This document shows positions 1-64,000 of a stretch of DNA of 64,000 bases, one piece after another; position 1 is the stretch's first letter; the number at the start of each line of letters is the position of its first letter. The stretch is taken from the NCBI GenBank assembly GCA_951406725.2, contig OX597819.1, forward strand, positions 97,960,001 to 98,024,000, given 5' to 3'. This DNA comes from Octopus vulgaris (Eukaryota). The translations under genes and the position numbers were made by a program. Under the pieces are notes generated by a model. It did no database searches, was not told the DNA's origin, and was given only the letters and a program-made list of their open reading frames with translations.

Positions 1-12
1 AAGATAAAAGAT

Positions 13-53
<41 letters not shown>

Positions 54-54
54 A

Positions 55-92
<38 letters not shown>

Positions 93-180
93 TATACACA
101 CCTATATATTTTTTTATATATTTATACATACATATAAACATATATACATATATACATACATACATACATACATATATATA

Positions 181-319
181 ACTTCGATATGTTTCGATCA
201 AAGATTGGTGCAGGCCATGTCTAACTTAGTAAGACCACCTGGTAGGATTAGCTAAATCCTTTTTAAGTCAAGTTTGTGGTAGCATGGTCCATTTGAGTAG
301 GGAGTTCTTGTTGAGTGAG
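181..319 (-). mobile_element. 3' end of the same CR1-group LINE
   Basis: The reverse complement matches 35238-35374 (cactcaacaagaactc..aaacttgactt..aagttagacatggcctg..tcgaaacatat). Confidence 0.75.
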
Positions 320-336
320 CACATTACACATACATG

Positions 337-368
<32 letters not shown>

Positions 369-402
369 TGTATGTATGTATGTATGTATGTATGTATGTA
401 TG

Positions 403-464
<62 letters not shown>

Positions 465-531
465 ATATGTATATACGTATTTGTGTGTATGCGTGTGTAT
501 GTATATGTATATGTTTGTGTGTGTATGTGTG

Positions 532-564
<33 letters not shown>

Positions 565-574
565 CTATGTCGGT

Positions 575-792
575 GTCTGTGTCTGTGTATATTTTGCCCC
601 CAACATTGCTTGAAAACCGATGCTGGTGTGTTTACGTCCGTAACTTAGCGGTTCGGCATAAGTATCCGATCGAATAAGTACCAGGCTCACAAAGAAGAAG
701 TCCTGGGGTCGATTTGTTTGAGTAAAGGCGGTGTTCAAGCATGGCCACAGTCAAATGACTGAAACAATTATGAGAATAAAAGTATAAAAGAA
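575..792 (+). mobile_element. SINE family A 3' half (similar partial copies at 1975-2135-, 2245-2450+, 4785-5055+, 20715-20920+, 28190-28360+, 34105-34238+, 38110-38420+, 61310-61640-)
   Basis: Matches the family A body and tail. Confidence 0.8.
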
Positions 793-1034
793 TATATGTA
801 TGTGTGTATGAAGGTAGGTAGGTATGGATTAAGGGGAAAATAAGTGCGCGTAATAAAGAACTCAACGCTTTAGGGGCGGAGTTTCTTTGTAAACACACAA
901 CCACACACACACACACACACAATACACAAACGAACATAGGCACACTCATACACACAGATGTACGCACACACAACACATACCTATACGCACATACACACAC
1001 ACACACACATGCACGTATGTATGCTCGTATATAT

Positions 1035-1145
1035 GTCATTATTCAATTTTATTTCAAACTTTCTTACCAATTGAGAAAGACCTGTTTCTTAACCTACATC
1101 CAAAGCTCCTCCATGGGAACCTTCACATGAACATGGTATTTTTGC
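1035..1145 (-). mobile_element. Solo 3' UTR end of the same R4-like family
   Basis: Similar to 14598-14710 (gtcattattca..tttatttcaa..ttcttaccaat..ctaaccta.atcca..ggtatttttg). Confidence 0.65.
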
Positions 1146-1306
1146 ATGTATGTGTATACATGTGCCGTACCTATAGTCATACATATATATGCATGTATGT
1201 ATGCATCTATTAAACTCTCTCTCTTTCTTTCTCTCTCTCTCTCTCTATTTCATATATATATATATGTATATATATGAATGTATATATATACATATATATA
1301 TGTATA

Positions 1307-1409
<103 letters not shown>

Positions 1410-1433
1410 TATATATATATATACATACATACA

Positions 1434-1465
<32 letters not shown>

Positions 1466-2140
1466 CTGCATATACATATACATATATATATATATATATA
1501 TGAGAATTCATATAGAATCAGGTACCTGAAAAGATATGCATCAGGTAGGGTTGGATAAACCTGTAAATCCGGACTATGGTTGGTAAGTATCAAATAGTAT
1601 ATACCACTTCTGTACTCAGAGAAAACCAATCCAATCAGTATTTGGCACCTCGGTATTACAGTGTGTCGTGAGATTATATATACACATTCTGATCGTGGAA
1701 TATATTATTCTATAAGAATTCATTTTAATGACAAATATTGCATGTTGGACTTTTCATTACTTTGTTTCCACGATGAAATACGGCATATAAGGCACGTAAA
1801 CAGCAATGACTGTTGTATGTATGCATGCATGTATGTATGTATGTATGTATGTATGTATGTATGTATGTATGTATGTATGTATGTATGTATGTATGCATGT
1901 ATATATGTATGTATAAGCATGCATGTAGGAGTGGCTGTGTGGTAAGTAACACCAGTTGTCAAGTTGTGGTGCGGCACAGACACAAAGACACACACAGATA
2001 TGTATGCATGTATATACGACGGGCTTCTTCCAGTTTCCGTCTACTAAATTCACCTTCAAGACTTCAGTTTGCCCGAGGCTAGAGTAGAAGTCATTTGCCC
2101 AAGGTGTCACGCAATGGGACTGAACCCAGAGGCATATACA

Positions 2141-2244
<104 letters not shown>

Positions 2245-2460
2245 TGCCTCGCTCTGTGGTAAGAAGCTTGCTTCCTAACAACATAGTTTAGGTCCGCTGC
2301 GAGGCACCCTGATCAAGCACCTTCTACTATAACCTCGGGCCGACCAAAGCCTTGTGAGTGGATATGGTAGAAGAAAATTGGGAGAGGCCGTCGTATATAT
2401 ATATATATATGTTTGTGTGTCTTTATGTTTATCTCCTACCACCGCTCGACATATACATAC

Positions 2461-2533
<73 letters not shown>

Positions 2534-2675
2534 TATATATATATATACATATATATATACATATATATATATACATACATATGTATATATATATATGTAT
2601 ATACATACATACATATATATATATACACATATATGTATACATGCATACATATATGCATGTATATATAAATATACA

Positions 2676-2712
<37 letters not shown>

Positions 2713-2717
2713 ATTAT

Positions 2718-2763
<46 letters not shown>

Positions 2764-3077
2764 TTTAATAATAATAATAATAATTGCAAGCAGTTTGAAG
2801 ATGACTCAAGGTCCGGCAGTTTTGTTCGTTGGCAGCACTTTAATAAGTGCCTACGCTCTAAACTCGTGGCCATTGAGTCACTGTGTAACTTCTGCCGATT
2901 ATCAATTAAAAACGTATATATACTTATGTTTTAAATTCAGTTCCCTGTTTGCATCACCAAACCTGTATATATATGTACATATATTCATGTATGCATATGT
3001 GTATGTGCGTGCGTGTGTGGGTTTGTCTGTGTCTGTGAGTCTGTGTCTGTGTGCGTGTGTGTGTGCGTGCGTGTATA

Positions 3078-3556
3078 GGCGTGGGTATGTGGTAAGAAGC
3101 TTACTTCCCAACCACATGGTTCCGGGTTCAGTCCCACTGCGTGACGCCATAGGCAAGTGTCTTCTACTATAGCGTCGAGTCGACCGAAGCCTTGTGAGTA
3201 GATTTAGCAGGCGGAAACTGAAAGAAGCCTATCGTATATATATATAAATATATATATATATATACACACACACACAAACACACACACATATATATATATA
3301 TATATGTATATGTATGTATCTACGTCTGTGTGTGTGTGTTTCTGTCTGTGTTTGTCCCTCTATAACCTTTTGATAACAGGTGTTGGTGTGTTTATCTTCT
3401 AGTAACTTAGCGGTTGGAAATGAAGAGCGATAGAACAAGTGGTAGGCTTTAAAAAATTGCCCTGGTCGATTTGTTCGGCTAAAGCCCTTCAAGGCGGTGC
3501 TCCAACATGGCCGTTTTGAAGTGACTGAAACAAGTAAAATAGTAAAAGCATAAAAG
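3078..3556 (+). mobile_element. tRNA-derived SINE, family A (internal TA/TG microsatellite, aaaag-type tail)
   Basis: A-box-like tgtggtaag and B-box-like ggttcagtcc in the head. Body aaccgatgctggtgtgtttacgtccccgtaacttagcggttcggc is shared by more than 12 copies in the window. Confidence 0.85.
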
Positions 3557-3573
3557 TATATATATGCGCGCAT

Positions 3574-3660
<87 letters not shown>

Positions 3661-3843
3661 CATGTGTGTGCTTTTAAGGAAAAGGGGTACTATTGTACAG
3701 GATCCGACGGGTCTGGGGGACGCACTGGCGCCTGACGCAGTTATCCGTTTGTCCGATCCAGTCGAACTGATCGGCCGATGCCACCTTGGACGGTCAGTAA
3801 TGAAGACGACAACGTTGAAAATGATGGTGACGATAATGAATGC

Positions 3844-4071
3844 GGCGAACTGGCTGAAACGTTAGCACGCCGGGCGAAATGCGTAGCCGTATTTCGTCTA
3901 CCGTTACGTTCTGAGTTCAAATTCCGCCGAGGTCGACTTTGCCTTTCATCCTTTCGGGGTCGATAAATTAAGTACCAGTTACGCACTGGGATCGATGTAA
4001 TCGACTTAATTCGTTTGTCTGTCCTTGTTAGTCCCGTCTGTGTTTAGCCCCTTGTGGGTAGTAAAGAAATA
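3844..4071 (+). mobile_element. tRNA-derived SINE, family B (other copies 19010-19205+, 24005-24225+, 28780-29240+ twice, 47845-48050-, 58840-58990-)
   Basis: Head ggc..gctggcagaaacgttagc, B-box-like gagttcaaattcc, and conserved centre gaggtcgactttgcctttcatcctttcggggtcgataaattaagtaccag. Confidence 0.85.
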
Positions 4072-4077
4072 GATAAT

Positions 4078-4385
4078 GGAGGCGCAATGGCCCAGTGGTT
4101 AGGGCAGCGGACTCGCGGTCATAATATCGCGGTTTCGATTCCCAGACCGGGCGTTGTGAGTGTTTATTGAGCGAAAACACCTAAAAAGCTCTACGAGGCT
4201 CCGGCAGGGGATGGTGGTGATCCCTGCTGTACTCTTTCACCACAACTTTCTCTCACTCTTACTTCCTGTTTCTGTTGTACCTGTATTTAAGGCCCTCATG
4301 CTTTCCGAAATCGTCGAAACTACACCTGATTATATATGCACTTTAGATGAGTTGTAGTGCACCTGAGCATCTGTACACAATGTCC
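4078..4385 (+). mobile_element. tRNA-derived SINE, family C (possibly tRNA-Arg-like head; related heads at 24735-25030 and 50862-51180)
   Basis: A box tggcccagtgg and B box ggtttcgattcc, followed by a non-tRNA body. Confidence 0.75.
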
Positions 4386-4812
4386 CAGTAAAGAAATAGA
4401 TAATAATTATGATACATGTATGCATATGTGCTTGCGCGCGTGTGCTCCTGTGTGTGCGTGTTTGTGTGTGTGTGTGTACGTGTGTTTGTGCGTGTAGTAG
4501 CGGTAGCTAGGTTAATGTAATTAAAAGTGTTCCACTGTAAGTAGTGTGTTACCTCAGGTCTTCCGTATATAAAGAAACTTGACACTGTTTGACAGGTGTA
4601 TATAAAAACGTTCCTTGTAGTTTAAATGCATGTTATTGTATCATTTCATCATTGCAGTTGTGATCTGTACGTTGTGATTAGTGCATACACACAGAAACAC
4701 ACACACATGTATATATATTCATATATATATACACACACACATTCATAGAAACATAAGTTTAGGATTTATATAGCCAAATCCTCGTGAGAAACTGAAAGAA
4801 ACCTGTCGTATA

Positions 4813-4897
<85 letters not shown>

Positions 4898-5135
4898 CGT
4901 GTGTTCGTGTGTCTGTGTTTGTCCCTCCACCATCGCTTGACAACCGATGCTGGTGTGTTTACGGCCCCGTAACTTAGCCGCTCGGCGCAAGGAACCGATA
5001 GAATAAGTACGAGGTCGATTCAGTCAAATGAATGAAACAAATAAAAGAATAAAAGCATATATGCATATATATATAGATATATGCATGTTTGTATATATAT
5101 ATTACCTATATCAGTATGTATATAATCACACACAC

Positions 5136-5218
<83 letters not shown>

Positions 5219-5280
5219 CATCTATCTAGCTAGCTGGCTAGCTATTTATATATATATATAAAGTTAATCCATCTGTGTGC

Positions 5281-5363
<83 letters not shown>

Positions 5364-5524
5364 CATCTAGCTAGCTAGCTGGCTAGCTATGTACATATAT
5401 ATATAGCTAGCTAGCTGGCTAGCTATGTATATATATATATAAAGTTAATCCAAACAAGAAAACAAAAAACAACAACGCAAGGATGTGGAACAAATAAAGT
5501 ATTATTGGACGCTCAGGAAAGAAT

Positions 5525-5561
<37 letters not shown>

Positions 5562-5692
5562 GGAAAGAGATCACAATTGTTTACCGCTTTGTCGTCTCTT
5601 TTCTTATCACCGCTCTGTACTCAACTAAAGCATCTTTCAGAAGTACACGTATATTGAACTCTACCCCAGTTATTAGTATCCCAATGCCTAAA

Positions 5693-5772
<80 letters not shown>

Positions 5773-5895
5773 CCATATATATATACATGAATATTTGTGT
5801 ATGTATAAACGTATGTATGTCTGTGTGTGTGTGTGTGATTATTCAAAAAGGCGAGAAAAAGAGACAGAGAGAGAAAGAGAGAGAGAGTGAGAAAG

Positions 5896-5930
<35 letters not shown>

Positions 5931-6308
5931 GTGTTTAGAACACGTGACATCTACCACGTGGTATGCTCCTGTGTAGTTTCCAGCCATTCACAGCAGCCAG
6001 TAATCAGTGTGTTGACTGAACAGAGGGGATACTAATATACACACACCCACTAAAGCTTCGATCTTGTCCTGCAATCTCTCTAACTCACGTAAGTTATATA
6101 TTTTTACACTGTATGTCTACTTCTATATATATATATATATATATATATGCTTGCTAATTATGTATCTACGTATTTGAATGTATGTATTGATTGTTTGTTT
6201 GTGTGTATATACATATATATTATAAATAGGTATGCATATTTATTATAATAAATAATACTTACTTCTAAGTGTGTACGTAGACATGCACGCGTACAAACAT
6301 GCATGAAT

Positions 6309-6382
<74 letters not shown>

Positions 6383-7127
6383 TCATTTCTACTTCTGTGA
6401 TTTTTGTTGGTTCATGTCGTAATAATTTTGACGCCCAAGCTGGAGCACTATCTTATGTCATGCTTCTAACGCATAAAGTATTTTATATTTCTCGACATTC
6501 ACTGGTTATCAATGCTTATACGTGTGTGTAATATCTATATATTTTACCTTGTGTGTACATGCGCCTGTGTGCTTGTATTTTTGTGTGTGTACCGGTGTGT
6601 TTGCGTATGTGGGTGCGTGCATGTATTGTGTAATGCAAGTGTACAGCCATAGCAGAATGATTAAGAAGTGCGCTTTGGTTCGATTCCAGTGCGGGTTACT
6701 GCGTAAATGTCTTTAACTTGGGGTAAATGTTAGCGTTGTAACAGGCCTAGGTTGGTACAATCTTCAGTCGCCTATCGGACAGACTCTACCTGTACTTCAA
6801 TAAATAGTCTAGTCTCTCATATTGATGCTAAGGAGTGCTTTCAGAAGTCCCTCGCTGTAAAGTGTTTTGTTTCTCACACATGTTAGTTCTTCCTGCTAGA
6901 AATAACAGTCACAGTTCATTCAAATCACAACAAAGGAAGGATACTCTGGATGATACAGTGTTGGGTACATTGTCTTACTATGAGATGATGTGAGATGATA
7001 TCGTTATGTCTGTGATCATTGGGCCGCCTCACCACCAGTGGATGACCTGGGAGTAAACAACATATTTATGTTGTAGAAAATAACTGTGTGATTATATATA
7101 TAAAATGAAAAGATACTGAGTGTTCGA

Positions 7128-7187
<60 letters not shown>

Positions 7188-7438
7188 ATGTGTGTGTGTG
7201 GCTATAATTAGTGTTTTATATAGTAAAAATGAGTGTTTGTGTATGTGTGAAAGCAGCAGTGAATGAATGAAACAATCCCTGTAAGTGTAGAGTTATATAA
7301 TGTTGGTTTTACGTTGCTACATCTATCTATCCATCCAGCTATCTACTATCTAATACATTTCCATACATGTACGTGAGTATGTACACGCACGCACACACAC
7401 ACATAGGTATATATGTACACATATATATGTACACACAC

Positions 7439-7473
<35 letters not shown>

Positions 7474-7568
7474 TATATGTACATACACACATACACACAT
7501 ATAAAGGTATACTTATAAGGGATATATATGAATATATACAATATATACATACATATATATTATATATG

Positions 7569-7603
<35 letters not shown>

Positions 7604-7637
7604 CATACATACATACATAAATATGTATGTATAATTC

Positions 7638-7681
<44 letters not shown>

Positions 7682-7696
7682 CATACATACACATGC

Positions 7697-7796
<100 letters not shown>

Positions 7797-8341
7797 GTAT
7801 ATATATATATATATAATGTTTACATATATATAATAAGTTGGAAGCTCATACAGTTTGTATATGATCATTCATATATCTGTGTATGTAATGAGGTGTGTAT
7901 ATGTGTATACGTAATAATGTTGTATATGTGTGCGTTCGTAGGTGTATGAACCAAGTTATGTGTGTATAAGTGGGTGTGTGTGTTTTTAAGTAAATACAAG
8001 GCGGGAAATGTATGACAGATGCGTATATAAAGTGTGTGTACGTATATATGAGTGTGTACGTGCGTTGGGGGAAGCGGTAGGGATGTCAGTGATAGAACCC
8101 GGTATGCTTAACCCCAGGCTGACCTTGCTCTAACAAAGCTATGATCAGAACCATTGCAACTGCTGTCATCTCATTTTGTGTACGTTGGAGTACACATCTA
8201 ATTTAAAATTAGTTTGCTTTATATGTATATGTGCTTGTATGTATGTTTGTATGCATGTATATGTGTGTGCTTGTATGTAAGTGTCTATGTATGGATATAC
8301 ATGTATTACATATACATGAATATATATATATGTATGTACAT

Positions 8342-8561
8342 ATAGAATGGTTGTATACTGTCAATCTAAAGTGACCGTGACAGTAGGGGGTTACACCACC
8401 GCTGTTTAGCCCTAGGAAGCATCGACGTCTCCTGATGGCTTTGAGAAAAAAAATGTGTCAAAGCCATCAGGAGGCGTCAATGCTTCCTAAGGCTAAACAG
8501 CGGTGGTGTAACCCCCCTACTGTCACGTTCACGTTAGATTGACAGCATACAACCATTCTAT
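8342..8561. repeat. About 103-bp inverted repeat with a 13-nt loop, probable PLE-derived fold-back
   Basis: Arms 8342-8444 and 8458-8561 are complementary, with about 6 substitutions and 1 indel. TA-rich flanks. Confidence 0.9.
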
Positions 8562-9375
8562 CGCCTCACCACCGAACATATCTATATGAGAGATTTAGAA
8601 ATTTAATATTTCTGATTATGTACATATAGTTGTATGTAAATATGTATGTATAAATGCTGTAGTCTTATCATAAACATGACAAGTTCTCTTGTACTGGTGT
8701 CACTGTTTATAGGAAGGGCGCCTAGTTGAAGACACCAGCCAAAAATGTTGCTTATGAGCAAGACCGGGCCCCCGCCCACCTGTCTACGATGACATTCACT
8801 CAAATAAGACTTAATTCACTGCTAGGCGTCTAACCCATGCTAGCATCGAAATGGACTTAATATAATAATGATGATGATAAAGTTGTATGATGAGTAAAGT
8901 GTGTGTATGCTATATATGTAAAAGATTATGTATTGTGATGGCCCAAATAACTTGATGCTTGTCATAAATGTGACTACTTTCAGTATAGTTTCAGACCAAC
9001 TATAAATGTTCATTTGTTTCAAAGAATGTGCTTTAAAATTATTATTTCAACGTATATGTGAATATATATAATTATACACACACACACGCACACACATACA
9101 TATATGTAATTATATATATATATATATAATTATATATATATATATGAATATATATATCTTACATTATTTTATATTATATTACATATCATATGTATGCATT
9201 ATATTATATCAAATATATGTGTGTGTGTATACATCCATACATAAATACATACATACATATGAGGTACGCCTGAACTCTGTATACAATAATAAATTCATTA
9301 GATAATACATATGTACATACATATATATACACACACAGACATACTCTCACACATACTCTTTCACAATGTATTTAT

Positions 9376-9438
<63 letters not shown>

Positions 9439-10727
9439 CATACATGCGTGTCTGTGTATTAATGTATGTATGTCTCTATGTCTATATGGTTCCCTTTCTC
9501 TTGTGATTGCGGTTATCGTTAAAGTCAATTTGTGTTCCATGGCAACCATTTCTTAAGATACTTCCTAAATCTCAGCAGCCATGGGGGGTTTTGGCGCGCA
9601 AGCAACTTGACGATCGCGACTGCTCCTCCTGCCTATGCCATATCTACTGTGTACACTACAGAAGATGCAGTATTTCGCAGTGGCGAACACATATGACCTC
9701 ACGAACGTCTTGACGACAACAGATACTATCGAAAAATCTGATGTCTGTTTGTTATCTCCAAAACTTCTTAAGCACAGAAGGAAGGAAGTATGCGTAGAAC
9801 TGCATGCACTTTCAGATATCACAGGTTTCCACTTACCTTTATTTTACACCAGTAGTTCTTACCTATTCTCTGTTCTCAAACATTTTCTCAACCCTTTTCT
9901 GCCTTTGATCCCTATTTTACTCGGATAGACCCTTGATGGTTAAGAAATTCCTTTATATTTTTTTTTATAATTAAATATTATAAGGAACTGTATAAAAAAT
10001 ATTGCTAAATTTTGTGCATCGTATAAATAAAATCAATTATTGGACATAAACTTTAGTAACAACATTTTATATGAATCCCAGGGACCATAAGGACCTCCAA
10101 GGGTCATAATGTCCCCGGCTGGGATCCACTGTCCAAGTCAAATGTTCTGACAAGAACTGGGTTTCCATCATTCTTAGGCGATCTTCCAGCATGTTCAATC
10201 ACTGTCACTAGTTCCAATATTCTGGTGTACCATTCATACTACCTAGTCAATGATCCTGTGCTGAGTTCATTTTATCTACTCAAAGATCTGGTCTATGCCC
10301 TGCTGGGATTCTAGGAGCCCTCACTACTAAACTAGTTAACTAACCTGGTAGGCTGTACCGGTTTAGTCGGTGACCACCCGACCATGCAACAAGTTGTACT
10401 GAATGACGTTACCTGCAGCACTCAGAAGTACCTGACACATGCAATGTGTGAATGTGTAAGTGGGTATTATGTGTGTGTATGCATGTATATATATATATAT
10501 ATACAAAAAGGGTGAAATATAATTAATTTAATAAAATTAATAAATTTCACCTAGTAGTTTTATCGGTATGGGAAAGACCATATTTGGTAAGGATTATATT
10601 AATTATAATAAAGGGTTAATTGCAACAAGTTGCTCAAAACCACATACCGAAAATATTAGAAATGGCAGCCAAATAGGTTACCATTTCTCCTACTAGTAAA
10701 AAAGAGACTTGTTTGTGGAGACATTTT

Positions 10728-10763
<36 letters not shown>

Positions 10764-11239
10764 CATATATATTATATGTGCGTGTGTGCGCGTATATGTA
10801 TGTGTGTATATATATATATATATATATCTGTATGTGTGCGTGTGTGTGTGTCAGTATGTGTGTTTGTGTGCATACACATACATATGTGTGTTTGTATATG
10901 TATGTTTTTATGTGTATGTTTTTTTTAATTATTTGTCTTACTAAAAGGAAGGAGCTGACAAAGAAACAATGCTATGTATACATAAATGCTTATAAGCCTA
11001 CATTGACATTCATTTACATGTGCATGCATACACGGGCTTGTATATTTTGATTTAGAACTGTGTCCACAATCATATGCTTGCATGTTTATACGTATGTATA
11101 TTCCTAAATAAATGCTAAACTTCATAAACGTTTCCCTTAATTTGATTGTGTTTCCTTGATAAATCACTTTCCTTCAGTTTTTATGAAGTCTAGTTCTCAA
11201 CATTGGTTCTGAGGGAGTCAGTTTAGTATATAAGTACAC

Positions 11240-11580
11240 TTTACTCTCTTTTGCTCTTTTACTTGTTTCAGTCATTTGACTGCGGCCATGCTGGAGCACC
11301 GCCTTTAATCGAGCAACTCGGGACTTATTCTTTTGTAACCCCAGTACCTATTCTATCGGTCTCTTTTGCCGAACCATTAAGTAACGGGGACATAAACACA
11401 CCAGCATCGGTTGTCAAGCAATGCTAGGGGGACAAACACAGACACAAACACACACACGTATACATATATATATATACATATATACGACGGGCTTCTTTCA
11501 GTTTCCGTCTACCAAATCCACTCACAAGGCTTTGGTCGGCCCGAGGCTATAGTAGAAGACACTTGCCCAAGGTGCTACGC
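11240..11580 (-). mobile_element. SINE family A
   Basis: Reverse complement of the family A body and part of the head. Confidence 0.85.
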
Positions 11581-12164
11581 AATAATTTTTGTAGAAATCT
11601 AAAACTTTCGTCTGACTGGAGGAATGGCAGATTTCTCATAACTTCGGCATAGAAGTTTTCTTTAGTAGACGTCTTTAACATTGTATTGATAGCTGTTGGT
11701 CAATGGATTAGGTATGTATGAATGTATTTAAATCTGTATTTGTGTGTGTTTACGTTGTTCATTATGCCTGGTCTTTTGTGCTTGCATTTTATTTAAGTCT
11801 TTTCAGAAACATTCTACCTATATTATTTCAAAATATCTGTGATTATGCCCACAGCATCATTACAGCTTCTTATATTAATTTCATCAAGATTATTCTTGTT
11901 ACGAAATTCATTATAAAAAGATCTAGTCACGATATCGAGTCGCTCTGTCATTTTCGGGACGTTTCTTATGTTACAAGGGGACATCTTCAATGCCAATTCC
12001 ACAAAACCTGCATTGTGGTCGCATCTAAGTGTTCTGCCTTCATTCTTTTTGTGCATCAAGTGTTATGTTGCTATTTTCCACTCATGTGTTACAAAAGCAC
12101 ATCCTTCACAGTGAGAGCTAATACCCCAATTATTAGTTCAGAAGGGACAACGCTGGTTACGCAC

Positions 12165-12254
<90 letters not shown>

Positions 12255-12523
12255 TTATCGATCAATCTATCTATCTACCTATCTATTATATAAATTTGTT
12301 ATGTGTATATATATATATATATATATAAATAATGCGCTTGGTTTAGATTTCCCTTGGGGGCTGCCCAGGTCGGAGCAATCTCAAGATTAATCAGCCGAAA
12401 TTGCGAAGATGATCCGGTTCTTGACTGATGACTGAGGGCTTCGAATGTCCCGTCCTGTGGTTCTTGTGTCGTCTTCTAGGTGTTTCAAGTTCTTGTCCCA
12501 GTTTGTATATATTTTTTACTTTT

Positions 12524-12558
<35 letters not shown>

Positions 12559-12794
12559 TATACATATATATATATATATAAATCTAGAAATTCTTGCTTA
12601 AGTGTTACTGTTGTCCAAACTCTCAATGAAGGACAGTCAATAAAACTACCATAAACCAAGAAGACAAGAACCCCTCAACGAAATCAACACTGCGAAAATG
12701 AAGGGCAACTTAGAACAACGAAGCTACAAGGTATAAAAGATTCATGAACAACGAGCGTATCAAACACACACACACACACACATGCTAGCACGCA

Positions 12795-12826
<32 letters not shown>

Positions 12827-12844
12827 GACACACGTATTTATCCC

Positions 12845-13215
12845 TTATCTTTTACTTGTTCCAGTCTTTAGACTGCAGCCATGTTGGGCACCGCCTTGAG
12901 GAATTTTTAGTTGAATTAATCGACACCGGTTTCTTTTTTTTTTTTCTAAGCCTGGTACATATTCTGTCGATGTCTTTGTCGAATCGCTAAGTTAGGAGAA
13001 ATAAACACATTATCATCGGTTGTCAAATAATGGTGAGGGACACAAAAATTCACGTAGATTTATACATATACCATGGGCCTCTTTCAGCTTCTGTCTACCA
13101 AATCCAGTCATAAGGCTTTAATCGGCCCGAAGCTATAGTACAAGGTGCTTGCGAAAGATGCCACGCAGTAGCCTGAACCTGGAACCATGTGGTTGGGAAG
13201 CAAACTTCTTACCAA
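12845..13215 (-). mobile_element. SINE family A (diverged)
   Basis: Reverse complement of family A with recognisable head and tail. Confidence 0.75.
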
Positions 13216-13224
13216 ACAACCGTT

Positions 13225-13302
<78 letters not shown>

Positions 13303-13387
13303 AATGTGTGTGTGTGTGTGTGAGTGTGTGTGTGTATGTGTGTGTGTGTATGTATATGTGTGTGTGTATGTGTGTGTGTGTGTGTGT

Positions 13388-13448
<61 letters not shown>

Positions 13449-13752
13449 TGTGAGTGTGTGTGTGTGTGTGTGTGAATGTGTGTGTATGTATGTGTGTGTG
13501 TGTGTGTGTGTATAAATGTTTATTCAATGATATTATTTCAAATCAATTTTAAGAATGGCAAAATAACTTTTAATAATGAAATTTTTTCTGAGCTAAGTTT
13601 CTACTGAAGGTCTAAGTTTTTGTCTGACAGCCTGTTTAACAACTGAGCAGGGTATATGTCAATTAGTGTGTTAATTAATATGTTGAGTAAAACATTGGGC
13701 AACCTGGTGTCATCCGCAGTTGGGGCATATTTCTGTTGGGTCTACTAATAAA

Positions 13753-13839
13753 AATTGATTAAGTAACCAGAAAATGGATTTGTAATTAGTCTTTAATTTA
13801 TACTAATACCAAATCCATCTTCTGGTTACTTAGTCAATT
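13753..13839. repeat. 38-bp-arm hairpin adjoining a (TA)n/(TTA)n tract
   Basis: aattgattaagtaaccagaaaatggatttgtaattagt pairs with actaataccaaatccatcttctggttacttagtcaatt. Confidence 0.85.
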
Positions 13840-13858
13840 ATAATTATATATATACATA

Positions 13859-13895
<37 letters not shown>

Positions 13896-14116
13896 TATTA
13901 TTATTGTTGTTGTTGTTGTTGTTGTTTTTGTTATTATCATTATTATTAATGTAGTATATAATATGAATTTATATCTTCAAACATATATGCATAAACACAG
14001 ACACTCACAGACACACACACACACACGTATCCAAACACGTGTATGATGATATACATATACATATATATATATATATATATATTGAATTTTTACTTTACCA
14101 TATTTTTATAAATTAA

Positions 14117-14178
<62 letters not shown>

Positions 14179-14317
14179 TATATTTACATACATGTATACA
14201 TGTACACTCGCACTCACATACATATATTACGCGTGACAGAATATATAATGTATGCATAATTTTGCACATGATTGAATATGCGGAGTGGCGCATCATCAGG
14301 CAGGTACAACAGCATGC

Positions 14318-14354
<37 letters not shown>

Positions 14355-14534
14355 GTATATATAAATACATACATACACATATATATATATATATACACTC
14401 ACACACACATGTAAATTTATGTATACACGTATATATACATATATATATATATATCAATACACATACGTACATATATTTACACATATAAATACGTATATAC
14501 GTACATACATATATGTATGTCTCCCTCTCTCTCG

Positions 14535-14568
<34 letters not shown>

Positions 14569-14597
14569 CATATACACACATACACATATGTATGTTT

Positions 14598-15327
14598 GTC
14601 ATTATTCAGTTTATTTCAAGATTTCTTACCAATAGACAAAGAATCGGTTTCTAACCTAGATCCAGGGCTTCTTCATTGGAATTTCAACATCAACAACAGG
14701 GTATTTTTGTATGTATGTATGTATGTATGTATGTATGTATGTATGTATGTATGTATGTATGTATGTATGTATGTGCAGATTTGTATGTTTTATGTACGTA
14801 TTCTCATGCATATAGTTGCTGCATATCTAGGCATGCACATATATATTTAAACGATAAACTTCTGGAACTTTTACAGTTCCAGTGATGGATTGTATCTATA
14901 ATCTTCGAATTAACTTATTTCTTTTTGGTTTTGAGAATCCTATTTTCTTAAGATTGGTATTTAGGCAGTGTGTTACATATCCCAGTGACCCAAAAATTAC
15001 AGGTATAAACCTGAACTTGTAATCTAGATAGAGTAACTGCAGATTTCTCAATAGTTCAGCATAGGTGTTCTCTTTTTCACTGATCTTCAGTTTTATGTTA
15101 ACATCCGCTGGGCAGCTAATTTCCACAACTGTGCACAGTTTCTCTTCTCTATCCCAAATCATTATATCAGATCTCTTGTGCTTACATTTTACTGAGGTCT
15201 TCATTGGTACATTCCACCATTATTCCTTTTTATTATGAGTGGCTATGGCTTCTACCATACTGTGGGTTCTTATTTCTTTGTCCTCGGGATTATCCTTCCG
15301 ATGGATTTCATTATAGAGTGTCCTAGC
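14598..15327 (-). mobile_element. 5'-truncated R4/Dong-like non-LTR retrotransposon: restriction-like endonuclease (RLE) domain plus a 3' UTR containing (CATA)n
   Basis: ORF KRSDIMIWDREEKLCTVVEISCPADVN..KEN.Y.EL..IPVIFGSLG fits a PD-(D/E)xK endonuclease. The 3' UTR ends AATAAA..GAATAATGAC, and both ends abut TATG-type repeats. Confidence 0.8.
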
Positions 15328-16053
15328 TATGTATGTATGTATGTATGTATGCATGTATGTATGTATGTATGTATTTGCATGTAAGCTTACGGTGGTGCAC
15401 CGTTGGACTGATCTTGAAACCATACAGTCATACATATATATATATACAGATATATATATATATACATCTTATACTTACAAATTTACTTGATTTACTATAA
15501 CAGGTGAATTCCTAGATAAATAATTTAAAATACTGGCTTCATACATCACAACATGCGGTATAAAGAAAAATAGTGAAGAATAAATCTTGGTTTGTTTTTA
15601 GAAGATCAGAAAAGCATTAATGAAAAATTAGATTATCATAAAAAGATATCAGACAAAAAGAAAAAAAGTAAGTAAAACATATTTTTCAAATAACCAAAGA
15701 AAAGTTTTCTAAAAGAGGTATAAGTGAAAATTATTTCGTTAAAACAGCCATTAGCTTACATGAAGAACTAATGTTATTACAAGCGTTAGAATAAACATTT
15801 TCATTAAGAGAATATACAATGGTCTAGCTACAATGGCTTTCGTTCACAACAAAGAAATCAATCCATATTGAAAATATTACGTTTAGTTTGTACAAATTTA
15901 AAGCAGTTTCTAACGAAAACCGACTTGAAATTCAACAACATAAATAACTATAAACAAGTAAGTAAATAAATAAATGAACGAATATTAAAAAAAACAAACA
16001 TCTAAAACACACATATGTACATGTACAAATAAATGTATGGATATATGTATGGA

Positions 16054-16136
<83 letters not shown>

Positions 16137-16277
16137 TTATATATATCCTCACCTAAGGCACATTACAGGCGGTGCTGAAACATATTGAAAAAATAAAAGA
16201 TATGCGTTGTAAATAAACAACTCAATATTCGTATACGTTTTTTATCTGCCGCTTATTTACAATGCATTTTTCACTTA

Positions 16278-16321
<44 letters not shown>

Positions 16322-17210
16322 CACAATCATACTGACGAGTGAGTTTGTGTGTTTGTGCGTGTCTGTATCTTTGTGTGTACATAAAAAAACAAACTTTTAT
16401 GCAATCATACTTTTGAAATATACTTCACACTCTTCTGTTCTTTTTGATTAAAGATGAAAATCGTAAACGTTAGTAAATTAACAATTTCAGTAAACGATAA
16501 GTGAAAATTCCACGACTAAAATTCAACATTTGGTGCAAAAGTACGTTATTCCCTCGGCAGTTGAACATGCATTTTACAGCAAAGAGCTATTGCAGCGTAG
16601 ATTAACACAGTACATAGAAGTAAACGAAAAAAAAAAAAAACTTAAGCTCCATCCTCTATAGACACAATTGTGCAAAATCGAGAAAATTAATCATCGAAGC
16701 ATTATAAATAGCAGAATAAAAGCTGAAGAAAAATATAAAAATTTAAAAAAAACACAACTCACAGACACAGTACACATGAAATAAACTATAAAGGTTGATA
16801 AACCCGATTATGGTGATTTTACATTTTGTAATATTATTTTCATAATACTTCGCTTCGTAATGCAAAATGCAACAATACTACGATACTACAGAACTTAGCA
16901 ACGTAATTATCTCAGACTGAAGTCTCAAACTTTCAACGATTCAGAAAATAATAAAATATTTCAATTGAAAAAAGCAAAGAAATTCATCAAACAGAACACA
17001 TTTACTCCTATCAAAGCAAAGAAAAATAAATTCAAACATAGTCGCGTCTTTAGTAATACGCCTGAGGGAAGAAAAATGTGCTGTTCCGTGGTTTGTTGCT
17101 AGTTTGGGCCTCAACAACCCCCAGCAGGGTAGGCTGGACGTGGGGTCTAATACCGAAAGACCCGAAAGTCTCTAAGACACCAGGAACATGATTGATGATA
17201 CATCCTAGGG

Positions 17211-17429
17211 CAGTGGTTTTCAACCAGGGTTCCGTGGAACCTTAGAGTTCCGCCAGTACAGTCCAGGGGTTCCGCAAGTAGTTACAAAACTGCTAACATC
17301 GGCAGTAATTTTAAATTCTCCTGTGCAGATATGTGTGCATAAGACTATTAAATTATTGCACAGGGGTTCCTCGAGCCAGTGGATTGTTTCCTTGGGGTTC
17401 CGCTCCAGCAAAAAGTTTGAAAAGCATTG
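17211..17429. mobile_element. hAT (Charlie-like) MITE
   Basis: TIR CAGTGGTTTTCAA / TTGAAAAGCATTG. 8-bp TSD tcctaggg / tcctagtg. Confidence 0.85.
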
Positions 17430-17721
17430 TCCTAGTGCATTCGTGTCTTGGATACTAGTTCCAAGACGCGAATGCCCTAGTCGAAGCAGGGACAGCTGAA
17501 GAAGGGAAATGTTCCTTGTGTTGTATGTCTTGTACTCTGTTTTTTTCGTTGTTTGAAATGTCCATTACCATGTTTTTGTTTTTATGTTTTCGTTTCTCGT
17601 TGTGTTCTCCGTTTTTTTGGTGTCCTGTACCCATATATGCATGTATATATATACATACAGATCTAGGTATGTACATATATGCATGTATGTATGTATGCAT
17701 ATGTTTTATTTATTAATTTGT

Positions 17722-17761
<40 letters not shown>

Positions 17762-17784
17762 TACACATATAAATACATATATAA

Positions 17785-17856
<72 letters not shown>

Positions 17857-17882
17857 ACACGTATACACACATACTTACATGC

Positions 17883-17916
<34 letters not shown>

Positions 17917-18474
17917 GTCTGTGAACTAAAAATACATATTTATATACATAAATAAGGCGCACATATTTAAGTATAAATATATACAAATATCAATATAACT
18001 TAATAGAACATAATATACAATACAGGTATGAGTCTATAAGGCAGAAGTACTGAAACAAATTTCGCCACAAAAAATTGGCCACAACATTCTCTAAAAAGGA
18101 AACATATCATATAAAGCGTTTGTATCCTGCCTATTGAACTGACGAACATGTTATCGATAAATTCATCAAACAGAACACATGTACTCCTATCAAATATAAG
18201 CTAGCAGGGTTTAAATATAAAATCCCAGATATTAAATTTCTCTTCATCGCTGGCAGACACTGAGCTGACGAAAGAAGCTCTGTTGTTGCCTGGCGTGTTT
18301 AAAATAACAGCTAAACTCGCTCAAATAATATCTTATTGTACTATAGATGGAAGGTTACAGTAGATAATTTAGTTTTAAATTCAGTAATATGTGTATAACA
18401 TTTAGGATATGTTACTTAATGACTGACCTACAACAAGAACAAATGGATAAAATGTACGAAATAAGTTAGTAATA

Positions 18475-18991
18475 CCGTAAATCCTCGAGTATAGTCCGCC
18501 CTTGAGTATAATACGCGGGGGATTTTTAGGGGGTTGTACCTCTGAAAAACCTAAACCTTGTGTATAATACGCACCCTTTTCTAACTTGAGTCAAGGAGGT
18601 CTATATAATGTCCTTGGTTTGTAAAACTGTATACGGTAAAGTCCTTTATTATTATTATTGTATATATAACATAATACAAACGTGTAGCTTTCTTGTGCAT
18701 TTTGCATGCAGAAAATAAAGAAATTACAGTAATAACAGTTATAACGTTTAATAAATGTTGCTTACTGCAAGTTATGGATGATTCTTTTATGACTTCATTG
18801 CTTTCAGGCTTAGCTTAAGGCATTTTCGCGCCCGACATCAGAAAATGAATAAACATTGTCGGACAGCAAATAGAGACTCGAACATTGCTTAGAAAATAAT
18901 TTTCATTTTTAACCTCGTATATAGTACACACTAGGGATTTTGACCTTTAAATTTTGAGGGAAAAATGCGGATTATACACGAGGATTTACGG
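18475..18991. mobile_element. pogo/Tc2-like MITE
   Basis: TIR CCGTAAATCCTCG.GTATA.TCCGC at both ends, TA duplicated, non-coding interior. Confidence 0.85.
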
Positions 18992-20298
18992 TATGTAAAA
19001 AGTTACGAAGGCGTCAAGCTGGTAAGGTCGTTAGCACGTCGGGCAAAATACTTAGCGGTATTTCGTCTGTCTTTACGTTCTGAGTCGACTTTGCCGTTCA
19101 TCCTTTCGAGGTCGATAAAATAAGTACCAGTTGAGTACTGGGGTCAATGTAATTGACTTATGCCTCCCTAGAATTGATGGCCTTGTGTTAAAACTTGAAA
19201 CCAATGCATAAAACATTACGATTAAGATGTTTATTATCCGTCCACATTATATATATCAATGAAAACTGGATTTTTAGATTCTTTCTTGCAACATTCGCCA
19301 ACAACCTCATATGTTCTGGTAAATAAAGTCAAACGAAGAGCGAGAATGTAGAATAAAGGGTTGTGTGCGGAAATACAACCGAATAACTGCACCTGATTTG
19401 AACTCACGGCCTTTTAATTGTTAGCCCTATTTCTTATCACACACACACACACACACAAACAAACAAAAATAGGAGTGTAACGCACCAGATAAGCCAGACT
19501 TTTCGCCTAGTTTTCTATTTTGAATATTATGCCTATGTTTCGATTGCGTCTTCAGTTGACGAGGGATATGTTATTCCACACCTTGATTAGAGTTGCATCA
19601 CAATTATTCTTTCAGGGACATGAAAACCCCACTGTATATTTCAAAATGCAAAGATTAGTTTTATACCTTTTTGTTCAATGAGGGATCGAGATATAAAAAA
19701 TAGTTTCCTTTGTCACATATCTAGGGCCATTCTGTCTCAGATTGCTTCGGCAAAATAAGGATGGCTAGAAACATTTCCCTTACTTCTCAATTAGATCTTT
19801 CCTTTCATTCCCTCGCTTGGCAAAACGCGCATGTGTGTAATCACAATTTGAGGCAGAAATTAATGTCGTCGTTATTGTGAAATAAGTGCATTTTACTTTG
19901 GAATGAACTTTTTTAAATCTTCTAAATGGTCTCTAAAAATGAGAACTCAAGGTATCCAACCACTATTCAATGATTGAAACCAGTAAAAGAGTGTGTGTGT
20001 GTGTATGTATGTATGTATAGATAAATATACATGTATATATATGTACGTGTGTATATACACATATATTCATGTATAAGTGTATATAATTCATGTATACCAC
20101 GTTTGTGTAAATTACAGACAACACACACATACACACACACACATATATATATATATACATTTTATCATATATGATGATATATACATTGATATAATATATA
20201 AGTTGGTATATGTAATTTTATTTATAGTTGCGAAGCTACATCAGTGGCACAGGTGTGTGCGACCCAGTGCGTGTGTAGGTGTGTGTATATGTGTGTAT

Positions 20299-20374
<76 letters not shown>

Positions 20375-20553
20375 CGGGAACTGGAATTTCATAGAATTAA
20401 AGTAGTAACATTGAAGAGGAACCAGCGATAAAAATTAGTGCATACACACGTGAAAAAATTTCCAGAATCGTCAATCGCTATTAGTGTAAAACTGGTGTAC
20501 GCTTGGATAAAGAAAGAACAACTTCTTTCTATACAGACTTATTAATCACTCGT

Positions 20554-20611
<58 letters not shown>

Positions 20612-21355
20612 TTATGAAAATCAAAACCCGTTAAAGGACGGATGAAGTCAGGACAGTCAACGATCTTCCAATTGCACAATGTGTGTGTATATATGTATTT
20701 GAGAGAGTGTGTGTGTGTGTTTGTGTCTGTGTTTGTCCTCCTCCACCACTTGACAACCGGTGCTGGTGTGCTTACGTCCCTGTAACTTAGCGGTTCGGCA
20801 AAAGAGGCCGATAGAATAAGTAGCAAGCTTTAAAAAAAAGTACTGGGGTCGATACATGCAGTGCCTCAGCATGGCTGCAACCTAATGACTGAAAGGAGTA
20901 CAAGATAAAAGATAAAAGATATATCTATACTAGAGTGTAATCCGTCCTGCGACGTTTAAATTTTACCTTTGTCGGACATGTCCAGAAACATGGTATATGT
21001 AAAATAATTATAATTTAGCTTTTAACAAAATTCCTCGTTGCTTATATAAAATGGCTTAGTGAATACAGCAACTTTCAAAAAATAACTTAATGCTTTAATA
21101 TGAAATATAATGAAACAAATTTTTCATGTGCATTTTTATAATAAATATGTTTTTAATTTTTGAAATGTTATCAACGTAGTTGCAATCTCCTTCATCTCTG
21201 TAAAATTTAATCTAAAAAAGTTTTATTTTTCAGAAAGTCATAAAACACCCATAATAAAACCCCTTATGTTAACCCTCTCTCTGTCTATTTTTACTCTCCT
21301 CTTTTCTATATTCAATGTAAAACACGACTGTTGATTCAACCACCCAACTGAGTTT

Positions 21356-21522
<167 letters not shown>

Positions 21523-22721
21523 CACACACATACACGCGCTCGTGCCCCCCACATATATACAACACACACACGCACGTACACGTACGCGCTCATACACACA
21601 CGCTCGCACACACACACACACACTCACACACACACACATACACTGAACTTGCACTGCTAGTCATACCTTTCATTATTGGTCGACTGGTGATCACAATGAT
21701 TCCACACGATACATTTGTATCCTTTCCAATATCCGGATTCTTCTGGTCCAAAACAAAGGTTTTATTTCTCTCTTTCGCCTGTATAATCACCCTACCAAAC
21801 TAGGAGGCTTGTTGAAGATATAGTTGCAAATCTCACCTGTGCTCTATCTCTAATATATCTCTGTTTTAACCATGATAAAACTGTCTCTTCTTTCTTCTGC
21901 AGTTCCTAAATCCTTTCTCCTTCTTTCCGTCCAAGTGCAATATCGGCCAACTAGATCCAGGCCCACAATATCCCATCTCCACTGGAAATACTACACATAC
22001 CTTATACGCTTCTCTCGGTACCTCATATTTTAAGCAGTTCGTTCCATAACATTTCCATATAGACTTCCGAAGGTACCATCTACTCTACAATCACCACTGT
22101 GTTTGTTTGGTCAAATTATGCCCTATTGTTGTAATATAACTGAGAAACACAAGCATTTTCTTCAGATCCACCCCCACATTTCGGTCATTGGCATTATTTA
22201 GATAGTTAGATATTGGATTTTATTTGCATATAGATTTGCATTATCTTTCTGCCTCTTCCTTGAGGAAAACAATCGGATGATGGTTCACATCGCAGTGATG
22301 ATTCTGATTTAGTGCATTGAAAGAATGTTCAAAACTTGGGTATGCCACCAGGTATGTTCTAACAAGGATGTCATGCATGCTGCTAGAACATTTTCCAACT
22401 TGTGTAACATACCTGACGATCACAGTGAGTTATCTCGATACAGATTCACCGCTAAATAAACTAGATTCTTTTTCTCACTGCTCGAGTTTCACGTCCATTC
22501 GATCTCCAGGTAAGAACTGTCGTTTTTCGACAATCGGACTGGTTTATATACATTGATGTGGGTTCTTTCATTCGTTAATGGTTACAGTTTTCATTTGGCT
22601 GGTTTCTAATATTGCCTAATACGTTATGAGTGTTGCTGCCGTATTTCTGTATATATGTATGTCTTTACATATGTATGTATGCATGTATGTATGTATGTAT
22701 GTATGTATGTATGTATGTATG

Positions 22722-22755
<34 letters not shown>

Positions 22756-22849
22756 TGTATGTATGTATGTATTAATGTGTGTATGTATGAATGTATGCAT
22801 GTATGTATGTATGCGTTTCGAGCTATGTTATTCCATTAAATGAAATATT

Positions 22850-23275
22850 TCTCACATTATAAACTTGAGAACAGTCTTGCATTTTTACTGTTTTACTTAC
22901 AGATTGAACTTATAACGTGCGAGTTAGTCGGTTGATTTCTTTTTCTGAAAATCCAAGTTTATCCAGATTGTCGCTTAGGCATTTACTCACAAATCCTTGT
23001 GCACCAATTATTATTGGTATAAATGTGAACTTATAATCTGGATATAGAAGCTGGGGGTTTTGAAGCAGTTGTCCATAGTTATCCTCTTTCAAAGTGATAT
23101 TTACGACAGTAGGCGCAGGAGAGGCTAGGTGGTAAGTAGCTTGCTTACCAACCACATGGTTCCGGGTTCAGTCCACTGCGTGGCACCTCGTGCAAGTTTC
23201 TTCTACTATAGCCTCGGGCCGACCAAAGCCTTGTAAGTGGATTTGGTAGATGGAAACTGAAAGAAGCCTGTCGTA

Positions 23276-23342
<67 letters not shown>

Positions 23343-24650
23343 TTGTGTGTCTGTGTTTGTTCCCCCAACATCGCTTGACAACCGATGCTAGTGTGTTTAC
23401 GTCCCCGTAACTTAGCGGTTCGGTAAAAGAGACCGATAGAATAAGTACTAGACTTGCAAAGAATAAGTCCTGGGGTCGATTTGCTCGACTAAAGGCAGTG
23501 CTTCAGCATGGCCGCAGTCAAATGGCTGAAACAAGTAAAAGAGTAAAAGAGTAGGACAGCTGACGTCTGTGATGGTACACACTTGACGGATGTTTTGATG
23601 GAAATGTTTCACCAGTATTATTTCTGCTGTTGTTTGTGTCTGTATTCGATAATGAGTGGATTCTCTGTATTGATTGCAGGACAGTCTCTTTTTTTCTTTT
23701 CTGAATGGCATTGTATAGTACTTTTGCGACAACGTCGTGTCGCATAGGGAAGTAGTACCTTGATAACAATTTTGACAAGCAGCTAATCACAACTGAGACG
23801 TCTTCCACAGAAATATGACATAATCTACATTTTCGGTTTCATCTTGGAACACCAAGGGCTTCACTGTCTCTTTTGTTGAATAGGTATTTCGTAGCCATAT
23901 TCTGTTCTTGTGTTGCAAATGCACAGCATTAGAAGTTTGGTGAGATGCTGCGGTCACGAGTCCAAGAGAGGTTTCGCTTCATATCAGTATTACTCTCTTC
24001 TTCTAGGACGGTGAGGTGGCAGAACTGTTAGCACGCCAGGTATAATGCTTAGCGGCATTTCGTCCGTCTGTACGTTCTGAGTTCAAATTCCCCCAAGGGT
24101 GACTTTGCCTGTCATCCTTTTGGGGTTAATAAAATAAGTACCAGTTGAACACTGAGTGGGGGAGTCGATGTCATTCACTTACCCCTCCCCAGAATTTCTG
24201 GCCTTTGCCAAGATTTGAAACTAATATTACTTCCTTCTTCAAGCCTTTGGGAAACATACCAATGCATGTCCTTTTTTGATATGCTGAACATTTCACAAGG
24301 TCTTCTTTGAGGTATGTTAGTCCGGCTGTTTTGGGGTTGGATGGGAGGTCATCAGGAAGAGATTGTTTCCTGAGGAGCTCGCTGCCAACACTTAGGATAT
24401 TGTTCTCTTCACTTTTCAGTACTAATTTGATGTATTTATTTTTGCTGATGTTGTTTAGAAAGTGTTGTCTATGAGAGATTATATGACAATCGAAGGCTGT
24501 CTGCACTGATCTCAATCCTCTACCTCCTTTATCTCTTCTTAGGTAGAACTTGTCGATATCCCTATTTCTGTAGATGCTTCCATTTGATGTTAGTAACTTG
24601 CAGGTTTTAATGTCTATGGGGTAGATTTCGTCTACAAACCAGTCAAATAT
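22850..24650 (-). mobile_element. R4/Dong-like LINE fragment (RT C-terminus, CCHC knuckle, RLE) interrupted by two SINEs
   Basis: Motifs DKFYLRRDKGGRGL, ATQEQNMATKY, KCRLC..VEDVS..ISC...RHDVVAK and YKFTFIPIIIGAQG. Confidence 0.8.
23111..23553 (+). mobile_element. SINE family A, full length, inserted in the R4-like LINE
   Basis: Head, internal microsatellite and (aaaagagt)n tail are all present. Confidence 0.9.
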
Positions 24651-25239
24651 TTATATAAAGCGTCACTAAAAGTTAGCAAACGATCTTTCTGACATCGACT
24701 GAGCCAATTTCATCGGAGATAATATATATATATATACTGGCCTAGTGGTCAGGATGTTGCACTCACAATCGCGAGATCATGGTTTCAAATCCTAGACCGA
24801 GTGGTGCGTTGCGTTCTTGAGCAAAGTACTTCATCTCACAATGCTCTGCAATCGCTTCGATGCCCAATGCGCGGCACACTGTGCTCCTGTTCAGGCAACG
24901 TCGATTTGATGGAGGAAGTGAGCTAATGTACAGCACATAAATTTGATCACTATAAACAAACCTTTTGTGCATGTCGTTCGGCAAAAAAAGCAACTGAATA
25001 CTCATACGTCATTTTCGACGGCAGAGTCCATCATATACCTACCTACCTACCTACCTACCTACCTACCTACCTACCTACCTACCTACCTACCTACCTACAT
25101 ACATACCTACTTACCTACCTACTTACCTACCTACCTACCTACTTACCTACATACCTACATACATACAGGCAGGCAGGCAGGCAGACAGACAGACAGACAG
25201 ACAGACAGACACAGACATATATAAATGTTGGTAAACATG

Positions 25240-26960
25240 GAACTGTGTCGCTGTAGTTTTTCTGATTATCCTTTGATGCCGTTAGCACGATTGAAGCTAA
25301 CTTTCAAAGTGTTCTGGTTAAATATTTGATGAAACCTGTGGCCAATAGAGAAATACTGGGTCAGGCTGAAGAAAGTTCTGATGAAGTCTGATGCCACACT
25401 CAGGCTATGCAGGGGATTAAACCAAATAATGTAGCGCCTGGGCAGTCTCGTATTGTTTTTTGAGGAGTTAACATGTGGTAGATATTGTGTTTCAAGACAT
25501 TATAGTAGAGTTCTGCACGATTAACAACTGTCTTATGCACCAATAATTAAACTCCCAATTTGGGAAATATTTACTTATGCTTAAGTCTAATGTAATATCT
25601 AAAAGAAAAAAATAAGGAAATGACTACATTGCTATTGGTAATGTAGAATTTTCTTAAGCCTGTATGACTGCTGGTCGTTCATATGGCAGGGATTAAAAAG
25701 GTCACCAGTAATACCGAAAGTCTGTGAGGCTAGATTTTCCCGGAGATAATCAAAAATATATAAAATCACTCATCCACGATCAACAACATCATCATCATCA
25801 TCATACAATCCCGTAGCTAAATAAAAAGTTTCGTTGGTATTGCACTTTAGCGAAGCACAGTCTTCAAAAGTAATAAAAAAAACTTCCTGACATGCATGAT
25901 AGTGTTAATGTCAAAGTGGTAAAATTCCTGCTAAGAAGAAATGAACGAGCAAAAATTTACTATATCAATCTAGTTCAACTTTTTACTACGTTTATTATCT
26001 ATTTATTGAAATCGAATAGATAATAAATGACTACCTATTATTCCATAGAGGTAATTCTAAGCTTGACTGATTTCTGATAATTGCATCTAAAACATGTTTC
26101 CTAACTACACCTCATTTACTCTTTTCCGGGTTCATGAACCCACATTTAGGATAAGCTTCACACTTGTCTTTGTGAACGCTTAGAAGTATTATTACTTTGT
26201 GGAACGCTAAACATTCTGCCTGCTCATTTATTGTAAATTTGATACTTAGTGTTAAGGTATCACAATTAATCTTATAACTTTAGTTTTCCTGTGTGTATTT
26301 GTAATGATTTTGAAGGTATCCTAGGTATATCATATTCGCACAAGGGGTCGTGTCTTGTAATAGTGAACAAGTATTTCAGCTGCATATTGTGTCAAAGGTT
26401 CTCTAGTAGCCAACTGTTGTTGAAATGGTACTTCGTAAGCAGTTGAAAACCATTACTAAACTCTAGCCTCCTTTTGTCTTTCTCTCAATATTAAATCGTT
26501 TTCTCAAAGGATTAATGGTTGAATTTTTCCAATCATATTCTGGAGAATCTGGATCGAGCTGTTCAAACACAACTTAAAAAATTACTCATTTTGACATCTT
26601 CCGATAATCGGCTGAATTCAGGGATTGGGTTAGTTTCAAAATATCATCACCAAAACAAGGCTAGCCACAATACAATTACATAAGTAGACTTTCTTTAGAA
26701 TTCTTTGGAATTCGTTGAAAGTTCTTTGACATTTTAGAAGTTCCTCAAAGAACTACATGTATCCTAATATTATTTTGTATTCTTTCAAACCGCATTCTGT
26801 TATTCACAGATTCTTACAGGTGACTGGAAATTATTTGTAAACTACCTGGTGATTCTTCTATACGTTTGCACTTATCGAGTCTCTGCTTCTTTATTAACAT
26901 AAAGTCAATCATATTCTTTGATATTTGTTATATAAACATTTTCTTCATTGTTGCTGATGC
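25240..26960 (-). mobile_element. Decayed Penelope-like element (PLE) ORF: reverse transcriptase and linker
   Basis: Minus-strand fragments HKDKCEAYPKCGFMNPEKSK (cf. KDHK..PKCRLINP.KSE), DINTIMHVRK, IIWFNPLHS (cf. IIWFNPPYS) and HRFHQIFNQNTLKVSF (cf. HKIFNRNTVKVSY). Many stops and frameshifts. Confidence 0.8.
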
Positions 26961-27935
26961 CATATAACGATCGATCTTTTTCTTTATTTTTTCTTTTTTT
27001 GTAACACTCAAGTCCCCTTGAGAAGTTTGTCGGAGACAAAATATTTCATCTAGGATCATTCTACGTTTGTATATACGTTATAAATGTTCTACCCATTGTT
27101 ATATTAACCCAAAGCTGTTTCAAATGTTCATATTAATATGCATATATATGCTTATTAGTTGCAAGTGAAACAGAAGACCTCTCTATACGCAACTAATAGA
27201 ACCTTTTACCACATATCCACTTTACCCAACCCAATTCATTTGAATTATGATAATTCCAGCTTCCTACTGGGCAAATTTCATACACATTCACACGTTCATA
27301 TTTGTATGTACACGTGTATATGTATGGATGAGTATCTATGTATACATAATTGAAAATTTATTCATTATTCATATTTTATTATCCATTATATTCGCTGGAT
27401 TATCGTAACTCTCCAACCAGAACACGTCAACAACAATAGCAAGAATAACTAATTTACTATTTAAGTAACACCTTTCAAATAATATATTCATCAATAAATA
27501 TTAAAACATTAAAGGTTTATGACGTTAAAATGAAATAAAAATTGCATGGAAATGTAAACAAAATGGGGTCGCCTATTTACATAAGCTTTACCACCCGATG
27601 AGTATAAATACATACCTCTTCTACTGTGTGGCAGATTATGGAAATGTTTCAAACAAACGGTTTGCAAATTTTTATTGATAGTATATTTCTTCAGTAATGA
27701 ATATTAATGGTTGTCTATAACGTTAATAAACATGTTAGATCGTAATATCATGCTAACAAAATCGAATCGATACATACATACATTCATACATACATACATA
27801 CATACATACATACATACATACATACATACATACATACATACATACACGCATATATGAGTGTGTATGTATATGTGCGTATGCGTGCATAATGGATTTGTAA
27901 GACTAAAAGAAGTCCGTCGTATATATATATATATA

Positions 27936-28121
27936 GGCTGCCCCCTCGTTATCGAGTATAGCCATTGCACGAAGCTTAATCAATGTTGTTATCGTGCAAT
28001 GCCTGTGCAAGAATATTTTTTTTAAAGTAAGGAAAAGTTGTGCACTGAGTCAATCCCACTCACTAAGCAACAGCAGCCATAATTCGAAAAGAAGAACAAG
28101 TCAACATCATCGGTAACCATC
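27936..28121 (-). mobile_element. Truncated copy of the 59197-59543 element, nested in the internal (TA)n of a family A SINE
   Basis: Near-identical to 59200-59382. SINE A head remnant at 27890-27920 and SINE A 3' half at 28190-28360 flank it. Confidence 0.75.
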
Positions 28122-29587
28122 ATCGGTATATATATATACGTGTATGTGTGTGTTTGTGTGTGTGTATGCATGTGTGTGTGTGTGGGGGGGGGTATCTTTG
28201 TGTCTCTAGCTGTTCCCCTTCTCCCTCTTGACAACTGGTGCTAGATTTTACGTCTCCGTAACCTAGCGGTTTGGCAAAAGACACCGATAGAATAAGTAGC
28301 GGACTTAAAAAAGAAAGTACTCACCGCAATCTAATGACTGAAACAGGTAAAAGAAAAAAAGATCAACATATATATATTTATATGTGTATGTGTATGTATG
28401 TATGTATGTATGTATGTATGTATGTATGTATGTATGTGTGTATAAGAGAGACAGAATGAACAAGAAATACATATAGTGTCACTGTAAAAGCATTTAATTT
28501 ATAATTCAGACAATTGTAGAGTATTTATAGTAAGTAAAGGATTAAGAAATAATGCGTAAAGTCCATTAAAATTAATCACTAATTAAACTAAACTTTATAT
28601 ACTTCCTTTATCAGATTTTTTTTACTCAACCTGTTTACTCTTATTATTACATTAATTACTGTATCCACCTTATTTATTATCACTTTATTTATTTCATCTT
28701 TATATGTTATAGTTCACCCTATTCGAATCTACTGATGACTTAATATATTATTTATTCCCAATGAACAGACACTTGTATCAGAAACGTTAGCAAACCGGGC
28801 GAAATGCTTAGCGGTATTTCGTCTGTCTTTACGTTCTGAGTTCAAATTCCGCCGAGGTCGACTTTGCCTTTCATCCTTTCGGGGTCGATAAATTAAGTAC
28901 CAGTTGCATACTGGACCCCTCCCGAAAAGTTTCAGGCCTTATGCCTAGAGTTGAAAAGAATACTTTTATCCTTCTAAGGCGGTGAGTTGGCAGAAATACT
29001 TTTATCCTTCTAAGGCAGTGAGTTGGCAGAAACGTTAGCACGCCAGACGAAATGCTTAGCAGTATTTTATCTGTCTTTATGTTCTGAGTTCAAATTCCGC
29101 CGAGGTCGACTTTGCCTTTCATCCTTTCGGGGTCGACAAATTAAGTACCAGTTGCATACTGGAATCGATCGAATCGACTGGCCCCCTCCCCCGAAATTTC
29201 GGGCCTTGTACCTAGATGAGAAAAGAATATTTTTATCCTTCTATAGCTAACACCATTATAACTCCACCCCAACCACAGTCCATGCGAGATTCACTATGCT
29301 GATATGCTACTGTCTGAGGATTGAATCTATCTTGTTTACAACCCTATAACACTAATCCCTCACAAAATCCTACTCCTTTGGCTATCTGATCATCCTAGTC
29401 CACACTGGTCGTCGCCGGTACAGTAGGGTTCTTACCATTATGTACATGCATACGGTCTTTTTCGCTCCTTACCACTGAACCTCCCCTTCCCTACTAAGTA
29501 TCCCCTATTCCTTTATATGTATATGTGATACGTACGTGTGTGTATATATATGTACACACACACACACACACACACATATACATACAC

Positions 29588-29623
<36 letters not shown>

Positions 29624-30667
29624 GTGTATGTATTTATATATAACCTCTTAACTCCTAAGTTATATACGCCCTCATCATATCGGTTAGTTTTTATCTCCTC
29701 TCATGCATTTATAACACTACCTTTCCTTCACACTATCCTGTCCTCCTCGCAGGCCTTCCACTAAAAAATCTACATCACCTTATCTTCGAAGATGGAACCA
29801 GTAACTACTATTAACTTTTACCTAGGATATTCCTTGATCCTCCAACAATTTTCGTAATTTTTCTATCATGGAACTGCTAACCGCCATTATCTTTCACTAA
29901 GGATGTGCTTTAATTCTTCGATAAAATGGTAACTATTAATATTCTTTATTTAAGGATATTCCTTAAATCTTTCTCTCTGAAAGTGGAATAGTTTGCTTAT
30001 TTGCTTATTATAGTTTTGCTTATCATTTCTTAATCCCTTATTTAACTGTTCTGCCAGTATGCTTGAATTACAAATTACGTGCTCTGTAGAGATACAAAAT
30101 GTTTTACTTGTTCATTCTCACTGTGTAATTAATATATATCTACGCGCTCAATGATGAACCACTTAAAGCCATCTTTGCTAGGCAGCTTCACACCACCTTT
30201 GTTTCAGTTGCAGTTCAAGCTGGAATTGTAATGGTAAACCAGCCTGAGCACTTACAGTACATATCTATTACATCACCTCATTGGGGGAGGGATTTAAAAG
30301 ATATATGTGTGTATGCGTATTTGGGTGAGTGTAATAAGTACAAAGAAGGGTATATTAACTTTTTTACGAAATAATTTCTTGATTTCATGAAGTTATTTTC
30401 GCTAAGAAAGAAAGTAAACAAGCTCCTAGCGGCAACTGCAATCGAATTGCCGTTCTACCTTTGCTTACTTTCTTTCGAAGCATTTACCTTCTGTATTATT
30501 TAATAGACTTTCCTTTGTTCTAGTTATCGAAATTCATTCCATTGCCCTCTGTGCTATTTCTCATTACACACATACACACACACACACATGCACACGCATG
30601 TATTTATGTATGTATGTATACATCTATCTATATTATACATACATACATACATACATACATACATACA

Positions 30668-30703
<36 letters not shown>

Positions 30704-30774
30704 TGAATATAACATATGGTATTTAGCAGGTGCATATTGTACCCTGACTTTTAACAACAACAATAATAATAATG

Positions 30775-30899
<125 letters not shown>

Positions 30900-31077
30900 A
30901 ATAGTTTCATGTATGTGTGTCGGGACTCTTTGGTTCTGATAAGAGTCATTGCAGTATTATGCAAGCTATTTTAGGCTTAAATTTAAACAATAAGTAACGA
31001 TGAATTTTTGGTTTTATGATCACGTTTGCTTAACGAGGGACCAGCCATCATGAATTGTCTTGTATTATATATATATA

Positions 31078-31130
<53 letters not shown>

Positions 31131-32277
31131 GGCGGTGCCCCAGCATGGCCACAGCTCATTAGCTGAAACTGAAAATCAAAATCAAAATCATCAATATATA
31201 TATATATATATATATACATGAATGTATATATGAATATTTATGCATCTGTATTCGTGTAAGGATGAAAGTATATATGTATGTGTGAATGTGTATCGGTTAG
31301 TGAACGTTTGTGTTTACAAACGGATAAAATGTACTCAACGGAGGAAAAAGTATGCATTTTATTGGACACTACAGCTTCTTGAATAACATGTTGGGCTTCA
31401 TATTACTGATAATTCAAACAATGGAATTAAAGAAGCAGCGTGACACTGTATAAGTAAAAATATATTCCCCAAACATTGAGAAATACGGAGTCAGCAGTGC
31501 ACCGAATGCTAATTGTTTGCTGGAAAACAAATGTAGAAAATATACTGTCTATTAATCTTGAGAATGTGATACTTTCGTTCATTCTCATGCACAAGCGCGG
31601 AACATATTCATTTCTTGAACATCCTGTGCATAAAACGCAAGTAAGCAGCAATTGTTGATCAAGTTGATTAAGTTTTGATGAGTAAATCTGTCTTTTTTAA
31701 AAAAATTAGATAAACATTTTTTAGTAAAGAGCAAATCCATTTTGACGGGAAATAAACGAATTTACACAGTTGTTAACTGGAAATTCCAAAACAATTAGCA
31801 ATGGAATCATCCAATTGTTTGTTGTCCAAAACTTATATGTCTTACATCACGAGAGGAACTAAATCTAAGTCCAAAATTGAAAAAAGCTGTAATAAAATAC
31901 TATATTTCCTCTGAGTGACAGAAATCACCTTCTAGAACTCGCACTATAGTGATGTGTGTATTTTATATCGGATGGACCTATATTTTAATAGTCAATGCTA
32001 ACATCCTGTAAGTTCCACATATACCTGCATAGGGACGTGTTAAAGTGTTTGTCCTGAGTGTTTGAATGTTTGTACGTACGGCAGAGCTTTTAAATAGAGT
32101 TTCAAGCAGGCTTATATGCCTTCTGTTTCTTTATTATCTGCTAGGGATATACTTAGATATTTCTAACAGATTACAAAAATACCATTGAATGTCTCAGTTC
32201 GATTATACATCCGCACTTGTCGTCACAAAGCTGCCATTACCAAGACAACTGAAAAAGCAACATTTACTATTCTCCTG

Positions 32278-32600
32278 CCATCACCATCACCATCACCACC
32301 ACCACCACCACCACCACCACCACCACCACCACCACCACCACAACCACCACCACCACAACCACCACCACCACAACCACCACCACCACCACCATCACCACCA
32401 CTACAACCATCACCACTACCAGCACCACCACCAACAACAATACCGATGCTTAACACTAACACCAACATATCTAATACATCATCAACTCCATTACTACCAA
32501 CACCACTACGACAACCACCATCACGATAGCTACGATCACTACCACTATTACTACCAGCAATACCACTAATATTAACACAAACACCAACACCGCCGCCACC
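32278..32600. repeat. (ACC)n/(CAC)n-rich trinucleotide tract
   Basis: Direct reading. It produces the spurious poly-Pro, poly-His and poly-Gly ORFs. Confidence 0.9.
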
Positions 32601-33165
32601 ATCACTCCCCCTCATACCATGACCACAATAACTTTCAGAGCCACTTGAAACACAATCATCACCACCACTAGCCCACCTTGTACAACACTGACATCACGGA
32701 CAAAGCTCAAACCTTCGACAGCTATCTTATAGATATAAACTGCACGAGCTGCTATGTAATCGTTTGACCTGTTAGAAACAGTAGTCATATCTCCCTGAAA
32801 TTACACCGCTACTGCTTTTAAAAAAGGATAAATTAGATTAAAAAAAGTAATAAGGATAAAAGAAAGATAAGAAAAGATATAAAAAGCATTAAAAAGGATA
32901 CATTAGATAATATAGTCCAAGATACACTTTGGAAAACGACCTGACTTACCATAGTGAGATTTAGAGAGGAGTTAGTGAAGCTATTTATGCTGAAGCTAAT
33001 TTTTACTATCTATCTCTCTCTCTTTCTCCCTCTCCTTTTCTCTCTCTTGGTCTGTGTGCCTGTTTGTCTGTCTGTTTATACGTATGTGCATATGTGTGTG
33101 TGTGTGCATGCTTCTTATGCTTACTCTGACCGAGACAACCATTAGGATATTTTAGCAGCAGCAGC

Positions 33166-33242
<77 letters not shown>

Positions 33243-33640
33243 CTGTTGTTGTTGTTGCTGCTGCTGCTGTTATTGCTGTTTTTGTAGTTGCTTAGCCCCA
33301 AGTCAAACCGGTCAGCTCTGTTCAAAGGCCTTCTAGGCTTGAGTGTGTCCACATATCCCGCCGCAGTGGAGACAGACGAAGTAGATTTAGAGCGCAAAAT
33401 TTGTTGTTTCTCTTGGCGGTATATATAAACAGACTGGACAGTGGACAGAATGCAATGTGTGCAGATTATCGCGCTACGTCCCAGACTGCATCCTCCCCTC
33501 CTCCATACGACCCCCTTTACAACATGCAGCAGTGTGCAATATTGCTCTCATGATGTAACCAAGAAGATGAACATGTGATCTATAACCTAGCATTCGATTG
33601 ACTAGCTAGGATGGAAATTTTGTGCTATGTAGCTCTAGAT

Positions 33641-33978
33641 CAGTGGTTCTCAATAGGGGTTCATATGGACCCCATGAGGGCCTATATAAGGTTTTGCGGG
33701 GCCTACGCAAGCAAAATAGTAAACTGGAAACCCAAAGTATTATTTTAAGGTATCATGAAAAAGTTTTACTTTGGCTGTATTAATTGCAAGAAATAACTAG
33801 ATTTCTTTCTCAAACATTTTTTCATAGTTCAACCTAATGTGTGAAAAGGAAAATATAATTTTGAAAGTATCTATAAAACTAATTTATAAATACCGAATGG
33901 TTATAGGGGTCCACCAGAATAAAAATAGTAATCAAAGTGAGCCATAGATATAAAAAAAAATGTGGTTGAGAAACCCTG
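33641..33978. mobile_element. hAT (Charlie-like) MITE
   Basis: TIR CAGTGGTTCTCAA / TTGAGAAACCCTG. Perfect 8-bp TSD ctctagat. Confidence 0.9.
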
Positions 33979-34234
33979 CTCTAGATACACAAAAAAAAAA
34001 GCGTGACGGAATGGTCAAGGCTGGATTGCCTGTGGCCATCGATTTACTTTGTTAGAATTGACCAGGGGCTAAACAACATCATGCAATGCAATAGAATGCC
34101 CCATTAAGCGGTAGTAAAAAGCTTGCTTCCAAACCACAGGATTCTGGGCACGTCCCACTGCGTGACATCTTCGGCAGGGTCGAGCAAAGCCTTGGTTAGT
34201 GAATTTGGTAGACGGAAACTGAAAGAAGCCTGTC

Positions 34235-34303
<69 letters not shown>

Positions 34304-34464
34304 AGTGTATGTGACTTTGTGACTGTATATGCCTAGCTTCCATATACAAAATAAATAGATGGGATGATCACGGCTCGGTCTGATGGACAAGTGCTAGCCT
34401 GCGGTTAAACAACAGTAACAGTTGCTACACACCATGATGTAGATTACTGAATGTATTCAGTATA

Positions 34465-34683
34465 GAGTATATCTGGTGTATAAGACGCACTCCTTTTTTT
34501 TTTCATATTCTTAAACGTAATAAAAAAAAATTGCTATGTGTCTAATGCGAACGTATAACCGATGGGTATGAGTGTATGACGAAACGTTTCTGTTTTTTTT
34601 ATTGCAAAATGTACATTTTTTCCGCAAAAAAGGTAGGAATTTGTCCTATGCGAGAGTGCATCTTGTACACCAGCAAATTACGG
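34465..34683. mobile_element. Degenerate pogo/Tc2-like MITE
   Basis: ctggtgtataagacgcac pairs with gtgcatcttgtacaccag, and the element ends in TACGGTA. Confidence 0.5.
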
Positions 34684-34904
34684 TACTCTTAGCTAGAAGA
34701 GAGTGTGTCAAACTGGAACAACAGTTATGTCGATCTCACCTCGTGTTTCGATCGCTACCCACCCAATATAGGTCTGATGGATCAAGGTAGACCCAGAGCT
34801 AAACAACAACAGCAATAACACTTGCTATCAAAATTTATACGCCACTCTTAACTACAGTGTTAGTTTTTTTTTTTTTTTTATTTAAGTAGGCTGGCAAATA
34901 GTGT

Positions 34905-35375
34905 ATAAAGCCTTGAAACTCTACTCTCTCCAGCGCCGCCGCGAGCGGTACATCATTTGTACGATGTGGAGAATATACCGCCAACTTTGCCCAAACGACC
35001 TGAACATTAGTTTCAAGGTTCATCCAAGGCTGGGACCACAGGCCATACGTCCCCTGCCCAATTCAGGATCACAGTATATAGGTACACTGCAACATAACTT
35101 CTTTTCCTTAACAGGCTCTGCCCTGTTTAACATTGTCCCGAAAGAGATCAAAGAGGAAAAGGATCCCATCAACTTTAAACATAGTCTGGACAGATTTCTT
35201 CAAGGAATACCGGATAAGCTACCCATACCTGGATACAACTCACTCAACAAGAACTCACTACTTGAATGGACCATAAACAAAACTTGACTTAAACAGGATT
35301 TCGATAATCCTATCAGGTAGTGCAATTAAGTTAGACATGGCCTGGACCAAACTTTGGTCGAAACATATTTAAGTT
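34905..35375 (+). mobile_element. CR1-group LINE 3' end (ORF2 C-terminus plus 3' UTR)
   Basis: KALKLYSLQRRRERY...LFNIVPKEI...FKHSLDRFLQGIPD...NSLLEW, followed by a short 3' UTR stem-loop and a microsatellite. Confidence 0.8.
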
Positions 35376-35383
35376 ATATATAT

Positions 35384-35445
<62 letters not shown>

Positions 35446-36023
35446 CGTATATATAACACACGTTAAGTGCATCTCATGTATATATATATGTCGTGTATTA
35501 TATAAACAACTGTATGTTGATGTATAAACAGTGGTGGAATATGAAGTCTACAGAGATGGTTTATCTATGTATGTATGTATGTATGTATGTATGTATGTAT
35601 GTATGTATGTATGTATGTATGTATGTATGTATGTATGTATGTATGTATGTATGTATGTATGTATGTATGTATCTATCTATCTATCTATCTATCCATCCAT
35701 CTATCTATCTATTTCTCTATCTACCTACCTACAGTCTGTCTATTTATCTATTCGTCTGTGTACGCATATCTATGTATATGTGTGTGTGGATGTGTGTGTG
35801 TGTGTTAAGGCTGGGTGAGTGTGTACACTGAGCTGTGTCTATGAGATCAAGTTTTAATTGAATGCATGCATGTTTGGCGTGTATATATGTATGTATACAC
35901 AGAAATAGGGAGCGAGAGGGATGGGACGAGAGAGGAGAGGAAAATGTAGAATACGATAGAGATAAGAGGTGAGAGACACATGTAGGTAGATGATAAACAA
36001 ACAGATATACAGGCAAGCGAATC

Positions 36024-36075
<52 letters not shown>

Positions 36076-36468
36076 TGCACGTATGTATATATGTCGATAG
36101 ATAGGTAAGTTGATATATGGAATTAGATGTACAGATAGTTGGTGGTAGAGCTACCCTTGGTAACAAAACAACAGACACAATATTGGGCATGTGAGGTAAT
36201 GGTGCATGAAATTTGACAGAAACAGCTTGGTAAAGGGGATATAGGGGTAGGCGGTTTGGGAGATATGGTAAGGGTATTGTTATAGGTTACTGAATGGTAG
36301 TGGTGGTGGTTGTGGTGGGTAGGGGTCAGAAAGGGTGAAGTTAAGGGTGTAGGTCTTTATGTCAGGATCAATGTTTATGTGGTTTTCATAACGATAGGAA
36401 ATCATGCTCATACATTCACACATGCACGCTTAATTAGATGTGTATGTTTGTCATTGTGTGTGTGTGTG

Positions 36469-36518
<50 letters not shown>

Positions 36519-36657
36519 CAGTGTATATTGGAAACAGTTAATGATTCACTTTCCATTGTTACTCGGTTTCATACACGCACTCACACAAACACAAACACAC
36601 ACACACACACACGTGAGCGCGAGCGCACACAAACACGCATGCACACACGCACACACA

Positions 36658-36703
<46 letters not shown>

Positions 36704-36915
36704 ACGACGCACACGAAAACACACGCAACTGTTTCCCACTAAATATAAACTAATCTATGCTTTGTTTTTTCTGTTTGTATATGTGTGTGTGTGTGGGTGG
36801 GTGTATACATATATATACATATATATGTGTGTGTATGTGAGTGTGAGTGTGTATAGATAGATAGAGATATAGATATATACACATCCATACATATATGGGT
36901 GTGTCTGTGTGTCTG

Positions 36916-36984
<69 letters not shown>

Positions 36985-36989
<5 letters not shown>

Positions 36990-37729
36990 GTGTGACCAAT
37001 AAGTATCCAGACTATTGTCATAGTAACGAAGCCTCTTGGCATAGAATGACCTTGAACTCTGCTGTGCAGAGTTTTAACGTTCTAGCTCACGTCCACTGTT
37101 TACAACAGTGCTTGGAAGGAAGGTGTGAAGCGTATGATCATTGCATTGACCATGACAGAGAAAGTTGTCATGGCGATATCTGCTCAGAAGCCTATGCAAG
37201 GTTGCAGAAATTATATGGAGAAGGGTGTATGAGCGGCACACATGTGTACGGGTGGTACAGACGTTTCCAAGATGGCCGAAAAAGTTTCGATATTGACAAA
37301 ACGCTCTTGGAGACCCGCAACAAGCAGAACTGCGGAAAACATCGCAGCTGTGTGGGGAAATCGTCGAATCACCATCCCTGAGTTATCAGAGGATTTGCAG
37401 ATTAGTTACGATTCAGTTCTGTCCATTATCACTGAAGATTCGGGTATGAGACGCGTGTCTGCCAAGTTTGTAACTAAACTGCTTTCAGCTGACCAAAAAG
37501 ACACGCGGGTTTCAGTTGCACAAGATCTTCTTGATTGTGTCGAGAACGATGAAAACTTTTTGAAAACTTTGCGTAAGCCTCTAAGCAGGTATCGCCAAGC
37601 TTTTGGCAAAATTTGATGCAGATTCTCAGCTCAACTTTCTCTGTCATGATTAATGCGACGATCACACGCTTCACACCTTACTTCCAGACACTGCTGTAAA
37701 CAGCGGATGTGAGCTAGAACGTTAAAACT
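36985..37729 (+). mobile_element. Mariner-derived element with N-terminal transposase, whose 3' end is replaced by an inverted copy of the 5' end
   Basis: LQKLYGEGCMSGTHVYGWYRRFQDGR..RPATSRT..NRRITI..GMRRVSAKFVTKLL on +. The inverted [18 protein letters not shown] is on -. 37070-37167 pairs with 37632-37729. Confidence 0.85.
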
Positions 37730-37793
37730 TATTGCGCATATATACGTACATACACACATACATACATGCATGCATACATACATACATACATTC

Positions 37794-37828
<35 letters not shown>

Positions 37829-37881
37829 GATACACATGCATACCCACACACATATATACATACGTATATATATATACATAC

Positions 37882-37940
<59 letters not shown>

Positions 37941-37944
37941 ATAT

Positions 37945-37997
37945 AGTTAGACATGGCCTGGGCCAATAATGGCCGAAACCTATCAAAGTATCAAAGT
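37945..37997 (+). mobile_element. Extreme 3' tip of the CR1-group LINE with a (tatcaaag)n tail
   Basis: agttagacatggcctgggccaataatggccgaaacctatcaaagtatcaaagta. Confidence 0.6.
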
Positions 37998-38053
37998 ATA
38001 TATATATATATATATATACATATACATACAAACATACATACATCTATATATGT

Positions 38054-38112
<59 letters not shown>

Positions 38113-38475
38113 GCGTGGTTGTAAAATGCATGCACCCCAACCACATGCTTCCGTGTTAAGTCACGCTGCATGTCACCTTGCTCATGTGTCTTCTGCTATA
38201 GCCTAGGGCCGACCAAAGCATTGTGAGTAGATTTGATAGACAGAAACTGAAGGCAGTCCATCACATACGTGTGTGTCTCTCTGAACCTGTGTTTGTCCCC
38301 ACTACCGCTGGATAACCGATATTGGTAAGTTTACGTTCCTGTAAGTTAGCGGTTCACCAAAGATATCGATAAAATAAGTACCAGGTTATAAAGAAGAATA
38401 ATAAGCACTAAATCCTTCAATAAGACGGAGCCATGTGGTTGGAAAGCAAAATTCTTACCACACAGATATGCTTGA

Positions 38476-38522
<47 letters not shown>

Positions 38523-38777
38523 AGATATATACTGACACACATACACATATATATGTGTGTGAGCGTCGTTAGCCTGTGTTTGGCAATATATTTGGAGCAT
38601 TGCTATTTATCCGGTTCCCCTTCGTGTCGCTAACCCTTACTTTTCATATAAGGGACATCTTGTATCTTATTGTATACATGTTCGATGGTACGAAGCCAGG
38701 AAGCGACTCGTTGACATGTGATATGAGAGCAGCATGAACGATTTTCTGAGATGCACAACTGTAATCTGATAACGCGA

Positions 38778-38809
<32 letters not shown>

Positions 38810-39149
38810 GGCGAGTTTCTGTCTCTGTCAATGAAATCCATTCACATGCTCTGGAACTATAGCTGAAAGCATTTGTCCAAGAGAGCAGTGGGACTGTACC
38901 GAAAGCAACCTAGTTGGGGAGTGAAATTCTGAACAATACACTCTCACATATATATCTGACATGTACTTTTTTCGCAAGTGCGTTGGTGTCAAATTGTTGA
39001 CAACTGAAAAATCTAGAAAGTCCTTTAAAACATCTCATATATCAGTACAGTAATTTTATTTTGTGGTAGTGCGTCACACAATGACTTCTAGACAAATTTC
39101 ACTGTACTTCCAATACTTTGTAACTGCATCTATATATCTTCTCTTTCTA

Positions 39150-39456
39150 TTTGAATTAAGTTCTTTCTCTGAGGAAAGTGATTGTTTCTAACAGCGATAG
39201 AAACATCGTTGGGATGTAGATAATGAAAACGATGTCAATTTTGAACTTGAGAAAATTCTTGCATACTTTTATTGTTCCACTTACAAATTGTATTTTTAAT
39301 GTGCAAGTTAGTTGGCTGATTTCTTTTCCTCAAAATCTAAGTTTATCCAGATTAACAGTTGGGCATTTACTCACAAAATCAAGTGCACCAGTTACGATTG
39401 CTGTAAATGTACATTTCTAACCTCGATAAAGAAGCTGGCAGTTTCGAGGCAGTTGT
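39150..39456 (-). mobile_element. Short 3' fragment of an R4/Dong-like LINE
   Basis: Homologous to 22860-23070 (encodes GTIKVCKNFLKF). The 5' junction falls directly on (TATG)n at about 39456. Confidence 0.7.
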
Positions 39457-39863
39457 ATGTATGTATGTATGTATGTATGTATGTATGTATGTATGTATGT
39501 ATGTATGTATGTATGTATGTATGTATGCATGTATGCATGCATGCATGTATGTATGTACGTATGTATGTATGTATGTATGTATGTATGTATGTATGTATTC
39601 GTACTCATCTACATACGCTCGTGAGCATATATATTTGAGTATTTACATAGCATATTGATCGGTCACTGTGGCGCAGAATCAGAAATGATTCGAGGAACTA
39701 AAAGAGAAGGGCTGCACAGAAAGCAGGAGTCTTACCATGTCCTGGTTTTACAGCTACATGCTCCACTATAGTCATGGATTTTGTATGCTAATATTGGCCT
39801 AGTAAGCAACCTCAGGATACTCAAAGAGTAAATCTGCTACAAAGAAGGACGAATGTCATGTGT

Positions 39864-39944
<81 letters not shown>

Positions 39945-40269
39945 CGTGTGTGTGTGTGTGTATGCATGTCCGTTCGAACGGACAGCCATGATACAGTGGC
40001 TACGAACATTACTTGTTAGTTCAACTACTGCGTTGATATCTTAGAGATATTTTAGAACTAGCATTATTGCAAAATCAGAGACTGTATGTCGTTTGAAATC
40101 ATATTTTTTGTGAGCAGAAGCGAACTACTGCCATCTCTACCAGACTCGTCTTTACATGTGTTATTGTGTTTGATTTCGCTCCTATGTAAGTTATTGTTTT
40201 ATCACGTGAATTACTGAATTGTTGACTATTGTGATTATTTGTGTTTCTGAAAATTTTATTTGTCATCCC

Positions 40270-41180
40270 CATTTATGGGTGAAGCTGTGAAGAACGGTAT
40301 TATGAATACACAAGTACTAACAGGCAGTTATGCTGCGGTGACGGGCAAAAGTCTGTCAGCGAAGCTACTGCAGATACGTGAATTGTCAAAGGGACTTCAA
40401 GAAGTATAACACCTTATTGAAGGAGGAGGGAGAATGTCTAAGGCTGACACCCCCGAAAGAAGTGACTGAGAGTGCAGAAAGGAAAACCATCACGTATAGA
40501 ACTTGAATATAGCAACAAAGAAGGTGGAGATAGCAGCCGTAGAAGCGGTCGAGGAATGCTTAAAAGAGATAAAGGAGATAACTACGTTCTACACCAGAGG
40601 ACGAAAGTTCGGGGCGGTGGAGGTAGGCTTCAATCAATGAGAACGAAGCTAAGAAATACTCCACCGTAGCCTTGAAATCGGCGGAATGGGCACTGTTACC
40701 TACTTACTGTGGTAAGCGTGCGGCCAGAGTAAGGATAGGGAGAGTGCCTCCTGAAATTGACGAGGCGTGGCTTGTGGTAGCCATCCTCTACAATACAGAA
40801 GAAATGTCGAAGACTGCGGAGGTGAATTAGTGGGGATATGGGATAGAGGTAATGGTACATATCAGCTTACCAGACCTCCATAAGATTGTTGAAGAGCTCG
40901 TTTTACCAGACGAAACCATACTGAGAATTATAGTGTAAGGTAGACCTCCAATATGTTTTGCAAGTGGAATAAGGGATCACATGAAAGCCAAGTGTCCCCA
41001 GAAACACGAAAAGGAGGAGGCGGAGAAGGAGAGTTGGGAAGAAGACATTGTAACGACAGAGGAGGAAAAGGAGTTTACAGTGGTAGAAAGGAAGAGAAAA
41101 AACAGCGAATCTCTACCAAAAAAGAAAAGGAAGGAAGAAGAAAATAAGAACGAAAAAAGAAATATATTCACCTCTGGATG
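40270..41180 (+). mobile_element. Decayed LINE ORF1 (L1/Tx1-like) with zinc-knuckle remnant
   Basis: LLPTYCGKRAARVRIGRVPPEIDEAWL and IIV*GRPPICFASGIRDHMKAKCP (CX2CX4HX4C-like), followed by a charged tail. Stops are present. Confidence 0.55.
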
Positions 41181-43605
41181 GGACACTGGTCCGTCGCAGG
41201 AATACTCATGTTTGCTAGCAGAGTAAGCTGGAGCAATATGAAATGAAGTGTTTTGAACACAACGTATTTCCCGGCCCAGAAATCGAAACTATAATCTTAC
41301 GATGTTACTATCGATGCACGTTCGAACTAAGGAGCAAGCTATTCACAGCGTTTTGTCACGGAAAATATATCTCGCTTGTTGACAAATGGTGTGTAAACGC
41401 CAAGATCAGCTCACAGCACTATCTACCAAGACTGTAAGACTAGCATTTCGGAGTAGTTATCTTCTCATCGGTCACAGACACTAAGCAGACGACACTGCGG
41501 ACTGCACGATGACTGGCAGCGGTATACGGCGGCTCACCGTAAGTAAATTACGGAGGAAGAGCGCTAAGCAGTGATAAGTGAATTTGCAATGTCATTATCA
41601 GTCCGAATACGCTCGATGCATGTTCGAACTAGGGAACAAGCTACTCACTGCGCTTTATCACGGAGAATATACCTCGATCATAAGTTCAATAACCTCACCT
41701 CTAAGCCACGATCTTAGACATATATAGAATAAAATAATAACAAAAAAATGCACACACTCGCACACACTCACATGTAGACGTGCATATAAGCACATACACA
41801 CATGCATACACACGTTTACACATACATATAAGCATACACATGCACGCACACATGTATATATGCATGTAAGCCCATAGACACACGCACACGCACGCACACG
41901 CACACACACACACACATAACATAGAGTTCTCAGGTGTAATTCTAGAAAACTAGGACTAAAAAAAAGACTCAGTACATGAAAGAATAATTTGGCATCAATA
42001 AATGCTTGAGAGTTGTAGAAATTGTTTCAACACGACATACTTTCATGCATACATGCATACATGCATTCATATATATACATGCATGCATGCATTCATATAT
42101 ATATGATTACATGAACATTTTACTGATATTTAGCAGAAGTAACAGAGTGACTCAAGGTCTAAGAGTTTTGTATGTTGGCACTTATCAAACCAGTCACAGG
42201 TCGAAGGCCTGTGGGTTTATATAGTTGTTGATAAATTTCCCTCCGGATTGTATGAATACATGCATGCATTCTTGTATACGTAGGTACAAACCTCCATACA
42301 TATAATCAAACATACATGAAAATATATGAAATGAAGGGACGTGGGGGAGGGACATGAAGACATGACAGCAATAAAGAGAGAAAATAAATTATATATAAAA
42401 CAACATCAAATATAAATCCATTTAACAATTAGCTTTCCTCGCAGAAGGCATGCCTGAGTATCCCCTCCTCAATATATTTCTCAGTTATCTATGTACTAAC
42501 AAAGGCTGGTAAAAATATTTGGTTGATGAGGTTTAATAACCCTGAAATATGACCGCAATTGCCCTCACAAAGACCAGGTTTATCTCACAATTCTATTGTT
42601 TATCGAACCTTATTTTTAATTAATTCAAATTCCCTTGTTATATCCCCTGCTCCTTCTAACTAAAACCATAAAATTTGGTGATAAGGAGAGCTAATTAATT
42701 AACTATTTTTGGCTAACTACTGTATGTTAGGACATACTTAGTGCTATATATAACCTTTTTGTACATATGTGTGTAAATGCGTATCCTATTTATATACGCT
42801 AAGAGTTAGCCTATTTCCGTATTTGAAGTCACGTATGTTTGTTTATGTACACATTGTCTAAATAGAATGGTGTATATATTATTTATAAAATGGTAATAAT
42901 GAACAATAACAACAACCATAAGCTTCTTAATGGCAAACGCTCATAACAGCTGTTCTCATGTTTGTATCGTTCCACTACAATAGATTATACACACACACAC
43001 ACACACAGATACACACACACGCACACACATGCACACACACACATACACACACATGCACGCACTCCGAGAGAGAGAGAGAGAGAGAGTTACACATGCATAC
43101 ACATTCACACGCATACAGTCAGATATGCGCACACATAACGTACATATGCTTATATATATATATACACACACACACCAGCAATGGACGTCGTACTAACACG
43201 TGGCTTAAATTGTAATATTTAGAATAGAATGACACAGCTACTGGAGTAATTACGTGTGAGTGATAGGAGGAGGAGTAAAATGTGTTTGCAAAAGGGAGAG
43301 TGAGTAGGAGAGGGAAAGGTGTGTATGAGAGTGGAAGAGGGAGTGTGAGAGCGAGAAGCAACGAGAGATGTGAGAGGGAGAAATCCTGTGTGCATATGGA
43401 GTGTAGAGGCTTATGTATGTATGTATGTATGTATGTATGTATGTATGTATGTTTGTATGTATGTATGCATGTATATATGTTTGTTTTTGTTTGTAGGCGG
43501 AGTTAATGATTCATTGAAATTGATATGAAAGTATATAGGGGAGGATATTTGTGTGTGTGTGTGTGCGTGTGTACACACACATATATATATAAGTATGTGT
43601 CTGTG

Positions 43606-43660
<55 letters not shown>

Positions 43661-43943
43661 GTATGCATGTATGTATATGAATATGTATATCTATCTAATC
43701 TGATATCTCTCTCTCTTTCTCTCTCTCTCTCATATATATATATATGAGTAATTGAATGAATTATCTTATTAAGGATAATTCGTAAGATAACCGATACCTG
43801 GGTAGCAAATTCACATCAGAAATAACACGGTTGAAGATACGTCCCTAAGGCATAGACTACGTGTCTTCGTGCGGAAATTTGTATGTTTACTTTAAAATTA
43901 TAAGCATATGAAAGAATGGAGTTGAACGACTAGTTAACAAATA

Positions 43944-44040
43944 TCCTTTATTCTCGACATATGTTTCGAAGGCTGCATATTCCTAATTCCGAAGGAATAA
44001 GGAGTACATTATGCAGATTTCTCATCAGGAAAATCAAGGA
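43944..44040 (-). ncRNA. Type I hammerhead ribozyme with intact core, in the left arm of a palindrome
   Basis: The minus strand reads tccttgattttc-CTGATGA-G(long stem II)C-GAAAC-atat-GTC-gagaataaagga. Stem I is 12 bp with 1 mismatch and 1 G-U pair. Stem III is palindromic (ACATATGT), as in minimal PLE hammerheads. Confidence 0.8.
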
Positions 44041-44115
44041 ACTTATGTCGACATCAAAATGCACAAAAAACTTTTAGCTGACCGCTCTCAAGGAGCCCAT
44101 GATGTCGACATAAGT

Positions 44116-44212
44116 TCCTTGATTTTACTGATGAGAAATCTGCATAATGTACTCCTTATTCCTTTGGAATTAGGAATATGCAGCCTTCGAAACATATGTC
44201 GAGAATAAAGGA
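44116..44212 (+). ncRNA. Type I hammerhead ribozyme in the right arm of the palindrome
   Basis: CTGATGAG at 44128-44135, GAAAC at 44189-44193, GTC triplet at 44198-44200. Stem I pairs 44116-44127 with 44201-44212; the pair next to the core is an A-G mismatch. Confidence 0.75.
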
Positions 44213-44246
44213 TATTTGTTAACTAGTCGTTCAACTCCATTCTTTC

Positions 44247-44317
<71 letters not shown>

Positions 44318-44378
44318 ATGTATGTATGTATATATATATATATATGTATATGTATATCTATATATATATGTGTGTGTG

Positions 44379-44438
<60 letters not shown>

Positions 44439-44813
44439 ATTAAACCAAATTAGCACTACGTAAGGCATCAAGGGAAGCAAGGGGCACTACAGAAATAGTA
44501 AATGGTTTACGGCACAAAAGACATCACTCTAAACTTGCTAAAACAATATTCGGAATGCCTTATCTCTTCTAAGTATAGGTGCTAATGTGTTACCTAAGAT
44601 TGATTTTGAGGATGCGATCAAAGACTTAACAATTCAAAAAAGTAGGAGGTAACTTTTCTAATATCAAAAAAGTGGAAGTACTCAAAAATAAACATTATTT
44701 TTACCTCTTCCTGTTTTGTTTCGTTTTGAAAAATTAAAAAGTTTTATATACTGAATGACATAATCTTTCACTGGGGCACCAAAATCTTTTAAGGGCATCG
44801 GTGGGTCTTAATG

Positions 44814-44862
<49 letters not shown>

Positions 44863-45089
44863 AATAGTAAAAGGTATACAGAAGGCTTGAAGGTTCTATA
44901 TATTTGGTCAATATGTCTGAAGAATATAAAGTTTTTTCTTACAATGACATAGTTTAGAAGAAATGACCGGTTTCGCGTTCAGATATATGAAAGTATACAA
45001 CTTGTATTTCGCTAACTTTTCATCTCCACAACGGCATTAGTGTGTTGAATGCAAGTGTTTGTGTCTTTTATCTGTTTATAAACATACAC

Positions 45090-45163
<74 letters not shown>

Positions 45164-45793
45164 GCACACACATATACATATATTTCGTTTCTGGATTTGG
45201 TTTGCTAGATTCTTTATGTGAGTTCGTGTGTTGAAGCATATTTTGTTCAGTTAAGATAAATAGGTAAATGGATATGAATGTAAACAGACAGACATAGAGA
45301 AAGCTAGGTAGATAGGTAATATGAACAGACAAGCACACATACCCACATACATACAAACGTATACACATATATACATATATATATATATATGCATACATAT
45401 ACACACACATACATGTATACACACACATGCATGCATCCATCTATCCATCCATACATACATATGTGTATGTGCACGCACACTGAACCACATACATGCGCAC
45501 AAGCAAACAAAATGAACGTAGCTCGGATAATGGACAGAGTCAACGACTATTGAAAAGGTTGCAAAACGCAACGGAAATTTTAGAAAAGATAAAGTAAATG
45601 AGTGGAAATCAGACCGATGAATGTGTTAAATGACAAGGCACAAAAAGAGAATGACTCTCCCCACACACAACAATATGTATATATATATTATTATAATAAT
45701 ATATATGACATACATAAAGAATGAATAATAATAATAATATGACAACAAAAGAATGAACGAGACCTCGATATTATGTAAATAGAAGAATTTATC

Positions 45794-46230
45794 TATAATA
45801 TAATATGTAACAATTAGTCGGTTGCCTTAAAATAAACTCAGAGTTTCGGATATCGGAGGTGGAAGTCTGCTCCGGCATCTCGTAAGTTATTAAGACAAAC
45901 AAAAATGCTATGAAAATGACCGTTAAATAAAGGGAGATTGCTATGAAGATTACCGTTATTAAGACAAACAAAAGAACTATGAGAATGACCGTTATGTGTA
46001 TGTATGTATGTACATGCGCGCATACGCAGATTCTATGAGCGTGGGTTTACCTTCTTCGATTATTTTTACTTTCTCCCTATTCATGTAATTTCCCTTTATT
46101 TAACGGTCATTTTCATAGCATTTTTGTTTGTCTTAATAAGTGATGAGATGCCGGAGCAGACTTCCGCCTCGACATCCGACACTCTGAGTTTCATTATAGC
46201 AACCGACTAATTACCACATATTATATTATA
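45794..46230. repeat. About 145-bp-arm diverged inverted repeat with degenerate hammerhead cores
   Basis: Arms are 45794-45939 and 46087-46230. The minus arm reads CTTACGAG...CGAAACTCTGAGTT and the plus arm reads GTGATGAG...CGACACTCTGAGTT. Confidence 0.85.
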
Positions 46231-46326
46231 TTATATTATATTATATTATATTATATATTATACAGCGGTGGTGCCCCAGCATGACCGCGGCCTTCGGGCT
46301 AAAACACTTTTAAGGATTTAAGGATT

Positions 46327-46491
<165 letters not shown>

Positions 46492-46974
46492 CAGATATGC
46501 GAGCGAGCATGCGTGTATGTAGTATGTATGTGTTTGTTTTGGGTTTTGTTTACTCCAGTTTCGGTTACATCTAGCAAAACTCCTTATTACTTAGCTTCCT
46601 ACTCACACAAAGCGCCTCCACACTTCCACATTTCGACCGTAGGCTCCCCATGTGCATATAGGCCACATGTGCAACAATCATCTATCATGATAACTTTACA
46701 TAATCACCCGAACTTTTAGAGGTAGAAGCTATATTTCCCTCAAATCACACTACTGGTTTTAGATAGAGGAAGGACACAGTGAAAAATATAGAGAAGATGA
46801 TGTTGATATGCTCAATATAGCCAGCATGATAACTTTGATTAATCATTGACCAGAAAAAACGACAGGGTGGTCACCGTTGGGATACTTCCAATCCTAGCTC
46901 TACTGAGTCAAGACTAACTTAGAACTAAATAACAATAATAACTACAAATACTTCTGCTCAGCATGGCGACCAGT

Positions 46975-47060
46975 TTCTTTTTCGACTCTGTAAACTCTGG
47001 TGTGCCACAAGGTTCGACTATGTCACCTGTATTCTTTCTTCTTAAACTACTCATACTCAT
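46975..47060 (+). mobile_element. LINE reverse-transcriptase fragment
   Basis: Encodes NSGVPQGSTMSPVFF (GVPQGS RT motif). Confidence 0.5.
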
Positions 47061-48199
47061 ATACAGACAATACCGGCCTTCTTTACTCTCTTAACCTTTT
47101 GTCAAAATACGTCACCCATACAAAATATAGCTATCTCTATGATAGATCTACACTGCTACTCTGAGCGGATGCTGCGAAAATATTATCCCTTAAAAGAATC
47201 ATTCCATAATGGACTTACATCTTTAGAAACAATATTGTCCCTCACCCTCACTATAGAACAACTACACAAAACTCATGTTGTTGTCGTTGTTGTTGTTGTT
47301 GTTGCTATGGTTGAGTTTCAGCTGAGCAAACATGCCCAAAGGTACCTCATTTATGCTCATTCTGTTTGTTTTTTAGACGGGTTGTATTTAGGGTTACATA
47401 ATTAAATCTATCCTTCAGTTTCTGGTGTTTATCTTTAAGCTAGTAGGGTGTACTTTGAGGGCAATTTCGCTGCTATTTCTAGTAAATGTTGGGATCAAGT
47501 AAAGGCATCCTTGTTGGTTCAACCCTCGCTTTCACTACTTGGGGAACCCAGAGTAGACAAAATTATGATCAAAGTTCATGTCGTAAACATGTCTTTTTTA
47601 AAAAGGTAGAGTGTGAGTTGCAAGAGATTTAGCTACTGCTTCTAGTAGATCGTATAGTCACATTGAAGCATCCTCATGGATTCATTACCAAGGTAATCTA
47701 GTACCTATCTTGTTCACCAGTTTGGTGAAGCCGTGCAGAATAGACTGTACCATCAAGAAACCTAACAAAACAATTGAAATCGACCAACAGTGTGCGCTAC
47801 ATTGACTCAAAAAATACAGTCTCTTTATAGAGAACGATGGAGATAATCCTTTCTACTGTAGGCACAAGGCCTGGTATCTTTGGGGAACGAGCCAGTTGAT
47901 TACATCGATCCCAGTGCTTAACTGGTACTTATTTTATTGACCCCAAAAGGATAAAAGGCAAAGTCGACCTCGGCAGAATTTAAACTCAGAAGGTAAAGAT
48001 AAGACGGATTGCCGCTAAGCATTTTGTTCAGCATGGTAGCAATTCTGCGAGATCAGACTTACAATGTCTTAGATAATGAGATACCGAATGCAGTGTGTGT
48101 AGGTGGGGTGGGGAAGTAAGACGGGATGGTTACATATGGACCGGAACACTGAGACCCCAAAATAGCTGATATAAAAAGGTTAGAGGGTTCCCAAGTTTG

Positions 48200-48560
48200 A
48201 TGTTATCGAAGAATTAGTTGGTCGGACATAAAGAGAAACCAATATGTGTTGGCATAAACTGAAATTGAATGAAGCCTTGTAAAAAAATGTTGAACCAGCA
48301 AAAACTTGAACATTTTGGGAAATGTCATTAGAGCAAAAGGTCTTCAAAAATTGGCAGGGCGCAAGAACGGTACTGGGGAAAAGATCAAGAAAAGGATGCA
48401 GATAAAACTGGATTGATAGCATTATGGAAATGGCAGAGTTGAAAAATGTAGCACTGCAGAAAACACATGATGAATGGAGAATAATTATTGTCTGAGGAGG
48501 CAGCTGCGGATAATGGTGATGATTATCATTTGAACCGTTTTTGATCATTGGTTTATGATC
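48200..48560 (+). mobile_element. Decayed RTE-clade LINE 3' end
   Basis: Fragment resembling G...GKR.RGR...W.D.I (TVLGKRSRKGCR*NWIDSI...EWRI). Confidence 0.5.
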
Positions 48561-49558
48561 TATCAGACACGAGGCAATAAAACAGCTGCAGTCGATTTGA
48601 TCTCATGACACACGACCAATTAGTGCAATACCTTTAACTTCACAAACATCTTGTCTTCTGTAGACATGTCTTGGAGTAAATTATTACAACAGGTTGGCGA
48701 TGTGTGACACCAGATGGCAGTAGCTGGTTTAGTTCCGCATGGAATACAGGGGAAACTTTCACTTAATGTATTTTTGATTATCGCTTTTCCATTACATAAT
48801 TATAGCTCCTTTATTAGAATTTTGTTGACGACTTCAAGCTACGACAAACAATGAGAGGCACGTGACAGAGTTTTAATTATAATAGTAAATAATAATGACT
48901 TATTTAATTATGTCTTCATAAAGAAATATATACAGATATCTAAATGTTTCAGCTTCAGTTACATACATAATATAAATACATATACGTATGAGAGTGTGTG
49001 TGTATGTATGTATGTATGTATGTATGTATGTATGTATGTATGTATGTATGTATGTATGTATGTATGGATGGATGGATGGATGGATAGATGGATGTATACA
49101 CACACACACATACACACATATACACTCACGCATTTGCATACGGGAACGACAGCATGAACATCATCATTATCAGCAACAACATTAAAAGTAATTGTTGAAC
49201 TTAAGTAGAATAAAATTTGTGAAATACCGGATGCTTATTTTAACGGAACAACAGAATTGTTTGGTCTGGTTCCATAAGCATATGAATGAAGTATACTTCT
49301 ATGTGTGTGTGTACATACACATATGCATACATACATATATCTCTGCGTATACACATATGTATATAAACACATAAACACACATACACGTATATAGACACAC
49401 ATTCATACCTATATATACATTCAGGTATATAATATACATGTATGTGTGTTTATATGTATATATGTTCGTAACGTACGTATGTGTGATGTGGGTGTGTATA
49501 TGTGTGTATTGGTATATATGTGAGTGAATATGAAAGTGTGTGTGTGTATGAATATGTA

Positions 49559-49622
<64 letters not shown>

Positions 49623-49634
49623 TCTAAATATGTA

Positions 49635-50527
49635 CAGGGTGCGATGAATAAACTGTTCTCTAAATTACGCAAAATTGAAAATAGTACTGACATCTCAGTT
49701 TAAGGTATATTTACCAAAATTACATAATTTACATAAAAATATCTTGAAATACTAAAGAGTAAATTTATTCAATAAAATTGCCATTGGTTTCAACCAGGGT
49801 CTCCAGACCACTTCAGAAGCTTCTGTAACTCTTCTGGCCGGTCTCCTTGTTTAAGTTGGTGAATGCTGCCATAATCCTTGCTTTCAGTTCATCTTTGGTC
49901 TAACAGGGAGTTTTGTTGGTTTCTCGCTCAACTGCGCCGCACACATAATAACCAGGGTGTTTGCAGTCTGGGGAGTTAGGTGGCCAGAGCCAGATGTTAG
50001 GGTAATGTGGTCGTAGAAATTATATCTGACAGCCATGACTGGATTCTTCTGCTTGTGTGGCATGGTGCAGAGTCCTGTTACCAGGTATTAGGTCTTCCAG
50101 CAGCTACCCTCTTCATCCAGATCAGCACTACCGCCTCCAGGTACTTGATGTAGGCCTCCGTGCTGAGTGTGAGGTGGTGTGGGAAGATGAATGAAGGCAT
50201 AACATCACCATCACTAGTGATTACTCCAAACACCATGATGTTGACTAGATATTTGATTTTTTTCACTCTCGGTACATGTTCTCATATTGACAGCGGCCAA
50301 ACACGCTGAAATGTTGGTATAGGGGCTTTCAGAGTGAATGCCAAGCAGTACAGCATATCGTTTCCAAATTTCTAGCAGAGTGAAGAATTGCGTCATGGTA
50401 CCGTTTTTCTCTCAGACGGTGGCCAACTGACCCTACTATACTGTGCAGTCAATAAAATCCAAAGCGAACAATACGCATACGCGAAATTAAAAATATCAAA
50501 TGGCGACAATTTATCCACCGCACCCTG
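49635..50527 (-). mobile_element. Internally deleted Tc1/mariner transposon (DD37D/maT-like)
   Basis: TIRs CAGGGTGCG..G.ATAAA with TA at both ends. Motifs MVFGVITSDG, QDSAPCHTS and WPPNSPDC. Confidence 0.85.
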
Positions 50528-50605
50528 TATGTATGCAGGATGTTGACTGGATGTTTGATTGTCGATTTTCCATTACATATATGAGGAATCGATGCTAGAT
50601 ATGTC

Positions 50606-50693
<88 letters not shown>

Positions 50694-51871
50694 TCAAATC
50701 GAATAAAGGAACATTAAAAAAGTTAAGACAACAAGAGGACGTGCACATGGAATGTATTAGTTTGACGCTCAGTAAAGGTGGAAAAAAGGGCTCTTGACAT
50801 TTCCAGCATAGCTCTTCGTCAGAAAGGAAAACGATGAAGTCCAGAAAAGTATATATATATATAGCGTGGCTTAGTGGTTAGGGCATTCGGCTCATGATCG
50901 TATGGTTGTGAGTTCGATTCCCGGCGACGTGTTGTGTCCTTGAGCAAGACACTTTATTTCACGTTGCTCCAGTCCACTCAGCTGGCAAAAATGAGTAGTA
51001 CCTGTATTTCAAAAGGGCCAGCCTTGTCACATTCTGTGCCACGCTGAACCTCCTTGCGAACTACGTTAAGGGTACACGTGTCTGTGGAGTGCTCAGCCAC
51101 TTGCACGTTAATTTCACGAGCAAGCTGTTCCATTGATCGTATCAGCTGGGACCCTCGTCGTCGCAACCGACCTAGTGCTCCTGTACATATATATATATAT
51201 CTTAGATACCCTGAATTATAATTTTAATAGTAATTATTACCTTTGAAGTTTTTTATTCCCTGATAAAATGCTGTCCACCTGATAAAATCGGTACTTAAAT
51301 AACGATTATATGTTTATATATGTGTGTGTGTATAAACATATACACATTATATGTATATATATATATATATATATATGCATCAGTTGTAGTCGTTTTCACA
51401 GCAATACTGATCTTGATGGGGAATAGTTTCGCAGTGATAGTGGTGACGACAGTATATAAACGAGAGTTGAATGCGTCATTAAAATATTAATTTCTTTTAA
51501 CGACAATATATTAATTACATTCTCTTAATTTACCATTACAAAATATAAACAAGACAACTTCCTAGGATATAATTTAAACAATGTTATTTTACGTGAGAAA
51601 TATAACGATTTGGTTTGTTGACAATGTCGAAGTTGTGTGTGTATTATAGAAGCGTTTTTCACACTATTACATTCATGCGTTCACAGTAAATGGGCAGAGT
51701 ATTGATAATGCGTTTATAATGTTAGAGTGGTTTATTGACATTGTTACTGAGGCATGTTGATTGTTTCGGAGTGTTATATTTTCATACACGGCAGTGCGCT
51801 GGTAGTGTTATAATGATGTAATGCAAACACATACACAAAGAACCCATCACAGAGACATATACAAACACACA

Positions 51872-52686
51872 CAGGGTGGTTGAAAAGTAAGTAGGGATTA
51901 AAAATTGGTAATAAAATTCATATTCCTTTTACAAATTTATTGTAACAAATATGTCTTTATTATATGGGAAAATGAAATTAAAAACGGCTAGGGAGGGAAT
52001 GAACATCCTTCTGAAGGACGTCGTCTGGGATATCTTTGAGAACCTCCTGAATCCGTGTCTCCAAGTCTTCCAGAATGCGAGGTTTTGCTTTGTACACCTC
52101 CTCTTTTGTGTAACCTCACATGTAAAAATCACACGGAGTGAGATCTGGATTTCTTGGAGTTCTGGACTTCTGAAGTTACAGTCTTCAGGTTTTAGCTCCT
52201 TCATGTGATGGGGTTTCCACAGATGAAAATTCACTTCTTTATGCAACATCGTGCGTATTGTGTGTCTTGTTCGTCCACTTTCATGAGCTGCTTGACGTCT
52301 TGATTTTTACCGGCTGCATTGTTGCCACGTTCTCCTCTGATCGGGATGTGGTTGGACGGCCACTTCTTGCATTGTTCACAGAGCTCGTGATCATCAGCTT
52401 TGTATGACAACTTTCTATTGCCTCCGGTCGTAGTGTTACATGCATATCTTTCAATCATACCACCATCTCTGAACGAAAACAATGGAATTCCACGTTCCAT
52501 AGCGTGCTGCCCCTGAACAGTCAAGCGACCGTCCATCGAGAAAATACGAAATAAGATATAAGACAATAAGAAAATATGAAATCAACATTAGTGTTGTCCG
52601 TTTAAAAAATGTTTTTCTTATGACCTCAGTGATATTAAAAATTCTATAAGCAATTTCTAATGCCTAGTTACTGTCCACCAACCCTG
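51872..52686 (-). mobile_element. Internally deleted Tc1/mariner transposon (rosa/DD41D-like)
   Basis: Degenerate CAGGGT.G.TG TIRs. Fragments VQRWW, WKPHHMKELKPEDC and SPDLTPCDF..GYTKEEVYK.KPRILEDLETRI. Confidence 0.7.
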
Positions 52687-53153
52687 TATATATATATATA
52701 TTAACAGATCAAACTTACACAGAGTACATAAACGCAAAAAGAAGTGGGAGAAGGTATGGTGTTGCATTTCGGACAGCTGTTGCTGGGGGCTCGGGGTTAC
52801 TCCATAATATTGGCAGATGTAGTTCACCAGAACATGTAACCAGTAATGGGATCAAATAAACATTGGTTAGATCCGGCCTCCGTTTTCAGGGTGGAGAGAT
52901 AAACACGTCCCAACCATATATGTATATGAAGCCCAAGCAGTTTCATTTGTTTATTTGCATCCTTGCTTCCATATCTGCTCGCCTGGATTCCTCTTATAGC
53001 CAGTTTTTATTCCGAGGACTCTTTGGTCCTTGGTAAAAGTTTCAGAAAGCATGTTCAAATTATTTGAGCGCTAATAAGCGTTTTCTATATTGAAAATCTC
53101 TGGATCTCCTCTGCTGACTATACATACATACATACATACATACATACATACAT

Positions 53154-53236
<83 letters not shown>

Positions 53237-53303
53237 CTCTCTCTCACTCACACACATATATATGTATACAGGCATGCACATGGAAATATTGTAGAAAAGA
53301 TAA

Positions 53304-55396
53304 CACCGGTCAACACACATTTTTCTGACTTCGAATTTGTGGTTGTTTTTAGTTAATTTTGAGATGCTGATTTAAAATATGGCATCCGTTTTTCCCTAAC
53401 ACACCAGGTTTTCATTCTAAAGCATACCCCTATTTTATGATGTACTGTACAAATAATTTACTTGGTCAGAATAGTTTACTAAGTCTTATAGCTCCAAACA
53501 ATAATTTATAATGTCAATAGAATATGAAATGTAAGATAGCATCACCTTTTACTAAATACCTACTGCGAAGTTTTCTAATATGATGGATAAAACACAAATC
53601 ATCATACATATACCTTCATATTCATGGAACAAATTTCCGCTCGCGAGAGCAATGGGAGTATTTCATGTCTACACAGTCTCTTTGAATACTCCAACAGTAG
53701 TCTGCCATCAAGTGTGTGTTCCATCGGCTTTAATATTTTTCCTTCATAATCTTGATTCCTTGATGAAAATGCTCACTATGATCATTGCTCACGTCTCCGA
53801 GATTAGCAGGAAATTCATCGAGATGGCTGTTGAGGAAATGAAGCTTTATGCTCATGTTGCAGCCTAAAAGATGAAAGTATCAAGTAATTTATCCACCAAA
53901 TCCTTGTAGTTTGCAGCCCTTTCACTCTCCCATATGCATCTCATGCTCTTTTTTCTATGTCAGCCATCAAGCTCGAGAAATCCGGGCATTTCATTAACTT
54001 TCTGATTTGTGGCCCATCAAAAACATCAGCCGCTATTTTATCATAATTTAGGCTAGGAAATGTTGTACATAGTAATTTGAAACAGTTACCCTCCACATTA
54101 AGAGCTTTAAAAAATGACTTCATTACTCTTAGTTTAATATGAAGAGGTGGAAAGATGAATTTTTCTCGCTCAACAAGTGGTTAGTGTATGATATTCTTCT
54201 CCCCAACAGTCAAACGTTTCCTAACTGGCCAGAGTTTCTATACTCAATGTTTGTCTCTCGCTTGGCTATCCCATAAACACAGGAAACATGGATATTTTGT
54301 ATACCTTCCTTGTTGACCAAGTAAAAAGTTGACCCTTTTAAGATCCATTTGTGTTCATCATACTTAAGTAAATCTAATACAACTTTCATGTAATCATAAT
54401 TCTCTATTAAGTGTACAGAGTAACCAATAGAAAGTGCACTAAACAAGTTTCCATTATAGAGCAATACACATTTTAGACTTTTCTTTGGACTATCTATAAA
54501 GAGAGTCTACATTCACTAGGATCATCCTGTTCAACACCCATCACGTTTAACCGTCCCACCACGTCACAACAGTGAACAAAATCTTTTCCAATTGTAAAGA
54601 ATACCAAAAGATATTTTTCCTTGTTCTGATAAATAATCAAGCTCTTTCTGCAACAAATTCTTCTCTTTAAGCCTAGAAGTTAACAGTTCTGATAACTCTT
54701 TAGACAGTCCTAGACCTCTAACTAAATCATTAAGTTCTGCTTGGTTGAAGTCTTCACGTTCTTTGATTGATGTTTCTACATGTCTGTATGATTTACATCC
54801 ACTTCACACATATCATCACTTTCATCTTGCAGTGAAGGTAGAATTTTGAAAACGGATACTGGCATTGCATCTGAGTGAAGCACTGGATGAATTACTGAAT
54901 CCAGATTTGGGTATCTTCTTTTCTGTCACGTTCTCTTGCTATAACAGGAGTCATTGTGAGACAAAAGTAGCAATCGTTTACATGGTTCTTTGGCTTCCAC
55001 CATACCAGAGGAATGCTTAATGTTGGTGCCCTTTGTCTATTGGCGTAGATTTTCGATATAGGGTTTACATACATTCTGCGGGCCCACGATTTATCCTGAT
55101 CACCAACTTTAATCTTCAAATAAGCCAAGTAGGATATTTTCACAATGTCACTAACGTTCATTCTTTGACTTGGTACTGTAAAACACCCACATATAACAAA
55201 AAGAGTCAGGGGAATTCAGACATTCCAAACATGGAACTACGGTTGGGGCCAATATGGGCCAGCCCATAGAAAAAGAAAACTAGACGTGATAAAAAAAAAG
55301 CTATTGCCATTTTAAAACTCAGTGACCCCAAATTACCTCAAAACAGGTCTCAAACATAGATCAGCAGAAAAAAAATTTAGAATTTGTTGGCCAGTG
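53304..55396 (-). mobile_element. Near-full-length decayed Chapaev3 (CMC) DNA transposon
   Basis: Termini CACCGGTCAACA / CACTGGCCAACA with a TAA 3-bp TSD on both sides. Motifs PDSFCYIC, GDQDKSWA, PKNHVNDCYFC, FNQAELNDLVR, GYTKYPCFLCLWDS, PPLHIKL, VFDGPQI and MADYCWSI. Confidence 0.85.
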
Positions 55397-56056
55397 TAAT
55401 CACTCAGTTTTAAGGTATTCTATAGAAAACGTAGCAACGTTATATCATTTTACATTACATGCTATGTTTGAAATGAAGCGACCCAAAATCTCTCCTTATA
55501 CTTCTTTTTGCAGAAATTGATATAACGCTATGCAATCATTATATCTGCACTGATGATGCATAATATGCAAAAACATCTGCAGATTTTACAGACTGAGATT
55601 AATGCCTGCAAAAATACCTTTTTTATGTATCAATTTTGAAAATATATTACTCGAGAGCTTCTCTCATCTACATAAATCAAGAACAGAACTCCAAGCGAAC
55701 AAAGGAAAGTCAACCGAACAGCCCATCACTAAACGGTTTGACGTTAGGTATGACATTGAAACTCTAATGATGATGAAGATTCGAATATGAAAGCCATTGT
55801 TCTGATCCCTGCTCACCACTCGGATGGTTAAAAAAAGCTGAAATATTCGAACTCACATACAAGCACGCGTGCGCGCGCGCACACACACATACACACATGC
55901 GAGCACACATACACACACACAAACATGTGCGTGCGCGTAGGTTCAACCGAATTTCATGTGCTTGCATATGGGAGGGTGACCTCAAGAACCTTGGAAAACA
56001 AATATACATAGTTATTATATCGATTACATGCATGTGTATATATGGTTATGCATATT

Positions 56057-56115
<59 letters not shown>

Positions 56116-56262
56116 TTATATATGTACATTTATATATGTATACCACACACACAGACACGCACACACACATACACACACTCACACATACACACACCAAACA
56201 CACCCATACACATATATCTGGATTGTGGCGACTTGAAGAAGGAACGTGTATGTATGCATGTA

Positions 56263-56304
<42 letters not shown>

Positions 56305-56726
56305 CGTATGTGTGTGTGTATACATATATGTACACACACTCACTCACACACGCACACACATTCATGTATATATTTTGTGTCTTTGCACGTATGTGCCTAT
56401 ATATATTTTCATGCCTCTATTTGCATCTATGTGTACGTATATATACCATACGTAGGTATGTATTTGTAATTTATACGTGCGGTGTGTTTGACGTTGTGTG
56501 AGCCGTGTGTATAAACGTGTGTGCTTGCTTGTTTTTGTGTTTGTAAACACGCGCGTGTGTGTATACGATTTCTGTCAGTTATTGTGTCAATTACTCGGAA
56601 CTTGATGTCGAAATTGTATTTCCTGGCTCGTTTCCTAGCAGGCGTCTACCCCCTGCTCAGATATTAACACCCGCTACATTAATTTCAATAGATTCTATTT
56701 GACGATGCTCCGATTATGGCTTGTTC

Positions 56727-56745
56727 TCGCCACTAGGTGTCGCCA
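56727..56745 (+). promoter_or_regulatory. Candidate CTCF-binding site
   Basis: TCGCCACTAGGTGTCGCCA against the consensus TGGCCACCAGGGGGCGCTA. It lies in non-repetitive, CpG-retaining DNA about 3 kb upstream of the coding exon. Confidence 0.45.
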
Positions 56746-57386
56746 GTCTACCACGCTTGAACGTTGTGCAAAATGAATAAATAAATAAAAAATATAAAAA
56801 AAGCACAAATCGAAAGTAAAAAAAAATCCCTCTAATATTCCTCTCGCAATATTTCTTCCGTCGCTATTTCTGTCCGTCTCTTCTCATTACCAGAACAAAT
56901 CTATAAATAATACCAAAGAAACAACAACAGATCATTACTTCTTTTCTCAGACATGGCATTATTTTCACCTTCAAAATGGACGATCGCTTTTTTATATATT
57001 TTAATTCATATATGTATGTATATATACATATATATAACAAATATTTATGTATGTGTATGAATGTATTTATTTCTCGTAGTATTGTATTCGTTATAACACC
57101 ACAAATTACTATTTCCTATTTCTATTAACTGTGAAATTTTATATCTAATGAAGCCACGAACATTATGATAATGAAAAATACTCAGTAATTTATGATAATA
57201 TTTCATTAGCACACATGATGTTTCCGGTCAATTCTATACGTTTCTAGCTGTTCCTGCGTAGCTCGTCTTAAGGCAAAGAGCTTACAACTTCCTATTATTT
57301 ATAGATCTAATCATGTTCTGAATGCTTCTGTTCAGCAAAAACTACTCAAGAATTTACAGATATTTGATGTTTGGATCTGTCTAGGG

Positions 57387-57574
57387 ACTCTCTTTTGCTC
57401 ATTTAACTCTTACTTGTTTCAGTCATTTGACTGTGACCATGCCGGAGCACCGCCTTTAGCCGAGCAAATCGACCCCAGGACTTATTCTATCGGTCACTTT
57501 TGCCGAACCGCTAAGTTACGGGGACGTAAACACACCAGCATCGGTTGTCAAGCGATGTTGGGGTGACAAACACC

Positions 57575-57612
<38 letters not shown>

Positions 57613-58101
57613 TATATATATATATATATACATACGATGGGCTTCTTTCAGTTTCCGTCTGCCAAATTCACTCACAAGGCTTCGGTCGGCCCGAGGCTAT
57701 AGTAGATGACACTTACCCAAGGTGCCACGCAGTGGGACTGAACCCGGAACCATGTGGTTGATAAGAAAGCTACTTACCACACAGCCACTCCTACTCTCTC
57801 TTACTTTTTTTGTATAGTCATTCGACTGCGGCCATGCTGTAGCACTGCTTTACCGGCTTGAACAAATCGGCTCTAGCATTTATTTTTAAGTCTGACACTT
57901 ATTCAGTCAGTGTCTTTTGCCGAACCACTACGTCACGGGGATGTAAACAAAACAACACCAGTTGTCAAGCGGTGTTGAAACTAAACACAAACGTGAGTGT
58001 GTGAGTGTATGCGTGTATGTGAGTAGATGTATTTATGTATACACACACACACGCAGACATACACACACGTACGCACGCACGCACGCACACACGCACACAC
58101 A

Positions 58102-58148
<47 letters not shown>

Positions 58149-58305
58149 TGGGCTTCCTCGTAGATTCCGTTTACCAAATTCGCTCACAAGAAATTGATCG
58201 GTCCTAGGTTATAGAAGAAGACACTTGTTCAAGGTGCCGGGCAGTGAGACAGAAGCCAAAATCACGTGTTTGCAGAACGATTTTGTTAACCTCACAGCCA
58301 TGCTG
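57387..58305 (-). mobile_element. Two tandem family A SINEs (57387-57792 and about 57793-58305)
   Basis: Reverse complement of the family A sequence twice. The first copy is much less diverged. Confidence 0.85.
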
Positions 58306-59196
58306 CGTGTGTATATTAAATACTTAATCTCTTTTGTCTGTATGCTTATATGTACCTATGTGTGTGAGTGCATAGACGCAAGCGCGCTCACACACATGGA
58401 TACAAAGTTAAAATTGTTTAAAAACTAATACAATGCGCCGAGAAGAGACCTTTTGCTCAGATATATGGAAAGAGGCTCTGACAATCACAGGTTTGTATTG
58501 TTATAACTTATCAACCAAATACTCAGCAATAAATATAGCGATTTCTATATCGGCGATGCAAGAAATATAGAGATTTCTATATCATTGGTGTGAGAAAACA
58601 TTTACAAACAAGTACAACAGCCAAGGAACACATGAAGACATGCCACATTCAGGACTTCACGGTTACATTAAGACAGTAGAGTGTAATATCAAGAATTTGA
58701 AGAGCAAGAAAGTAATTTTCATGAATGTACTAAACTCATCGATTTACAATAAAGAACTACATTAGGGTCAGGGGGAGGATTTTTTGTGAAGTATATGTGG
58801 TCATGTATAATGCATTCTTTGGTAGTGGCTGCAAGTTAAACTGGTTTCGAATTTTGGTACTAGGCTAGCAATTTCGGAGCAGGAGTAAGTCGGTTACAAC
58901 GAACCCTGTCCTCAGTTGGTACTTATTTTATCGACTCCCAAACGGATGAAAGGCAAAGTCAACCTCAGCAGAATTTGAACTTAGAACGGCGTGCTAATGA
59001 TTTTATTAGCTGACTGCCTTTTGACTGCTAGTTATATTATTATCCTTTCTAAGACATACATACATACATATATACAAATATACATACATACATACATACA
59101 TACATACATACATACATGCATACATACATACATACATACATACATACATACATACATACATACATACATACATACATAAATACATAATACATACAT

Positions 59197-59543
59197 GGTG
59201 GCTGCCCCCTCGTTATCGAGTATGGCCATTGCACGAAGCTTAATCAATGCTGTTATCGTGCAATGCCTGTGCAAGAATATTTTTTTAAATTGAGGAAAAG
59301 CTGTGCACTGAGTCAATCCCACTCACTAAGCAACAGCAGCCATAATCCGAAAAGAAGAACAAGTTAACATCATCAGTAACCACTGAGTCGCAGGTTTTAT
59401 GTCGGAGTTATCCCAGTTACCTGAGTTAACTTCTCCTAGAAGGATGCTCTAACAAAGGCTAGGAGTCCTTCACTCCCAATGGTTTAACCGTGCGATCGGG
59501 TATTCAGTCCGATTATTTCTATGTCCCCGCGCATGATACAGCA
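59197..59543 (-). mobile_element. Non-autonomous retroelement (probably RTE-derived) with a (TATG)n tail
   Basis: A second, shorter copy lies at 27936-28121. The minus-strand motif ctcctagcctttgttagagcatccttctaggagaag resembles RTE 5' UTRs. ctaagacatacata occurs on both flanks (59049 and 59544). Confidence 0.6.
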
Positions 59544-59901
59544 CTAAGACATACATACATACATACATACATACATACATACATACATACATACATACAT
59601 ACATACATACATACATACATACATACATGCATGTATATTTATATAGGATAGTTCAAATGTACAAAAGATAGAGACAAGTAAGAGAACAACAAACAAGGTG
59701 TATTAGTTTGATGCTCAGGAAAAACGAGAAACTCTTTGACGTCTCATATATACGCATTATTTGTGCACGCATGTGTTTGAATACTTCAATATTATTTCAC
59801 GAAATTCATTCTCTCATTTCAAATTTTAGGTGTTGGAATACGAAATACAACGGAGTAGAACTATTAAGCAGTGATCAGCCTGTTAACTATCAAATCGAGA
59901 C

Positions 59902-60142
59902 ATGATATTGAACCCACTTTCTGTTCGTCCGAACACTGACATTGACAGTCCTCTGCAGAGTCCCGAAGAAATAATTGTGCACAACGAAGATAGTGTGGGA
60001 TCCGAACACAGCGCTGACGTCTTTACAACTCAACCGGAAGTGACGTTATCACCAGCTTCTTCATCGTTGTCTTCCATCCCTTCCCCAAACAGAGTGATGT
60101 CCCCTGGTGAGCATTACCCGTCACTCAGTTCTAAATATAAAG
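59902..60142 (+). CDS. First coding exon of an unidentified host gene (Ser/Pro-rich, probably disordered N-terminus MILNPLSVRPNT...PSLSSKYK); exon probably 59830-60142
   Basis: Pyrimidine-rich acceptor (ttctctcatttcaaattttag) ends at 59829. An in-frame TAA at 59884 lies upstream of the ATG at 59902. There are 80 non-repetitive codons plus 1 nt, followed by a perfect donor AAG|GTAAGT at 60142/60143. No recognisable domain. Confidence 0.7.
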
Positions 60143-60686
60143 GTAAGTCCGTCTCTAATTTAATCATTTGAATTAAATTTCTTTATTACATCTTTCTTCA
60201 GAAGGAGCCATTCTAGTTCATTTCTTTTAGATCTCCGAAACGTTGCACGACTTGTTAATGCAAAAACCATTTGAAACAATGGCCTACCCGAGGAAATAAT
60301 GAAAGCTTATATGTAATAGATCTATCTGCTAGATATAGCAATCGTTTTATCTTAATTCATACCCTTATATTATAAGACAACAGCATATTAGATAATGTGG
60401 TCCTTAATACATTATATTTGCACACAGGCAGAATGGTCACGGTTTGAACACTTTTATCGTAGGTCTGCTTAATCTGGTTCTATGCGATCCAAAATAACAA
60501 CATATTTGTGATTTTGGTGCTTCATTGATGTTTTGTTTGACCCCTTTCATTAAAGATTCTTTACACACACACACACAAAACACGCATGTACATACATGTT
60601 TATATGTATGAATATATATATATATATAGCATGGAAAGCGGACGTTAAATGATGATGATGATGATGATGATGATATATATATATAT

Positions 60687-60954
60687 AATTCATAAATGAG
60701 GGCAAAGGAAAAAATTTCTAATGCCAAATATGCCGAAAAATTGGACATATTGTCCATTAACCATATAATTTTTTCACAATACGCACGTTACTCGAAAAAA
60801 GGTCGACAGACACTTCTAAAAAATTCCATATCGGACCGATTTCAGAGTTAGCTACTAAGAGCCCCCTCTTCGTCAGTGATACATGTGGCAAAAGAAATAA
60901 ATGAGATAAATATTTGGCATTAGAAATTTTTTCCTTTGCCCTCATTTGTGAATT
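60687..60954. repeat. 45-bp inverted repeats enclosing a minus-strand hammerhead-like motif
   Basis: Arms are 60687-60731 and 60910-60954 (1 mismatch). The interior minus strand reads CTGACGA-AGAG...CTCT-GAAATCGGTC. Confidence 0.8.
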
Positions 60955-61038
60955 GTTTATAAATTTAACCGTTTAAGGTATTTTTTAATATGCTGGCCAT
61001 TGATAAAATTTTTTTTCGAAAGAAATTTTATCCTCATT

Positions 61039-61144
<106 letters not shown>

Positions 61145-63785
61145 GTATGTGTATATAAGTATGTATGTATATATTACGGGAATGGTGGTAGCTTGAATAA
61201 GCTTGGGTTATAATTGCATTATTGATATTATTGGTGTCTTGTTTGGAAGATTCTTCAGTTCTCAGATTAAGGAGTTGGGGTAGATGCAAAACACCGACTT
61301 TCAATCAGTATCATCTTTTTCTTGTTTCAATCATCAGACTGACACCATGCTGGGGCACCGCCTTGAGAATTTTTTAGTTGAATGAATCGACCCAATACCA
61401 TTTTCAAAACCTAGTACTTATTTTATCGGTCTCTTTGGATAAACCGGTAAGTTACGGGATGTAAACACACCAACGCCGGTTTTCAAGCGATTGTGGAGGA
61501 AGACACACACACACACACATACACACATATATTATATAGGACGGCTTTCTTTCACTCACAAGGCAGAAGACACTTGTTCAAGGGGCTACGCTATGAGAAT
61601 GAATTCAGAACCACGTGATTGGGAAGCAAACATCTTATCGCATCTTCGACATTTCGAATCCCCTAATTCCATTTATATGATATCGCCTTGATATAAAAAT
61701 ATGGGAGAAATTATATTACATTTTGAATGATTAAGAGTTATTTTTAAAAACTGTCTTCTCTGTTCAACCAACTTCAATTAAATTTGCTTAAACATCCTAC
61801 ACCTATATATATTATTCCTCAGTTCAGTTTCGCCTTTCAACATATACTAACCCTCATGAATCTAGAAACATCTCAATTCCAATATTTCTATTGGTTTAAA
61901 TCTTAGAAAAAATTTGTTCTCTAGATAAAGTAATAAAGGGTCGTGGAAGGTAATATTTGTATATTCTATTTGCGTATGTGAGCCTTTTGTCGATATATAT
62001 AAATCACTATTCAACTCTTTCTGCAATGATTTTTATTGAAAATCTGTGTAGAACATAAAACAAAATATTGTACAGAGAAAGAAATACCATCATTACCAAT
62101 AATTTGAGTAGCATCATCATCATCAACATCATCATCATCAATAACAACAACAACAACAATAATGCAGCCAAATCGGTCGATCATCACTCAGACTGCAGGT
62201 CTCTAGAGAATTGTAACCGTGTCGACAATTTCCACTCTGCAGACGTCCTTGTCTCGTTAATACTTGTGCGTCGTCTGCCAGCTAATGGCGACTGAGAGGT
62301 GAGGGAGACTAACTTATTATCGATTAAAAGATCATAGCTCAGCATGCTTCGCTGATTAAAATCTATCTTTTACGATATCACCAGGTACTATTAATTGGAC
62401 AATTGTTTAGAGCTTCAAAATGGTAAACCATTTCTATTAATTCCCTTCCCATCAATACATAGGAAACCTTTTATCTTCTAAAGCTCCATTTGGAGAAAAA
62501 AGAAGTCAGTATATCTGACACACGACCATAACTGAGAATAGATAAAAGTCTAGCCAAGTACAACTGACCTATTAATCTGCTTTTAAACTTGGAATGTTGA
62601 AACGACTGACAAACTTCACTAATGAATTAGAACACTGGTAATAGGAAATATTTGGATATGGTTAGCATGGATCTACTATCGAAAGCCTCAAAACTGCAAT
62701 ATTCATCTTGAGAAAGCAAGTCGTATTGGCGTATAAGGCTAAAAAGCACAAATGTGTACCAGTAGCAGGTGAAAAGCGTCCACAAACTGTGGTGGAATTG
62801 CTAAATCATGATTTGCGTTTTAGCACTATCAACTACATTCTTAGGCAAATTTCACTTGCACTGATTTTGAAAAACAGTGATTAAGAAATCAGTGGTGTCG
62901 CAAAAGCTGGTGGGCTGGGTATAATTCGGCAATAGCGACAGGAGCAGTATTGGTTCAGAATAGAATTTCGTATATCATATTTAATATGGATATACTATCG
63001 AAATTTGTAAAACTGCAGGTATTTCCAAAGGTCACCAGATAAGTCAAGCATTCAATCCTGCATCTGATGCAGCACTATGACATTCAAAATAGTAAGAATA
63101 GAACTGGTAGAGAAAGACAGTTCTATCGAAACGTATAGGAATTCGGAAATGAAGTTGTTATATTTTGATGCATTCACGAAATTCTCTGAAAACCTGCAGC
63201 CGTAGCGTTGCATGAGCAATAGAATCCTTAAATGATATCCAATTGGCTGCTGTTGATTGAATTAAGTTGTATACTTTGAATAAATTAATTTGTCCATGTT
63301 GTCATGAACTGCTAAGTAAATTCGAATGAGCATTGGAGCTGAGTCTTAGTTTCCATGTATCATAAGTCACTGTAAATTACTAATCACATTGTGGACAGGC
63401 AAAAAGAAAATAAGACAAGGAACTATTTAGATCTATTCCATTTTTTCTACAGGGGGCGAGAGAAAAAAATTGAGAAAAAAAATCACGTGTTTATTAAAAA
63501 GCGACATATTTACACTTCGTAAACGCATGTGTGTGTGTGTGTGTGTACAAACGAAAGAAAGTTTCACTCAATGCATTTCGTAGGAATTACATATATTATT
63601 AAATAAGAAGTTGACTCACCTCCCTACATATTAAAGTTGCATTTAGAGATACAACTTAGAGTACTTTATCTTTAGATGCCTGACAAGCTGGGTTCGTTGT
63701 TCGAGCCTACGAAAGCTTTAAGTTACATGGCGCCGAGTGAAACTGTTATTGAATAACATATGTGTGTAAGTTGTTCATATGCATA

Positions 63786-63830
<45 letters not shown>

Positions 63831-64000
63831 CAAATTAATAAATAAAACATATGCATATATACATTTTACCCCCTTAATCTTACTCCCTTCCCTCACTTAG
63901 CGGTCATTCAAATAGCTCTTTTGTCTTAATAACGGTCAATCACACAGTAATTTCATAGCATTTTTCCGATGGCCAGATAACTGAAGAGATGGTGGCATGG

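Follow-up and report, generated by a model that had tools for sequence, protein, structure and literature searches.

Dual hammerheads encoded on opposite strands, 100–700 bp apart, have been reported in PLEs (PMC4209133), PLEs in general show a truncated copy in inverted orientation, with the tail at one end (PMC8557442, PMC3846280), and the Hydra element Penelope-13_HM is listed with a hammerhead on both strands (File S2, PMC8557442). Hydra-clade, C-terminal EN+ PLEs (Craig et al. 2021, PMC8557442; e.g., Hydra-1_Obim and Penelope-13_HM) are described with DKT and RW motifs, a (TA)n target, a C-terminal GIY-YIG region that lacks CCHH and has CxxC and CxH around E and N, a sense type I hammerhead near the 3' end, and an inverted 5'-truncated copy. 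The PLE dimer hammerheads of Cervera and De la Pena (2014, PMC4209133) combine the core boxes with a G10.1-C11.1 pair, a palindromic helix III, a helix II of 6–8 bp, and a stem I of 2–5 bp. For the Poseidon PLE of the anole, studied in vitro, the protein cuts and extends both strands of an AT-rich target, two internal reverse-transcription start sites define the tail, uncleaved RNA is the main substrate, and the insertion ends downstream of the hammerhead cut (PMC11167929). In the plant element PLE-X1_sMoe from Selaginella, which is endonuclease-less and rDNA-targeting, the stem II region of the PLE hammerhead is ~53 nt long and is flagged as non-canonical in its source (File S2, PMC8557442).

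The locus described here belongs to an octopus family that shares with the Hydra clade each of the features listed above, but has RWL in place of RWK and an Asn-rich linker, CxCX5C not being seen. The family differs from Hydra-1_Obim, its N-terminus and hammerhead being unlike by eye. The stem II region measures 53–59 nt in the octopus family compared with 10–24 nt in 25 Hydra families (File S2, PMC8557442), more than twice any length in that published table, and the tail is ~155 nt compared with 30–40 nt published for the Hydra clade (PMC8557442). The core boxes, the G10.1-C11.1 pair and the palindromic helix III are those of the dimer hammerheads of PMC4209133, whereas helix II is replaced by a multi-segment 54-nt arm and stem I spans 11–12 positions. 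The family appears to follow Poseidon in its two internal start sites defining the tail, its AT-rich target, the cutting and extension of both strands, and insertion ends downstream of the cut; it is of a different clade, however, with start sites ~155 nt apart rather than adjacent, and with an ATG ~260 nt downstream of the cut rather than a hammerhead overlapping the start codon (PMC11167929). PLE-X1_sMoe is different in sequence and gives a precedent for a long stem II. Relative to the published record, the new elements are the long stem II and the long tail, and not the palindrome. A literature search for long-stem-II or octopus hammerheads, with most subscription papers outside its scope, returned nothing on point.

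The insert and its parent element

The window (the whole 64-kb stretch of octopus DNA analysed) contains the predicted inverted repeat of 151 nt, with arms at 43906-44056 and 44100-44250 that are 99% complementary and flank a spacer of 43 nt. The arms differ at exactly two positions, 44127 (A vs C) and 44165 (T vs C), and the whole palindrome folds at -267.7 kcal/mol (z -38.6, folding computation). The insert exceeds the palindrome, spanning 43746-44250 with the left copy extending to 43746, and (TA)n is present on both sides. Its features are as follows.

43732..43745, no strand: (TA)n target, left flank
43746..44101, minus strand: 5'-truncated left copy of the element 3' end, from ~-146 to +210 relative to the predicted cleavage site, stopping at the long 3' end of the family
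43746..43905, minus strand: single-copy tail of ~155 nt separating the short end (+52 to +57) from the long end (+208 to +213), continuing into the ORF start in tandem copies
43758..43781, minus strand: hairpin of 8-9 bp ending 10-15 nt before the long end, with the stem kept and the loop varied in four subfamilies
43944..44040, minus strand: type I hammerhead, family-typical, with C2.1-G1.1 intact; predicted cleavage between 43956 and 43955
44100..44101, no strand: 2-nt microhomology (TG) at the inversion junction, from comparison with uninverted copies
44100..44250, plus strand: inverted truncated right copy, from ~-101 to +50 relative to the predicted cut, stopping at the short 3' end of the family and followed by (TA)n
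44116..44212, plus strand: type I hammerhead with two changes compared with the left arm, 44127 breaking the core-adjacent pair and 44165 lying in the tip loop; predicted cleavage after 44200
44135..44188, plus strand: extended stem II of 54 nt, with base helix, internal loops, and a tip hairpin with a 3-nt loop; mirrored at 43968-44021 on the minus strand
44192..44199, plus strand: self-complementary stem III, an 8-nt palindrome and predicted dimerisation site; mirrored at 43957-43964
44251..44302, no strand: (TA)n target, right flank

Each arm has the CUGANGA, GAAA and NUH boxes arranged around three helices, as in a type I hammerhead. On the plus strand, the right arm consists of the stem I 5' strand (44116-44127), CUGAUGA (44128-44134), the stem II region (44135-44188, 54 nt), GAAA (44189-44192), the palindrome ACAUAUGU (44192-44199), C17 (44200), and the stem I 3' strand (44201-44212); the left arm, on the minus strand, is its mirror, with C17 at 43956. 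The labels C17 and C2.1-G1.1 follow general hammerhead numbering. Single-arm folds gave z-scores of -2.4 to -3.2. A stable cUUCGg tetraloop at the tip of stem II was considered and rejected, the stem register giving a 3-nt loop. Stem I does span the 12 positions originally predicted, but is not fully paired: the left arm has one G.A mismatch, and in the right arm the closing pair beside the core is also broken (A.G), so that A occupies position 2.1; C-G is retained there in 57 of 60 related sequences. A Rfam scan of 38000-50000 returned 94 matches at E ≤ 1, none to a hammerhead family and all of miRNA type under gathering scores, so that the Rfam check proposed with the prediction gave no match and the hammerhead call is founded on motif, folding and covariation. 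That Rfam gave no match probably reflects the long stem II. The type I hammerhead predicted for each arm is borne out on those three grounds, as is the palindromic stem III suited to dimer cleavage, present as ACAUAUGU in the right arm and mirrored in the left.

To place the arm in the genome (2.8 Gb, 227 contigs), 40 of 1,401 candidates were scored, giving 49 matches at 96–100%, and one 24-mer of the arm was found in 764 exact copies, compared with 0 for the control. The arm is thus a young high-copy repeat, in agreement with the recent insertion that had been proposed. Longer copies extend upstream into an ORF with an IRWLAFF N-terminus, SDKTRN, RT motifs (FDI..FYPS, YRDD, and FLDV in ORF pieces), a linker rich in Asn, and, at the C-terminus, a YIG region that reads YIG...CxxC..E..N..CxH with CCHH absent (P0002); the RT and YIG parts share one frame or, where the ORF is broken, lie in neighbouring frames. 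The hammerhead is sense to the ORF and lies ~560 nt past its stop codon; tandem copies run from hammerhead to tail and then to the ORF start ~260 nt downstream of the cut, partial tandems (pLTR) read through into the ORF in two loci (L064 and L026), and several ORF-bearing copies have an inverted copy on the 5' side. The family unit, including the Asn-rich linker, is ~3.5 kb. The original prediction of a PLE terminal-repeat hammerhead, for which copy number and parent were to be sought, is thereby matched by an ORF with RT and GIY-YIG upstream of the hammerhead.

By motif, the parent reads as an EN+ PLE with RT and C-terminal GIY-YIG in a single ORF. The DKT motif of the Hydra clade is present (SDKTRN), the RW motif occurs as an RWL variant (IRWLAFF) of RWK, and nearly all 3' ends listed run into (TA)n; the CxCX5C linker of the clade was not seen in L029 or P0002, which have an Asn-rich linker in its place. 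The family therefore appears Hydra-like, with this one departure. A Pfam search of the parent proteins gave no family above cut-off and a PDB sequence search no significant match, so the assignment to the clade relies on a visual comparison of motifs with PMC8557442 and not on a tree. A metagenome search with the endonuclease region gave 84 pattern matches, none of them confirmed. Two other assignments were rejected: the Naiad clade, with an N-terminal endonuclease, DKA and no canonical hammerhead, compared with a C-terminal endonuclease, DKT and a hammerhead here; and a non-LTR retrozyme with head-to-tail hammerhead monomers, as the copies here face each other head-to-head and derive from an element that has an ORF. 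The inverted PLE end of the prediction thus corresponds to two head-to-head truncated 3'-end copies of a Hydra-clade PLE.

Several further observations concern the family and the surroundings of the insert. L064 (G000:C1:91763000-91772999) is a near-complete unit with a direct pLTR, a broken ORF, a 3' pLTR, and an inverted copy of ~2.8 kb. L062 and L063 (G000:C20), 70 kb apart, agree in their breaks and junctions, which points either to a segmental duplication or to a haplotype that the assembly contains twice. An Asn-rich insert lies between RT and endonuclease, without the CxCX5C linker, in L029:100-520 and L067; Asn-rich inserts are known in rotifer PLEs (PMC3846280). Parts of the window stretch were found in 20 of 24 rows from sequencing runs, all as contigs and none listed as RNA, and these came from four organisms, so that the family occurs under more than one species label. 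Within the window, 44440-45060 in the right flank is another high-copy repeat, and ORF fragments at 24171-24650, 34886-35287, 36989-37616, and 51929-52306 resemble, on visual inspection, remnants of LINE and mariner-type transposons.

Two 3' ends and the origin of the palindrome

The head-to-head layout recurs throughout the genome. Among the first 100 listed of the 764 copies, 20 of 78 clusters contain a head-to-head pair, 14 of them within 300 nt; the pair at the window locus is spaced by 227 nt, and the genome-wide 200–230 nt spacing class comprises 94 head-to-head palindromes compared with 1 tail-to-tail. Older subfamilies show the same layout with diverged arms. The palindrome is the routine insertion product of the family and, as cited above, its layout is already published, so that a special status for the arrangement is not supported; taken alone, the locus is unremarkable debris of a retrotransposon.

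Among the copies, 3' ends form two clusters, +52 to +79 and +208 to +220, the upper figures being inflated by alignment into (TA)n, and the two ends are ~155 nt apart family-wide. Palindromes were compared in 19 rows representing 18 distinct loci (L084 and L085 being one locus), and 17 of the 18 combine one long and one short arm with the tail on one arm only, L009 being short plus short. Of 30 copies that include the ORF start, not one has its beginning at the cleavage site, and 5' ends at that site were accordingly rejected; since both 3' ends also lie downstream of the cut, the template appears to have been uncleaved or re-ligated. The hairpin before the long end is a candidate start signal for reverse transcription, and a conserved hairpin before the short end was rejected after 63 sequences gave no consensus fold.

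We consider it very probable that the palindrome represents two truncated, head-to-head, hammerhead-bearing 3' ends of a Hydra-clade PLE in (TA)n, likely from one abortive insertion and likely inert as a ribozyme at this locus. Directly observed are the parent element with its two fixed 3' ends, the combination of a long with a short arm, the head-to-head orientation of the copies, and a microhomology of 2 nt at the junction; from the end statistics we infer a two-priming route. The protein of the element would nick both strands of the (TA)n target, and reverse transcription would be primed once per target strand from the free end, with element RNA that is uncleaved (or re-ligated) as template, in one case at the +210 site and in the other at the +55 site; both copies would terminate early, and repair would join them via the microhomology. 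For these structures, a published and viable alternative is self-priming on an antisense template (PMC3846280), and the single short-plus-short palindrome among the 18 counts against two primings. A literature search for twin priming in PLEs, with most subscription papers outside its scope, returned nothing on point.

Transcripts, divergence and assembly of the palindrome

In the original prediction, self-cleavage would compete with a duplex that could be an ADAR or Dicer substrate; read as a regulatory device, this would have a host read-through transcript split between the two fates. A near-perfect 150-bp duplex is indeed predicted, long duplexes are the usual substrates of both enzymes, and some contigs containing sequence of the family come from runs presumed to be RNA. 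However, the head-to-head orientation of the arms means that the antisense arm precedes the ribozyme in either direction of read-through, and no sense partner for a dimer is present in cis. When prefixes of the plus strand were folded, 99 of 101 right-arm bases were already paired to the left arm in the minimum-energy structure once the cut site existed, this being equilibrium modelling and not kinetics, and the duplex is ~10x more stable than the ribozyme fold. The read-through transcript would thus be predicted to zip into the 150-bp duplex before the second arm folds as a ribozyme. In co-folds of two left-arm molecules, the dimeric hammerhead is the minimum-energy state (-58.0 compared with 2 x -25.3), and in co-folds of two right-arm molecules it is not. 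A competition between cleavage and duplex is made unlikely by the leading antisense arm, the lack of a sense partner in cis, and the core-adjacent mismatch of the right arm, and the predicted contest is not supported. The arms also decay at ~1% per copy, like the remainder of the insert, and no long host coding exon is evident across the 64-kb window. We therefore regard a regulatory device at this locus as very improbable.

Equally improbable is that the palindrome was made after insertion, by fold-back repair or local inverted duplication, or that its arms have been kept alike by gene conversion, as had been suggested. The window locus taken by itself leans in that direction, with 2 arm differences in 302 bases compared with 6 private changes in ~200 single-copy bases (Fisher p 0.065). 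However, the short end of the family is where the second arm terminates, both here and in 17 of 18 loci, and host repair would not choose that position. Pooled over the 18 loci, there are 56 arm differences in 2,958 shared positions, or 0.95% per copy, compared with 3 rare changes common to both arms (0.10%) and 62 rare changes in 4,416 positions of the single-copy parts (1.4%). Solo copies show an equally lower rate in the hammerhead region, 0.69% rare changes compared with ~1.5% in neighbouring element sequence, a difference partly due to picking copies by likeness of that region. Gene conversion is thus not supported, because the arms diverge independently.

An assembly artefact arising from fold-back of reads is least probable of all: palindromes between microsatellites are hard to assemble, and the four runs compared with 43600-44400 yielded family-level contigs only, with no public contig bridging the junction, but the arms have two differences, the junction is asymmetric with a 43-nt spacer, the ends are the two biological ends of the family, and older subfamilies repeat the layout with diverged arms.

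The long stem II and an alternative fold

The unusual features belong to the family and not to the locus, namely a covarying long stem II, a tail of ~155 nt, and a possible alternative fold that hides the core. A long-stem-II hammerhead pattern, defined by 30–60 nt between the hammerhead boxes, gave 3,526 genome matches compared with 4 in the control, and in 99 of the 100 matches listed the region between the boxes was 53–59 nt. From these 100, 60 regions were picked to span the subfamilies, yielding 69 hammerheads, 59 of which were aligned with the two window arms (alignment A1), 10 truncated or redundant ones being omitted. The core boxes are invariant in A1 because the search pattern required them. 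The hammerhead structure pairs 81.3% of 2008 cells, compared with 36–48% in slid controls, and double changes were found in stem I (column pairs 17-99 and 14-102), the base of stem II (30-81 and 33-78), and its tip (51-69). Of four change measures tested by shuffling, two did not exceed the control (102 and 313 of 500). The eight subfamily labels are heuristic, only three being single clades, and the changes amount to few independent events. Stems I and II therefore covary among genomic copies, with the reservation of few events and of a rival fold that scores equally; the predicted, unusually long stem II is real in its pairing over the 54-nt region, with double changes in base and tip.

The rival is the free RNAalifold consensus of A1, which is a swapped fold and not the hammerhead: the 5' strands of stems I and II pair with each other, as do their 3' strands (columns 12-17 with 26-31, and 83-87 with 96-100), giving two hairpins that hide both core boxes. 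It pairs 86.3% of cells. Its column pair 14-29 shows 16 double changes and forms in 56 of 60 rows and in 8/8 subfamilies, compared with 6/8 for 14-102 and 5/8 for 29-82. The swapped fold lies 0–5 kcal/mol from the constrained active monomer, with an ensemble probability of 0.70 in subfamily B and 0.00–0.09 in the other subfamilies. Because the swap largely follows from both stems opening with similar letters, it is a lead and not a result. On this modelling, it is conceivable, though unlikely, that the hammerhead of this lineage is a switchable ribozyme, in which the swapped fold would keep the RNA uncut as a reverse-transcription template until it is switched on by a second copy or by the element's own protein docked on the extended stem II.

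Control of cleavage by the long arm or by the swapped fold, if real, would explain why a PLE hammerhead needed protein in vitro, and if the switch reading is true, the ~3,500 natural variants would make the purpose of PLE hammerheads directly testable. The hundreds of palindromes of the family may also give rise to long double-stranded RNA through which the element would be silenced. Its thousands of young, datable copies give the family some value for reading the mechanism of PLE insertion.
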